From positions 1-58,339 of IMG/VR virus record IMGVR_UViG_3300032224_000787: 58,339 nucleotides of DNA. The stretch is one strand, 5' to 3'. Shown piece by piece: positions 1-58,339 of the stretch. Source of the DNA: a virus. Lineage: Duplodnaviria > Caudoviricetes. The position numbers and the translations under genes are program-made. The notes below the pieces were generated by a model. That model ran no database searches and had not been told where the DNA came from. It saw nothing but the letters and a program-made list of their open reading frames with translations. Positions within the stretch are counted from its first letter, which is position 1, and each line of letters opens with the position of its first letter.

Positions 1-160
1 GGGGTGCAGGTGCTACACTATGCCACGGATGTAGAGTAGTAATATCAAAGGGATTTACTAAGGATTTAAGATGTGAGAAATGCACAATATATTAGCCATA
101 ATCGGTAAAAAACCGACTAAATGACTAATATATTACACTTTTGGAGAAAAACATTTAATT

Positions 161-316
161 ATGGAAGAACAAGAAACAGGATGGGTAAGCGCCCTTATTA
201 AATGCGATTTATGTGGTCATGAGTCATTGTCAGTACACCATGTATCATGTGATAAACTTGAGTGTGTTAATTGTGAGCATATGTCTCACTATGAGGTATT
301 AGAAAATTATAAATAA
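161..316 (+). CDS. Small Zn-ribbon-like protein (51 aa), paralog of 57476-57631
   Basis: ATG161..TAA316, MEEQETGWVSALIKCDLCGHESLSVHHVSCDKLECVNCEHMSHYEVLENYK; two CxxC pairs; below the ORF-track cutoff. Confidence 0.8.
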   Translation: MEEQETGWVSALIKCDLCGHESLSVHHVSCDKLECVNCEHMSHYEVLENYK

Positions 317-322
317 ACAACA

Positions 323-517
323 ATGAAATACGAACTAAATGTAAAATCAGACCACTGGAGAAGCTGCTATACAATCCGATTGAAGTATGCGTCAGGAGTA
401 GAAAAGTACAGAACTAATCGCTTACCAAAAGACGAATTTGAATCGATGTTGAATTACACCAATGATGATTGGGAAAAGTACCTAGACACATCTGATAACT
501 ATAATCTAGTAAAATGA
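323..517 (+). CDS. Hypothetical phage protein
   Basis: ORF with A-rich leader; overlaps next gene. Confidence 0.7.
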   Translation: MKYELNVKSDHWRSCYTIRLKYASGVEKYRTNRLPKDEFESMLNYTNDDWEKYLDTSDNYNLVK

Positions 518-741
518 AAGCAATTTTAGAATTCGATGACGAGCAGGATCTCAGGGATGCTATTGACGGATGGAAATGGAAGAATGTAGCCTGGGAGCTA
601 GACAAAGAGCTTCGCAGTATACTCAAGCATGGGCACATCGGTAGCAGAGAGGCTACAGAAGCAGAGATTGAAATGGCAGACTACTGCCGAACAAAACTTA
701 GAGAATTAATTAGCAATGATGCATTAAATTTAGACTCATGA
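514..741 (+). CDS. Hypothetical phage protein
   Basis: ORF coupled to both neighbours by start/stop overlaps. Confidence 0.7.
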   Translation: MKAILEFDDEQDLRDAIDGWKWKNVAWELDKELRSILKHGHIGSREATEAEIEMADYCRTKLRELISNDALNLDS

Positions 742-971
742 CAGAATACGAATTAGACTTAACGTCAGAAGATCTCGGAGAGATTATAGAAATAATCAGA
801 GTGCAGCACTTTAAACTACACGCTGAACCATTCGCTAAGAAGATAGGATTGAAAGAAAATGTTCTCCTGTCAGTAGAAGAAGGGCGAGGCCCACACGGAT
901 TACTCGCCCTAAAGAAAATTAATGAAGCCTTCCATAACGTGAAGGTTACTTTTAAGGTACAGGTTACCTAA
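738..971 (+). CDS. XRE-type helix-turn-helix protein
   Basis: FAKKIGLKENVLLSVEEGRG resembles a Cro/XRE HTH; last plus-strand gene before the convergent late module. Confidence 0.6.
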   Translation: MTEYELDLTSEDLGEIIEIIRVQHFKLHAEPFAKKIGLKENVLLSVEEGRGPHGLLALKKINEAFHNVKVTFKVQVT

Positions 972-1102
972 CCTTGGCCACGGTTTCGTTTCTTATAAAG
1001 CTTAGAACCCTTAATCTTTGAAGACTTGGATTTGCTATGCACGCCAGGTCTTTTCTTTTTAGTGGTCTCTAACTTAATGCCAGTGTTAATCTGCTTTGCC
1101 AT
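968..1102 (-). CDS. Small highly basic protein (44 aa)
   Basis: MAKQINTGIKLETTKKKRPGVHSKSKSSKIKGSKLYKKRNRGQG; start overlaps the stop of the upstream gene (TAATG). Confidence 0.7.
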   Translation of the reverse strand: MAKQINTGIKLETTKKKRPGVHSKSKSSKIKGSKLYKKRNRGQG

Positions 1103-1383
1103 TACTTAAAGAATTTACGTTTCTTGTCAGCACGGTTCTTAGATTGTGACTGACTGATAGTTTTAGTTTTAGAAATGTGGGCGACATCGCGATTATCCCT
1201 ATTACCATGCGTCCCGTTCTCACGGTTTATAGCCTGTAGAACTGCACGATATTTCTTTCTAGCAGGTGTGTCCTGATACTTAGTGTCGTAAGCTACTTTC
1301 TTCTTACGAGCCTCAGGGTTCTCCTGATAGTACTTCGCACTCTTAGACTTACCTGTCTTTGTGCCTGCTAGTTTATTTCTCAT
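1102..1383 (-). CDS. Basic protein, possible minimal HNH-like fold
   Basis: K/R-rich; RDVAH...SKNR pattern resembles small phage HNH-like proteins. Confidence 0.5.
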   Translation of the reverse strand: MRNKLAGTKTGKSKSAKYYQENPEARKKKVAYDTKYQDTPARKKYRAVLQAINRENGTHGNRDNRDVAHISKTKTISQSQSKNRADKKRKFFK

Positions 1384-1961
1384 TAGAATTCATTTATTAG
1401 ACAGTAGCTAACTGACTTCTCAGTCTTTAGCAACTTGATCATCGTTTTGTACTTGTCTACGTTGTTCACTACTTGGCAACCAGCTGACCACCAGCCGATG
1501 TTAGTTCCTGATGGTTTACTTAGGTCGTAAGTGTTTGGGTGGAAATTGATCCCGAAATAACCTTCCTGAAGCTTTCCTTGCTCTTCTGATTTATCATCCT
1601 TGTCGGTATCTCTGTATGCCTTAACCTTTGCCCCCAATTGTAATAAGGCTTCGACCTTTCCTTGGTGCTTACCAAACTTCCACACATTATAGTACCACTC
1701 CTCTGATTTGAGGACACCAGCTCCGTCTTTGTTAACTTTTTCAAATTGCTTTAGTGTAGGTGTTCCAGGATTTGTAGTTCCTGAGGTTACTATAATGAAT
1801 TCTTCCCCCTTGAATAAATAAAATTTGTCATCAAATGAGTTGGGTTTATCTTCATTTGATCGAACACCTAAAAGCCAATAACCTTTAGGTACTTCTTTGA
1901 ATGATTTGAGTTCCTTAACTCTAGCAAGTAACTCCTTATCAGTAAATGTTCTTACCGCCAT
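1383..1961 (-). CDS. Putative endolysin with YkuD/L,D-transpeptidase-like catalytic motif
   Basis: H-x17-SAGC motif (NFHPNTY...WWSAGCQVV); directly downstream of holin-like and spanin-like genes. Confidence 0.65.
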   Translation of the reverse strand: MAVRTFTDKELLARVKELKSFKEVPKGYWLLGVRSNEDKPNSFDDKFYLFKGEEFIIVTSGTTNPGTPTLKQFEKVNKDGAGVLKSEEWYYNVWKFGKHQGKVEALLQLGAKVKAYRDTDKDDKSEEQGKLQEGYFGINFHPNTYDLSKPSGTNIGWWSAGCQVVNNVDKYKTMIKLLKTEKSVSYCLINEF

Positions 1962-2188
1962 TTGTCAATAGATTTATTCCAAACAGTTAATCCAATTGCA
2001 GTAGCTGAATAAGTTAGTAGTCCTACAAAAACAAATTCATGCACTTTAAAGTCTTTAAATAATGGTAGTAATGCATAAGCAATAGCTGCCCAGAATGAAG
2101 TGAATGCGCTCAATCTTTTGATTGACCATTTACCATTAGGCTTTAACGTATCGCTTATTAATTTTTTTATCATTTGGTAGAATTGCAT
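1952..2188 (-). CDS. Putative holin (two TM segments)
   Basis: Two hydrophobic helices, basic N-terminus, adjacent to the endolysin; real start may be MIKKL at 2173. Confidence 0.6.
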   Translation of the reverse strand: MQFYQMIKKLISDTLKPNGKWSIKRLSAFTSFWAAIAYALLPLFKDFKVHEFVFVGLLTYSATAIGLTVWNKSIDKWR

Positions 2189-2363
2189 ATAATCTTTCCG
2201 GAATATCTATTCGTGTTTTTGTTGCCTGTCGGAAACTCTGTTCTTTGTAGCAGTCATAAAGAGCTGTTTCGACCTTATTCAATCTGTTATCTGTGTGCCA
2301 TAACCATAAAGCGAGCACTCCAGTGACTCCGTATTTTTTTACAATCGTAACGAATTCGGTCAT
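2136..2363 (-). CDS. Single-TM lysis-associated protein (holin/antiholin-like)
   Basis: N-terminal hydrophobic segment GVTGVLALWLW; position in the lysis cassette. Confidence 0.5.
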   Translation of the reverse strand: MTEFVTIVKKYGVTGVLALWLWHTDNRLNKVETALYDCYKEQSFRQATKTRIDIPERLYAILPNDKKINKRYVKA

Positions 2364-2384
2364 TTCTAAACTAAGCTTTACGTT

Positions 2385-2819
2385 CTACATTCTAGTTATT
2401 CGCTTTAGATAATTAAAAGCGAAGTATACAATAGCAAAAATAATCAAAAAAGCTAATGTGTTGTTTAGAAGCTTCTTCCACCATGGGTACTTCTCATAGT
2501 ATTTTACAGGTACTTTGTGTTCTACAATTTTAGTAATATATACAGGATCACACTTGCCTTGTACATATACTTTTTTCTCTTTGGGTACATACCAAGTTTT
2601 AACAGTCACTCTATCTTTTGTAACGGTTATAGTATCAATAAGTTGATTAATAGTAACTACCGTATCCACTTCAACTTTTGGAATGTATAGTGAAATAGTA
2701 TCATGTATTGTTACAGTGTCAATATTCAGTAAGTATGGATACTTCTCAACTAAACGTGTAAATCTTTTTATAGGGCTACAAGCTACAATTAAAAAAACTA
2801 ATGGAATTAAGTACTTCAT
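2385..2819 (-). CDS. Putative unimolecular spanin
   Basis: N-terminal lipoprotein signal with lipobox (LIVA-C), beta-rich middle, C-terminal TM helix with basic tail. Confidence 0.65.
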   Translation of the reverse strand: MKYLIPLVFLIVACSPIKRFTRLVEKYPYLLNIDTVTIHDTISLYIPKVEVDTVVTINQLIDTITVTKDRVTVKTWYVPKEKKVYVQGKCDPVYITKIVEHKVPVKYYEKYPWWKKLLNNTLAFLIIFAIVYFAFNYLKRITRM

Positions 2820-3626
2820 TTAATATGTTTTTGTTAATGTGAATAGATCTGAATAAATAATGTCTCTTGCACTAGCCGTGCCCCATTGAGCTGTAATTAC
2901 TAATCTATTAGCTACTTTTGTGTCAAATCCAGTAGATGTTTCTGTGCTAAAGTTTGTACCCTCAAATGTTAATGAAGCATCTTTAGTATATAAAAATGTG
3001 CCTCCTGTTGCTATGGATGCAACACCTGACTCTCCTATATTTCTTATCGTGAAATAAACATCCAGCTTCCAATGATTATTTGTTGTTGATGACATTGAAA
3101 TTGAACCTGTGTCAGCTAACACTGTTCCATCAGACTTGATTAGTATGCGTAATGTATGGTTGTTTTCTACTGAAATATGTCCAGTTAATACAGCAAAAAA
3201 GCTATCCCCAATTTTAAATCCATCAGCAGGAACTTCTAATGTGCCAACTCCATCACCAATCAACGACATTTCATCAGTGGTATTTGTAATTCTAGCACTT
3301 GCGCTTGTCTGTGCGTATAATCCACGAGGAGCAGAAGAATAGTCCGGTATATTCAATACGTTATTAATAAGCGTAGAGGGACCAGAAGAACCATTTGTAG
3401 TGAGATTTATTTTGTATGGCTTAGCATTTTCTAAACCTAGTATGCTAAGATCAATAGCTGATAGGTGTGTATCGATGTCGCTAATGTCAGAAGTATGTCC
3501 ATTAACTAATTTAGCTAATGCCCTAATGTCATCAATATTTTTATTGGCGGTAAGGCCATCAAGAATTTTCTTTTCCTGAAAGCTACTAGGTGAATTGGTG
3601 CGCTTAGATTTAGGCTTGTATGCCAT
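2820..3626 (-). CDS. Tail fibre/virion-associated protein
   Basis: N-terminal coiled coil, S/T/G-rich beta C-terminal domain; position in the fibre cluster. Confidence 0.5.
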   Translation of the reverse strand: MAYKPKSKRTNSPSSFQEKKILDGLTANKNIDDIRALAKLVNGHTSDISDIDTHLSAIDLSILGLENAKPYKINLTTNGSSGPSTLINNVLNIPDYSSAPRGLYAQTSASARITNTTDEMSLIGDGVGTLEVPADGFKIGDSFFAVLTGHISVENNHTLRILIKSDGTVLADTGSISMSSTTNNHWKLDVYFTIRNIGESGVASIATGGTFLYTKDASLTFEGTNFSTETSTGFDTKVANRLVITAQWGTASARDIIYSDLFTLTKTY

Positions 3627-3823
3627 TATTCTGAAGGTGTATATTCTATTTGTTCAAGCTCAAGCAATTGCTCTTGAATCTCACTGAAGTTCGGGTCATC
3701 CAATACCTCAAGACCTACGATGAAGCGGTCACTGCCATCCTTGACGAATAGCAGCTCGCTTGCGTTTTTTTTATATCCGTTCAATGCTGTATATTGTTCT
3801 TGGTTTGGGTGTAGAACTATCAT
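3626..3823 (-). CDS. Small acidic protein, possible fibre chaperone
   Basis: Translationally coupled to the Ig-repeat protein upstream. Confidence 0.5.
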   Translation of the reverse strand: MIVLHPNQEQYTALNGYKKNASELLFVKDGSDRFIVGLEVLDDPNFSEIQEQLLELEQIEYTPSE

Positions 3824-5172
3824 AAGCTATTTTTATAAGTGTTCCAAGAGTTGATAAAATTGGTGTGCTCAGCAATCATTGAAGCTCCCATCGCATAAGC
3901 TGCGCAAGTGTGTGCTGCGTACACTGTGGAAGAACGTAGAACAAATTGGTTTGAACTCTGAACAGATGTTGAAGTCTGCGTTGTACTTGATCCTGTTGTA
4001 CTATTGTATAGAGTCACATCAACTAATGATGTTCTGTGAATTGATTTTGTGTTGACAGTAGCAGTAAAATCAAAGGCAGCTAATAAAAGGTTACTACTTC
4101 CAGCATTTATTCTTTGTTGATTAGTTGAAGATCTTAGCATTGAATTAATACCAGATAGTGCGTTACCATCAAATCTACCCGCACCACTAATTGCATGAGT
4201 AAAGAAGTAGCGTGAAGCGTTATTTAATGTGTATTGAACTCCTTGCGTTGCTGGGTTGAAGTTGGTATCGATATAGCTGCTTGTGCCGTTACCCATTAAA
4301 CCTCCATTACTCACAAATGTAGGAGCATTGACGAGTGTTGATTGGTTAGCATTAGGATTTTTCCAGTTGAGCGTGCCAAAATCAGATCCTCCATCTTGAG
4401 CGAACACATAGAATACATCCAGCTTCGCCCATACACCGATTGTTTTCATCGAAGTAAGCAATGTGTTCTGCTTAACTTTTACGCTGTCGCTTGGTAGGGT
4501 ATAACCAAAACCTACGGATGACGCCTTGTCCAAAATTGCTTGGTAGTCTGCATCAAAGGCAGCAACTGCAATGGCATTTGAGTTGGCAACAGTCGAGCCG
4601 ATTACATTGGTAGCAGTCACAACGCAACGCACATTCGCTCCCCTGTCAGCATAGACGAGAAGGTATGTCGATGATGTAGCACCCGAAATCGGTGAGTTAT
4701 TACGCTGCCATTGGTAGGCGTATGTAATTGGTAAAGGGTTGGCAGTCCAAGTTCCATCGGTTGTTGTCAAAGTTTGACCTACTACACCTGAACCACTAAC
4801 CACAGGGGCAACCGTATTGACAGGAGCTGTGAATGTTTGAACAGTAATTGTATTTGATGTTGCATTACCTGATCCCAAGTTGTTTGTCGCAGTTACAACA
4901 CAAGTAATATTTGCGGCTGAATCTGCCACAACAATGGTGTATGTCGATGAGGTTGCACCGGAAATTGGTGAACCATTACGGCGCCATTGATAAGTGTAAG
5001 TAGGTATAGGACTGCCTGTCCATGTTCCTGTAGTAGAGCTCAATACACTACCAAGAGAAGTGCTTCCGCTGATTACAGGGGCAACCGTATTTATAGGTAT
5101 AGTTCCTCCAATAAAAATACTTGTGCCATTAGGCCCTCCAAGTTTTTTAGAGAAATTTATGTTAGTAGCCAT
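3820..5172 (-). CDS. Virion protein with two tandem Ig-like repeats and a C-terminal beta (lectin-like) domain
   Basis: Two ~90-aa repeats P.NTVAPV.SG...TT.GTWT..P.P..Y.YQW.RN.SPISGATSSTY....AD..AN..CVVTATN. Confidence 0.7.
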   Translation of the reverse strand: MATNINFSKKLGGPNGTSIFIGGTIPINTVAPVISGSTSLGSVLSSTTGTWTGSPIPTYTYQWRRNGSPISGATSSTYTIVVADSAANITCVVTATNNLGSGNATSNTITVQTFTAPVNTVAPVVSGSGVVGQTLTTTDGTWTANPLPITYAYQWQRNNSPISGATSSTYLLVYADRGANVRCVVTATNVIGSTVANSNAIAVAAFDADYQAILDKASSVGFGYTLPSDSVKVKQNTLLTSMKTIGVWAKLDVFYVFAQDGGSDFGTLNWKNPNANQSTLVNAPTFVSNGGLMGNGTSSYIDTNFNPATQGVQYTLNNASRYFFTHAISGAGRFDGNALSGINSMLRSSTNQQRINAGSSNLLLAAFDFTATVNTKSIHRTSLVDVTLYNSTTGSSTTQTSTSVQSSNQFVLRSSTVYAAHTCAAYAMGASMIAEHTNFINSWNTYKNSL

Positions 5173-5175
5173 AAA

Positions 5176-5721
5176 TTAGATAACGTAAATTATCAATAAT
5201 TCAGATCCAGCAAGGCTAGTGTCATAAGAGAATGTGTTTGAAACCATCATGTTTTCGTTTCTTGGATCGTAAGATATAGTTTCACCTGGCTTAAGAATTA
5301 CCGATGTACCTCCAACTACAATTGTAGCGTTAGCAGTTCCTGTACTAGCAAATGAAATAGAAAATACACTAGCTGTAATAGCAGTTAATGCAGTTCCACT
5401 TGATCTAATAATTCTAGGTGCTTTTGTAGCTAATGGGAAAACAACTTTCATTGTTGGATTTGCCCACGCTGATATTTGCTCAACAGCATTCTGAGCACCA
5501 ATAATATCATCAGTCCAACTTGGTTGATTAGTAATATCAACTAAATATAAACGAAGAGAATTGTTCTTGTCGTTAGCAATGAAGTTAATGGAAACATAGT
5601 AATTGCCTCTTAATGTATCAAATGCATGAGATATGCTCTTAAAGGTATGGAACTCATAATACTCTACAGAATTAGAGTAGCCTAATCTTAGTTGATTATT
5701 TGAATTTAAAACAGTATACAT
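5176..5721 (-). CDS. Virion-associated protein
   Basis: Beta-rich ORF in the tail/fibre cluster. Confidence 0.5.
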   Translation of the reverse strand: MYTVLNSNNQLRLGYSNSVEYYEFHTFKSISHAFDTLRGNYYVSINFIANDKNNSLRLYLVDITNQPSWTDDIIGAQNAVEQISAWANPTMKVVFPLATKAPRIIRSSGTALTAITASVFSISFASTGTANATIVVGGTSVILKPGETISYDPRNENMMVSNTFSYDTSLAGSELLIIYVI

Positions 5722-5732
5722 TTTTTAATTTT

Positions 5733-6305
5733 TTAAACAGTTCGTAAATAATAGCAGTCGTTGGTTCTTCTTCCATTAGCATCCGTTACCCTAACTTTAA
5801 TTAATGCATCGCTAGGATTCACCGTAGGAGACAAAGTTACTGAAGCTGATGTAGATGATCCAGAGATAGTAATTTGAGCTCTAGAATCTTGAATAAACCA
5901 CTGATAAGTATATGGAGCAACACCACCTGATGAAGTAGCTAATAATGTATTTCCAGCTGTTTTAGTTATATCAACATAGACTTGTTGCTGACTCAAAGTA
6001 GTGATATCTGATTTTATACTAGTCAATGTAGTAAGAACAGCATTAATCACTTGCTGAGTAGAATATGTTCCGGCAGCAAGACCAATTGGATTAGGAGTAG
6101 TGATTACAACACTAACCATATTGTCTAATTCATTCACCATGTTGGTGGTATATGCCTCAAGCAAGGTGAGAATATCGTTTAAGGAAGCCCCACATGGAAC
6201 CTCCAATACGTTTAGTTGTCCATCAAATACCGTGATGTCTGATGTCTTATTAGGACAGTTATCAGAACAAGAACAGCTTTTGCTTCCGCAGTTAGTACAG
6301 CTCAT
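5733..6305 (-). CDS. Cys-rich tail-associated protein with C-terminal Ig-like domain
   Basis: MSCTNCGSKSCSCSDNCP start; GGVAPYTYQW...VRVTDANG Ig/SprB-like motif. Confidence 0.6.
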   Translation of the reverse strand: MSCTNCGSKSCSCSDNCPNKTSDITVFDGQLNVLEVPCGASLNDILTLLEAYTTNMVNELDNMVSVVITTPNPIGLAAGTYSTQQVINAVLTTLTSIKSDITTLSQQQVYVDITKTAGNTLLATSSGGVAPYTYQWFIQDSRAQITISGSSTSASVTLSPTVNPSDALIKVRVTDANGRRTNDCYYLRTV

Positions 6306-6308
6306 ATC

Positions 6309-6698
6309 TTAACAGTTACAGTTTTCATTCAAATTATTCATTAAGCATTGCTCGGTCTCTTCGCATAAAACACCATAAGGCAAACAATGCAATACATTCA
6401 GTATCAAGTGTTGTTTCGCTAGATCAGTCCATTCAGGTCCGCATTTAAAGCCAAACAGCTCTTTGCTACGAATAGCAGAAATACCGTCAACTAACTGATA
6501 TTTCTTTTTCTTGATAAAATTACTAAATCTTGGCGTATAATAATTACAGCAATCAAAACACTCAACTCCCTTGATAGAAAAGTAAGTGATTGTTTGACCG
6601 TTAGTTGTTGTCTCAAATGCACTAGAATATACACCATAAGGGCAATCCCCTGTTGCATTAGATGTCGATACCGTTGTTATGCAATTTTCTACGCTCAT
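6309..6698 (-). CDS. Cys-rich tail-associated protein
   Basis: Many Cys, ends ENCNC; tail cluster. Confidence 0.55.
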   Translation of the reverse strand: MSVENCITTVSTSNATGDCPYGVYSSAFETTTNGQTITYFSIKGVECFDCCNYYTPRFSNFIKKKKYQLVDGISAIRSKELFGFKCGPEWTDLAKQHLILNVLHCLPYGVLCEETEQCLMNNLNENCNC

Positions 6699-6701
6699 AT
6701 A

Positions 6702-7856
6702 TTAAAATTTACGGATAGCTCTTACGTAGCAACTATTATCCCACCATAGATTACCATATGTGTAATATGTACCGTTGATGGCAACAGGTAGATTAGATCC
6801 TGTAATACTACTAGTCCAATAATAATTTTCTGGATCAATAATATTTCCAGATCCAAGAGCAGTAATCGCTAAGTTAATAGCTAATGCATTTTGCTTAACT
6901 GCCATCATTTCATAAATAGAAGGAAGATACCAATCTGATTTACCTCCATAAACCAATTGATCACAAGCATATGCAGCATAGTTAAAACTAGGGGAAGGTA
7001 CTCCGTAAAATGTAACAATTGCAGATGTATTTGCCGATCCATCAATATATGAATTTGCAGACAAAACAATGGAAGAACCTGAAGGTCTAAAAGTGAAATA
7101 ACTAGATACTGATCCAGGATTCCAAGTGACATTATCCTCACATAAGATTAATCCATGCTCAACACCTGATGAATCTTTCCATAAGTGAGCAATTGTACCA
7201 CCTTCGTACTTCTGTCCAATCCAATGAACAAATGATCCAGCTGCAACAGGACCGGTAGGACCAGCAGGACCTTGGGGACCTGTAGCGCCTGTCGGACCAG
7301 CAACACCTTGAATACCTTGAGGACCAGCAGGGCCAATTGGGCCTTGAGCACCCGTAGCACCTGTAGGGCCTGTAGCACCCGTAGGACCGGCAACACCAGC
7401 TGCACCAGCAGGACCTTGAGCACCCGTAGCTCCTTGAATAGAAAGTAAAGTCCAATGAGCTGTATCTATAATTGGATTCTGAGAAGGAGCAACAGGTCCA
7501 ACATTAGAAGAACAAATGTAAACTCTGTTTGAATAAGCAACAAAATTACCAGCAGTATAAGTAAGATCGCTACTCCAATTGCCAGCATAGGTTGTACCTG
7601 AAACAGCATTAACTCCGGCAGGACCCTGAGGTCCAACAGGTCCGGTAGCTCCAGTAGGTCCAGCAGGTCCAACAGGGCCAGTAGCTCCTTGGGCTCCAGT
7701 AGGTCCAACAGGTAAAGCAGAAATCAACTGACTACCTGCCAACTTCTTGGATACAAACGTACCGCCTCCTGGTTGTACTTCAGCAAGTTCAAATAAGTCA
7801 CCGGCTTGAATAGCTGTGGTCTTCGCAGGTAATTGGGTTATCTTTTTATTACTCAT
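6702..7856 (-). CDS. Collagen-like tail fibre with CBM-like module and C-terminal DUF1566/Lcl (C-type lectin-like) receptor-binding domain
   Basis: Two G-X-Y tracts; [20 protein letters not shown] module; [15 protein letters not shown]...YYWTSS...YVRAIRKF signature. Confidence 0.75.
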
Positions 7857-7857
7857 T

Positions 7858-8799
7858 TTAATTTAGTTTTCTAAGGTTTTCGTATTCAGTTCTTCTATAA
7901 GCATTTTCTTCAGTAATCCTGTACTCATCATCACAGTCAGTTTGGATAACCCATGATGTGCCATCAAACAACACAAAGTACATCTCTCCGTCAACGTCAA
8001 AGAAATAGTATGGTTTACCATTTATAGCTAATGTATTCCCGTATTCGTCTTTTACTATCTCAGCGTTGTATACTTCTTCAGTGAATCCTTCATTGCTTTG
8101 AACAGTCATTGTTACCTGAATTTGCTCATCGCAACATCCGCATTCTACAGCGCTAGTTTTAAATACATATCCAGATGATCCTGAATTCTGTGTGTAGATA
8201 TTTAACGCTACACCTGTACTAATATTAAAGAATGAACCAATAGGACAAGATAAATTCAACTCATTTATTTGACCAACATCCTGATTCAAAATCATATCTC
8301 TTAATGTCCACTTGCCTGAAGTTGAATTAAAATATATTCGGTAATGCTTAAGTGTACCTAAGAGATTTGCATCAAACTCAAAAGAATGGTATCCATTAAT
8401 TATTGATCCTGTCCAATTGAAATTCAATTGCTGGTTATTCCCATAAATCATTAATAAAGATAAGCACTCTGTATCCCAATCACATTGACTCAATGGGCAA
8501 TTAGATGGAGATTTAAGTAAGCCAAGTAATATTTTTTGATTTGTGATATCATCAATATAGTATACTTCCCAACTTTGATTTACTTGATTAAAGTTGATAT
8601 AGCAAGGAACTGTTGGTGATGGGCTTATGGCTAAGTCATCAAAACATATAAAGAAAGGATACTCAGGTACAGATCCCTCATGACCAGTAAACACAACTGA
8701 GTCAATCATCAATCCATTCTGATAGATGTAAAGTTGAACACCGCAAGAACAATCTACAGCGGTATTACAATCATTAGTGTGGTTACAGTTACAGGCCAT
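7858..8799 (-). CDS. Cys-rich tail/fibre-attachment protein
   Basis: [11 protein letters not shown] start, repeated aromatic beta modules, C-terminal [12 protein letters not shown]. Confidence 0.5.
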
Positions 8800-9548
8800 T
8801 AGTTACAGCAACAAAGTGATTTAAGTATATCCATATGCTTCTGAGCGTTAACGTAGTCAAAAGCACAAGCAGCAAATTCTAATCCGTCTAGAGTAATTCT
8901 CATCTTCATAGCCTTCATAAATGATTTGTTGTCACACATATCTTTACAAGGGTTAGTTTGCATACCACAGAACGCATCAGCAACAGCCTTACGGTAGCAG
9001 TCTTCAATAGAGATGCAAGTAATTACAATCGTTTGCGAAGTACAGTAACGGGTGTCGCTGCAATCGCTAGTATCAGTGTAGACAGACCAATAAGTGTGGT
9101 TCGTATCAAGAGCAGGATCGACAGCGGTAGAAGAACCAACAGCCTGATAAAGCACACCATTGCGCAAAACAATCGGCTTAAGGAACGCTTGATAGAATAC
9201 ATCGTCTTGCCAATTAGGATAAGTACATAATTCAACTTTCCATAGACCATCCTCATCAGTGTTCGTAAATGAATACGAAAACGTGTTGTTAGAAATAGAA
9301 TGAGGAGGTATGGTGAAATCCCTATTAGCAATATCAGACGTAGCCATGATGTATGAACTGCCGTCACCACGAGTTATCGTAATGGTACGGCTAGTAAAGT
9401 CAGCTGACGCATGACCAGGCAAATCGTTAGTATCGTAGTTAGATGTGTCCTTGAAAGTAATCTTTTTGCAATCGCAAGATACCTCTAATGAACTACATCC
9501 GTCAACGAGTAACGAAGCTTTGAATGGATTGGTAATAGGTGTTGCCAT
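8799..9548 (-). CDS. Tail-associated (hub-like) protein
   Basis: First gene after the promoter at 9564; contains a CBM-like W..Y module; ends SLCCCN. Confidence 0.5.
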   Translation of the reverse strand: MATPITNPFKASLLVDGCSSLEVSCDCKKITFKDTSNYDTNDLPGHASADFTSRTITITRGDGSSYIMATSDIANRDFTIPPHSISNNTFSYSFTNTDEDGLWKVELCTYPNWQDDVFYQAFLKPIVLRNGVLYQAVGSSTAVDPALDTNHTYWSVYTDTSDCSDTRYCTSQTIVITCISIEDCYRKAVADAFCGMQTNPCKDMCDNKSFMKAMKMRITLDGLEFAACAFDYVNAQKHMDILKSLCCCN

Positions 9549-9563
9549 TTTTTGTTATTGTTA

Positions 9564-9571
9564 CAAATTTA
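9564..9571 (-). promoter_or_regulatory. Bacteroidota sigmaA -7 element
   Basis: TAAATTTG on the minus strand, 15 nt upstream of ATG 9548. Confidence 0.65.
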
Positions 9572-9600
9572 AGTTTTATTTACTTGTACTTATTTTAGAG

Positions 9601-12600
9601 CTAGTTAAAATCTCCAATACCCTTTTTTTCTTTGAAATCACCAAAGCCTCCGGCATCATTAAAATTACCAAAGCCTTCACTATCATTAAAATCAAAATTC
9701 ATAGAATTACTTGATTTAGATGCTTTGTATTTATTATCGTAATACTGAACGCCTTCACCTAGTATACTTAATCCAATTAGAGCTGATCCAACCCCATATC
9801 CTTGTTCTTTCATAATTGGTTCAACGTCACGCATCCACAATGGAATAAGTAAATCTTGAGCAGAAACAGGTATTCCCATTCTATTAAAAGCGTTATCTTC
9901 ACCTGCTTCTTCAGCTATTCTATTTGCTTTTTCTTTTTCAGTTAAGCTTGCCCACTGATAAAATTTAGATGGTAATGGCGCTAATTTATTAGCAAAGAAT
10001 TGTTCACCAACGTCTTTTCTAGTTGTTTTACCAAATCCTTGATTAAGATCTTCAATTCTTCCTGTGGTTGGACTTTTCTTTTGTCCAGACGCAAATTGAG
10101 CAAGAGTTCTGTAGTAAACAGCCATACCACCTGTTATATCAACACGGGTGTTGCCTAATTTAATCTTACCAAAGTCTGTACTTCTTGGATCAACGTCTAC
10201 AGATGTTTTATCGTCATCATCATTATTATAATACAATGCAGCCATCCCAATAATTAATGATGTAGAAGCCATAAATCTACTCATTGTTTTAAGCGCCATA
10301 GCTCGTGCAGCAGGATTCATTCTTGAATAGTACAAAGGAGATAGCCCAAGAACCTCTAATCGGGCCTTAATCAACCTAGGAGAGAAGAATACTGGACTTA
10401 ATCCAACAGCTAATTGAGGATTCATATCACCTCTACCTGTTGCAGAATTACAAAATTTAGCCCAATCTTTAAATACTTGAGGATTAGCGGCCATTGTATA
10501 ACCTTGCTCCTTAAGTAAATCAGCTCCTTCCATGAATGATTGAACACGCATATTGTTTAGGAAACCTGTATAGGCAACTTCTGACTTCTTGTATAAGTTT
10601 GCGCCTGGTACTTTTACTCCACCAACAGTATATGATTGTCCTAGAATTGGAATTTTATTTCCTAGGTTATTCATGAATTGTTCTTCCATTGCAGATAGCT
10701 TTCCATTCTGCTCAGCAACATAAAGTCCGCTTGCTTTTATTAATGGATAGAATTCAGATGATTTTAACTCAGATAACCACTTATCATATGTTTCAGGATT
10801 TTTCCAAAAGCCCATCATTTGTTTAATCTGACGAGCAGTTTTTATAGGGCTCTGAGACATTACTCCGATAACACCCTGTCTAAATGGAGCAGATAAGTCA
10901 ATTGATGCAATCAAACCTTTTGGCAAGTTGAATACGTCTAGTAAACGTCTTCCTATTTTTTGTAGGTCAGGTTCAACAGCCAATTGAGCTCTCATTTTTT
11001 CGTACTCAAACTGTTCAATAAGTGCTTGACGTTCAATCTCTAACTTACGTGCTTCTTCATCAAGTTCAAATGCTTTAGTTCTAGTTTTAGTTGAAAAATC
11101 TCCTTCTTTGATTCTTCTTTCTAGCTCTTTATTTCTGTCATTCAAGCTCTTTTTATAAGCTTCTAATTTGTTTTCCTGGAATGCTTTTAATTCTTCTTCA
11201 GTGACAGGAATGTCAGCCATAGCTTCTTTAATAGCTCTACGGAGTTCTCTTTCTCTATCTGTTAGAATTTTTACAGCTCTTGTTCTTACTGATTCATTTT
11301 TTATCTTACCTACTTTAGTAGCAAGTTGCTTTTGGATATCCTCAAGCTTAGAAATCATTCTACCAACAGATCTAATTCTGTTTACCTCATCGGATAAATC
11401 ATCTTTGGTTTTACTGACCTCTCTTCCGTAGTTAGATATTGCATCACGTATTTGACGATCCGTAGCATCAGGGTATTTAGACGTAACTTCTTTGCGTACA
11501 GCTTCAATAACTTCCTCTATTGTTTTGGCTCCTTCAGATACTGCTTTTCTGATGCTATCAATACTTACAGCTACCTTGCCATCTTTAGATAAAGATTTCT
11601 TGCCTGATGCTTTTTTAGATTTACTATTTTTAATATTTTCTACAGCCTCATCATCTTTAGCCTCATCAGCTTGTTTACGTTTTGTTTCAATCTCACGATT
11701 CAACCTACGTAATTCTTTTTGGGCTTTTTCAATCTCCTCTTTAAGACCTTCTGGCATTTCTTTGCCTGCATCGTTGTATATCTTCTGAATTCTAGGTAGG
11801 AATAATCCATACTCTGAATTCATCATGATTCTACGTAATGAAAATGATAGACCTTGTTGACTACCAGAAATACTAGTTGCTACTTCATGTTGAAGTAAAT
11901 CACTTTCTAAAATTTCTATTTTTTCTCTAAGGGCTGAAGTGTCAGCATCAGAGTTCGTATCATTTAGTTGTCTGTACAAGTCATCTAAATCATTAAGCAT
12001 TTTTGTTTTGCTATAAATTAATACAGCTGTTTCTAATGGAGTAGTTGGTCTTGGATCTTTAATCAACTGTTTAACAAGGAAGTTTGGATCTATTTCTCCA
12101 TTTTTAATTGCCTGCTCTGCTGAATCAATAATTTCCTGAATTGTTGCATTTTCAATCCCAATACTAGCAATTTTCTTAGCTGTTTCACTAGCCATATCAT
12201 TTTTAATAGATGATAGACCTGACTCCCTAGTTACTTTGTCACTATTGACTTCATCCATGAAATCAGCAGCTTGTTTGTCTGTAATTTGACCGCTTTTTAC
12301 AGCTTTATCAAATACTGTACGTGCAGCATCATTAAGCGCAAATGTTAAATCAACACCTTTAAATAAAGCCTCCTTAACTAAATCAAGGATTTCATTCCAC
12401 AATTTAGGAGGGATAAGAGATGACACAGCTAAGTTCTTTGTGTCAAATTTAGCCCCATCTATAATATCATTAATAACTTGCTTAACTTCTTCCTTGCTTT
12501 TAGGGGCTCGTTTAGGATTTTTATCAACGAATTCTTTCTGTACTTTATTAGCTTCGTCTTTAGAAATAGCAGATAAAGAACCATCTGATTCCGAATATTT

Positions 12601-14295
12601 TTTCCAAGAATTATTCTTAAAATCAAAATAGAATTTTTCACCATTTAGATTTACTTCTTTTTTATCCTTACGTGTATAGTTTACAGCATCATTAGCTTGA
12701 GCGTTTCTGCTATCGTTAGCATCAGCCCATTCGCCTTTGCCATTTAAAGCTTGCCATCTGCCTGTTGCTCTATTTAGTTTGTGAACTAAAGGCTCGTTGG
12801 TCCTACTGTAAACAATAGCATAATCACCATTACTTTGTTTAGCGATTTCAATGTACTCATCTCTAATTTGTGTAGGTGTTTTGCCTTCTGTTTTAACTTC
12901 TTTTACTTCAACTTCTTTAGCTCTATCAAGATAAACAGTGTCTCCTTTTGAAGTTATTGCAACACGCTCTCCATTTATATTAGTTGTAATCTTAGCGGTT
13001 TCTTTAGGAGGTGTAAGTTTTCTTCCATCAGCAGTTTCAATAGCTTCACCTTGTACAGTAGCTGTTTTTCCGTCAGCTGATATCTCAATTGTAAAGTTAC
13101 GGTCAAAAGCTTGTTTAGTTCTACCCGGAGCAACCATCTTCTTAGGTGCTTCTTCTTTTTGGTATTCAGCCTCAGGTTCTTTTGCTTGAGTAGGTTCAGC
13201 TTGAGTTTTTGCCTTTGTGGACTTACTAGATTTTATATCATCAATTACTTCATTAATATCACTAGTATATGTCTCTGTTGTTTTTCCGTCAATTCCTTCT
13301 GATATTTTTGAATATACCCAAACATATTCTTTTGGATCTCCAAATTTATCTTCTGCTTCAGATGTAGAATCTGGATCTTCAACTTTACTAAGCCCATACA
13401 ATTCTCCATCAATGTTTATAATGAATCCATGCTCATTGCTTAATTCAAATGCATTATCCATTGTTAGCCTTTTTGGCTTATTCATTGGCTTTGGAGCTAC
13501 TATTCTAGCTTCATATAGTTTTATTGCATCAGATCCACCTGGTAACGATTCTCTAGGTATTCTATCATTAAACCAATCATCAATAAAATTATCTATCTCT
13601 TCTTCTGACATATTTTTAAGCATATCAGCGCCACGAGTAATTTTTTCTGTATTTGATTCAGCTACAGGTGCTTCTGTTTTAGTTTCAATAACAGGTGCAG
13701 TTGTTTCTGTTTCGGCAGTTGGTGTAGTTGTTTCTACTTTGGGCGCTTCTGTTTTAAGAGTTGATTCCTTAGTCTCAGTAATTGCAGCCCTTTTACTTTC
13801 TAAATAATTTTTAAAGAATCGAGTATCCCTTATTCGATATGCATTTCTTTCTACCTTAACTCCTTTAGGGCTAAGAGCTCCTGATTTATTTCTTTTAAAT
13901 GTTAATCGAGTTACACTGTCTTCTTCATCAAAATTATTATATTCAAAAGTAACGATATCACCAAAGTCTGTAACTATAGGTTCAGCCTGAGGAATAATTT
14001 TATTTTTTTTAATAACAGCTCGTCTTACATCAGAGTCTTTATCTCTTGTTTCTTCATCAGGGTCGTATTCTACTAATGATTCGTCTGATATTTCCTCAAT
14101 TGGATTAACAGGTGCTTCTACAGCAGGAGCCTCTACAACAGGAGCTGCTTGAGCTTTAGGCTTGAAATTAGGAATGGCAATTGTGCCTTCACTAATATAC
14201 TTATCAATAAGCCCATCATTGAGTGCTTTCTTAAATTCAGATTCAGACATCCATTGGTCTTCACCTGGCAATTGGTATCTGCAAGGCTTTGCCAT
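9601..14295 (-). CDS. Large ejected/cargo (internal virion) protein, 1564 aa
   Basis: Low-complexity E/T/P/A N-terminal part, long coiled coils, C-terminal DPRSTDFGKIKLGNTRVD motif with hydrophobic helices typical of podovirus large ejection proteins. Confidence 0.65.
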   Translation of the reverse strand: MAKPCRYQLPGEDQWMSESEFKKALNDGLIDKYISEGTIAIPNFKPKAQAAPVVEAPAVEAPVNPIEEISDESLVEYDPDEETRDKDSDVRRAVIKKNKIIPQAEPIVTDFGDIVTFEYNNFDEEDSVTRLTFKRNKSGALSPKGVKVERNAYRIRDTRFFKNYLESKRAAITETKESTLKTEAPKVETTTPTAETETTAPVIETKTEAPVAESNTEKITRGADMLKNMSEEEIDNFIDDWFNDRIPRESLPGGSDAIKLYEARIVAPKPMNKPKRLTMDNAFELSNEHGFIINIDGELYGLSKVEDPDSTSEAEDKFGDPKEYVWVYSKISEGIDGKTTETYTSDINEVIDDIKSSKSTKAKTQAEPTQAKEPEAEYQKEEAPKKMVAPGRTKQAFDRNFTIEISADGKTATVQGEAIETADGRKLTPPKETAKITTNINGERVAITSKGDTVYLDRAKEVEVKEVKTEGKTPTQIRDEYIEIAKQSNGDYAIVYSRTNEPLVHKLNRATGRWQALNGKGEWADANDSRNAQANDAVNYTRKDKKEVNLNGEKFYFDFKNNSWKKYSESDGSLSAISKDEANKVQKEFVDKNPKRAPKSKEEVKQVINDIIDGAKFDTKNLAVSSLIPPKLWNEILDLVKEALFKGVDLTFALNDAARTVFDKAVKSGQITDKQAADFMDEVNSDKVTRESGLSSIKNDMASETAKKIASIGIENATIQEIIDSAEQAIKNGEIDPNFLVKQLIKDPRPTTPLETAVLIYSKTKMLNDLDDLYRQLNDTNSDADTSALREKIEILESDLLQHEVATSISGSQQGLSFSLRRIMMNSEYGLFLPRIQKIYNDAGKEMPEGLKEEIEKAQKELRRLNREIETKRKQADEAKDDEAVENIKNSKSKKASGKKSLSKDGKVAVSIDSIRKAVSEGAKTIEEVIEAVRKEVTSKYPDATDRQIRDAISNYGREVSKTKDDLSDEVNRIRSVGRMISKLEDIQKQLATKVGKIKNESVRTRAVKILTDRERELRRAIKEAMADIPVTEEELKAFQENKLEAYKKSLNDRNKELERRIKEGDFSTKTRTKAFELDEEARKLEIERQALIEQFEYEKMRAQLAVEPDLQKIGRRLLDVFNLPKGLIASIDLSAPFRQGVIGVMSQSPIKTARQIKQMMGFWKNPETYDKWLSELKSSEFYPLIKASGLYVAEQNGKLSAMEEQFMNNLGNKIPILGQSYTVGGVKVPGANLYKKSEVAYTGFLNNMRVQSFMEGADLLKEQGYTMAANPQVFKDWAKFCNSATGRGDMNPQLAVGLSPVFFSPRLIKARLEVLGLSPLYYSRMNPAARAMALKTMSRFMASTSLIIGMAALYYNNDDDDKTSVDVDPRSTDFGKIKLGNTRVDITGGMAVYYRTLAQFASGQKKSPTTGRIEDLNQGFGKTTRKDVGEQFFANKLAPLPSKFYQWASLTEKEKANRIAEEAGEDNAFNRMGIPVSAQDLLIPLWMRDVEPIMKEQGYGVGSALIGLSILGEGVQYYDNKYKASKSSNSMNFDFNDSEGFGNFNDAGGFGDFKEKKGIGDFN

Positions 14296-14296
14296 A

Positions 14297-14764
14297 TTAC
14301 TTTCCTAATTCTTGATCAATCAAAATAGGTTCGCTAGTTCTGCTTAAACGAGCGATTAAATCACCATACTCTCCAACGCTTTCTACTTGGATTTCGATAT
14401 AATGGTGGATAAGTGGTTTGATTTTAGGACTACACTTGTCCCAAGCAGCTTCGTATTTAGCAAGAAGGTCTGTTTCCATCTCCATAGCAACCTCGAATGC
14501 CTCCATAAGGTCATCTACGTCTACATCTATAGCTTCTAATGCACGAACTTCAATCTGCTCATTCATATCATTCATGAACGTCTCTAATCCGTTAAAATGC
14601 TCACGCTCACTATTTGACTCATTCATAAAGAACTTTTCAGCACCAAAGAACCCAATAGTTTTCATTGTATTAGACAGGTGAAGGTACGTCTGACTAGCTT
14701 TAAGCTCTTCATGCCCTAAAGAGTTAATCATCTCTACTTCTTGATTTGTCAATAGTCTTTTCAT
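14297..14764 (-). CDS. Ferritin-like diiron protein
   Basis: EELKASQTY...FFMNESNSEREH...EME...IEIQVES matches ferritin ferroxidase ligand spacing; likely start MKRLL at 14764. Confidence 0.8.
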   Translation of the reverse strand: MKRLLTNQEVEMINSLGHEELKASQTYLHLSNTMKTIGFFGAEKFFMNESNSEREHFNGLETFMNDMNEQIEVRALEAIDVDVDDLMEAFEVAMEMETDLLAKYEAAWDKCSPKIKPLIHHYIEIQVESVGEYGDLIARLSRTSEPILIDQELGK

Positions 14765-14766
14765 TG

Positions 14767-17700
14767 TTAGCAATCTTTATTGATTAAATTATTCTTTTCT
14801 AGTGTTTTTACTATCCTAGCAAAGTTAGTATCTATTTTTGAAATTCTATTATAGTCAGGTCCATACTTCTTCTTGAGGTCCTTAATAGCGTTTGTCTTAG
14901 CTGTACCTTTTAGCTTATTAGCATCTGATATTTCATCGAATGGATTACCTGTTGTTTCAGCAGCTGGCAACTCTTTGGTTTTTCCGACAAGTTCAGCAGA
15001 TGGCAACTCTTCGGTTTTTTCGGATGGTTCAGCAGCAGGAGTTTCTTCAGGTGCTACCTCTTGCTGTTTAGCTCCGGCAATCTTAGTTGTTCTAGGTCTT
15101 CTTCCTTTTTCTTTTTCAGTAGTTGTTTCAGTAGCTACTTCTTGAGTTTGCTCTTGTTCTCCTTGAACCACTCCACTAGGGCTAGGCGCTTCTTCGCTTG
15201 GTTTAGTGACAGGTTGTTCTTCGACAGGTTTTTCCCCTTCTCCGACTTTACTTGGTAACCCTTGCTGGTTTTCTTTATCATTTCCTTCAGTATTAAATAA
15301 TTCTACAGGCTCAGTAAATGTTGATTCCTCAACTTCAACTGAGGATGGTTTACCTTCTGCTGTTCTTTCTATTCCTTCTACGTCAAATTGGATATCACCG
15401 CTTTCAGTTACTTCCTGTTTGATTTCAGGGTCTTTCTCTACGTTTTCTTGACGTTTATTCTGACGTTCCTGAGCTTCAACGTAGTCCTCAGTTTTATTCT
15501 CTGCATAGTTATAATCAGCCTTCACAGCATTGATTACATCGTTTACCTGCTTTTTCTTTTCGTCACTTAGTGATTCGTAAGCATCATCAGCAGTGCTTCC
15601 TGATACAAGACCGAAGCCAGCACCCATAACAAATGAGGAAACTAAGAATTTCTGAACCTCATCAAGTGTTCCAAATCTTGATTGTACCTCATCAAAGAAT
15701 CCACGGTTACGTAACTCGTCAGTATATATGTTGGTAAGTTCCTGTGCTGCTTCCTCTACTGTTTCAACAACACCACGAACAGAAGCTTCTCCGCCTTTCT
15801 TAATAGCTTTCATTGCTAGGTTTGCGTTAGCACCAAACATTGATTGAATGTATTGAGCAGCCTGAGGCGGTGTCATTTTAGCAAGTACTTTGGTAAATGC
15901 GTTAGATGCAGCTCCACCCATTAAACCTGACATGAAGTACATCTCATCTTCTGTAGATCCAAACAATCTACCTGTAGCCTCGAACTTAGCACCTTCTTTT
16001 ACAGCAGGCAATAAGAATCTACCAAGTTTAGTAGTAGACATAGCAGCATCAAAAGCATCAGTTGCTCTGTTTACATATTGGGCTGCTTTCTGAACATTGT
16101 TAGTTCCTGCTACTAGTTTCTCTACGGCATTACCTACTTTAACTGCTGATCCTGGAACCATTTCAGTAGCAATAAGCGGAGCAATAATACCTGCCGTTGT
16201 ACCAATCATGTTACCCCAATTCTCTCTACTCAAGAAGTTCACACGTGTAGCATCCTCAAGTGCTTTCATGGCGTCATCATCCATCATGTCCTCTTCAGTG
16301 AATCCCTTCTCTTCCAAGAAGTTTTTCATTGTATTGGCTGCCTCAGATTGATTGAAATAACCTTCAGCACCTGCTGTATTCGGTAGTAACGTTTTATCAA
16401 AACTATTCATGAATGACTCAAAGAAATCACCAGTTGATTTAGTGATGCCTAAGTCATTGTTATAGTACATTGGAGCTAACTGATTAAGCATAGCTTTATT
16501 ATGCAAATAATCTTTTTCAGCTTCACTAAGAGAGAAATACCCACCCCAATCAAGCATATCTTTAAACCTTCTAGAAAGTCTATTTAAGTAGTCTTCATCA
16601 ATTTGATTTGCTTTAGCCAATCCATCATTAGCATTAGACAATTGGCGATAAAAGAAGTCAAATCGTTCTTTAGGGCTGAACTCCTTAGGGATAGCTGATA
16701 AAATAGTCTGAGATGTCTCAGTCATATTTTTAGCTGTTTCCTTTGCAAACTTTTGTGGCTCAGTTTTGAACACGGTAGATAGCAACGATTCTTTGTTGTC
16801 AATCTTCTTTTCAAGTAACTGCTTTTGTTTATTAAGCCCAAACAATTGACCGTTAATCTCTTTTAATCTAGGGTCATCAGAGCTTAATCCCTGAGCTTGT
16901 TTTTTAAGTGAGTTAATCTGAGCGTTAATACCAGATAGCTCACCTTTAAATTGACTGATTTCGCCACGAACGCCTGAATAGTTTTCCTGTTGTAGCTTTT
17001 CATAATCGGTTGTCATCTTAGACAACTGTGTCTCAATGTATCTTTTTTCTGTCTCACTGATGTTATTGGAGAACTTATATCCACCATTAACTCTGTCGTA
17101 AAGCATTTTACCTGAATCAATATTCTCTTGAATAAAGTCCGCAATCTTTACAGTAGATTCAAATGATTCTTTAGCTGCTTCTTGGAAATCACCATTACCT
17201 TTTAAGTTTAATTGCTCCAAGTAGTCCTGCTTCTTCTGATCAAGCGAATACTTACCAAGGCTCATGTCTTTAGAGTAGGCCTCATTAACAAATGTATTTA
17301 CGTCTTTTGCTTGATTAAAGAAGTTTTCAGTATTAGCCATAACACCTGCCAAAGCCTTAGCCTTATCAGCAGTATATGTTCCGTCACCAACAATTTTCTT
17401 AACTTGATCTTGATACTTTACTAACTGAGTAAACTGATCTTTAGATAACTTATTGTTTTTAGCAAACATAGTCATCAAGTCCTTACCTGCAAAGTTAGCT
17501 GCATTGTCAAAAGCTTGTTGATACTGTGGTCCTTTGAGTTCTTCTGCGCTATTCTTAACAGCATTTAAGTCAAGACCTGTAACTAGTTTCACTGTTGGAA
17601 GACTAGCTTTAGGAGTAGGTTTATTAGCAGCATCTATTACAACTCTAGTTTCAGGAGCTGCATTAGCATAATTAGCATCGTAATTAAAATTATACGTGCC

Positions 17701-18810
17701 ATCATCATTGTACATTCTGTCCTTTCCTGCAATCTTAGGTGCAGTAAGAGAGCTAAATGACATACCTGATGCGACAGTTTTATCACCACCAGATGTTAAT
17801 AAGTTGTATGAGTTGAAGTCACCTATTCTACCGTACTTAGGAGTGATTACATTCTCAGCCATATTCACAGCGTAAGACTTTCCTCCTGGTCTGTATGGAA
17901 TAGCATTTCTATTCAACTCAGCTTGTCGTTGAGCTACGTTACCTTCTTTAAGCTTAACAAAATCACCCTTGACTTCTTTGTACCAAGCATTGCCTTTCTT
18001 CTGATAAAGATGCTTATCGTAGACATAGTAGTCTCCACCTTTGTTATAGTTAAGAGTTCTAGCGTTAGTGTTAAGTTCTTTGGTACGTTCCTCAGCGTCT
18101 TTTTCAATTAGTTTGAATCCACCTTGTCCGGTAACATCCTTATACCACTGATCACCTTTCTTTTGATAGATATTATCACCGTATTTATAGAAACCATCAC
18201 CTTTAGCTTTTGCTGTTTTGACTTCAGGATTCTTTACTACGTGACCCTGATTTGTTACTGTGACAGGTTTATTTTTATACTCAATGCTAGTTTGTTTAGG
18301 CGTAGTAGATTGAATAAGAATGCCCGGATTGTTAGGGTCCTCAACTAATGGCGCAGGAATATCGATAGGCTTCTCAGGCTCTACTTTTGTTTCAGGAAGA
18401 TTTTCGTCCTCAATAATATTAAGTGGTTGAACCAAAGATGTGTCAACCTCAGTAATCTCACCAAGCTTAGGTGTTTCAGGATTAGGTGGTTGATTAGGAA
18501 TAGATAATGGCTTAGGCTTTACTATCTCATCATCATTGAATATAGCATCTAAATCATCTACAGGTTGTACAGGAACAGTCTCTTCAACAGGTGCTGTAGG
18601 AAGTATAGCTTGTTGCTGTGCTTCTTGCTGTGTAGGAACTGTTGCAACGGGTTTTACAGGCTCTGTTGGCTCAACATAAGCAGGGGGCTCACTATCAACT
18701 GGAGGATTAATTTTTACGTCAAATTGCTCAGCAGAGGGTGTTGGTTGAGTCTGAAGTTGAACAGTTTCTCCCGTACCACCCGTTTGAGTCTGCATTAAGT
18801 TTTCTTCCAT
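14767..18810 (-). CDS. Large ejected/cargo protein, 1347 aa
   Basis: P/E-rich ends, coiled coils, G/A-rich amphipathic helices; position after muzzle and cargo genes. Confidence 0.6.
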   Translation of the reverse strand: MEENLMQTQTGGTGETVQLQTQPTPSAEQFDVKINPPVDSEPPAYVEPTEPVKPVATVPTQQEAQQQAILPTAPVEETVPVQPVDDLDAIFNDDEIVKPKPLSIPNQPPNPETPKLGEITEVDTSLVQPLNIIEDENLPETKVEPEKPIDIPAPLVEDPNNPGILIQSTTPKQTSIEYKNKPVTVTNQGHVVKNPEVKTAKAKGDGFYKYGDNIYQKKGDQWYKDVTGQGGFKLIEKDAEERTKELNTNARTLNYNKGGDYYVYDKHLYQKKGNAWYKEVKGDFVKLKEGNVAQRQAELNRNAIPYRPGGKSYAVNMAENVITPKYGRIGDFNSYNLLTSGGDKTVASGMSFSSLTAPKIAGKDRMYNDDGTYNFNYDANYANAAPETRVVIDAANKPTPKASLPTVKLVTGLDLNAVKNSAEELKGPQYQQAFDNAANFAGKDLMTMFAKNNKLSKDQFTQLVKYQDQVKKIVGDGTYTADKAKALAGVMANTENFFNQAKDVNTFVNEAYSKDMSLGKYSLDQKKQDYLEQLNLKGNGDFQEAAKESFESTVKIADFIQENIDSGKMLYDRVNGGYKFSNNISETEKRYIETQLSKMTTDYEKLQQENYSGVRGEISQFKGELSGINAQINSLKKQAQGLSSDDPRLKEINGQLFGLNKQKQLLEKKIDNKESLLSTVFKTEPQKFAKETAKNMTETSQTILSAIPKEFSPKERFDFFYRQLSNANDGLAKANQIDEDYLNRLSRRFKDMLDWGGYFSLSEAEKDYLHNKAMLNQLAPMYYNNDLGITKSTGDFFESFMNSFDKTLLPNTAGAEGYFNQSEAANTMKNFLEEKGFTEEDMMDDDAMKALEDATRVNFLSRENWGNMIGTTAGIIAPLIATEMVPGSAVKVGNAVEKLVAGTNNVQKAAQYVNRATDAFDAAMSTTKLGRFLLPAVKEGAKFEATGRLFGSTEDEMYFMSGLMGGAASNAFTKVLAKMTPPQAAQYIQSMFGANANLAMKAIKKGGEASVRGVVETVEEAAQELTNIYTDELRNRGFFDEVQSRFGTLDEVQKFLVSSFVMGAGFGLVSGSTADDAYESLSDEKKKQVNDVINAVKADYNYAENKTEDYVEAQERQNKRQENVEKDPEIKQEVTESGDIQFDVEGIERTAEGKPSSVEVEESTFTEPVELFNTEGNDKENQQGLPSKVGEGEKPVEEQPVTKPSEEAPSPSGVVQGEQEQTQEVATETTTEKEKGRRPRTTKIAGAKQQEVAPEETPAAEPSEKTEELPSAELVGKTKELPAAETTGNPFDEISDANKLKGTAKTNAIKDLKKKYGPDYNRISKIDTNFARIVKTLEKNNLINKDC

Positions 18811-18825
18811 TATCTATATTTTATA

Positions 18826-18833
18826 CAAAGATA
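18826..18833 (-). promoter_or_regulatory. Bacteroidota sigmaA -7 element
   Basis: TATCTTTG on the minus strand, 15 nt upstream of ATG 18810. Confidence 0.65.
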
Positions 18834-18851
18834 GCCAATGAGGCTTTATTT

Positions 18852-21314
18852 CTATTGAGAACTCATTGATCCACTAGAAGAACTACTTGTTCCTCCTTGC
18901 TGAGTATATTGGAATTGTTTAGCATCGTTTCCAAACGCACCATCAGCTACTCTTCTTTGATTTTCGTCATTAATATCTGTAACAGTGTAAATAGTCCCCT
19001 TCAAAGCTGTCTTTGTATATTGAGGTTGACCATCAGCGCCTGGAATTATTTTACCGTTATCGTCTTTTAATACAGTATAACCATATCCTGTTCCAACTGA
19101 ATTCTTGATATTTACAGCTCTATTAGGGTCATAGTCCTTAATGGTTGTTGAGTTAACTGGTCTTTGGATTCCTGTCCCGCTCCCAGAAACACCGTAGTAG
19201 GTTTCATAAGCAGAAGGCTTGATAGCAACTGAATTCTGTTTCCATGCATTTTTCCATGCATTATGATTTTCAGATGTAACAGGACTGCCATCATCAAACT
19301 TATATTTTCCTGCTGCATTTTTATCGGCAACAAAATCAGATAAAGGCATACTGAAAGGAACCCATTTACCACCTTGCTTCTTAAATAGCTTGATAGAAGC
19401 TTGCTGATTTGTAGTATTTACATTCCAATAGTTACTTGATTCGTATTGACTAGCAGGAGATTTCATTATAACAGTCCCTAAGTGTTCATCCCATTGAGCG
19501 TTAGGGAATCCCATTTCTCTAGCTTTACGAAGCATATATGTTTTAAGCTGTGTTCCGGTATATCCTTTTCTACGTGCCTCAAGTAATTCTTGTTGCATAG
19601 TTTTACCCGTAGACTGACTAGTTCTATTCATTAGTTCATTAGCTACAGTCCAAGGAGTTTTACCTTCTTCTTTCTTTCGTTCAAATTCAGCATTAAACTG
19701 TCTTCTATCTTCAGCAATTCTTGCCATTTCAGCATCATCATTTTTAATAAAATCAGTTTTTAATTTAACCTGCTCTTGCATTTGGCCTGCAAAGTAATCA
19801 ATAGCAGCATCTCTTTGTTCTTCGCTGAACTTACCACTTTTAATAAGCCCATCAACAATTCTTTCGTAGTCACCAGTAAAAAACTTCTTGAACCCAGAAA
19901 GATATTCATCATTACCTAAGCTTCCTGATTTTAGTTTAACCATGAACTCATCTCTTTCTTGAGCAAATTCTTCAGGATCCATACCAGCAATACCTGTTTT
20001 CATATTTATTGGCATCTCTCCTAAATTTGCTGCATCAAGGGCTTGATTAGCAACAATAGTCATTTGAGGGATGATGTTCTGATATAGTTTAGCTTTGTCG
20101 ATATCAATGAAATCTTTCAAGCTTTTCTCACCTGATGCAATCTCATCCATGTGATCCATTACAGCCATTTTGATTTGACCTGCAATTTTTACACCTTCGG
20201 CAGTACCATAGTTTGCCTCCTTCTCAGCGTCTTTTAAATATCCATCAGCCCAAGTAGCCCAATATGTAATATCTTTTGCGTTAGAGAGTCTCTTAGCGTA
20301 CTCTTTACGCATATTAGGATCAGACAAGAACTTATCAGCATCGAAATTATACTTAGCTAAATTATCATTCAACCAATTGTTCCAACTCTCATTTACTGCT
20401 TTAGAGTATTGAGGAGCTGTTTCGATGACATCAAAGAATTTATCTAATTGCTTTTTCTTTTCGGTAGCGGCTTCTTTCAATGCTCTCTTTCTAGCATCGT
20501 ATAACCCCATAGGAAGTAATGCTCCTGCACCTGAATAGATAGTTTGACTACCAATACGGCTACCTGAGAAATTACCTACTGCGATGTCTCTACCTGCATT
20601 AGGGTAATAGTCTTGAATGCCTAATTTCTCAACTACAGCCTTTGGAATGCCCTCGTTGATTTTAGCATACATATCAACAACTCCATTCTGAACATCTTGA
20701 GTAGATCCCGTTTGTTCGTAGCTAGGTTTAATAACCTCTCCTTTAGTCGATACAACATTTGATACAGTGCTACCGTCACCAGGTACTGTTGTAACTTGAT
20801 CTTGAACATCTATAGTTGGAACCCCTTCAGTAGTGGTATTTGTGGTTGCAGTTGTTGATGTAGGTGCTGTATTTCCTGCTTGAGCAGTTGTCATTGACTC
20901 AGTATCTTCTGCATTAAATGAACCATAAGGAGCAACAGTTACGTTAGATTTATCTGAAAGTGCTTCATCAACATCACTCTCCATCTTTTGAGCTTCTTTC
21001 TTAGCTTCAGAAGATATCTGAACGGCTTGCTGTAATTGAGATGGACTTGATGCATCCTTAACTCCTGTGTCAAGCACTTGATTCTGAGTTACTTGAGAAA
21101 CAGGGTTTTTCTGAACTGCGGCAACTAATGATTTACCTTGAGTAGGCGTTGATTCAACAGCATCAGTTGCAACAGCTGTAGATTCAGTTATAGGTTCAGC
21201 CTTAGGTTCAATTGAAACTTCCTTACCTTGATTACCTAAAGTAACATCTGAGCTAACAGGTTTTTTAGCTGGTTCGTTAGAAATTACCTCTGCAATTTTT
21301 CTTCTTTTTCCCAT
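18852..21314 (-). CDS. Ejected/cargo protein, 820 aa
   Basis: Low-complexity T/S/A N-terminus then helical domain; cargo cluster. Confidence 0.55.
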   Translation of the reverse strand: MGKRRKIAEVISNEPAKKPVSSDVTLGNQGKEVSIEPKAEPITESTAVATDAVESTPTQGKSLVAAVQKNPVSQVTQNQVLDTGVKDASSPSQLQQAVQISSEAKKEAQKMESDVDEALSDKSNVTVAPYGSFNAEDTESMTTAQAGNTAPTSTTATTNTTTEGVPTIDVQDQVTTVPGDGSTVSNVVSTKGEVIKPSYEQTGSTQDVQNGVVDMYAKINEGIPKAVVEKLGIQDYYPNAGRDIAVGNFSGSRIGSQTIYSGAGALLPMGLYDARKRALKEAATEKKKQLDKFFDVIETAPQYSKAVNESWNNWLNDNLAKYNFDADKFLSDPNMRKEYAKRLSNAKDITYWATWADGYLKDAEKEANYGTAEGVKIAGQIKMAVMDHMDEIASGEKSLKDFIDIDKAKLYQNIIPQMTIVANQALDAANLGEMPINMKTGIAGMDPEEFAQERDEFMVKLKSGSLGNDEYLSGFKKFFTGDYERIVDGLIKSGKFSEEQRDAAIDYFAGQMQEQVKLKTDFIKNDDAEMARIAEDRRQFNAEFERKKEEGKTPWTVANELMNRTSQSTGKTMQQELLEARRKGYTGTQLKTYMLRKAREMGFPNAQWDEHLGTVIMKSPASQYESSNYWNVNTTNQQASIKLFKKQGGKWVPFSMPLSDFVADKNAAGKYKFDDGSPVTSENHNAWKNAWKQNSVAIKPSAYETYYGVSGSGTGIQRPVNSTTIKDYDPNRAVNIKNSVGTGYGYTVLKDDNGKIIPGADGQPQYTKTALKGTIYTVTDINDENQRRVADGAFGNDAKQFQYTQQGGTSSSSSGSMSSQ

Positions 21315-21315
21315 C

Positions 21316-21972
21316 TTAACTTCCTGTTGTTGCAGCTGGTTGAGCAGCTAGTTTACCTTGTAATTCTTTTATAATTGCCATTAAAGAACTAATCTGAGTA
21401 TTTTGATTATCAGCTTGTGATTTAAGGCCTTGATTTTCTTTATTTAATTTGCCTGCACCCATAGTTGCTAGTAAGTTTTGAGCGCCTGCCTGTTGCATTC
21501 TGGCTGCATCAGCTTTCATCTCATTTCTACGAAGCAAACTTAAGTCAGTAGCACGGTTAACCATTTGAGTGGCCTGCTGTTGTTCTTGACCTAATAATTG
21601 TGCTACTTGTTGACCTGATTGAGCGGCAATATTACCCATAGCATTTCCAATCAATTGATTGTACTGACCGTAGTTAACTTGACCTCCTGCTGCGGCTGCA
21701 TTATTCATCATGGTTTTTCCTAATTGACGAACAGATGCATTCTGAGCTGCATTGGCAGTTCCTGTCTCAATAGCTCTTCTACGTCTACGGATGGTGTTTA
21801 ACATCTGACGTTCCATAGCACTTTCTGCTGGAGGAGTCATAGCATTAGCCTGTTTATTTTTAATAGCACCCATTAAGGCTTGACCCCCTGAAAATGCTAA
21901 TTGAGCTGCTTGTCCGACACCAGGAGCCGTAGCGGCTGTCCCAATTTTTCCTAACGTAGATAGAAAATCCAT
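21316..21972 (-). CDS. Small ejection/pilot-like protein
   Basis: A/Q/G/M-rich with N-terminal G/A amphipathic helix, as in podovirus pilot proteins. Confidence 0.6.
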   Translation of the reverse strand: MDFLSTLGKIGTAATAPGVGQAAQLAFSGGQALMGAIKNKQANAMTPPAESAMERQMLNTIRRRRRAIETGTANAAQNASVRQLGKTMMNNAAAAGGQVNYGQYNQLIGNAMGNIAAQSGQQVAQLLGQEQQQATQMVNRATDLSLLRRNEMKADAARMQQAGAQNLLATMGAGKLNKENQGLKSQADNQNTQISSLMAIIKELQGKLAAQPAATTGS

Positions 21973-21986
21973 AATCTATATTTTTT

Positions 21987-21994
21987 CAAATTTA
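21987..21994 (-). promoter_or_regulatory. Bacteroidota sigmaA -7 element
   Basis: TAAATTTG on the minus strand, 14 nt upstream of ATG 21972. Confidence 0.65.
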
Positions 21995-21998
21995 ATAA

Positions 21999-24900
21999 TT
22001 ATTTCAAAGCCTTGTACTGCACCGCTGTACTTGTGACTAAGAAGTCTTCGTCAGCACTGCTTACAATCTTGAATATCACCATTCGACCTTGATTACGCTC
22101 ATACGGTGCGTAGATTGATCTAGGTATGTAGCACTCGTAACCAAAATAGTTCTTGATGCTTAATGGTACAGCGTTTGCATCTACTACAGAGTCATGCGTA
22201 TCAGTCTTGTAGTCATCATATGATTTGTAGAAATAAATCTGCTCAGGCTTACTATTTGAGTTCACACGAATGCGAATGAATTCTTTATCAGCAATGATTA
22301 CCGCATCGGATACATTTGATAGGTAGCAAGGCATATCATCACCATTGATTTCATTTCCAACACCTAATTCATACGTACCTGAACCTTTCATCCCAAATAA
22401 TCGGTTTTTGTAATAAAGGTATTTATCGTAGTCATAAGAACTTTGACATTGCAATGCAGCCTGTTGTGTTCCGTAAATCAATGTGCTAAACTGAGGGTCT
22501 AATCTATCTTGGTCATTGACGTTCATAATGTACTCTTTTGTAAGTACGTTGAAGCCACCTGATATTCTAGACTCATAGCCTTTGCCAATTAACTGATTAT
22601 ACTTACGATTAAGTAGCTCAAAGAACCCTGTTCTAGCAATATCATTTAATTGATTGTCAGAAAAAGTGTAAGCAGATATGCCATTAGTAAAGAAGAGAGC
22701 ATTAGAATATTCAGCCCAAGATCTCCAAGTCTCATCATGCATTCCAATAGTCTTGTCAATCCATAACTGATTAAGAATACCACCAACATCAGAGCCAATA
22801 GTAGCAAGTTCATTAGCGTTAATTTCGTGAATAACTCTTTTGTCTACAACCAATAAACAAACACCGCTGTCAGTAAATGCATATAAGTTGTTACCCTTGT
22901 TTCCTGACATAGCACTCCATCCAAACTTAATCTCTCCAGTATCATCTGAAATATCAAATATGTTAGCTAGAGGGAATGTTTTAATTGATGGTGCATTTTG
23001 AGCATTAGCAGGCCTTCTTAATGACCATATGATACGAGTACAGAAATCTAACTGTTCTTCAAATCCAACTACAGGCTTAGTAAAGAAGCTTTTGTTTGTT
23101 TGACTTTTTGAGTAATCAATGTTGGTCTGTAAGTCGTTCATCAAGAATCTAAAACCACCATTGTTCCACAAATTCCATTCATAACCATAGTCATTAAAGT
23201 AATCAGGAATCAAATGATTATCATCAGCAAACTGAACGGCATCAGTTGGATCACTTAGATTCCATTTGTAAGGTCTTGGTATATAGTTGATTAATGGATA
23301 GTACTGATCACTTACTGCTTTATCAGGTTGCTCTACATTAAATGCAAAAGATAAATTGACCCTTGTTTCTGCGGTCCATACAGCAATCATTTGACGAATT
23401 AATGCAGCGTTAGCTTTCGAATTGTTGCAGAACTGAAAGTGAATACCAAAGTCATAATTCCAAGGATCTGAATTTTGCCATATAGGATAGTTATCCACAA
23501 AATCATAAGACTTAAGTGGGAACGGTGCATTCATCTTAAACTCATTACTAGGATATATCCACCCTCCTTCTACGTTAGATGGCTCTCCATTATTCCCATA
23601 GTTGTTGTCAATCGGAGCCCAAATAGATTCATTGATATAAGTGTCTCCACCAAATACACGAACAGGGAATCTGTTGTCATACTGAACATATACTTTTGAT
23701 CCACTTTTAGGCACAGTAAATGCCGTATATCCAGATGCTAAATTAAAATTCAATGTAAATACACGACATATGTTATCTCCATCACCTGATGATTCGGTGC
23801 TACCATAAACACCATATATGGGGTAACCACCAGTAAGAACAGGGTCTACAAATGGAGCAGGAGAAGCTGCTGCTAGTCCAACCAATATAGCTGTTTTATT
23901 TGGTGTAGTTTCGAACTGATAGTTCATCCATCTTTTAATAGCTCCTGTAGGCTCTTGAACGTAAACAAATCTTTTTTGAGAAGCGTATGAGTTATTAACT
24001 TGACCTTGAATTTGAGGTATACAATCTTCCCATCGTTCAGAAACTAAAACTGCACTTTGATTTACAGCTCCACTTGACTCAAGAACTAAAGATTTAAATT
24101 TTACATAATTAGAACCATATTTATACTCAGTAGTTACGCCTGATGGTATGTCGACATTCTTAATAAGATTGATTACATACATTGGCTCCCTCCACTCCAT
24201 AACACCAGCTGCGTTAGCATTGTTTGTAGTGTTAGCAGCTCCATTCATACCTGCCTGATTGTAAATAGCTCCCGTAGCGGAATCATCAATAGCAATTCTA
24301 AAATATGATTGTCTAGTTGAATTTGTAGTTATATCATCTACCTGAACAATTGGAAATAATTTATTTCCTTGTCCATTTGAAGGGAATGCCGGAGAAGTAC
24401 CTCCACTCAATGAGTTTGTATATCTACCATAAGCAACGTACTTAAAACTATTGCCAGGATCAGAAGGATCAGATATACCTGAGCTAGTGCCTAATCCGGG
24501 ATTAATTTGATTAGAAAGTGTAAGAGTATTATAATCTCTAATGATTCTAGCATAAGTAATAATATCAGCTCCTTTTCTTCTGTCATCTAACTCAGCTTTA
24601 TCTGTGTTGTAAACTTCTGAGAAGTATCCTAGCGGCGATACTAATTGAAGGCTATATGTTGATGGGTTGTTAATAAGGTCTTCAGCAATCTCAGGATTTA
24701 ACACATCAAGGTCAGGAAAGTAAGACCAAAATGAATTTGTTTCTTTTTGAGTATCTGATCCAGCAGTAACATCGGCAGGAATCAAAGTGTAAAACCCTAA
24801 TCCTTGAGCAATTACACGTTTGGCAGGTTCAGTTTGAACAACAGAAAAACCATCAGCCCAAGAAGGATATGATTGTATTCCTTTAAATGCAAATCCTTGT

Positions 24901-26615
24901 GAGTAATAATTAGGACCAAATGCGTCAGGAGCATAATTATTCCATAATGGAGGGGATAGACCAATTCCAGAGTCAAGTGCAACCTTTTTATTTACAGCTT
25001 TGTTTAATTTGCTTTTAGTGTCAAATTGAGAAACAGGATTCATCTGTGCCTTAGTGTATTCCCACCAATTAGGAAGTAATGCAGAATCAGCACGATAATT
25101 GTACATTAATCCATCTGCATCCAAAGTATCATTTTGACCATTTTTACTTGTAGCATTAACAAGGTCGAATACCTCATGTGTTTGAGATACAACACCTGCT
25201 GTATTTGCGGCACGTACAGTTCCTTTATATGAAGTATTAAGAGTATTTGTTGATACTGCATCCCTTCTATTTGGAAAATCAAAATTTATAGCGTTAGGAA
25301 TTGGCAATGCAAACGTTGGATTGTTACTCTTGTCAAATAACACAACACCAAATCCTGTCTTTTCCCCACGCATATTGCTTTTATACATAGCAGCATTGTA
25401 TACGTGCTTATGACCTGCTGTGCCTAAGTTTTCAATTGTAGAGAATCTTCCAGAAATAGAACTATCCACAAATGTAACTTGATTCTCAATGTCTTTAGAC
25501 TCATAGCCAACATTCATTAAGTATAATCGGCTATTGAAATATCTAATAGCTTTTGCTCTATTTATGTTTGCTCCATTAGATGATTGCTCTTCAGGATCTA
25601 ATTCAGTTGCTCCATCAAATAAAGCATCAGCCTTATCTAATACGTTAATTACATTCATGCCTGTAGCAACAGGAATACTTGCAATAACTTGAGATACAGG
25701 TGGAGTTCCAATCGGGTCACCTGCATACCAGGAATCTCTTCTTAATTCGATGTAAGAGAACATATTGTCGTTCTGATACCTAATCCTTAAGTGATTACCG
25801 TAAGATGTAGGAGAACTGGTGTTAGGCTCACTAGAGAACGTTCTAGAGAATGGATATTGTGGTCCATTAGCTGAACTAGCATTTCTAACTACCGGAATTA
25901 ACTCGGTAATTGGTGAGAACTCAGTTGTTTCACCTTCTGAGTCAACAAATCGGTATGCGTAAGAATAGCTGCCTACATTCAACCCGGTTCCACCAACGAC
26001 ATAATCATAACCTGATGAGCTTGGATCCTGTTTAATGAAAGCAGGTTTATATAAGATAGCTGAGACTTGAATCTCATATGCATCTAACTGAAATTCAGAA
26101 AAGTATTTATCAGTACAATTTGTAGAGCTAGAATTATCAAGTAAGTCCTGAACATTAAAAACTAATGGAGGCGTATTGTTATTTGTTACATAAAATTCAC
26201 CACCTACACAGCTTTCATTCTTATCGTACTGAAGTGGATATGATAAACTAAATGGTAAATATTGAGAGTAAGCAACAATAACACCGTCAATACGAATCAT
26301 TGGTTTTTCACTTAACTCATTTGATGCCCATATTTCTACAATGTGCCCGTTGATTTCTTGGGACATCATGCATTGATACTTAGTAAATGTAATGACTCCT
26401 ACAGGTTTACATCTATTATCAATTAATGGAAAAAGTATTGACTCTCCTTTGATTTTTTTCTTAGCAAAGTTATCTCCATCCATAGAGATGCTGCGCATAT
26501 TAAGCGCATCTACGTGCTCTCCTTGTTCACTAGAACCTAAGAACTCATTATTGGTATCAGAATTAATACCTTTTTGATAAGTTTTAATATCTTGAGGATG
26601 GTGCTGCTGCTTCAT
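21999..26615 (-). CDS. Tail muzzle/stabilisation protein (crAss-like, P22 gp10-like position), 1538 aa
   Basis: N-terminal KG.NSD...DALNMR pattern, beta-propeller-like composition, follows the ring-protein genes. Confidence 0.7.
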   Translation of the reverse strand: MKQQHHPQDIKTYQKGINSDTNNEFLGSSEQGEHVDALNMRSISMDGDNFAKKKIKGESILFPLIDNRCKPVGVITFTKYQCMMSQEINGHIVEIWASNELSEKPMIRIDGVIVAYSQYLPFSLSYPLQYDKNESCVGGEFYVTNNNTPPLVFNVQDLLDNSSSTNCTDKYFSEFQLDAYEIQVSAILYKPAFIKQDPSSSGYDYVVGGTGLNVGSYSYAYRFVDSEGETTEFSPITELIPVVRNASSANGPQYPFSRTFSSEPNTSSPTSYGNHLRIRYQNDNMFSYIELRRDSWYAGDPIGTPPVSQVIASIPVATGMNVINVLDKADALFDGATELDPEEQSSNGANINRAKAIRYFNSRLYLMNVGYESKDIENQVTFVDSSISGRFSTIENLGTAGHKHVYNAAMYKSNMRGEKTGFGVVLFDKSNNPTFALPIPNAINFDFPNRRDAVSTNTLNTSYKGTVRAANTAGVVSQTHEVFDLVNATSKNGQNDTLDADGLMYNYRADSALLPNWWEYTKAQMNPVSQFDTKSKLNKAVNKKVALDSGIGLSPPLWNNYAPDAFGPNYYSQGFAFKGIQSYPSWADGFSVVQTEPAKRVIAQGLGFYTLIPADVTAGSDTQKETNSFWSYFPDLDVLNPEIAEDLINNPSTYSLQLVSPLGYFSEVYNTDKAELDDRRKGADIITYARIIRDYNTLTLSNQINPGLGTSSGISDPSDPGNSFKYVAYGRYTNSLSGGTSPAFPSNGQGNKLFPIVQVDDITTNSTRQSYFRIAIDDSATGAIYNQAGMNGAANTTNNANAAGVMEWREPMYVINLIKNVDIPSGVTTEYKYGSNYVKFKSLVLESSGAVNQSAVLVSERWEDCIPQIQGQVNNSYASQKRFVYVQEPTGAIKRWMNYQFETTPNKTAILVGLAAASPAPFVDPVLTGGYPIYGVYGSTESSGDGDNICRVFTLNFNLASGYTAFTVPKSGSKVYVQYDNRFPVRVFGGDTYINESIWAPIDNNYGNNGEPSNVEGGWIYPSNEFKMNAPFPLKSYDFVDNYPIWQNSDPWNYDFGIHFQFCNNSKANAALIRQMIAVWTAETRVNLSFAFNVEQPDKAVSDQYYPLINYIPRPYKWNLSDPTDAVQFADDNHLIPDYFNDYGYEWNLWNNGGFRFLMNDLQTNIDYSKSQTNKSFFTKPVVGFEEQLDFCTRIIWSLRRPANAQNAPSIKTFPLANIFDISDDTGEIKFGWSAMSGNKGNNLYAFTDSGVCLLVVDKRVIHEINANELATIGSDVGGILNQLWIDKTIGMHDETWRSWAEYSNALFFTNGISAYTFSDNQLNDIARTGFFELLNRKYNQLIGKGYESRISGGFNVLTKEYIMNVNDQDRLDPQFSTLIYGTQQAALQCQSSYDYDKYLYYKNRLFGMKGSGTYELGVGNEINGDDMPCYLSNVSDAVIIADKEFIRIRVNSNSKPEQIYFYKSYDDYKTDTHDSVVDANAVPLSIKNYFGYECYIPRSIYAPYERNQGRMVIFKIVSSADEDFLVTSTAVQYKALK

Positions 26616-26616
26616 A

Positions 26617-26808
26617 TTATTTATTAAATGGGAAACGCTTATTTAAGGTATCCTTGCGTTTATTACAAGAGCTACAACCGCCACTAGTATCGCCAGATGC
26701 CTTAGCAACAAATTTAGCAACTTTATCCATTTGAGTAATTCTAGCGACCTTTTCTACAACATCGCCAAGACCTTTAATTTCAGACATTTCAAATATGTTT
26801 CTATTCAT
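26617..26808 (-). CDS. Small protein with C-terminal CxxC
   Basis: KGLGDVVEKVA...GCSSCNKRKDTLN pattern seen in small phage late proteins. Confidence 0.6.
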   Translation of the reverse strand: MNRNIFEMSEIKGLGDVVEKVARITQMDKVAKFVAKASGDTSGGCSSCNKRKDTLNKRFPFNK

Positions 26809-27134
26809 TGCATAGCCCTTTTAACGGCTTTCTTTTTGAATCTTTCTCCAACTCCAGATGATTTTCCCTCTCGATATACTTTAGATCCTTTAGACCATAA
26901 ATCATGAAAAGACCACCATCCAGCTGTTAATTTTGAAGAATTACCTTCTCCAGCATGGCGTCTACGATATTGCTTTCTAGCCTCTGCGGAGTAGTTAGAG
27001 CTGTATCCTTTTGCCCCATAGCGAACAATTTTTTCTTGTCCATTAGAACAGGCTTTTACAACTCTTTTATGCTTTCCATCATTGGCTGACCTTGGCCTAT
27101 TGCATGGCATTGAATCCTTATCTATTTTACTCAT
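26805..27134 (-). CDS. Basic protein resembling DUF5754-like viral proteins
   Basis: K.VRYGAKGYS...RKQYRRRH...AGWWS...LW pattern. Confidence 0.55.
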   Translation of the reverse strand: MSKIDKDSMPCNRPRSANDGKHKRVVKACSNGQEKIVRYGAKGYSSNYSAEARKQYRRRHAGEGNSSKLTAGWWSFHDLWSKGSKVYREGKSSGVGERFKKKAVKRAMQ

Positions 27135-27140
27135 AATTCA

Positions 27141-27911
27141 TCACTTGTGGTACATACTTGAGATATATTCTTCCATAGAGGCTTTCTCTTTGGAGTCCAT
27201 AGCCTTGATACGCTTCTTGGCTTTGTTCCAGCTTCCGTTTACAAGGTCATTGAGTTTCTGATATGCATCCGTCCATAAAGGGCGATACATTCTAACGTCA
27301 CGAGCTTTCATTGCATTGTAGAACTTCTCTTCAACGTAGTCAACTACAGCACGCTCAAAGAATCTAGGGATAACAGGTAACTCACCGTTCTCCACGCCCA
27401 TACCGTTATAAACAATACGAACAAATGGATATCCCTTACATTCTTTACTGAACATAACCAATCCATTGATTACATTGTAGTAGTATTTAGGACCGTAATA
27501 ACCCTGCATATTGTGCGTATATACACGTTGGTTAGGCTGATAGATATCAGATCCGTTACTACCATCGTCTTTTACCTGTGCGGTGTATCCGTTACCATCG
27601 GCAGTATTGTTAAACAAACGTTTCCAATATACCATCTGAGTCTTTTGTGGATTACACAAAGAGCCATTGTACATATAGATTTCACGAATGTTGAATGTAT
27701 TCTTAGGCATTTCAATCTGACAGCTCTCAGGAAATTCAACGTCCTGTTGAACCTTTAGCCAAAAAGTGTCAAATGACAACTCCTGCATAGCATCCTGAAT
27801 ACGAGATATATACCATCCCTTAGGAAAGCCCTTCTTGTAGTCTGTGTCATTCACTGTAGCAGTAACTTCTGCTAATAAGTGCTCTATGGATACGTAGTCG
27901 TTAGAAGTCAT
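27141..27911 (-). CDS. Tail ring/adaptor protein
   Basis: ~250 aa, YVSIEHLLAEV start, helical ends with a beta middle; third of three similar-sized genes after the capsid gene. Confidence 0.6.
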   Translation of the reverse strand: MTSNDYVSIEHLLAEVTATVNDTDYKKGFPKGWYISRIQDAMQELSFDTFWLKVQQDVEFPESCQIEMPKNTFNIREIYMYNGSLCNPQKTQMVYWKRLFNNTADGNGYTAQVKDDGSNGSDIYQPNQRVYTHNMQGYYGPKYYYNVINGLVMFSKECKGYPFVRIVYNGMGVENGELPVIPRFFERAVVDYVEEKFYNAMKARDVRMYRPLWTDAYQKLNDLVNGSWNKAKKRIKAMDSKEKASMEEYISSMYHK

Positions 27912-28639
27912 TATTGTGCGGTTTGTTGAGGTGTTGCATCAGGAGTAGGTACAGATCTGTTAGCGTATAACCTTGGATCAAGGTCTGCATTATCCTCTCC
28001 ATCATTAATATTTTCTTTAGGCATTAACATGACAAATCTACCAAGCTGTAGTACCTGCATCATCAATTCCTGAATAAGCTCCTCTGGTAGTGGAATTTCC
28101 TCATCTAGATTACATAGTGTTTTAGGATCAAGAGTTGCTTTAATTGCAATCTCAACATCCTTAACAGGAACACACTCTAATCCAAGTAGATAGATTCTAT
28201 TTACCTTAACTCCATCAATGTGATCTCCAATGCGATAGAAGTAAGGGTTCTGAGCGCTAGGCTTGGTATACTCATCTAGGTATAAGTGCTGAACACTACC
28301 TAAGTTTACACCTTGGAACCATACCTGAGCAAAAGAAGGACCTTCGCATTTGCAGGTTTCCTCATTATATGTGATATAGATTACACCGGAGTTATTAGGC
28401 AAATCCATAATTTGCACCGGTAAATCAATGTATTTTCTTCCTTTAGAATCGGTCTTAACTTCTATGCTATTAAACGTAGAAGTAAACAAGTCTGTATTGG
28501 TAACCATAGCTTGCTGTAAACGCATTCTATTGGCTACAACCATAACCCAGTATAGGATTTGGTTTAATGTGAAATCAGCATCATCAAAAGCCGAATTGAA
28601 GCTTTTTTGCAAATCATGTATTACATATCTGTACGTCAT
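27911..28639 (-). CDS. Tail ring/adaptor protein
   Basis: Size, synteny and C-terminal IPLPEELI helix as in crAss-like ring proteins. Confidence 0.6.
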   Translation of the reverse strand: MTYRYVIHDLQKSFNSAFDDADFTLNQILYWVMVVANRMRLQQAMVTNTDLFTSTFNSIEVKTDSKGRKYIDLPVQIMDLPNNSGVIYITYNEETCKCEGPSFAQVWFQGVNLGSVQHLYLDEYTKPSAQNPYFYRIGDHIDGVKVNRIYLLGLECVPVKDVEIAIKATLDPKTLCNLDEEIPLPEELIQELMMQVLQLGRFVMLMPKENINDGEDNADLDPRLYANRSVPTPDATPQQTAQ

Positions 28640-28640
28640 C

Positions 28641-29399
28641 TTACATTACACTTAATAGTTGTTGAATATCTTGAGCTGTAACACCATAGATGTTAGTCTG
28701 ATCACCTTGTTTGTAGGCAATGTAATTCAGTGCTTTATCAAATAGCAACTGGAATACACTATTAGGAAATTCTACATTCTGAGACAAAGAAGTAATGACT
28801 GATGGTTTCTTTGCCCAAAATACAGTTACTTTTCCATTGATGATAGACGGTCTGATTTCTATCTCAGCAGAATTAACTCCTGAGTTAAGTCCTTGGTAAT
28901 TAAACGGTGATAAGTAGGCATACAATTTAAGAGCATCGCATATCTGATCTCCATCATATCCTGCCTCAAAAGGATTCGAAGCATTTGTTGCCCATTCTTC
29001 TACATTCAGTCTTTTACATGAATCGTAAGAAGACAAGTGACGTAAGTTGCTAAGAAAATAACTTTCTGTTACGTTAGGTGTAACTACAGGAGGATATCCT
29101 GCAATTACAGATGTTTTAGGATTAGCGTAGATGCCTAAAATAGTCCACACCTCGCTAGGGAATACGTTTAGGGAAACTCTAGAGGTGTCCGTTGTTTGGA
29201 ACACCCCTGAGTATGCTAAGTCCCTAAAGAACTCTTCCCCTAATTTATCCTGACCATAAGCAGCATTCACTACGTTTGTCAACCATTTGACAGAAGCATT
29301 AATCGCAGGGATATAATCTAAATCATCAAGGTAATGATCAGAGTTCTCCGCATCGAGTGCGAAAGCCATTTGGTTGCGTAGATCCTGTGCTAGTATCAT
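28641..29399 (-). CDS. Tail ring/head-tail adaptor protein
   Basis: Synteny; C-terminal KKP...VEFPNSVFQLLFDKA helix pattern. Confidence 0.6.
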   Translation of the reverse strand: MILAQDLRNQMAFALDAENSDHYLDDLDYIPAINASVKWLTNVVNAAYGQDKLGEEFFRDLAYSGVFQTTDTSRVSLNVFPSEVWTILGIYANPKTSVIAGYPPVVTPNVTESYFLSNLRHLSSYDSCKRLNVEEWATNASNPFEAGYDGDQICDALKLYAYLSPFNYQGLNSGVNSAEIEIRPSIINGKVTVFWAKKPSVITSLSQNVEFPNSVFQLLFDKALNYIAYKQGDQTNIYGVTAQDIQQLLSVM

Positions 29400-29401
29400 G
29401 G

Positions 29402-30193
29402 TTAGTTAATAATTGTTTTTTCAGTAATAACTCGGTTTGTACCACGCTCCAAGCTAGATTGCTTCAAGCTACCGTACAATAGTTTATCTTGCTGTGCTTT
29501 AGCACGCTCTGCCGTTAACTCAACAAGTTGTCTACGCATAGCCTCAGGGCTATTTGTAACTGACAATCCTTCTTGCTGAACACGAGCAATAACTTGCATA
29601 TCAGATAAACGTGAAATAGACTGTTGAGCCTCCATCATTTTCTGTGCCCAAGTAGAATCTACTGCCATAGCTGATGTCATATTCTCAAAGAATGCGATAC
29701 CATATTGGCTGTGGTTACGTAGATATTCAACTTCTAATGCAGAATTCACCTTGATAGATGAAACAGAAATAACTTGAACGTCACGGTTACGCTTACGTTT
29801 TGTGCGAACTAGCGGCTTGAATTTGATTGCACCATGCGGAGGTAAGCTTTCTACACCACGTTTTTTATCACCGTGAATAGAGAAGTTCATAGAGAATGCA
29901 AAGAATACAACTGGTTGTTCTAACCAATCATCTTGAAGATCCTCAACATATTTTAAATCAGCATCAATTTCTTTTTGAGCTTCTGCTGTTTTAAGTTTAT
30001 TGATTTGACTTGAAAACTTATTAAGGAGTTTCTCCTCAAGTTCTTTCATCATTTTTTCCACGATTGAAACAGGAAGTGCTTCTTCTTTTTTCTCTACAAC
30101 AACTTGCTCCTCTTTCATCTCTTGTGCGTTAAGCTCCTCAAATACTGTAGTTTCAGCTGTAGGAGTAACGTCTTGTACTTTTTTTACTGGCAT
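29402..30193 (-). CDS. Head-associated protein
   Basis: Gene immediately downstream of the major capsid gene. Confidence 0.5.
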   Translation of the reverse strand: MPVKKVQDVTPTAETTVFEELNAQEMKEEQVVVEKKEEALPVSIVEKMMKELEEKLLNKFSSQINKLKTAEAQKEIDADLKYVEDLQDDWLEQPVVFFAFSMNFSIHGDKKRGVESLPPHGAIKFKPLVRTKRKRNRDVQVISVSSIKVNSALEVEYLRNHSQYGIAFFENMTSAMAVDSTWAQKMMEAQQSISRLSDMQVIARVQQEGLSVTNSPEAMRRQLVELTAERAKAQQDKLLYGSLKQSSLERGTNRVITEKTIIN

Positions 30194-30213
30194 AATTAAA
30201 AAATTAAAGTTTT

Positions 30214-30240
30214 AAAAGAAGGGAGGCCGAAACCTCCCTA
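30214..30240 (-). terminator. Intrinsic terminator after the major capsid gene
   Basis: Minus strand AGGGAGGT-TTCG-GCCTCCCT-TCTTTT (UUCG-capped hairpin plus U tract). Confidence 0.85.
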
Positions 30241-30258
30241 TCTAGTAGTTAACAGATA

Positions 30259-31497
30259 TTACATATTAACGTCAAGGTATGCACAAGCAAGTGGGTTGTG
30301 GAATTTCACGCCCATGTTGCAGTCTACCCATACGTCACCGTAACGCTTAGGAACACCATCCTCTAATTTGAGTGTGTCACCTGAACGCTCACCCCAAAGC
30401 TGAGTACGCTTGATGTTTTTCATATCAAGAAGTACAATACGATTCTCGAAAGAACCTGGGAATGATGCCTTATCTTCGAAACGTTTGAACGGAACGAGAA
30501 CGATACGTGAAGAACCAAGATTGATTTCTTTCAAGTTCAACAATGCGATCTCATCGTTAGGTGCGTAACGAGTAAGTTCTTCTTTGTAAGCCAAAGAAAG
30601 TGCACGGTGCATACGTGGAGTCATGTAAGCCATACGAGCTTGACCATAATCACCATATTCAGAAGACAATACGATATCTTCGAATGCGTCTACCAAAGTT
30701 GCAGTAGTTGCAACAGCGTTAGGAGCACCAGCTTCTACCATAGCAGAGAATACACCACCTGTAGTTTTAGCAGGAGTACCGTCAGCAGTGATGATCTCAC
30801 CTTTTTGACCAGTCCAGAATGCGTTAGAAAGGTCGATACGGTGTTGGTTGAACATCGCATTACGTTCCATTTCAAGGAAGTTAGAGGTAGTACCCATAGT
30901 CTTCAACTTGTGAAGCTCAACTTCAGAGTAACGGATAGCTTTGTTGAACAACTGAACGTAGTTTACACGCTCAATTGTAGAAGCACGGAAGTACTGAGCG
31001 AAACCGTCAGAACCATCATGGTCAACAGAAGATACGTTAGCAAGGATGTCATCAGCTGCAACAGCAGGAAGAGTGTCACCATTGTAAGGAGATACAGTTA
31101 CCGTCAACAAAGAAGTGTCAACAGAAATCACACTACCTTTTTGTCCGTTAGGATAAGAGATAATTGTGTTAGTTGAGATGTTGTCTGTAGATGTAACAGA
31201 AATTGTTTGAGTTGTAGGCCAAGAAACAGCAGCAGAAGAAGCTGTAGCTACAAGTGGCTCACGTTGGTAACCCATCTCTTGGTAGAAGAATTCGTCAGAG
31301 TTTACTTGCTCTGCCGCTACCATGTTTAACAATTTCAAATCCATGAACTGCTGAGGAGCAGCATCAAAGATTGCACGGTTAGTCAACTTTTGTACGAGTA
31401 ACGAGATATCGTGACCATACAAAGCTGCATACTCAGATCCTACGGAGTTGTAGTTCTGGTTAGTGAACTTAACGTTCGGTTCATTATATAAAGCCAT
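30259..31497 (-). CDS. Major capsid protein
   Basis: 412 aa, highly biased codon use, follows portal and scaffold; NYVQLF...FWTGQK...TTGGV motifs resemble DUF5309/SU10-type capsids; followed by a strong terminator. Confidence 0.85.
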   Translation of the reverse strand: MALYNEPNVKFTNQNYNSVGSEYAALYGHDISLLVQKLTNRAIFDAAPQQFMDLKLLNMVAAEQVNSDEFFYQEMGYQREPLVATASSAAVSWPTTQTISVTSTDNISTNTIISYPNGQKGSVISVDTSLLTVTVSPYNGDTLPAVAADDILANVSSVDHDGSDGFAQYFRASTIERVNYVQLFNKAIRYSEVELHKLKTMGTTSNFLEMERNAMFNQHRIDLSNAFWTGQKGEIITADGTPAKTTGGVFSAMVEAGAPNAVATTATLVDAFEDIVLSSEYGDYGQARMAYMTPRMHRALSLAYKEELTRYAPNDEIALLNLKEINLGSSRIVLVPFKRFEDKASFPGSFENRIVLLDMKNIKRTQLWGERSGDTLKLEDGVPKRYGDVWVDCNMGVKFHNPLACAYLDVNM

Positions 31498-31530
31498 TTT
31501 GCTTCAGTTTAAAAATTTACAATTAATTTA

Positions 31531-32703
31531 CTATGCGTATGGATCTCCTTTGAATAAACCACTCAAGTGCTGTGCCGCCTGAGGAACTTGTCCTTGGTTT
31601 GGACCTGATGCTTTTTGCTTACGCAATTGCTTCGGACTTGAATCGACTATCTTTTGGTTAGCCACACTTTCACCTTGACGCTGGGCAATCTTCTTGACGG
31701 ATTCCAACATCTTCTTGCCGTACATAGCATACGCAACTAATTCAGCTGCATCTTCTTTATATGTACCATCGGCATTCATGAAAAGATTATCTGCTTTCCC
31801 CTCAACCAATATGTTCCTGATCTTAGAGACCTCGGACTTACTGAAGTTAGGGTAAGCCTTACTTAGATTTTCAACGGAAAGGAGTGCCGTTTTCTTCAAA
31901 GATTCATGTTCGTTTCTTTGACGATTCAGGAAGTCCTCACGCTCTTTCTCTAATGCTTTTTTGTCATCGACAAACAACCTTTTTGTTGAACTCGCTAGAA
32001 GCTTAATCCTATTCTGGTATTCAGACTCAGAAATATCTCCATCTTCAAATTCAGAGATAATCTCATCGTACTGCTCACCAAAATAATGCTGGACAAGGCT
32101 TTCAGGATCTTGTTTAGTAAAATCACCTGAAAAGTCCAGTCTTTGAGTCATAGTCAATGCCTTCGTGTAGTCCTCACCTGATGCCCACATCTCAATAGAT
32201 GCACGCAAATCAATTGGCAAAGCCTGCAAGTCAGCAGTTAACGCTTCGTACTCACGTTTTAATTCAGATCCCTCTTGGGCCTGACTTCTCCACGTTTCAA
32301 CAGATGAAAAGAACTTAGACGCATCATTCACGCCATAACGACTAGAGATAAGGTCAATCATCTCCTTCGGTGGCTCAAAATTAAGTTTAATTTCCTTTGC
32401 CTTTTTTGGAGCTGACATGATTCCAAAGATGTCATCGGGAGAACCACCTTGGTCTTCACTATCATCTTCTTCATCTTCGTCCTCATCTTCCTCACCGTTT
32501 TGAGGTGCTTGACTACTTGCCTGTAAGCTAGACATCAAGTCTTTATACTCCTGAGAGTTTGCGAAGCTAGGGTCCATTCCGGCCAAAGCTTCAATTTGTC
32601 GAAGTTGTTCTTGCATCCCCGGATCTAGCTCTGCAACAGCTGGGCTGTCAAAGATATCCTGAGACGCAACTTGAACTTCTTTTTCGAAGTTTGTATCACT
32701 CAT
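31531..32703 (-). CDS. Capsid scaffolding protein
   Basis: Acidic, coiled-coil, poly-E/D tract; between portal and capsid genes. Confidence 0.7.
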   Translation of the reverse strand: MSDTNFEKEVQVASQDIFDSPAVAELDPGMQEQLRQIEALAGMDPSFANSQEYKDLMSSLQASSQAPQNGEEDEDEDEEDDSEDQGGSPDDIFGIMSAPKKAKEIKLNFEPPKEMIDLISSRYGVNDASKFFSSVETWRSQAQEGSELKREYEALTADLQALPIDLRASIEMWASGEDYTKALTMTQRLDFSGDFTKQDPESLVQHYFGEQYDEIISEFEDGDISESEYQNRIKLLASSTKRLFVDDKKALEKEREDFLNRQRNEHESLKKTALLSVENLSKAYPNFSKSEVSKIRNILVEGKADNLFMNADGTYKEDAAELVAYAMYGKKMLESVKKIAQRQGESVANQKIVDSSPKQLRKQKASGPNQGQVPQAAQHLSGLFKGDPYA

Positions 32704-32720
32704 ACTTTACTTTATTTGTT

Positions 32721-32728
32721 CAAAAATA
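32721..32728 (-). promoter_or_regulatory. Bacteroidota sigmaA -7 element
   Basis: TATTTTTG on the minus strand upstream of the scaffold ATG 32703. Confidence 0.6.
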
Positions 32729-32733
32729 ATCAT

Positions 32734-34938
32734 TTATTGCAAACCTTGCATTTTAATTATATCCCTTTCTGTTTTGGCATCTTCTTTCATAGCAACTTTT
32801 TCCATTTCTTGCTGATGTTTCATTTGATCCATGTCAATTTGTTTTTGCTCTTGCTCTTGTTGAGCTTGTTGCAACTGACCAACCATATCTGCTTGAGCTG
32901 CCATTCCTGCTGCCGCTCCTTCATTAGCTGCTTTATCAGCTTGTTGTTGAGCCATCAATTTATCTCTTTGGAATCTGCGTAGTGCATCGGCAACCAACTC
33001 AGGTGTAGCACGATTGAATAAGTTTGCAAACGTAATCTGATCAATCATACCTGCTTGAAGCAACGTAAACAACAATTGATTTGCTGCATTGATTCCTTGC
33101 TCAGGAGTTTCTGAACGCTTAATAAATATTCTATAGTCTTGCAGTAAGTGGTCTTTGGTAATCATAATTCTACCCAATCCATCATCACCAACCATCATAG
33201 CTAGTTTACGTGGGTTGTCGTGGTAGATAGCTTTACCAACTGTAGCCATATGCTCGTATGCCTGACGTAAGATAGATGTCAATGCCCAATAAAACGGCTC
33301 TTGTACTAGTGAACCACGCTGAATCTGAGCTTCAACAACTCCAACCAATACATCGCCACCACCTTGAGTTCCTGTCATAGCCTCATTCACACCTGTAACA
33401 TCCTGAATAGATTGTTGTACAGCTTGAATAACTTGGAACATCTGTAGCGTTCCAGTACCAATGTTTGTTCCATAAGTACCAATAGCATTTTGTACTGATC
33501 CAACACGGTCAGTATCTACAAAGATTGGTTTAGATGAGTTGATGTTACGATTGATGTCTGCTTCACCATCTCTATCGTCAACAGCTGACTTGGAGATAAC
33601 AGTACCGCTACCACGCATATTTGCCATCTGAGACTCGATAACTGATATAGTGCGGTTAAGGAACCTTTGTGGATCGATAACGTCATCTAGTGGCGTTAAA
33701 ACCTCTCCACGGTCATATACCCAAGTGTAGCACTTATACGGGAAGCGAACGTTGGCAGGGTCGTAAAGGTTTTTCTCTTGGTAAGGCATAATTCCGTACT
33801 CAAGAACGATGTCTCCGTAGCCAATTTCCTCTTGAGGAATCATAATGCAGTAACGAAGGATATCTACGTAGATAGTCTGCTTCTTTTTGTTACCCATTTC
33901 CTCTTTATGTTTTTCAGTTTGAGGTTCAATCAGGTCTTTATCAGTGTATTTAGAAGTTGAATCGTTAACCATGGTGTAGTAAGGATATCCATACTCATCC
34001 ATCACCCATCCATATTCTTTCTTCTCAACATCTTTCCAATATACTTCGTAAGTAGGAACTTTCCCACCAGGTATGGTGTAGATTCCATTTACAATTTTGT
34101 GCATATTGTTTTGATTCGTGTGGTTTGAGTAGTTCTCAATTGCCTCACGCTCATCGTTTGTTAAGTGTGGATACTTCTCAAAGATAGATGGACTATCCAT
34201 GTAGTACCATTCACCCATAAACTCAGCATCAGTTAAGTCAGGTTTCTTAGCAGACATATCCCACAAGAAGAATAGTGGGTTTACAGATTCTGCCATGTAG
34301 TTTTCCCCTGCCTCATAACCTTTGTAGATACCTAATCCACAAAGAGCTAGGTTACGAGTGATTTGAGTTTTTAACTCATCGATGTTAACTTCATTAGCAA
34401 TGAATTCAAGCAAGTTATTTATATCCTTTTCGTAATTCTCAACGAAAGTATTGTAAAACAACTCTTCTGTCTCCATCTCAGTGTCAAGAACAGGATTGTT
34501 TTCCTGGATAATTTCTTTTAGAAACGGCATTGCATCCCCAACTTTTTGTAGGGACTTAAGTCTTTTGAGTTCTTGCTCACGCTTGTTGATTACGAAATCA
34601 GACACGCAGTTGGCACGAGCATCGTATGATAAACGAATAGCATTACCAACGTACTGTTGTACCATTGGCTTGATAACGTTCTTTGTCCATTTAAGTCGGT
34701 TACGAACATCTCCTGACTCATCCAAGAAGAATGCTTCGATGTCCTCTTCGAATATCCACTGACCATCTTGACCTTTGAAGAATGACCAGTTGATCAAGCA
34801 CTTGTTGATATATCTGCGGTAGATGTAATTGCTCATAATAGCAAGACAGTACTTCGCATATTCCTTGTGGTAGTCCTTATCCTTTTTTCCTTGTAGCTTA
34901 TTAGGTCTAAGTCTACCTGTGCTGAACATATAACTCAT
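32734..34938 (-). CDS. Portal protein
   Basis: 734 aa; QDVTGVNEAMTG motif and Q-rich C-terminal barrel helix as in P22/crAss-type portals; upstream of scaffold and capsid. Confidence 0.85.
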   Translation of the reverse strand: MSYMFSTGRLRPNKLQGKKDKDYHKEYAKYCLAIMSNYIYRRYINKCLINWSFFKGQDGQWIFEEDIEAFFLDESGDVRNRLKWTKNVIKPMVQQYVGNAIRLSYDARANCVSDFVINKREQELKRLKSLQKVGDAMPFLKEIIQENNPVLDTEMETEELFYNTFVENYEKDINNLLEFIANEVNIDELKTQITRNLALCGLGIYKGYEAGENYMAESVNPLFFLWDMSAKKPDLTDAEFMGEWYYMDSPSIFEKYPHLTNDEREAIENYSNHTNQNNMHKIVNGIYTIPGGKVPTYEVYWKDVEKKEYGWVMDEYGYPYYTMVNDSTSKYTDKDLIEPQTEKHKEEMGNKKKQTIYVDILRYCIMIPQEEIGYGDIVLEYGIMPYQEKNLYDPANVRFPYKCYTWVYDRGEVLTPLDDVIDPQRFLNRTISVIESQMANMRGSGTVISKSAVDDRDGEADINRNINSSKPIFVDTDRVGSVQNAIGTYGTNIGTGTLQMFQVIQAVQQSIQDVTGVNEAMTGTQGGGDVLVGVVEAQIQRGSLVQEPFYWALTSILRQAYEHMATVGKAIYHDNPRKLAMMVGDDGLGRIMITKDHLLQDYRIFIKRSETPEQGINAANQLLFTLLQAGMIDQITFANLFNRATPELVADALRRFQRDKLMAQQQADKAANEGAAAGMAAQADMVGQLQQAQQEQEQKQIDMDQMKHQQEMEKVAMKEDAKTERDIIKMQGLQ

Positions 34939-34939
34939 A

Positions 34940-35503
34940 TCACTTCAATACATCATTAATTTTAACAAGCACTTGCTTCCTAGTCTTCTTGTCTACAGTC
35001 TTGGCTCCGTATGCTGATTCTAAGTTTTTAATCATTCCCGGAAGCTCATCATTAACCTTGACAACTAAGTCAGTGTACTTTTTCTTTTCATCAATGTCCA
35101 TGGCCGCAAGTGTCTGAGAGTCAAGGACAATCATTTCGTTCAATATTTCAAACATATATTGCGTCATCAACTTTGCCCTCAACCTGTACTCAGGATTGAA
35201 TGACTCCATTTTTTTGACGGCATTGACGATATAGTCAGGAAGCTCCCCTCTGATAATCTCGCCAAGGTCTTTGCGGATATGGTAATCTCTTCCGTAGGTT
35301 AACTCTAGGGCTTTTGATAACCGATCCTTTTTGCTTAGTCTGTAAATTGGACTTGTTCTATTTCCAAGTAACCAACTAAGTCTTACCTCTTTTGCTTTCA
35401 GTCCTTTAAACTCGTCTATCTCAGCTAACTCAGGGTACTCTAACCTCAGATCGTTTTCTGTTTCTAGCCCGAATAGAACTAATTCAACTTCTTTTTCAGC
35501 CAT
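34940..35503 (-). CDS. Hypothetical head-morphogenesis protein
   Basis: Helical ORF directly upstream of the portal. Confidence 0.55.
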   Translation of the reverse strand: MAEKEVELVLFGLETENDLRLEYPELAEIDEFKGLKAKEVRLSWLLGNRTSPIYRLSKKDRLSKALELTYGRDYHIRKDLGEIIRGELPDYIVNAVKKMESFNPEYRLRAKLMTQYMFEILNEMIVLDSQTLAAMDIDEKKKYTDLVVKVNDELPGMIKNLESAYGAKTVDKKTRKQVLVKINDVLK

Positions 35504-35512
35504 AAAAGTAAT

Positions 35513-35547
35513 AAAAAAATAGGGTAGACAATTTAATGCCTACCCTA
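35513..35547 (-). terminator. Intrinsic terminator
   Basis: Minus strand TAGGGTAGGCA-TTAAAT-TGTCTACCCTA-TTTTTTT. Confidence 0.8.
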
Positions 35548-35555
35548 CAAAGATA
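35548..35555 (-). promoter_or_regulatory. Bacteroidota sigmaA -7 element abutting the terminator
   Basis: TATCTTTG on the minus strand immediately before the hairpin. Confidence 0.55.
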
Positions 35556-35567
35556 ATTAAAATTTAA

Positions 35568-36398
35568 TTATACTGCTGGACAACCTAAGTAGTCTACATA
35601 CTGAGTAGAAGTTGCAGCATAAGAACCGTTCAAGATTGAAGTCAATTTTGTAACAGTTGCAGCAGCACCAGCATCAGCAGCATTCAAGTATACCAAAGCA
35701 GTAACCGGCTTAGAAACCTCCATACCATTAACTAGGTTTGTGCGGATTTTTTTACGGTAAATAATTTGGTAAGTTTGGTAAAGAGCAGCAGAAACTAAAC
35801 CAGCATTGTTGATTTGAGCAAGAACTTGTGATGGAGTTCCATTAGGAGATACCCATGCAGTAGAATCAGTAACTGTAGCGCCAACAGGAGCAACAACGTT
35901 CAATGCACCGTAACCTGGGTTCTTAGCTGTGATACGAACAGTTGTAGAAGAAACTACAGCAGCAGTAAAGTAAGCATTGATGTCAGCATTGATTTCAGCA
36001 ACAAGCAATGTAGCTACTTCAGCAGCAGTTGGTGTAGCGTCTGTACCAACAGTGTAAGTGCGAGCTTGGAAAACAGCGCTAGTTTCAACACCTCCACTAA
36101 AGAAAGCTTGAGCGTAAGGAGCAGAAACAGTAAGAGTTACAAGACCATTTCCAGGAGTAGGGAATGATAATGGAACACCAGATAATTGAACATCAACTAC
36201 GTTAGCAGTACCAGCAGTACCAGCAGTGTAGCGGAAACCAAGAAGGTCAGAAGCTTTGAGTTTCAAAGCAACAGCTCCAGATTCGTCTTTAATGCTCAAC
36301 AAGCCAGAAGCAAGGACAACATCAGTAGCGGCTACTGGTGTGTTTAGTAATAATGCAGAATCAGCATTGATTACCGGAAGTTTAAAAGTAATTGCCAT
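35568..36398 (-). CDS. Abundant auxiliary capsid/head decoration protein
   Basis: A/T/V-rich, biased codons, own promoter and terminator; likely start MAITFK at 36398. Confidence 0.6.
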   Translation of the reverse strand: MAITFKLPVINADSALLLNTPVAATDVVLASGLLSIKDESGAVALKLKASDLLGFRYTAGTAGTANVVDVQLSGVPLSFPTPGNGLVTLTVSAPYAQAFFSGGVETSAVFQARTYTVGTDATPTAAEVATLLVAEINADINAYFTAAVVSSTTVRITAKNPGYGALNVVAPVGATVTDSTAWVSPNGTPSQVLAQINNAGLVSAALYQTYQIIYRKKIRTNLVNGMEVSKPVTALVYLNAADAGAAATVTKLTSILNGSYAATSTQYVDYLGCPAV

Positions 36399-36471
36399 TT
36401 TAAATAAAATTATACACCGACCTAAGTCTGTGTGGTTAAAACAATAACCATGCACCGTGCATAGTACTTGG

Positions 36472-36479
36472 CAAATATA
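36472..36479 (-). promoter_or_regulatory. Bacteroidota sigmaA -7 element
   Basis: TATATTTG on the minus strand. Confidence 0.6.
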
Positions 36480-36499
36480 GACAAAAAATTAATAAAAAA

Positions 36500-36666
36500 T
36501 TTTGGGTTTGGGTTTCTTTCTTTTTCTTTTTGATTAAGTATATGTGAGTATATACGTAGTATATACGAATATATAGTTAATCTTTTCTTTTCTCTTTTTC
36601 TTTTTTTGCTTCTTTTTTTCTTTTTCTCTTTTCTTATTTTTCTTTTTCTTTCTTTAATTTTTTTTA
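36500..36666. repeat. Pyrimidine (T/C)-rich low-complexity tract around an imperfect palindrome
   Basis: Runs of TTTTC/TTTTTC flanking GATTAA...GTATATACG x2...TTAATC (36532-36582). Confidence 0.7.
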
Positions 36667-36673
36667 CCCAAGA

Positions 36674-36705
36674 TTTGGTAGATACAAAAAAGGTTCGTAG
36701 GTTTG
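36674..36705 (+). promoter_or_regulatory. Bacteroidota sigmaA promoter (-33/-7)
   Basis: TTTG (36674-77), 20-nt spacer, TAGGTTTG (36698-705). Confidence 0.7.
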
Positions 36706-36749
36706 TACCGAGACTAGCACCTCAGCATTTTTCTTCATAAGGTTTTTCT

Positions 36750-36791
36750 ACCCCCTGTTTTCCTGCTAGTCTTACGGGGGGTTATTTTTTT
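36750..36791 (+). terminator. Leader terminator/attenuator
   Basis: ACCCCCTGT(36750-58)/ACGGGGGGT(36774-82) stem followed by TATTTTTTT, between the promoter and the first ORF. Confidence 0.65.
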
Positions 36792-36795
36792 AGTT

Positions 36796-37080
36796 ATGGA
36801 TAATTTCAGAGTAGTTTGCGTTAACGATTCCGGTATGCCAAGTACATTCCCTAAATCATCTTGGATCAAGAAAGGTTCAGTTTACACAGTTGTGGATGCA
36901 GCAAAGCTTGCTAGGCAACACATGGTTCTTGGATATAAGCTTGCAGAGGTGGACATTCCATCAAACTCTCCGTATGAGTATTTTCTAGCAAATAGATTCC
37001 GTCCGTATTCTGATGATGATGCTATTGCAGAAAAGTTGGTGGAGGAATTAATCGAAGAATTAGAGCTAGAGAATGTTTGA
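36796..37080 (+). CDS. Hypothetical protein (SH3-like)
   Basis: RVVCVND...IKKGSVYTV...F...RF pattern common in Bacteroidota phage small proteins. Confidence 0.65.
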   Translation: MDNFRVVCVNDSGMPSTFPKSSWIKKGSVYTVVDAAKLARQHMVLGYKLAEVDIPSNSPYEYFLANRFRPYSDDDAIAEKLVEELIEELELENV

Positions 37081-37813
37081 GATATTCGAAAAACTAGATA
37101 AGTTCAATGGAATTGTTTTCCATGAAGAGGAGCATAAGTACCTGTACGATGGTGTTGAGTGCGTATCGGTAACCACCATGATTAAAAACTTTGAGCCTAT
37201 ATTCAATCAGGAGCTCATGGCAAGCCTATACGCAAAGAAGCATGGCTTAGAGATGTTCGAGGTCCTTAAGAGCTGGGAAAACGTCAGAGATAGATCAGCG
37301 CTCGTAGGAACAGAGATACACAAGTACGCAGAAATGCGGTTCAATCAGAAATGCTATACGCCTGATCCTACTCATCTAATCCCCGTAAATTTAATGGGAA
37401 TGGTGGAAGATTTTTACTCAATGGCTAAGGGTAGACTTATTCCTGTAAAAATGGAATGGGTTGTAGGTGACAAAGAAAAAGGAATCTGCGGAATGGTGGA
37501 CAAGTTGTTCTACAACGTCAGAGCTAAAGAGCTTCAGATATGGGACTACAAGACTAGTAAGAAGATTGATTCAAAATCAATTTACAACAAGAAGATGAGG
37601 GGCCCAATTACGCACCTAGAATCATGTGAGTTAGTTAAGTACAGTCTTCAGCTAGGCGTGTATAAAAAAATAATTGAGAAAAATTGTCAAATTAAATTAG
37701 GTAATTCCTATATTTGTTGGTTAAATGAAGTGAATGAGAGCTTTAAGGTCATTGAAACACTTGATTTAAGTAATGAAGTAGACCTAATTTGGAATGCCTA
37801 TGAGCACATCTAG
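37073..37813 (+). CDS. PD-(D/E)xK exonuclease (Cas4/lambda-exo-like)
   Basis: H.Y...SVTT, GTEIH..AE, E...GMVD..., IWDYKTS, YSLQL..Y motifs. Confidence 0.8.
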   Translation: MFEIFEKLDKFNGIVFHEEEHKYLYDGVECVSVTTMIKNFEPIFNQELMASLYAKKHGLEMFEVLKSWENVRDRSALVGTEIHKYAEMRFNQKCYTPDPTHLIPVNLMGMVEDFYSMAKGRLIPVKMEWVVGDKEKGICGMVDKLFYNVRAKELQIWDYKTSKKIDSKSIYNKKMRGPITHLESCELVKYSLQLGVYKKIIEKNCQIKLGNSYICWLNEVNESFKVIETLDLSNEVDLIWNAYEHI

Positions 37814-38141
37814 TGCCTATTCAAGCAATAAACTTAAGCAAGTTTTAGAAAATAAGACTCAGCATTTTATCCTCAAATCTTTCGTGTATCCTGCCTTTGA
37901 GCATCACCGTAAGAAATCAGAATATCACCTGTACTGGATTAATATGAATAAAGGAGTATTTGAGGAGTACCCTAAGTACAAAAATATGTCCTGCAAGATG
38001 TTAAACAAGAAAGAGATGAAATTATTTCTTTCTGTTCTAAATGAATATCATCAAGCCGTAAATAATAAATACGGAATAGTATGGGAAAATAAAAAACTAG
38101 GCCTTGATAAAAACCTAGTTCTAAATCAATCTCAAGAATAA
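37794..38141 (+). CDS. Hypothetical protein
   Basis: ORF overlapping the exonuclease stop. Confidence 0.6.
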   Translation: MPMSTSSAYSSNKLKQVLENKTQHFILKSFVYPAFEHHRKKSEYHLYWINMNKGVFEEYPKYKNMSCKMLNKKEMKLFLSVLNEYHQAVNNKYGIVWENKKLGLDKNLVLNQSQE

Positions 38142-38148
38142 AATATTT

Positions 38149-38721
38149 TTATCCTACGTTAAATATATTAAAGTTCACAGATGGTGATAAAGGTCTCGTT
38201 GGATTAGTACCTGATGGTGTTGCTAAAAGCTTCATACCTGTAACTGCTGACCACCAATAAAATTTAATATATTGACCTGCATTTAAGGCAACTGTGTCTG
38301 ATAACCTACCTAAAGTTTGATCATTTTGTGCTCCAGTAGTTGTAAATGTAAATGCTGAGTTTGGAACAATTACGTCATCTACAGTATACCAAATAGTTAC
38401 ATTGTAAGGTGATGAAGCTCCACCTGTAAAACTAAGTTGAACAGCAAAATCCATATAGTAATTTCCTGAAACGCTAACATTTACTCTATTGTCAGGACCT
38501 AATGTAAATCCATTAGCATTTTGTGTAGAGTTAATTAAAACTTGATTAGCAACAGTTGCTCCGGCATTATTTTGAGTTGTAGTATCAAAGAATGTTGCTG
38601 ATCTTAAAAGTGTATCGTTGTAATTTAATTTAGATACAATATCATTTATATCCTCTACGATATACTTTTCATTGGTGCTCTGACCAAATCCTTTGAGTTG
38701 AGATCTTTGTTGGATAGACAT
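38149..38721 (-). CDS. Fibre-like protein with C1q/TNF-like beta C-terminal domain
   Basis: VSVSGNYYMDFAVQL...VALNAGQYIKFYW pattern. Confidence 0.6.
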   Translation of the reverse strand: MSIQQRSQLKGFGQSTNEKYIVEDINDIVSKLNYNDTLLRSATFFDTTTQNNAGATVANQVLINSTQNANGFTLGPDNRVNVSVSGNYYMDFAVQLSFTGGASSPYNVTIWYTVDDVIVPNSAFTFTTTGAQNDQTLGRLSDTVALNAGQYIKFYWWSAVTGMKLLATPSGTNPTRPLSPSVNFNIFNVG

Positions 38722-38738
38722 AACTAATTATTTTATAG

Positions 38739-38746
38739 CAAAGATA
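38739..38746 (-). promoter_or_regulatory. Bacteroidota sigmaA -7 element
   Basis: TATCTTTG on the minus strand upstream of ATG 38721. Confidence 0.6.
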
Positions 38747-38753
38747 ATTGTTT

Positions 38754-40814
38754 TTAATTCAGTATTTTTAGGATGCGACCCGTTCGCTTATCCACCTTAG
38801 CCAACTTCATGCGATAATTCGTCTCTTTGGATTGGACATATTTCGTGACTACGTGTGTTTCTTTATCCTGTGACTTGATATTCTCAGGTTCGTACCTTGC
38901 GTGCGACTGCGCATTGATATATGCGAATCCAATAGCAAAGATGGCATCATCATAATCGTACCTTGTATCCGCTGCTTGATATCTAGTTTGGCGATGGCTA
39001 GTCGAGCTCTTCAAATCCTTCTCAACAAAAGTCTTGAGCTGCTCCCAGATCCAGGGAACGTCTATATTGATGCCGTAGGCATCAATCATTTCCTCCACTT
39101 TTGCAATAATCCTTGGTGCTGTGTTTGCTTTATTGGAAATGCCGAACCATTTCCCACCATAAGTTTGAAAGTATTCTGGAAGCTGCGTGTTTGCGGTAAA
39201 CTTATTCTTGAATCCGTGTATTTCTTGGAAGTCTACGTGCATATCTCCGATGTTATTCTCTACTAGTTCTTTTACACCACCTCTTTTTTGCTGATCATAG
39301 TACAGACTTTGCAAAAGTACCTGTAGGTAAGTGTACTTAAACTTGCGGTCCCTATGAAATACTACAGAAGAAACGGAATTAGTAAGTGAATCCCATATGG
39401 CGCTACACATCATGGAGTGACCTGTCTCTGAGTTGATGGGGTCAGTCCCTTGATACCAGCGATTCTTCCATATCTCACCGTTTGGTGGATGGTGTACAAT
39501 CATTGCGGTGGTGGATACGTCTTCTCTACCTGATGTATTGATCCATCTAGCGCCTGTAATGCGATATTCTGTGATTAGGTCTGGCGTAGGCTGCGACATA
39601 TCCATGATAGGCTCAAAGTAACCATACTCGATGGGCACATCTTTGCCGTATATATCACTTAATCTTTGGTTACAGTAATGAATCGGAACGAGCGTTCTTG
39701 CTTTTCGCAGGAACATATCGTCAATTGTGATAGGATAATGCTGGTGGAACTGAACTTTGGCAACTTCTCCCTTCTTGGTTCCTTCCAATGCAAGGTATGC
39801 TTTACGTTCGTTGTTGATGTGTTCGTCTGTGACTCCTCTTCGTGCATAGGCGTTGAAGAATAATGGTATGATTCCATACTCGTAGTTTTTATCCCTCCAC
39901 TGACTGAGTGCCATCTTGAACTCTGCCTCGAATACCGAGCCCCCTTTGTCCATTTCACCTCCTGTACCCCACGCTAAGAACTGCTGCTGCATGGTCATTT
40001 TGCCAGTTTCCGGGTTGTACTTAAATAAAGCAGGTCGACCTTCACGCATCATCTCACCGAATATGTCGAATAGACCGATCTCATCGATGAATACTGCTGA
40101 TGGAGAACCCCCGTTGATTGCATCTACCTGAGGACTATCTACCTGAAAGCGAGATGCACCACCTTCGTCACGACCTTTCTTATCACCCTTCTTATCGAAT
40201 GACATCACCTGGTCTGTCCAGTTTTTTACGTCCTGAGCAATATAGTCAGGAATCTTAGTGTAGGTCCACTTTACTTTATCTCGGAAGATCTCGACCCCTT
40301 TATCTTTGGAGTGGGTAACAAACTTTATAAAGTAGGACTTATTAAGGTTTACTCTCTTCATCCCCGCAAGACACATCGTGGTGGTAAAACCAATTTGTCG
40401 GGCTTTACCAATCATCATGGAGTATCCGCAGTCGAATAAGAATAAGAGTACTTTCTGTGCATCCCACGCCTGATAGCGCAGCATACCGTTTTCGGCTTTA
40501 TCTTCTTTAATGAAACCGTATTTGTTACAGAAGTATAGTGTGTTGTCGTTACATTTCTGTATCTCTGTGGCCAGCCAGTTGTATTGATCTTCTTCGTTGT
40601 CGAAATCGGTTAACATGGTGTCATCCTGTAACCAGATCCTAGCTTGTTCGCAGTATAAATCGAAAGGCTTAAAACTTATCTTGTTCTGCCAGCCGCTGTT
40701 GATGCTATCAACCCAATCCACGAATGGCTTTGGGTAATCAAACTCAGCATGGCTAGGTTTCCAGTCGGTAGTAAGTATTGGCCTTCGAGCTACACCGTCT
40801 TTAGTTTGACGCAT
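38754..40814 (-). CDS. terL: Terminase large subunit
   Basis: Walker A GKARQIGFTT, Walker B VFIDEIG, WGTGG coupling motif, RNase H-like GTDP...ENN...YDDAIFA nuclease domain. Confidence 0.9.
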   Translation of the reverse strand: MRQTKDGVARRPILTTDWKPSHAEFDYPKPFVDWVDSINSGWQNKISFKPFDLYCEQARIWLQDDTMLTDFDNEEDQYNWLATEIQKCNDNTLYFCNKYGFIKEDKAENGMLRYQAWDAQKVLLFLFDCGYSMMIGKARQIGFTTTMCLAGMKRVNLNKSYFIKFVTHSKDKGVEIFRDKVKWTYTKIPDYIAQDVKNWTDQVMSFDKKGDKKGRDEGGASRFQVDSPQVDAINGGSPSAVFIDEIGLFDIFGEMMREGRPALFKYNPETGKMTMQQQFLAWGTGGEMDKGGSVFEAEFKMALSQWRDKNYEYGIIPLFFNAYARRGVTDEHINNERKAYLALEGTKKGEVAKVQFHQHYPITIDDMFLRKARTLVPIHYCNQRLSDIYGKDVPIEYGYFEPIMDMSQPTPDLITEYRITGARWINTSGREDVSTTAMIVHHPPNGEIWKNRWYQGTDPINSETGHSMMCSAIWDSLTNSVSSVVFHRDRKFKYTYLQVLLQSLYYDQQKRGGVKELVENNIGDMHVDFQEIHGFKNKFTANTQLPEYFQTYGGKWFGISNKANTAPRIIAKVEEMIDAYGINIDVPWIWEQLKTFVEKDLKSSTSHRQTRYQAADTRYDYDDAIFAIGFAYINAQSHARYEPENIKSQDKETHVVTKYVQSKETNYRMKLAKVDKRTGRILKILN

Positions 40815-40828
40815 ATAGCAGTTTTAAA

Positions 40829-41140
40829 TTATACTCGTCTCTTAGTTTTTCCCATAGTAGGCTGACCAGCTAGAGGAGCAGCTGTTCTTTTCTCTGCGGA
40901 AACAGAAACAGATGTTGGCTTTAATGTAGCCATTGGACTCATAGGAGTTCTTTTTGGTGTATAAACCTCTTTGAGTTTGCTTTGCATTTTAGGATAACCA
41001 GCTGTTTTTCCTAATTCTTTACCAACTTTATTACCATAACTTCCTTTAGGTGGAACAGGGTTGTTGTTTTTGCTTTTAGGATCACCAGGTCCACTTGCTG
41101 CACGATTCGCAGCTGCTTGAATTTTAGATTTTAAGTTCAT
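40829..41140 (-). CDS. Small basic protein (N-terminus shared with next gene)
   Basis: MNLKSKIQAAANRA start; K/P-rich. Confidence 0.7.
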   Translation of the reverse strand: MNLKSKIQAAANRAASGPGDPKSKNNNPVPPKGSYGNKVGKELGKTAGYPKMQSKLKEVYTPKRTPMSPMATLKPTSVSVSAEKRTAAPLAGQPTMGKTKRRV

Positions 41141-41158
41141 GATTATTTAATTTAAATA

Positions 41159-41512
41159 TTATCCTTTTTTTATTTTGTTTAATGTAGAAGGAACTTGATT
41201 TCTGCCTATTGTTGATGTTTTTGATTCAGTTTTTACAGGACCAGTTGTTTTATCTCCATATCCATACTCTGTTTTTACATTAAAAGATTTTTTACCGGCA
41301 GAATATCCAGTTGTATCCATTGATGTTTTTTTATATGAATAAGGTTCAAAAACTCCTCCATTGGTTGTTCTAGTCGATTCAAATCTTGATTCTGTTCCTT
41401 TTCTTGATGAAACATTTACTTTTTTTGATCCTGCTGAATTTGAATTTTTTGGCTTTACAGGATCAATATTTGCTCGATTTGCCGCCGCCTGAATTTTAGA
41501 TTTTAGATTCAT
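41159..41512 (-). CDS. Small basic protein (N-terminus shared with previous gene)
   Basis: MNLKSKIQAAANRA start; K/S/T-rich. Confidence 0.7.
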   Translation of the reverse strand: MNLKSKIQAAANRANIDPVKPKNSNSAGSKKVNVSSRKGTESRFESTRTTNGGVFEPYSYKKTSMDTTGYSAGKKSFNVKTEYGYGDKTTGPVKTESKTSTIGRNQVPSTLNKIKKG

Positions 41513-41673
41513 TACTTACGTTTTTTAAATTTAGACATCATTTTTTCTTTCGCCTCAGTCTTTTTTGACTCACGTTTTTCGTGTTTAACCATAGACTTTT
41601 TGGATGGATACTTTTCTTCTGCCATAGATCCTTCGTATTCCATCAATGCTTTTTTAATTGCTCTTCCTTTCAT
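41512..41673 (-). CDS. Small basic protein (53 aa)
   Basis: MKGRAIKKALMEYEGSMAEEKYPSKKSMVKHEKRESKKTEAKEKMMSKFKKRK; TAATG coupling on both sides. Confidence 0.7.
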   Translation of the reverse strand: MKGRAIKKALMEYEGSMAEEKYPSKKSMVKHEKRESKKTEAKEKMMSKFKKRK

Positions 41674-41852
41674 TAGTCGCAGTATTTTTTATCTTTAGTA
41701 TTCTTGTACATCAGTTTAAATGAATGTTTGCATCCACAAGACATATCATCATTAAGGCTATTGGGCGATGCCGGACGGCCTTCTACACGACCTTTGTCAG
41801 TATAGCTTCCATTCATTTTAGGGTTTGAAGCCCAGTACTTATCTCCTTTCAT
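41673..41852 (-). CDS. Small hypothetical protein
   Basis: Likely start MKGDKYW at 41852, just downstream of the promoter at 41869. Confidence 0.6.
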   Translation of the reverse strand: MKGDKYWASNPKMNGSYTDKGRVEGRPASPNSLNDDMSCGCKHSFKLMYKNTKDKKYCD

Positions 41853-41868
41853 ATCAATGTATTTGTCA

Positions 41869-41876
41869 CAAATATA
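41869..41876 (-). promoter_or_regulatory. Bacteroidota sigmaA -7 element
   Basis: TATATTTG on the minus strand. Confidence 0.6.
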
Positions 41877-41890
41877 CAAATAATTAGTAC

Positions 41891-41919
41891 AAAAAATAAG
41901 GGGGCTATTACACCCCCTC
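41891..41919 (-). terminator. Intrinsic terminator
   Basis: Minus strand GAGGGGG-TGTAATAG-CCCCCTT-ATTTTTT. Confidence 0.75.
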
Positions 41920-41958
41920 AGATCAAAACAACAGATAAACAAACAAAAAACAATAGTT

Positions 41959-41966
41959 CAAATATA
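41959..41966 (-). promoter_or_regulatory. Bacteroidota sigmaA -7 element (possible sRNA promoter)
   Basis: TATATTTG on the minus strand about 40 nt upstream of the terminator. Confidence 0.5.
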
Positions 41967-41970
41967 ATAA

Positions 41971-42855
41971 TTATAATGGAAACTTAATACTATCGATTAA
42001 TTTTTCTGCTCGATCAGTATTATTTTTTTTATCAATAATTCTTTTGGTGTCTATGATGAGTATTCTGCTACCCACAGGTTTAACAGGTGCGCCACGCTCA
42101 ACGTGCCAGCCTTTTGATCCATCACCGAACTCCTCTTTGTAGGTTCCGGTGATCATCATGTGGATCTGCTTTTGTTTGCTAAACCATCCGCACGCAGGGT
42201 TGTGGTCAATGGTATCTCTAGCAACATTGGTACATTTGTTCTCGTGGATATGTCCCATCGCAAACACCTCAAAGTCCTCATACATTTCTAGGGCACGAGT
42301 GAGGTTTATCTCACCACGCGTAACAATTCCACCGCCTCCACTTCCATGGAAATATCGCACCTTGGTAGATACTCTATGTCCAGGTCTAATGGTTTGATTT
42401 ACTACAATCCATCCACCGTAACCTCCGGTCTGAACGTTAGTGTGGTTTTTGTAATTAAGTAGGTCAACAAAGCGCTGAAGTACATCTGTCTCATGGCGTT
42501 TAAGTATTGCGGTTTCGTGGTTACCATATCCTACAACGGTAATTAGGTGTGAGTATGGGCTAAAGAAATCTACAGCCGTTTCTATGATAGAATCTAGGTA
42601 GCGAATATTGTTATGCTCAGGACGGATATCAGATTTAGTACCCCTTGGGTCCCATTTCCCCTGCATGAGGCAGAAGGTATCTCCGTTGAACATCATCGGA
42701 ATAGATTCTCTAAGGCAATAATCTAAATCTCTCTTGAGTAGTTTCCAGTCGCACTTAGGGTTGTCCCAGTGGATATCGCTGAACATAGCGAGTTTAACTT
42801 TAGTTCCATCCATCTTTAGTTCATGGATGTTTTTTGAGTGTCTAATTAATTCCAT
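41971..42855 (-). CDS. Calcineurin-like metallophosphoesterase
   Basis: SDIH, NGD, GNHE, HG and GHIH motifs in canonical order. Confidence 0.85.
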   Translation of the reverse strand: MELIRHSKNIHELKMDGTKVKLAMFSDIHWDNPKCDWKLLKRDLDYCLRESIPMMFNGDTFCLMQGKWDPRGTKSDIRPEHNNIRYLDSIIETAVDFFSPYSHLITVVGYGNHETAILKRHETDVLQRFVDLLNYKNHTNVQTGGYGGWIVVNQTIRPGHRVSTKVRYFHGSGGGGIVTRGEINLTRALEMYEDFEVFAMGHIHENKCTNVARDTIDHNPACGWFSKQKQIHMMITGTYKEEFGDGSKGWHVERGAPVKPVGSRILIIDTKRIIDKKNNTDRAEKLIDSIKFPL

Positions 42856-43395
42856 TTATTCGTTATTTGAGTACTGCTCCTCTAGATCCTCATTTCGTTG
42901 AGGCATACGATCAAATTCTTTTACGCAGTAGAAGAGCTTCTTAATTGTTCCTTTGTAAAAGTATATAGGGTTGACCATGTAGGTTCGGCGATTTTTTTCG
43001 ATTGTAAATCTAATAATATCTTTGGCACAAAGTTCTTTGATGCTACTCATCACAAACTTCATATTCATATCCGTTAACTGTTGGATATCACGCAAACTGT
43101 AATTTTTCAAAGTATTACCGTATCCCATCTGTTGGGTCATAAAGCGCAACATACGATTAGCCGAAGGCTTAACTTGATTCATAATGGTAAGTGACTCAGT
43201 AAAGGTAATCATGTACCTCATCTTTTTCCTACGCAATAAGTTCGCAATGACATCGTCAGCCTGCGCATTATACCCCTCGGCAATAGGAACGAACTCTCCT
43301 CTCTGATTCTTGTAGTACAGATCCAGGCCCTTTACTTTTTGATTGATCACCCTGTCGGCCTCCAGCAGGATTAAGTCGAATACTATGTTGTTCAT
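42856..43395 (-). CDS. RepL-like winged-helix protein
   Basis: SLRDIQQLTDMN...SIKEL...II...YMVNPIYFYKG matches the RepL-type wHTH pattern. Confidence 0.6.
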   Translation of the reverse strand: MNNIVFDLILLEADRVINQKVKGLDLYYKNQRGEFVPIAEGYNAQADDVIANLLRRKKMRYMITFTESLTIMNQVKPSANRMLRFMTQQMGYGNTLKNYSLRDIQQLTDMNMKFVMSSIKELCAKDIIRFTIEKNRRTYMVNPIYFYKGTIKKLFYCVKEFDRMPQRNEDLEEQYSNNE

Positions 43396-43712
43396 TTCTT
43401 AGATTGTAAATTACGATTCACAATAAGTGAATCCACATTAAGTTTAATTTTCTTTAGGTGTGATATCGTCTGCTTATGTCGGGTATGCTCATAGAATATC
43501 AATCCATTTAGAGCCCTCCCGAATTCAATAACACTCATATCTCCTTTCATCTTATTACAATCTCCACAGGCAGGTACTTTATTTGCATTACTCAACTTAC
43601 CCCCTCTGCTCTTAGGTACTAAGTGATCTAATGTAAAACTATATTCATCAAGAGAAACTTTGCAGTATGCGCAAACATCAAGGTTTACACCGTTTTTACT
43701 ATACCCCCTCAT
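43392..43712 (-). CDS. HNH endonuclease (Zn-binding, possibly packaging-associated)
   Basis: CAYC...TLDHLVPKSRGG...N...ACGDCNKMKG. Confidence 0.85.
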   Translation of the reverse strand: MRGYSKNGVNLDVCAYCKVSLDEYSFTLDHLVPKSRGGKLSNANKVPACGDCNKMKGDMSVIEFGRALNGLIFYEHTRHKQTISHLKKIKLNVDSLIVNRNLQSKK

Positions 43713-44232
43713 TTAAAGATTCTTTTAGTTTTTGATTATATGCGTATGCTGCTTTTGTTTCGCAATTAAACCTTCCCATTCTATGTTTTTTCCCATTGAT
43801 TGATATTGATGCAACCCATTTACCTCGAGCCTTGTCAAATGTAACACCAATATAATTGCTGTATTTATTATTTCGGATGGATTTTATTGAGTTGACTCTT
43901 TGAGATGTTACCTGTAGATTAGACAAGTTGTTATTTAATTTGTCTCCATCAATATGATCTATCACTTGTTTCATGCCGCATCGTTCATAGCCAAGAAAGG
44001 TCATAGCTACCAAAGTGTGAATTCTGTACAAGGTATTCTTACCCGTCCATAAGTTAACAGAATAGTATCCCTTATTATTTAATGAAGGTTTTAATATATA
44101 TTCTTCTTTTGGATAAGGTGTATTTTTATTCCAACATAATCTATTCAGACTTTTAACCCTGCCTAAATTACTTACCTGGTATCTAAATTCAAAGCCAGGT
44201 ATATCTCTCCAAATTTCATTGACTGCTTTCAT
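43699..44232 (-). CDS. NUMOD4-HNH-AP2 homing endonuclease
   Basis: EIWRDIPGFE.RYQVSNLGRVKS (NUMOD4), IDHIDGDKLNN..SNL (HNH), YIGV.F.K...KWVA.I...G.F...AA.AYN (AP2). Confidence 0.9.
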   Translation of the reverse strand: MKAVNEIWRDIPGFEFRYQVSNLGRVKSLNRLCWNKNTPYPKEEYILKPSLNNKGYYSVNLWTGKNTLYRIHTLVAMTFLGYERCGMKQVIDHIDGDKLNNNLSNLQVTSQRVNSIKSIRNNKYSNYIGVTFDKARGKWVASISINGKKHRMGRFNCETKAAYAYNQKLKESLNEGV

Positions 44233-44236
44233 GTTG

Positions 44237-44244
44237 CAAATATA
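44237..44244 (-). promoter_or_regulatory. Bacteroidota sigmaA -7 element, leaderless arrangement
   Basis: TATATTTG-CAAC-ATG on the minus strand. Confidence 0.65.
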
Positions 44245-44330
44245 TAAATTATATTTAAGAAAACAAGCACTTTGTAGGCACTTCTGTCAGAACAACTTGT
44301 GTATACTTTTTCACATACTAACTTGTTACT

Positions 44331-44343
44331 AATCAACAACTTA
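44331..44343 (+). promoter_or_regulatory. IHF-like binding site
   Basis: AATCAACAACTTA matches WATCAAnnnnTTR. Confidence 0.45.
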
Positions 44344-44583
44344 CAAATAGTCTCTATATACTGTTTATCTCTACATGATCCTAACAGAATATCATTGATG
44401 CCCATAAATAAGTAATTAGGTGTACGCAGTACTCCTGATTGATTATTGCCGGGATAGTATCAGCCTGTATACTAATCATTTATTTCTATACACACGTCTG
44501 GTACTTGGATAGTACTACTACCCCTCCCCTTTTATATCGGAACTTTTATACAATTTAGTTATATACCTTGTGTCTCCTGGAAA

Positions 44584-44635
44584 AGTTTCTGTATTTTTTG
44601 AGGTTGACTCAGAATAGTTTCTGTATTTTTTGAGG
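44584..44635. repeat. Perfect 20-bp direct repeat x2
   Basis: AGTTTCTGTATTTTTTGAGG at 44584-44603 and 44616-44635. Confidence 0.9.
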
Positions 44636-44984
44636 ACTTATACGCCTTAACCCATCCCCTCCCGTTCTCCACCGAAAACTCGCTTGCCAAAGTGCCTCAT
44701 TCTCAGCAACTTAACTATCTTTTATTCAACCTTTAGTTCACGTTCTTTGCCTCATTCGTGGTTTGTTATGTATATACGTATTTATGTGGCGGATATAGAC
44801 ATACATCTAACCTATTTTTACTACTTAATTACGCTAAAAATAGCTACATTTTGTTCCGTTTGTTTGGGTCTTATTCGTTCTAAAAATACCCTTTTTTGTA
44901 CTAAATTCATGTTTTTTATCAATTTGTAAATAACTGATTTTCAGTTAGTTATAATTTCAAGATTACATTTTTTATAATTTTTTA

Positions 44985-45014
44985 TTGAAATTCAAAATTT
45001 AGTTTATATATTTG
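44985..45014 (+). promoter_or_regulatory. Main early promoter (Bacteroidota sigmaA)
   Basis: TTG (44985-87), 19-nt spacer, TATATTTG (45007-14), AT-rich upstream. Confidence 0.75.
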
Positions 45015-45018
45015 GAAT

Positions 45019-45340
45019 GTCATTGAACGACAGCCAACGGGCTTCACATAGTTGCAATGACGGAACGATACGCAGCAATGCACAACGGGCGCAATGCTCG
45101 GCAAAGCTGCAAAGGTTTACGCAATGTTTACCGATACCTTTTATAGGGCGTTTCAAGTTCTTTGAAATATAGTTTAGTAGTTGTTTGCAGCCGTCCGCAA
45201 GGGGAAAAGCAAGCACGCAAAGTTGGACGACCAACAAAACATGGCACATATAAGAGTGCAGCGGGCTAATTTAAGGGATTTACTTTAGCCGTATACATGG
45301 GATTCAAAATGAGATATGTATATAGAAATACTACAAACGA
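45019..45340 (+). ncRNA. Structured early leader RNA with boxA-like element
   Basis: Several complementary stems (GTCATTG/CAATGAC, GCAGC/GCTGC, AAAGGT/ACCTTT, CGTCC/GGACG, GGCTAA/TTAGCC, TATACAT/ATGTATA); AAGTTCTTTGAAA at 45155-45167; no convincing ORF. Confidence 0.5.
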
Positions 45341-45351
45341 GCTTTAAAAAA

Positions 45352-45420
45352 GGTTAACTGATGAGCTTTTATTAAGCGAAACGTGAGCAAGTTGAAATAA
45401 TTACTTGCTGCGTCTTAACC
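45352..45420 (+). ncRNA. Type I hammerhead ribozyme 1
   Basis: Stem I GGTTAA/TTAACC; CTGATGA 45358-64; stem II GCTT-ttatt-AAGC; GAAA 45378-81; stem III ACG..AGCAAGT/ACTTGCT..CGT; GTC cleavage triplet 45412-14. Confidence 0.93.
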
Positions 45421-45437
45421 ACTTAAATTTTTTTATC

Positions 45438-45824
45438 ATGAATGCAACTACAAAAAACACAGCAACAAAGAAAGCCGCAACAACTACAAAAGTAGTAAGC
45501 GCACCTAAAGCAGCAGCAAAGAAAGCAGCAGCAGCGCCAAAAGTTACTTATCTTGCAGAAGGTGTAACGGGCAAAAAAATGATGCAGTCAATTTATGCTG
45601 CAAACAATGCGCACAAAAAAGATATGGGCAGCTTTAGCCAATGTTTGAAACGTTCTTTAGAATTCGGAAGCGCTGAATTTACCAAAACTATCAAAGGCTT
45701 TGACGTCAAAGATTGCACACCGAAAAACTTAATCCCACTACGTAACGCAAAGCGTGGTGTTGATGCATCATTCAGTGTATACGAAGTATTGATGCTCATC
45801 AAGAAATTCTACCAAACAAAGTAA
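45438..45824 (+). CDS. First early protein, basic with K/A/T-rich histone-H1-like N-terminal tail (128 aa)
   Basis: ATG45438; TKKAATTTKVVSAPKAAAKKAAAAPK; the stop codon directly abuts hammerhead 2. Confidence 0.85.
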   Translation: MNATTKNTATKKAATTTKVVSAPKAAAKKAAAAPKVTYLAEGVTGKKMMQSIYAANNAHKKDMGSFSQCLKRSLEFGSAEFTKTIKGFDVKDCTPKNLIPLRNAKRGVDASFSVYEVLMLIKKFYQTK

Positions 45825-45897
45825 GGTTAACTGATGAGTCCTAAATGGACGAAACGCGAAGGGGTGTACTATGTATGCCCCTTTTTGCGTCTTAACC
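45825..45897 (+). ncRNA. Type I hammerhead ribozyme 2
   Basis: Stem I GGTTAA/TTAACC; CTGATGA 45831-37; stem II GTCC-taaat-GGAC; GAAA 45851-54; long stem III ACGCGAAGGGGTGTAC/GTATGCCCCTTTTTGCGT; GTC 45889-91. Confidence 0.95.
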
Positions 45898-45913
45898 AAT
45901 TAATTATCTACCA

Positions 45914-46090
45914 ATGAAAAAGAACATTTTAATAGCCTTTATAGTATTGGGCTTAATAGGAATACTATGCTCGTTATGGCTCATGATGACCGCACAAGAT
46001 GTAAGCAATTTCAGGCTTTCGTACATAAGCCTATTCGGATGGGGCATTGTGTTCGGGGCATCGGCAATAGCAGAATGTGAAACAAACTAA
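45914..46090 (+). CDS. Small two-TM membrane protein (58 aa)
   Basis: MKKNILIAFIVLGLIGILCSLWLMMTAQ...YISLFGWGIVFGASAIAECETN; starts 22 nt after the hammerhead 2 cleavage site. Confidence 0.7.
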   Translation: MKKNILIAFIVLGLIGILCSLWLMMTAQDVSNFRLSYISLFGWGIVFGASAIAECETN

Positions 46091-46102
46091 AGCAGAGAAC
46101 AA

Positions 46103-46324
46103 ATGAGAGTACAAATTAACAAGGTTTGGAGTGCAGAAGTACTGCGCCCAAGCAACAAGACAAATGTGTTCCTATGCAATCCTGGCGAGGTGAAGGGGCA
46201 ATGGATAAGCATAGATAGGTACGTCAAGCTGAAGGAATTGGTGCGAAAATACACCAACATACAGGAGGTACTATACGAAGATCAAGAGGACTATACTATT
46301 CACTACTTAATACAAAAGCCATGA
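46103..46324 (+). CDS. Hypothetical early protein
   Basis: ORF with A-rich leader. Confidence 0.65.
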   Translation: MRVQINKVWSAEVLRPSNKTNVFLCNPGEVKGQWISIDRYVKLKELVRKYTNIQEVLYEDQEDYTIHYLIQKP

Positions 46325-46415
46325 GCGCAGGAGATATCATATACCTATCAATAGTACTAAACTTTGTACTATTCATCAAGTACTTACAATATAGACCAAA
46401 GAAATAACATTCTGT

Positions 46416-46473
46416 TGTGGTAGATAGAGAAGAAAGGCGTGTCGTAACTGATGCGCCTATTTCTTTTACCACA
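46416..46473 (+). other. Long imperfect intergenic hairpin (possible RNase III site)
   Basis: TGTGGTAGA..AGAA..AGGCGTGTC / GATGCGCCT..TTCT.TTTACCACA; no U tail. Confidence 0.55.
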
Positions 46474-46487
46474 CAATACAAAACAAC

Positions 46488-46760
46488 ATGACACCATTTG
46501 AACAAGCACAAGAACAAGTAAAAAACGGAGAGCTAAAAGCCCCGAGAGTATCTAACAATCAAGGCAGCATAGACTACTTTGGATATCAATTATCAGTACA
46601 CCATTTCAATCTAAAGATTATGGCATCAGGCATGAAATTCAAAGGCGTAAAGTTTACCGACCTAAAGAAATACTACGGACTAAAAGGTAGAACGGCAAAA
46701 GATTGCCTTCATCAGTACGAACAAATCATGTCCGAATATAAACAGAGTCTAAACAATTAA
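46488..46760 (+). CDS. Hypothetical early protein
   Basis: ORF; LKKYYGLKG motif. Confidence 0.7.
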   Translation: MTPFEQAQEQVKNGELKAPRVSNNQGSIDYFGYQLSVHHFNLKIMASGMKFKGVKFTDLKKYYGLKGRTAKDCLHQYEQIMSEYKQSLNN

Positions 46761-46771
46761 TACAAAACAAC

Positions 46772-46861
46772 ATGAGAAAACTAATCACCATTACCGCAAT
46801 CATTGTAGCCATGAGTAGCTGCAAGAGTACAAAGTATCACAGCTGCGATGCATACAATTAG
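46772..46861 (+). CDS. Tiny putative lipoprotein (29 aa)
   Basis: MRKLITITAIIVAMSS-CKSTKYHSCDAYN; lipobox-like MSSC; same leader as gene 46488. Confidence 0.55.
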   Translation: MRKLITITAIIVAMSSCKSTKYHSCDAYN

Positions 46862-47027
46862 AGACATCCTGGACTTATTAGATGAGTTCATAGAAGAGGG
46901 CAATGCTATGTGCATTGATGGCTTATGGCGTACACAATGTGCGCAGTATAGCAATAGATTAACTAAAGAAGAGTTAATCAAATACTTTATTAAGGAATAC
47001 TATCCCGAATACAACGACAAATACTAA
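46848..47027 (+). CDS. Hypothetical early protein (59 aa)
   Basis: MHTIRDILDLLDEFIEEG...EYNDKY fills the gap before the JAB gene. Confidence 0.55.
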   Translation: MHTIRDILDLLDEFIEEGNAMCIDGLWRTQCAQYSNRLTKEELIKYFIKEYYPEYNDKY

Positions 47028-47032
47028 CAACA

Positions 47033-47473
47033 ATGAAATTACCACAAACAAAAATTACCGTCAAGACTAAGAAAGGTGACGGCATTACGTATCAAATGAA
47101 GAGCAGTGCAGATGCTGCCCAATTCTTCCGCACTATATTCGATGCGGATACAATACAATGGACTGAAGAGAGTGCCATGATCATACTCAATCGTGCTAAT
47201 GAAGTTATCTCAGTAGATAAACTAGCAAGCGGAGGTACATCAGGTGTAATCGTAGATACAAAAGTAGTGTTCACTCGTGCTCTATCAGTAGCAGGGCATA
47301 GTATTATACTAGCACACAATCACCCATCAGGCGCACTCAAACCAAGCGAGCAAGACATTGATATAACTCGCAAGCTACGCAAGGCCGGAGATATACTAGA
47401 CATACAAGTACTAGACCACATCATTCTATCAGATAGCGGATACCTATCAATGGCAGACGAAGGATATATTTAA
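47033..47473 (+). CDS. RadC-like JAB/MPN domain protein
   Basis: E...IILAHNHPSGALKPSEQD...VLDHIIL JAB metal-binding motif. Confidence 0.9.
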   Translation: MKLPQTKITVKTKKGDGITYQMKSSADAAQFFRTIFDADTIQWTEESAMIILNRANEVISVDKLASGGTSGVIVDTKVVFTRALSVAGHSIILAHNHPSGALKPSEQDIDITRKLRKAGDILDIQVLDHIILSDSGYLSMADEGYI

Positions 47474-47492
47474 TAACCAAAAACAAATAAAA

Positions 47493-47762
47493 ATGAGTAA
47501 GCAATTAACAAACGAAGACTTAATCAAAAACTTGATGAACTATAGCCCATACGGTGGACTATGCCAAGCTTTTATTATGCAAGGACTCGAAACATTCTGC
47601 GATGAGGTAATATCAAGGAAAGAAGAGATGATTAAAGAAGAAGAAGAAATGATGCTAGAAAACAGAATACCAATCGTATCAGTCAAAGGATGGGTAGGTA
47701 TAGCTGAAGATATCAAAGAAAGAATTCGATTCTTCTACGACCAAGGTAAACTTAAATACTAA
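47493..47762 (+). CDS. Hypothetical early protein
   Basis: ORF in early operon. Confidence 0.7.
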   Translation: MSKQLTNEDLIKNLMNYSPYGGLCQAFIMQGLETFCDEVISRKEEMIKEEEEMMLENRIPIVSVKGWVGIAEDIKERIRFFYDQGKLKY

Positions 47763-47774
47763 TAACAATCTACC

Positions 47775-48083
47775 ATGAAAAAGATAACAGCACAAGCAGT
47801 CGATGCATTCATGAACGCTCGACCATTCAAAAAAGACAACATGACAATAGAGGTGTTGCCAAATGTAACCATCATGAAGCTATACAGTAATCGCATTGCG
47901 TACCGATATAATGACCCTGAGCGCACTTTATCCATCTCGACAACAGGATGGTTCACCAACACCACGAAAGAGCGTCTAAACGCAATTCCTGGAGTACGCA
48001 TACACCAAAAGAATTGGCAATGGTATCTCAATGGTGATCAATGGGACGGACAATTAATAGATGTAAAAGGATTAGGAGTATAG
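47775..48083 (+). CDS. Conserved phage early protein
   Basis: GWFTNTTKERLNA...QKNWQWY motif. Confidence 0.7.
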   Translation: MKKITAQAVDAFMNARPFKKDNMTIEVLPNVTIMKLYSNRIAYRYNDPERTLSISTTGWFTNTTKERLNAIPGVRIHQKNWQWYLNGDQWDGQLIDVKGLGV

Positions 48084-48084
48084 T

Positions 48085-48270
48085 ATGGTCAAGTGGTTTT
48101 ACATACCTGGCAATAAGAAAGGAGTAATGCATATTCAAGTACTTGATTGGGACACGAAAGAAGTCCTGCGTAATTGGAAATGCACAGATCAAATGGAAGC
48201 ATATGAGTATCTCTCTGAGGTAACTACTCACTACTATGCAGATAAAGTAATGAACTATTTAATTAAGTAA
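48085..48270 (+). CDS. Hypothetical early protein
   Basis: ORF in early operon. Confidence 0.6.
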   Translation: MVKWFYIPGNKKGVMHIQVLDWDTKEVLRNWKCTDQMEAYEYLSEVTTHYYADKVMNYLIK

Positions 48271-48272
48271 CT

Positions 48273-48632
48273 ATGGGACGATATTATTCAGGAGACATTG
48301 ACGGAAAGTTTTGGTTCGGTGTCCAATCAAGTAACGCAGCAGATAGGTTTGGGCAAAGAGGATATGAGCCAAACTATATTGAGTACTACTATAATGACAA
48401 TGACTTAGATGAAGTTGAAGCAGAGATAAAAAGAATTGAGAATGAGTTAGGCGATAAGCTTGAGGTTCTCAATAAATTCTTTTCGGAACGCTATGGCTAT
48501 AGCGATGCTGATTTATCTTCTATTGGCATCGACAATCATGACATCAGTGAGTATGCTGACCTTGGATTAGGTAAACAAATTAGAGATTGTATTAAACAAC
48601 ATGGCGTGTGTTCATTCACAGCTGAATTATAA
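48273..48632 (+). CDS. Conserved acidic phage protein
   Basis: MGRYYSGDIDGKFWFGVQSS...C.F.AEL. Confidence 0.7.
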   Translation: MGRYYSGDIDGKFWFGVQSSNAADRFGQRGYEPNYIEYYYNDNDLDEVEAEIKRIENELGDKLEVLNKFFSERYGYSDADLSSIGIDNHDISEYADLGLGKQIRDCIKQHGVCSFTAEL

Positions 48633-48649
48633 ACCAATATATATATACC

Positions 48650-49054
48650 ATGAACAATTTAATTAACATTCAAGAACGCATGGACATCATGCAAGCAGAA
48701 TTAAACACATTGCAGTTATTAGTAAATGACTTCAAGGAAGAGCAGAGTAAGCCAGTAGATAAGTATGAGTTATCTGACCTAGTAAGAGAAACCATTGTGC
48801 AGTTACTCGACAGGTTTATTGACCATAATGTATTCGATCAACTTGATAGATCACACCAAGAAAATGTATCAATTGGTTGCATTGACATCGATATCACATT
48901 CGACCTACAAGATATCGTATCTGATCAAATAGCTTCATCACATAGATTAGCAAATGATTTTGTAGATGAACTTATCAGAGAGCTAGATGAATTAAAAAAT
49001 AATGAAGAAGATGAAGCTACTGAGTCCGGGGAGCAGCAACACCAAGACTGCTAA
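48650..49054 (+). CDS. Acidic hypothetical protein
   Basis: D/E-rich ORF. Confidence 0.65.
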   Translation: MNNLINIQERMDIMQAELNTLQLLVNDFKEEQSKPVDKYELSDLVRETIVQLLDRFIDHNVFDQLDRSHQENVSIGCIDIDITFDLQDIVSDQIASSHRLANDFVDELIRELDELKNNEEDEATESGEQQHQDC

Positions 49055-49703
49055 GAACCCAATCAAAAGTTACATCATGCATCTTTCACCATACAAGCAG
49101 AATAGCTATGGTAAGAATGTATGTGGTCACGCATCAGTAGGATGTGCTACGGCTTGCCTTAACTCGGCAGGTCGTGGTGCATTCTCTAATGTACAATCAG
49201 CTAGGATACGCAAGACTGATTACTTCCTATCGGATAAGTCAGCGTTCCTCTCTCAGCTTTGGGGAGAACTTACCACTGTCAACAAAAATAATGCAGAAGT
49301 TGCGGTGCGTTTGAATGGTACTTCCGACATTGACTTCCTTGGATTACTTAAACTAAAGCTTAATGTAGATGCGCTCAACACGTTGACTAACATTAAGTTC
49401 TATGATTACACCAAGAATCTCAAGCGTGCAATACAATACCTGGGCACTGATTATCATTTGACATTTTCAAGGTCAGAGACCAATGATTTAGAATGTATTG
49501 AGTATCTTAGATTAGGAGGAAATGTAGCTGTAGTATTCGATACGTTACCCGATACATGGAATGGATTTCATGTGGTAAGTGGAGACGAAGATGACCTCAG
49601 GTACACCGATGAGCGAGGAGTTGTTGTAGGCCTCGTTGCAAAGGGTAAAGCAAAGAAAGATACAACGGGATTTGTTATTAACCACACCGCATTAGGTGTA
49701 TAA
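49002..49703 (+). CDS. Gp88-like protein
   Basis: CGHASVGCATACL Cys cluster, VRLNGTSDI, FYDYTK, YHLTFSRSE, GDEDDLRY motifs. Confidence 0.75.
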   Translation: MKKMKLLSPGSSNTKTAKNPIKSYIMHLSPYKQNSYGKNVCGHASVGCATACLNSAGRGAFSNVQSARIRKTDYFLSDKSAFLSQLWGELTTVNKNNAEVAVRLNGTSDIDFLGLLKLKLNVDALNTLTNIKFYDYTKNLKRAIQYLGTDYHLTFSRSETNDLECIEYLRLGGNVAVVFDTLPDTWNGFHVVSGDEDDLRYTDERGVVVGLVAKGKAKKDTTGFVINHTALGV

Positions 49704-49714
49704 AATTATCTACC

Positions 49715-50020
49715 ATGAAGACACCAATTAAATACGAAATCATGTCAGCAATGCTCAAGTATGTAACTAATGCGAGCGCTGACGGATACGGACAGCTTAA
49801 GACAATGGATGTATACGCTGTATTCGGAGACCGCACTAAAGAGTTCCTTGAGTACCTTAAGAAAGACCCAATCATCAAGGTGAGTACATACGGATGGACA
49901 TATGGTACATACCAAGGCATCGGCGGCCTACATGACATCAAGGATGAGAACTTCCGCATGATGTGCCAAGAGGCTTGGGCAAATAACAAAAGTAAAACTG
50001 CAAACTTAAACCAATGGTAA
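49715..50020 (+). CDS. Hypothetical early protein
   Basis: ORF in early operon. Confidence 0.65.
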   Translation: MKTPIKYEIMSAMLKYVTNASADGYGQLKTMDVYAVFGDRTKEFLEYLKKDPIIKVSTYGWTYGTYQGIGGLHDIKDENFRMMCQEAWANNKSKTANLNQW

Positions 50021-50205
50021 GAGTATATTTCGAGAGAGGTGGGCACGCTGAGTTAGTCGCTGTGTTCATTGATGAGTACACATACAATGATTGTGTGCCG
50101 GCATTAGAGCGCCTATGTAAAGACATGGGCTTTGATAAGATGACTGAGTCGGTTGAGCACTCGTTAAAAAGTAGATTATTAATAAGCCAAATAGAGGAAT
50201 TATGA
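50014..50205 (+). CDS. Hypothetical early protein
   Basis: Overlap-coupled ORF. Confidence 0.6.
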   Translation: MVRVYFERGGHAELVAVFIDEYTYNDCVPALERLCKDMGFDKMTESVEHSLKSRLLISQIEEL

Positions 50206-50447
50206 GAATATGTGATGCAACAGGTGAACACATGACTGATGGCTATGTAGTTGACAACGGCAGCACGCTTTTGTACTTCAGTGAAAAGAAGTATTTAATT
50301 GAGCACCTACGAACACTTGAATGGATTGATGCTGACGGCAATGAAGTTAAGCTAGATGATGATCGAGACTTACTTGATTACTTCTATGCAGAGGAGTATT
50401 ATTATTACACAACCTTTGATGATGATGACTACGATGAGGAGATTTGA
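50202..50447 (+). CDS. Acidic hypothetical protein
   Basis: Overlap-coupled ORF with acidic C-terminus. Confidence 0.65.
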   Translation: MRICDATGEHMTDGYVVDNGSTLLYFSEKKYLIEHLRTLEWIDADGNEVKLDDDRDLLDYFYAEEYYYYTTFDDDDYDEEI

Positions 50448-50625
50448 GAACCTGATATACCTATTCGCCGGGATTGCAATAGGTATGCTTATGGCTGCAA
50501 CACTATACGAAAAAGAAATACAAAAGGTATATAGTACTGTGCAGATACCCAAGACTACCGACATAACTGATGACGTTAATGATTATGCCAAGGGATACTA
50601 CGAACACTTAATAAAAACAAAATGA
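50434..50625 (+). CDS. Small membrane protein
   Basis: Likely start MRRFENL at 50434; one TM segment. Confidence 0.55.
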   Translation: MRRFENLIYLFAGIAIGMLMAATLYEKEIQKVYSTVQIPKTTDITDDVNDYAKGYYEHLIKTK

Positions 50626-50834
50626 AAAGAGTATTAGCGGATGATACACGTAAGTATCTATTGAAAACAATTATCGAAACTGAATTCTCAAAAACCCTTG
50701 GAGGCTTAGATGCTGAAACAATTGCAGAGCTATCACTGGAAGACGATGAGGAGTTAGTGTATACTATATGTGAAATAGCATTTAGCCTATCACATAAACT
50801 AAATGATTTAATTAATCTAAGACAACAACAATGA
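50622..50834 (+). CDS. Hypothetical protein
   Basis: Overlap-coupled ORF. Confidence 0.6.
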   Translation: MKRVLADDTRKYLLKTIIETEFSKTLGGLDAETIAELSLEDDEELVYTICEIAFSLSHKLNDLINLRQQQ

Positions 50835-51061
50835 ACAAAGAATTCGAATGCCTAGTAGGTAAGAAGATATCAGGTGTAAGGTACATGACTGATGGCGAGG
50901 CTAAAGACTTTGGCTTCTATAAGAAACCATTAGTAATTGTATTTGAGGGCGGTGACTTTATGCTGCCAGTACAAGATGACGAATGCAACGATGGTGGTGC
51001 AGCGTTATTCTTTGAGCGACAAAAAAATGGATATAAAGAAACACTAATCTATACAACATGA
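50831..51061 (+). CDS. Conserved phage protein
   Basis: LVGKKI..VRYMT..E...P..DDE.ND.GA motif. Confidence 0.65.
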   Translation: MNKEFECLVGKKISGVRYMTDGEAKDFGFYKKPLVIVFEGGDFMLPVQDDECNDGGAALFFERQKNGYKETLIYTT

Positions 51062-51683
51062 GTACATTTAAAATAATCTTCTTAGATATAAATGGAGATG
51101 AACTTTATTCAAAGGTAGATCGATTCTATGATGAGAAAGATGCAAGCCAATATGCCAACAAAGTTGTAGCAAACGGCAGACACAACGAACATTCATTTGA
51201 AATACATGAACTATGAGTACGTATCACATATTCTACACACGTAAGGATAAGTTACCAACAGGCATTAATATCTCTGCAATAAGTGAGATAGATGCAATAA
51301 AGAAGTTTACTTCTGAGCATCAATACGATGAAATAATATACATAGCTAAACAAGAAACGTTATGGTCACTTCAGAAGATGTAATACAGGTAGCTGAGTAT
51401 CTCCAGATTGATATTAATCAAGGTATCATTAATGAGGTTCTCAGGAGATACAATGAGTATGCAATCGGTGATCACATAGAAGATCAATTCAGGGCAATTG
51501 AAATCATATTGTATGGAATCATATTGTAGATGATTAAAGTACTTGTACTACCTACATTGCTATTCATTATGGCAATAACATTCAAGTTTAATTCGTTTAT
51601 TAAAGTAACCTATGGCATTATTCTAGCTGTATCACTAGCAGTCATAATAATAATCAAGACAATGAAAAAAAATGTAAATTAGA
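51058..51683 (+). other. Run of very small (<60 aa) plus-strand ORFs
   Basis: Successive overlap-coupled short ORFs (e.g. 51058-51216, next from 51213) below the ORF-track cutoff. Confidence 0.5.
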
Positions 51684-51685
51684 GT

Positions 51686-52072
51686 ATGAAAATTATAGAC
51701 ATATTACTTCAAAGATTACCTGAAAGATATGTTGACCTAGTCGTTAGCAACATGGATGATTTCAACGTAGCGTACAATGAAGAAGGTACGCTTGCATCAG
51801 TAGAACTCATGACGCTATTTGATTGGGAACAGTCTAGAGAAGGCTATGACTTTTGGGACCAGGTGTACCTATACTTACTCGGTGAATCAGAACTACCACA
51901 ACTTCCAATAGATATTATATATACCCCATCTACCGTGTTGGTGATGAAGGATGGTATGTACGTTATGAATTCGGGAGGATCCGGTATAAGTATCAAGTAC
52001 GAAATCATTATGCCTGAGCTTAAGAAAGCAAATAAGAAGGCTAGTGATCAGGTTTATGCATGGCTTAATTAA
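51686..52072 (+). CDS. Hypothetical protein
   Basis: F.W..SREGYDFW motif. Confidence 0.65.
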   Translation: MKIIDILLQRLPERYVDLVVSNMDDFNVAYNEEGTLASVELMTLFDWEQSREGYDFWDQVYLYLLGESELPQLPIDIIYTPSTVLVMKDGMYVMNSGGSGISIKYEIIMPELKKANKKASDQVYAWLN

Positions 52073-52112
52073 AAAATATCACTATCAAATTTTTTTATTT
52101 CAAAATGTTTAA

Positions 52113-52120
52113 TACATTTG
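52113..52120 (+). promoter_or_regulatory. Bacteroidota sigmaA -7 element
   Basis: TACATTTG. Confidence 0.6.
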
Positions 52121-52121
52121 T

Positions 52122-52220
52122 AGTGTCTAACTCCACCCTAGACACTTAGTTTTAGCATTATATCATGGTAGATATATATAAGACCCTAGTCGAGGTGGAG
52201 AAGCGGCTAGGGTTTTTTCT
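52122..52220 (+). ncRNA. Small RNA/leader: 5' hairpin plus terminator with complementary loops
   Basis: AGTGTCTA/TAGACACT hairpin with loop CTCCACC; terminator ACCCTAGTCG/CGGCTAGGGT + T tract with loop GGTGGAG. Confidence 0.6.
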
Positions 52221-52535
52221 TTTTACATATCCTAAAGACCCGAAGTAAAGGCGCAGTATTTAAGCGAGATACCCCTCCGAGTCACAAGCAAGGATTTCGG
52301 AGTCTTAGGGTTCGAGAGATGGAATGATTCCGAATTAAAATAATTAATCTTAAATGATGCAAAAGGGTTTTCTCATGACTTGTTACCCGGCATCAGCCTC
52401 AAATGAAACTAAGAACTCAACGGAAGTAAGTTATATATGGTGATTAACTAGTCAACTCTTTGCTTTAGGGGGAGCAGGGGGTTGACTTGTTTTTTAATCA
52501 CCTTAATTCTACGTCAAATCTAACAAAAGTAAGTT

Positions 52536-52778
52536 ATGAAATCTAGAAAACGAATACACGTTAATCAACATCACATTAGGTCCAACAAGACAAAAGGTAC
52601 TGATTTACCTGTTATAACAATCAAGCAAGGTAAAACAAATACCTACTGCAACGAAGTAAATATACTAGGTCCTAGTAAAATAATTTATTCTGGTTCTGGT
52701 TGTGATGTAAATCCTTTATTAGGTTGTGGCGCAAGAGTAGTTATTGAGACTTATGCCGATTTAGAAATAATAAAATAA
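52536..52778 (+). CDS. Conserved phage protein
   Basis: KRIHVNQHHIRSN...L.CGARV.IET motif. Confidence 0.7.
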   Translation: MKSRKRIHVNQHHIRSNKTKGTDLPVITIKQGKTNTYCNEVNILGPSKIIYSGSGCDVNPLLGCGARVVIETYADLEIIK

Positions 52779-52782
52779 AACA

Positions 52783-53028
52783 ATGGAAACTAAATTAGAA
52801 AGATTAAACCCTGAACAGATTATGTTCAACTTGTCATTCATGTTTATGAAAAACAATCCTGAAATGACACTAGCACAAGCTTGTGAATTCGGTACCAAGT
52901 GTGGTCACGCAATCATCGAAGCATTCCAAAGACAAGGATTAGAACCACCTAAAGAATATGTTGAGGCAACATCACTGCTGTATACAAGATTAGTAGAACA
53001 AACTATAATTGAAAATGAAAAACAATGA
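52783..53028 (+). CDS. Hypothetical protein
   Basis: ORF in operon. Confidence 0.6.
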   Translation: METKLERLNPEQIMFNLSFMFMKNNPEMTLAQACEFGTKCGHAIIEAFQRQGLEPPKEYVEATSLLYTRLVEQTIIENEKQ

Positions 53029-53246
53029 ATCAGACACCGAAAGATAAAGCGAAAGAACTATTTGATAAGTTCATGAAGCCAATAGACGGCTTACATAAAT
53101 ATCCAATGTGTTTTGATACGGCCAAACAATGCGCCATGATTGCAGTTGATGAAGTAATTGAGGCTTTACACGAGCATCATTGGCAAAATAGACTAATAAT
53201 AGATTATTGGGAAGAAGTTAAAAACGAAATTGAAAATTATGGATAA
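53025..53246 (+). CDS. Conserved Bacteroidota-phage small protein
   Basis: TPKDKAKEL...AKQCA.IAVDEVI...YWEEVK.EIE. Confidence 0.7.
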   Translation: MNQTPKDKAKELFDKFMKPIDGLHKYPMCFDTAKQCAMIAVDEVIEALHEHHWQNRLIIDYWEEVKNEIENYG

Positions 53247-53595
53247 CTGGAATAAAGCTTGGGAAGAAGCAATGAGAAAAAGATTTAATGAGGGCATAGA
53301 GAAGTTGTATACTAGCATTAGTCACGGAAAGATTAGTAATGGATACCTTGACCTTATGAACTCACCTGAGAAACCTGTAAACGTAGAAACCATTACTGAT
53401 CCTGTAATCGAAATGCTCAAGCAAAAATTTGATGAACGTAGCCAAGCAGGAATCAATAAGTATGGTACAACACTAGCTGATAATAACCACGATGATTTCC
53501 TTATGCACCTGCTAGAGGAACAGATGGACAGCTGCGCATATCTAATGAAATTAATCTTAGATAGAAGAGGTAATAATTTACCTGATATTAAATAA
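53230..53595 (+). CDS. All-alpha MazG-like/nucleotide-associated protein
   Basis: RSQAGINKYGTTL...HLLEEQMD..AY motif. Confidence 0.5.
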   Translation: MKIMDNWNKAWEEAMRKRFNEGIEKLYTSISHGKISNGYLDLMNSPEKPVNVETITDPVIEMLKQKFDERSQAGINKYGTTLADNNHDDFLMHLLEEQMDSCAYLMKLILDRRGNNLPDIK

Positions 53596-53599
53596 ATTT

Positions 53600-53631
53600 T
53601 TTGGTAAATAAAACTTAAGTTGTTATATTTG
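53600..53631 (+). promoter_or_regulatory. Bacteroidota sigmaA promoter (-33/-7)
   Basis: TTTG (53600-03), 20-nt spacer, TATATTTG (53624-31). Confidence 0.7.
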
Positions 53632-53649
53632 TAGCAAATCAAATCACTT

Positions 53650-53934
53650 ATGAACAAAAAGAAAGGTATTCGAGACCTTATGAAATCGAAGCGATACAGT
53701 GCTGTGCACCTCAAAGAAGCTCTAATTGAACGCAATGTTCCTGGCAATTGGGATACGTATCAGAATGTTTACAACTTAATGTCCGGTAGAACTCCTCGTG
53801 ATTCTTATGCCTTCATTGTAATTGCAGATTTGCTTGATGAAGATCTAAGAAATATCCTGATGAGATACTCTACTGTACAGGAAGATGTAATGATTAATGT
53901 AAGAAAAGAATTAGAAGAAGATTTTAACTGGTAA
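53650..53934 (+). CDS. Putative HTH DNA-binding protein
   Basis: First gene after the promoter; TYQNVYNLMSGRTP...IADLL resembles an XRE HTH. Confidence 0.5.
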   Translation: MNKKKGIRDLMKSKRYSAVHLKEALIERNVPGNWDTYQNVYNLMSGRTPRDSYAFIVIADLLDEDLRNILMRYSTVQEDVMINVRKELEEDFNW

Positions 53935-53936
53935 TT

Positions 53937-54155
53937 ATGAGCGAAGAAACAATTGTATCATTCCATATGGATGTAAAAGAAAATAACTTTCAAATGGAGT
54001 TGAAAGGTAAACACAGCGATGTATTAGCTGCATTTTTGTATGCTATGAGTGAAGAGCCTGGGCTGTATCAATTAATGAAGATGGCATCATCCATCTACGA
54101 ATCTCAAGATTTCAAGAATGAATTCAGTAAACAACAAACGCAAGGAGATGCGTGA
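53937..54155 (+). CDS. Hypothetical protein
   Basis: ORF in operon. Confidence 0.6.
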   Translation: MSEETIVSFHMDVKENNFQMELKGKHSDVLAAFLYAMSEEPGLYQLMKMASSIYESQDFKNEFSKQQTQGDA

Positions 54156-54215
54156 TAAAGCAGTAGACTTAATAGGAACTATAATCGGATTAATAATCTT
54201 AATTTATTTTTACTC

Positions 54216-54513
54216 ATGAACTTAAATGAACTAACAAGACCATTAGATATTAGTGACATCGACTTCCGAGTACAGTCAATTAATAACGGTGGCTATGCTA
54301 CAATATTAGCATACAAGGACGCACGTGTGGACATGGCACGATTAGATGCTGCTGTTGGACCATTAGGATGGCAACGTAAGCATGAGTTTATTAACGGCAA
54401 GTTATTCTGCCACGTAGGTATTTATTCTGCTGAATATGTTGACTTCGTATGGAAGTCTGACGTAGGTACTGAGTCAATGACTGAAGCAGCCAAGGGCGAA
54501 GCATCCGATGCGT
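54216..54513 (+). CDS. sak: Rad52/Rad22-family single-strand annealing protein (Sak-like), exon 1
   Basis: LAYKDARVDM.RLD..VG..GWQ...C.VGI...WKSDVGTES..EA.KGEASDA; joined to exon 2 it gives KGEASDAFKRSCFNWGIGRELY. Confidence 0.85.
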
Positions 54514-54548
54514 TAACAAATTAATATCTGTTATTTGCCATTTATTCT

Positions 54549-54556
54549 TATATTTG
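54549..54556 (+). promoter_or_regulatory. Intron-internal sigmaA -7 element, leaderless arrangement
   Basis: TATATTTG-CATT-ATG. Confidence 0.6.
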
Positions 54557-54560
54557 CATT

Positions 54561-55562
54561 ATGAAAAAATACATAGTATATAAAATAGTGTTTAGAGAAC
54601 ATATGGCAGTTTATGTTGGGTGTACAAGCAATTTAAAACAAAGACTAAGTCAGCATAGGGAGTGCAGAACAAACACTAGGATCTATAACTTTATTAAAAA
54701 AAATAATTTAGTAGATGATCTTGAGTTAATTCCTGTTGCTTCTTTTAATTCCAAGCGAGAAGCATTGACGTTTGAGAAGAGGTTTATATATAGAGTTAGT
54801 ACAATGACACTATATAACATTTTAAATCAAACGTGGACTAAGGAATGTAAATTCCCTGCCTCTGGACTTAGTGGAGAGTTAAGCAAGTCTTCTAAAGAGT
54901 GGGCCGTATTAAATCTAAAAAGCAAAGAAGTTATGAATGTCATATCTTTGAAGAGCTTTGGTGATAAAAACAACCTTAACTATAAAGATTTGCACGCTTG
55001 CGCATTAGGTAAAATTAATATCTCTCAAGGATATAAGTGCTTTAGAAAATCCGAATGGGATTCTTTTACTGATGAACAAAAAGATTATTACGCTTCTGAT
55101 GACTTCCTTAATAATCTAAAGGAAGTAAAGTCGCAAAAACTTTTTAATGTGAACGCAAAAGAATACATAGTGTTGACTCCTGATGGAGATAAGTTAAATG
55201 TAATTGGTTTAGATAGATACGCTGAATCAAAAGGACTTAACAAAGGTAACCTGGCCTCAACAGCAATGCCTAAAAATTACGGTAAGTATTGTAAAGGCTA
55301 TCGAGCATTTAGAATTAATGATTGGAATAATTTTACACAACAACAAATAAATGATATTTTAAGCGCATCTAAAACCTATCGAATTGCTGGGAAGCCTAAA
55401 CGTAAAGACGTAGGTAATCAGCAGCCAAGCTGTGGAAACACAGAAGGTTCAACGACTATCGAAAGCATGATTGATGAAAGTCAATTAGAAGCGAGTAGAG
55501 TAGGGCACAAGCTATTGGTGTCCGAAGCGGTAGGCATACGTAAGTATGATGATATAGTCTAA
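54561..55562 (+). CDS. Intron-encoded GIY-YIG homing endonuclease
   Basis: YIVYKI...YVGCTSNLKQRLSQH...E...N catalytic domain; two repeated C-terminal DNA-binding modules. Confidence 0.85.
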   Translation: MKKYIVYKIVFREHMAVYVGCTSNLKQRLSQHRECRTNTRIYNFIKKNNLVDDLELIPVASFNSKREALTFEKRFIYRVSTMTLYNILNQTWTKECKFPASGLSGELSKSSKEWAVLNLKSKEVMNVISLKSFGDKNNLNYKDLHACALGKINISQGYKCFRKSEWDSFTDEQKDYYASDDFLNNLKEVKSQKLFNVNAKEYIVLTPDGDKLNVIGLDRYAESKGLNKGNLASTAMPKNYGKYCKGYRAFRINDWNNFTQQQINDILSASKTYRIAGKPKRKDVGNQQPSCGNTEGSTTIESMIDESQLEASRVGHKLLVSEAVGIRKYDDIV

Positions 55563-55629
55563 TCTATATAGAAATATATAGCAGTTTAATAAACGGTTAT
55601 GAATTTAGCGAGTCATAATGAATATAATG

Positions 55630-56318
55630 TTAAAAGATCCTGTTTCAATTGGGGTATTGGCCGTGAGTTGTATGACTATCCTGTAATCTCTGTCAAGCTT
55701 AATGACAATGAATGGACAAAAGATGGTGGTCGACCTAAGCAAACGTATAACCTTAAGATCCGTGATTGGACTTGGTACTCTGAGTTCACTGATAATCGTG
55801 TATCATTCCTTGCCGCTAAGGATGAGAATGGTAAGGTGAGATTCAAGTGGGGTGAGATGAAACCTAAGCAAGAAGAACCTAAGTTCAAGCCTGCTGCTGC
55901 ACCTGTAGAAGTACAAGAAGAAGTACAACCTGCTCCAGTACAGGTAGCTGATGAAGCTAATGTCAAGGGCATACTTAAGCCACAAGCTGATGATGAATCT
56001 GATCCGGTACGTGATGCATTGATTTCTGAGTACAATCAGTTGTATGGTAAGAATCCTGATAAGCGAATGAAGAATGAGACAATCAAGAAAGCTATCCAGG
56101 ATAAGGTAGATGAGATACTTGATGAGGGCTTGACTGAAGAAAATAAATTTGAAGAGGAAACTATCTCTGATTACTTTGATTCGGTAAAATCAATTACTGA
56201 TCCTAAGCAGTTCATTCAATGGGCTAAGGATACGGTAGCTAAGTTTCCTGATGCGCCACAAGATTATGTGGATATGTTCAAAGAACTATGCAATGCTCAC
56301 TACAAATCTATTATGTAA
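55630..56318 (+). CDS. sak: Rad52/Sak-like annealing protein, exon 2
   Basis: KRSCFNWGIGRELYDYP; spliced CDS is 298+689=987 nt, in frame (328 aa). Confidence 0.85.
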
Positions 56319-56518
56319 TGGAGTACACTCGTGAGCAAAATCAACTTGTGTATACCTTGAAAAGAAGGATGCTTAAAATGGTTGAGGATTGCGCAACTAC
56401 TGAGTGCAGGTCTTCATTAAGCACTATGCGTAATGATGTTATTCATACACTTGAGTTGCTAGGATTCGAAGACAAAACTTCTATTGATTTATTTTTTAAC
56501 AAAGAAAACAATGATTGA
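56318..56518 (+). CDS. Hypothetical protein
   Basis: Likely start MEYTRE at 56318 (TAATG coupling). Confidence 0.55.
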   Translation: MEYTREQNQLVYTLKRRMLKMVEDCATTECRSSLSTMRNDVIHTLELLGFEDKTSIDLFFNKENND

Positions 56519-56993
56519 TATCTTTAAAGAAGATAGCGCAGGAATGGTTATAGCCTTGGATAATTTGTCTAAGGCTAACCTTTCTAGTATCGCTAGTCAA
56601 ATAGTAAGTACCTCTATTGACGGAGGTTACGAAGACCCAATTGAAGCTTACGTTAAAGCTAAAGGTGTCGCAGAAATTGCTGATCAAATCATGAACGGAC
56701 TGAAGCACTATGCTATTCAGGATGCGTATAAGTTTGAGAAGGATCAGAAAGTATTAGGTTGCTCGGTTGTTGTGAAGAACACACCTACTACCTACGACTA
56801 CTCACATAACGATGAATGGTCTGAGATAAATGACCAAATCGTATATCTTAAGGACCGTCAGAAAGAAATCGAGAAGCAGATGATTCAGGCTATGTCAGTT
56901 GCCCAGCTAATCGATAACGATGGCGTAGTAGTTGAGCCTGCTGTAATCAAGAAGAGTGGCTCAGAGACAATACAAATTACAATACCTAAGTAA
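56511..56993 (+). CDS. Conserved protein of the recombination module
   Basis: Likely start MIDIFK; YDYS...W...LKDRQKEIEK coiled coil; near the annealing-protein gene. Confidence 0.6.
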   Translation: MIDIFKEDSAGMVIALDNLSKANLSSIASQIVSTSIDGGYEDPIEAYVKAKGVAEIADQIMNGLKHYAIQDAYKFEKDQKVLGCSVVVKNTPTTYDYSHNDEWSEINDQIVYLKDRQKEIEKQMIQAMSVAQLIDNDGVVVEPAVIKKSGSETIQITIPK

Positions 56994-57187
56994 TGAAAAC
57001 AGCAGTAGAATGGTTAGTGCATGAATTAGGTTTAGATTGCACAACTGACCACGAAGATGAAATTCAAGAAGCCAAAGAAATGGAGAAGGAATATATAGTT
57101 AATGCTCATTATCAAGGATATAGACCTTCTATTGGTACTACAGAAATATCAGAAAAATACTTTAACGAAACCTTTAAATCAAAATAA
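56993..57187 (+). CDS. Conserved Bacteroidota-phage small protein
   Basis: KTAVEWL...AKEMEKE.I..A...EKYFNETFK. Confidence 0.7.
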   Translation: MKTAVEWLVHELGLDCTTDHEDEIQEAKEMEKEYIVNAHYQGYRPSIGTTEISEKYFNETFKSK

Positions 57188-57265
57188 GATGAGAAAATAC
57201 ATAGGGTATTATAATACCAACTTAATTATCAAAACACGGAATGTGAAACTTAAACAACAAGAACA

Positions 57266-57463
57266 ATGAAAATAATAAGGCGAACAATGAAACATTTTAT
57301 ATTAAGACTATTATTTGGTAAGCCATTAATTATGAGTGTTTATCAAGATAAGTATGGTAATAAGTATGGAGGATTTATACATGAACAAGATGATAAATCA
57401 TATGTTGATACAACTTCTCATATTGAAGAGCCAACTTATTTGGGTGAATTAAAAATATACTAA
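57266..57463 (+). CDS. Hypothetical protein
   Basis: ORF bounded by junction repeats. Confidence 0.6.
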   Translation: MKIIRRTMKHFILRLLFGKPLIMSVYQDKYGNKYGGFIHEQDDKSYVDTTSHIEEPTYLGELKIY

Positions 57464-57475
57464 ACAACAAGAACA

Positions 57476-57631
57476 ATGAAAGAGAAAGAAACAGGATGGG
57501 TATCTGCTTTAATTAAGTGTGACCTATGTGCTCATGAATCATTGTCAGTACATCATGTTTCTTGTGATAAGCTTGAGTGTGTTAATTGTGGGCATATGTC
57601 TCACTATGAAGTATTAGAAAATTATAAATAA
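57476..57631 (+). CDS. Small Zn-ribbon-like protein (51 aa), paralog of 161-316
   Basis: MKEKETGWVSALIKCDLCAHESLSVHHVSCDKLECVNCGHMSHYEVLENYK. Confidence 0.8.
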   Translation: MKEKETGWVSALIKCDLCAHESLSVHHVSCDKLECVNCGHMSHYEVLENYK

Positions 57632-57771
57632 ACAACAAGAATAATGATGATGATTAATTTATTTATATCCACTATTTTAATATTATTCACTATAATAATG
57701 GTTGGTATTAAACTAGAAGCAAAACTTATTAAAATTCAAGAAGACATTAATAAACTTAAACAACAAGAACA

Positions 57772-58086
57772 ATGAACATATCAGAAGCAATAGGGATATT
57801 GAGACTACACAGAAAATGGGAAAAAGGTGTAGACATTGTAAAGATTAGCACAGAAGACTTACAACTGGCAATAGATACAATCATTGACTTACTTGACCCT
57901 GAATTTATAGTAGGTATGACTCCAAATGCTTGGGACTTATCCTTCATACGTAAGTTACAGATAGAAATAGGTAAACTACCATATCACCAAGGATTAGATG
58001 ATGGTGGTTTTAATGATGGATTAACTCAAGGTTTTGAACAAGGAGCACAATGGGTATGGGATAACTTTAAACTAGAAGTAAAATGA
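57772..58086 (+). CDS. Hypothetical protein
   Basis: ORF starting in a junction repeat; GFEQGAQW motif. Confidence 0.65.
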   Translation: MNISEAIGILRLHRKWEKGVDIVKISTEDLQLAIDTIIDLLDPEFIVGMTPNAWDLSFIRKLQIEIGKLPYHQGLDDGGFNDGLTQGFEQGAQWVWDNFKLEVK

Positions 58087-58339
58087 AAACAGGAACATCA
58101 AGTCTTATGGACGGTAAAGATTACCAACAAAGAAAAGTTATGAGAATAGATGACATTAATGCAATGGCTGATGTAGACATAAGAGAGAATGAACGACTTG
58201 AGAAATTAGCTGAAGAACAATCTAAAATACTAGGTTGGGGAGAATATCAAGGACTTTCTGAACAAAATGGGTTTAAAGATGCATACATAAATGGATACAA
58301 CAAAGCAAAAGAAACTTTATATACAGAAAAACAAGTTAC

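Follow-up and report, generated by a model that had tools for sequence, protein, structure and literature searches.

Two predicted type I hammerhead ribozymes flank a small phage gene and probably act as independent RNA-processing sites

Two hammerhead ribozyme motifs that flank a single small gene in a DNA phage raise the question of whether they release that gene as a circular mRNA, as the first-pass annotation of this DNA had proposed, or whether each serves on its own as a processing site for linear messages. The DNA that we analysed, called the window throughout, has 58,339 bases and is a virus record from IMG/VR, classed as linear and estimated to be 84% complete. Its portal protein, a terminase-like protein and structural proteins are encoded on the minus strand, and the ORF lists place HNH endonucleases, a RepL-like gene and structural genes in this leftward block. 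A rightward block of small plus-strand genes begins with hammerhead 1 (HH1) and is separated from the leftward block by a region that lacks long ORFs. The layout of this region recurs in three relatives (L124, L125 and L059), with conserved blocks visible in the alignment. The gene between HH1 and hammerhead 2 (HH2) had been called the first early gene; it is indeed the first gene of the rightward block, whereas "early" is a reading of its position only. The features of the locus are as follows.

44233-45351: about 1.1 kb that lacks long ORFs and separates the leftward and rightward blocks, with HH1 at its right end
45352-45420, plus strand: HH1, type I hammerhead, predicted cut after C45414
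45352-45357 with 45415-45420, plus strand: HH1 stem I, GGUUAA with UUAACC
45358-45364, plus strand: HH1 core CUGAUGA
45365-45377, plus strand: HH1 stem-loop II, GCUU-UUAUU-AAGC
45378-45381, plus strand: HH1 GAAA
45382-45412, plus strand: HH1 stem III, 31 nt
U45413 and C45414, plus strand: last two bases of the HH1 cleavage triplet GUC, with C45414 as the cleavage nucleotide
45415-45437, plus strand: predicted 23-nt leader of the 128-aa gene, A/U-rich, with a 5'-OH end
45438-45824, plus strand: ORF of 128 aa, first of the rightward block, with a Lys/Ala-rich N-terminus
45825-45897, plus strand: HH2, type I hammerhead, predicted cut after C45891
45825-45830 with 45892-45897, plus strand: HH2 stem I, GGUUAA with UUAACC
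45831-45837, plus strand: HH2 core CUGAUGA
45838-45850, plus strand: HH2 stem-loop II, GUCC-UAAAU-GGAC
45851-45854, plus strand: HH2 GAAA
45855-45889, plus strand: HH2 stem III, 35 nt, containing a GGGG...CCCC hairpin followed by a U-run
U45890 and C45891, plus strand: last two bases of the HH2 cleavage triplet GUC, with C45891 as the cleavage nucleotide
45892-45913, plus strand: predicted 22-nt leader of the next gene, upstream of ATG 45914, with a 5'-OH end
45914-46090, plus strand: hydrophobic ORF of 58 aa, first gene of the RNA that would begin at the HH2 cut

Reading of the sequence agrees, to the exact base, with the earlier description of two complete type I hammerheads on the plus strand, whose stems I are identical and whose stems II and III differ. 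In both elements, C3-U4-G5-A6-N7-G8-A9 and G12-A13-A14 stand in the right order and spacing. The triplet is GUC in each, which provides the A15.1-U16.1 pair and a nucleotide other than G at the cut, with position 17 being C45414 or C45891. The minimum-energy folds contain three helices, of which stem I is open and the other two, stems II and III, end in loops, with G10.1-C11.1 closing stem II. No internal loop or pseudoknot was found in either element; only features common to the wider class described below were seen, namely the 6-bp stem I, the 5-nt loop II and the conserved flanking A residues, with A45351 and A45824 preceding the two stems I and A45421 and A45898 following them. The spacing to the gene is also as first described. 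ATG 45438 stands 17 nt past the end of HH1, so that a cut after C45414 would leave a leader of 23 nt, and the first base of HH2 directly adjoins the stop codon (TAA, 45822-45824). The two predicted cuts bound an RNA of 477 nt (45415-45891) that holds the whole ORF with its leader, and the 5' UUAACC of this RNA is complementary to GGUUAA of HH2.

The genes themselves and the DNA around them gave few leads. The 128-aa protein is 66-75% identical to its relatives and had zero matches in PHROG, Pfam and Atlas; the membrane-protein matches of the 58-aa ORF were weak and below threshold; and a DNA similarity search against deposited phages returned no match. Sites resembling sigma-70 promoters were no commoner than in shuffled sequence, a Bacteroidetes-type promoter pattern had 4 matches against 2.5 expected and none near the locus, and no convincing promoter was located in the region 44233-45351. 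No Shine-Dalgarno-like run is present in the leader 45415-45437. The HH2 hairpin is absent from the list produced by a terminator scan, and we call it terminator-like from reading by eye. The only RNA run found, a metatranscriptome with a word share of 0.04, yielded a single 151-nt contig at 46199-46345, which lies outside 45352-45897 and contains no joints and no ends.

We evaluated whether the motifs could be chance matches. The pattern CTGATGA-N6-30-CGAAAC occurs twice in the window against 0.03 occurrences expected, and none of 100 shuffled sequences reached two. A full descriptor that combines the core, the three stems and the cleavage triplet returned exactly HH1 and HH2 on both strands of the 58 kb, and a mean of 0.0 hits per shuffle on 50 shuffled windows. 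Folded in isolation, each element has the hammerhead three-way junction as its minimum-energy structure (z of -2.6 for HH1 and -5.7 for HH2). With its natural flanks HH2 retains this fold; for HH1, folding 45340-45440 at minimum energy gives an alternative that is somewhat more stable and has neither its stem I nor its stem II.

At the gathering level, the only Rfam match in the window is a group I intron, and the hammerhead scores come from a permissive scan, with 20.2 bits for Hammerhead_1 (RF00163) against a gathering score of 34, and 24.0 and 19.6 bits for RAGATH-1-hammerhead (RF03152) against 56.3. The core is the same as in both families, and HH2 stem-loop II (GUCC-UAAAU-GGAC) lies near the Hammerhead_1 consensus. 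The Hammerhead_1 alignment misplaces the 3' half of the elements because their stem III is long, and the 5' hairpin of RAGATH-1 has no convincing match in either. We also used a covariance model for which 52 hammerheads from other phages served as the source, with the window and its relatives left out. It aligned full length to HH1 (56.5 bits, E 6.8e-13) and to HH2 (60.9 bits, E 4.1e-14) and found nothing further in the window; these scores are inflated, because about 30 of the 52 model sequences carry GGUUAA.

The same 52 sequences define what we call the phage intercistronic type I hammerhead. When viral contigs were scanned for stem I plus the core word, at least 120 loci matched, and 59 of 120 among the matches listed contain complete type I hammerheads, many of them arranged in arrays of 2-6. 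That search pattern biased an early impression that GGUUAA is the universal stem I of phage hammerheads, which we rejected, since two scans without a fixed stem I added 226 loci, and the hammerheads present in 96 of these have diverse stems I. A stem I of exactly 6 bp occurs in 50 of 72 elements of this unbiased set and in 75 of 82 of the GGUUAA set. An A stands just outside its two strands in 81% and 75% of unbiased cases and in 98% and 94% of the GGUUAA set. Most stem-loops II have a length of 13 nt and a loop of 5 nt, in which the first base is U in nearly all and the last base is U in most. Rfam at gathering called none of the many canonical type I motifs held by eight array loci. The stem I type of HH1 and HH2 also occurs on 11 contigs of prokaryote genomes, of which five are Bacteroidota.

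Among 224 distinct hammerheads of other phages, 69 have their predicted cut 20-24 nt before the ATG of an ORF of at least 40 aa, compared with 23 of 1120 positions drawn at random from those loci; for a distance of 15-34 nt the counts are 142 of 224 and 100 of 1120. The commonest leader lengths are 22 and 23 nt, so that the uniform 22-23-nt leaders noticed at the outset for two genes are a rule of the whole class. On the other side of the element, an upstream open frame ends between -10 and +4 nt from stem I at 100 of 158 sites. With an A-flanked stem I of 6 bp, a stem-loop II of 13 nt and a cut about 22 nt before a start codon, HH1 and HH2 belong to this class, which is common in phages, and we conclude that both are very probably active.

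To examine how the two elements behave in related phages, we used the flanked protein and a downstream 73-aa protein, which identified nine distinct members of the phage group, with the window counted and L125/126 taken as one. Their ribozymes are arranged as follows.

Window and L124: intact HH1 before the first gene; intact HH2 after it
L123: HH1 whose stem II has a C/A mismatch at its base before; hairpin and U-run only after
L125/126: HH1 with a U4C core change before; hairpin and U-run only after
L364: canonical HH1 core with different stems II and III before; hairpin and U-run only after
L059, L120 and L368: no hammerhead before the first gene, which is a different one of 142 aa; HH2 homologue after
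L369: no ribozyme before or after the first gene

Both ribozymes are thus intact in two of the nine. We rejected the expectation that a phage of this group would carry both ribozymes or neither, given that L364 has a canonical HH1 without HH2 and that L059, L120 and L368 have HH2 without HH1; L123 and L125/126 likewise have HH1 without HH2. In an alignment of four HH1 sequences that were found through the protein and not through the RNA, 95.2% of cells are paired, compared with 25-42.5% when the partners are slid. Four pairs are changed on both sides, compensatory changes occur in stems II and III, and stem I never varies. The stem II of L123 contains a compensated change, and the second pair at the base of HH2 stem III is G-C, A-U and U-A across the window, L124 and L059.

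At the HH1 site, L059, L120 and L368 carry a tRNA-like structure instead. It is closed by a 6-bp helix (GGUUCA/UGAACC or GGUGCA/UGCACC), and its hairpin loop is that of HH1 stem III, GAAAUAA, which is invariant in the hammerhead and the tRNA-like contexts. The element has a canonical T-arm, three pairs of which are doubly compensated when L059 is compared with L368, and compensatory changes occur in the acceptor and T stems. Against a gathering score of 29, the Rfam tRNA model reached 17.1 bits in an alignment that spans the whole element, and ARAGORN reported no tRNA in the window or in seven relative loci (L059, L120, L123, L124, L125, L368 and L369). We regard the element as a possible tRNA-like processing signal, which is a lead and not a finding. 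If it holds, two RNA-cutting devices would be built around the same hairpin at one site, which would fit a processing role better than it fits a need for the ribozyme pair.

Based on these observations, we think it probable that HH1 and HH2 are active type I hammerheads that act independently as processing sites and that their main products are linear. This reading draws on the complete cores and stems, the compensatory changes, the covariance-model scores, the class-wide spacing to start codons, the independent behavior of the two elements in the relatives and the published precedents cited below, and the second kind of processing signal that may occupy the HH1 site agrees with it. A cut at HH1 would free the message from a long upstream untranslated RNA, and a cut at HH2 would separate the first gene from the second. 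Each would provide the downstream gene with a leader of just 22-23 nt that is unstructured, A/U-rich and starts with a 5'-OH, and would leave a compact ribozyme fold bearing a 2',3'-cyclic phosphate at the end of the upstream RNA. From the sequences we infer both the cleavage itself and its effect on stability or translation. In some relatives cleavage may be weak or dispensable, because the HH1 of L125/126 carries the U4C change and that of L123 the C/A mismatch. For phage and bacterial hammerheads, a 2019 review goes no further than to mention a suggested role in the processing of polycistronic RNA (PMC6765202).

The same relatives permit a different reading, in which the hairpins are what functions, terminator-like after the gene and with a conserved loop before it, and the ribozyme parts are neutral or decaying and have little activity. 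The persistence of the HH2 hairpin and U-run without a ribozyme in L123, L125/126 and L364 is what this reading would lead one to expect, as are the invariance of the GAAAUAA loop in both contexts, the core or core-adjacent deviations of L123 and L125/126, and the lack of any ribozyme in L369. However, the cores are perfect in the window and L124, the stem II change in L123 is compensated, and the class-wide fixed distance to the start codon is hard to explain without cleavage. Furthermore, a U4C variant is active enough in vivo in a viroid, according to the passage of Perreault et al. (2011) that discusses it (PMC3088659). We consider it distinctly unlikely that the hairpins alone account for the locus.

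The circular model states that the 477-nt RNA pairs its 5' UUAACC with its own 3' GGUUAA and rebuilds HH2 across the nick, after which the ends would be joined by the reverse reaction or by a host RtcB-type ligase to give a translatable circle that resists exonucleases. The model is chemically sound, and several observations are in its favor. The two elements have one and the same stem I but different stems II and III, and type I alone leaves the bulk of the ribozyme on the product that bears the cyclic phosphate, as stated in the relevant part of Perreault et al. (2011; PMC3088659). RtcB is present in 10 of 14 control genomes, including Bacteroides thetaiotaomicron. Where a single GGUUAA hammerhead had led to the array, the 3' strand of stem I is fully compatible with the next 5' strand in 25 of 30 adjacent pairs, though few of these pairs share the first four bases of stem II (9 of 30) or the first five of stem III (4 of 30). 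In unbiased arrays, stem I is cross-compatible in 10 of 29 adjacent pairs, compared with 1.1% between different loci.

Other results run against circles. The remaining 19 of the 29 unbiased pairs are not fully compatible, and part of the shared-stem signal reflects common descent of neighbors, because stem III too is cross-compatible in 9 of 29 pairs against 3.7% expected; for stem II the figures are 8 of 29 and 14%. When compatibility was scored by direction, that needed for a circle was found in 10 of 29 pairs and the reverse in 7, which shows no clear asymmetry. We conclude that a shared stem I is real in some lineages, including that of the window, but that it is no rule of tandem phage hammerheads. 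Joint retention of the flanking ribozymes in relatives, which would be expected for ribozyme-derived circular RNAs, does not hold in this group, in which just two of nine members keep the pair intact. In addition, the 5' end of the 477-nt RNA is unpaired in its minimum-energy fold, and no RtcB was found in the phage record, which is 84% complete. Perreault et al. (2011) sought circles from clustered prophage hammerheads and detected neither these nor spliced products (PMC3088659). The idea of circular or spliced products is not new, as the same paper had proposed it. In our own search of openly accessible papers, no report of circular mRNAs from phage hammerheads was found. Of the original interpretation, then, the ribozyme call (core, stems, compensatory changes and covariance-model scores) and the leaders stand, whereas circularisation drew no support from the computations (fold, RtcB, relatives and unbiased arrays). 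We judge a circular message from this locus to be unlikely. The broader form of the proposal is that, in lineages with one common stem I, each excised cistron rebuilds the ribozyme at its 3' end with its own 5' end and so closes on itself, either non-covalently or through ligation by the ribozyme or a host ligase, so that a DNA phage would make circular or closed-loop coding mRNAs; this too seems improbable to us on the present sequence comparisons. If it were true, a circular or self-closed mRNA would be remarkable.

A further reading accounts for the common stem I without any joining of ends. Its 3' strand could be kept as the shared 5' end of processed messages, or the ribozyme could be a recombination boundary for gene cassettes. 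The invariance of stem I in all nine elements of the phage group, among which stems II and III vary, favors this reading, as do the conserved A residues just outside stem I. HH2 also sits at a mosaic boundary, with a gene of 128 aa or an unrelated one of 142 aa upstream, and with leaders and genes downstream that differ between L059 and L120. Yet past two A residues the leader is merely A-rich and not conserved, and the proposed common end has no known binding factor. An identity of 14-20 nt is short for homologous exchange, which counts against the recombination boundary. We hold either form of this reading to be rather improbable, and independent processing into linear mRNAs remains the account that we favor.

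The class-level results argue for processing as the core function of these ribozymes and also point to lineages that are worth testing for circles. They may be useful beyond this locus, in particular the spacing of about 22 nt between cut and start codon, the A-flanked stem I of 6 bp and the fact that Rfam thresholds miss the class. The same may be true of ribozymes that are built around hairpins able to stand alone in relatives and of a tRNA-like element that replaces a hammerhead in close relatives. The locus itself offers a compact test case, since it combines a pair of canonical ribozymes with a single small gene and its RNA ends are predicted exactly.

Several known systems resemble this arrangement in part. 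The hammerheads of viroids, satellite RNAs and retrozymes likewise make two cuts, which leave 5'-OH and cyclic-phosphate ends that can be joined, and have interchangeable stem I strands, as described in parts of two sources (PMC7761336, PMC5680766). In those passages, however, the ribozymes are copies of one repeat and the products are non-coding circles that replicate or retrotranspose, whereas stems II and III differ between HH1 and HH2 and the RNA would be the mRNA of a DNA phage. Type I hammerheads from RNA viruses that infect fungi and plants share the long helix III and a position in the 5' UTR just before an ORF, where they are linked to translation initiation. Their own paper likens them to the type I ribozymes of bacteria and phages, but their setting is eukaryotic translation. 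In the haloviruses HF1 and HF2, an early polycistronic transcript has a hammerhead 13 nt ahead of the start codon of its first ORF, and the mapped 5' end is at most 3 nt from the cut, as summarized in Perreault et al. (2011; PMC3088659). That element differs in that it has a core variant, belongs to an archaeal virus and needs high Mg2+, whereas the cores of HH1 and HH2 are canonical.

The closest likeness is to the prophage clusters that appear in the text of Perreault et al. (2011), in which several hammerheads surround single genes or short blocks of changing identity in phage DNA, as they do here (PMC3088659). Hammerheads that flank single prophage genes have thus been on record since 2011, and according to the same text those of the clusters cleave in vitro at the expected sites. 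The three arrangements tested there came from Clostridium, Azorhizobium and Agrobacterium; here Bacteroidota make up five of the 11 genome contigs with this stem I type. The supplementary alignments and figures of tandem arrangements in that paper may bear on whether the class described here had been listed before. Its authors considered circular or spliced products and proposed that long phage transcripts are processed to gene-length mRNAs (PMC3088659), which is also the role that we consider probable for HH1 and HH2.

At the position that HH1, the upstream ribozyme, holds in the window, the related phage loci L059 (one contig with L367), L368 and L120 carry a tRNA-like structure, and L120 has the same element as L059.

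L059 6690-6759, minus strand: tRNA-like structure
L368 about 1690-1755, plus strand: tRNA-like structure

The structure comprises a closing helix, a hairpin and a canonical T-arm in which compensatory changes are seen, and the loop of its hairpin, GAAAUAA, is also that of HH1 stem III. The structure lacks a D arm; it scored 17.1 bits with the Rfam tRNA model, which is below the threshold of 29, and ARAGORN called no tRNA there.

At HH2, the ribozyme downstream of the 128-aa ORF, the inner portion of stem III forms a hairpin.

Window 45860-45886: GGGG...CCCC hairpin followed by a U-run

Both hairpin and U-run are kept 3' of the homologous gene in L123, L125/126 and L364, which have no ribozyme at that site. 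From this sequence comparison, the HH2 hammerhead seems either to have arisen around a terminator-like hairpin or to have been lost from around one. A terminator scan of the window did not include this hairpin among its calls. When the 477-nt RNA between the predicted cuts was folded, coding CUCAUCA (about 45786-45792) paired with UGAUGAG of the HH2 core (45832-45838), which in this model would be a possible rival to the active HH2 fold. This pairing is probably due to chance, because the bases of CUCAUCA are dictated by the protein sequence.

Left of HH1 lies a 1.1-kb non-coding region that shares conserved blocks with L124, L125 and L059. It contains a direct repeat about 20 nt long and may be a replication origin. 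A RepL-like ORF is nearby, separated from the region by two HNH genes in the window and by one in relatives.

Window 42856-43395, minus strand: RepL-like ORF
Window 43392-43712, minus strand: first HNH endonuclease ORF
Window 43699-44232, minus strand: second HNH endonuclease ORF (177 aa), adjoining the first
Window 44233-45351: non-coding region

L059 and L368 have a homologue only of the first HNH ORF, so the 177-aa ORF looks like an insertion in the window phage.

Rfam identified a group I intron at full model length (88.3 bits; gathering score 50).

Window 55322-55581, plus strand: group I intron

The intron overlaps the 3' end of ORF 54561-55562, which carries a GIY-YIG nuclease domain at its N-terminus.

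A descriptor identified numerous canonical type I hammerheads in eight loci (L004, L007, L028, L079, L080, L087, L089 and L124). None of these hammerheads was reported by Rfam at its gathering thresholds, and thus the curated models under-detect this phage class. Hammerheads with the same GGUUAA stem I as in the window also occur in Bacteroidota genomes (5 of 11 genome contigs matched: L240, L242, L244, L245 and the Paraflavitalea chromosome L249), which hints that Bacteroidota is the host phylum of the class.

L249 3868-3898 and 4043-4073, minus strand: GGUUAA stem I hammerheads
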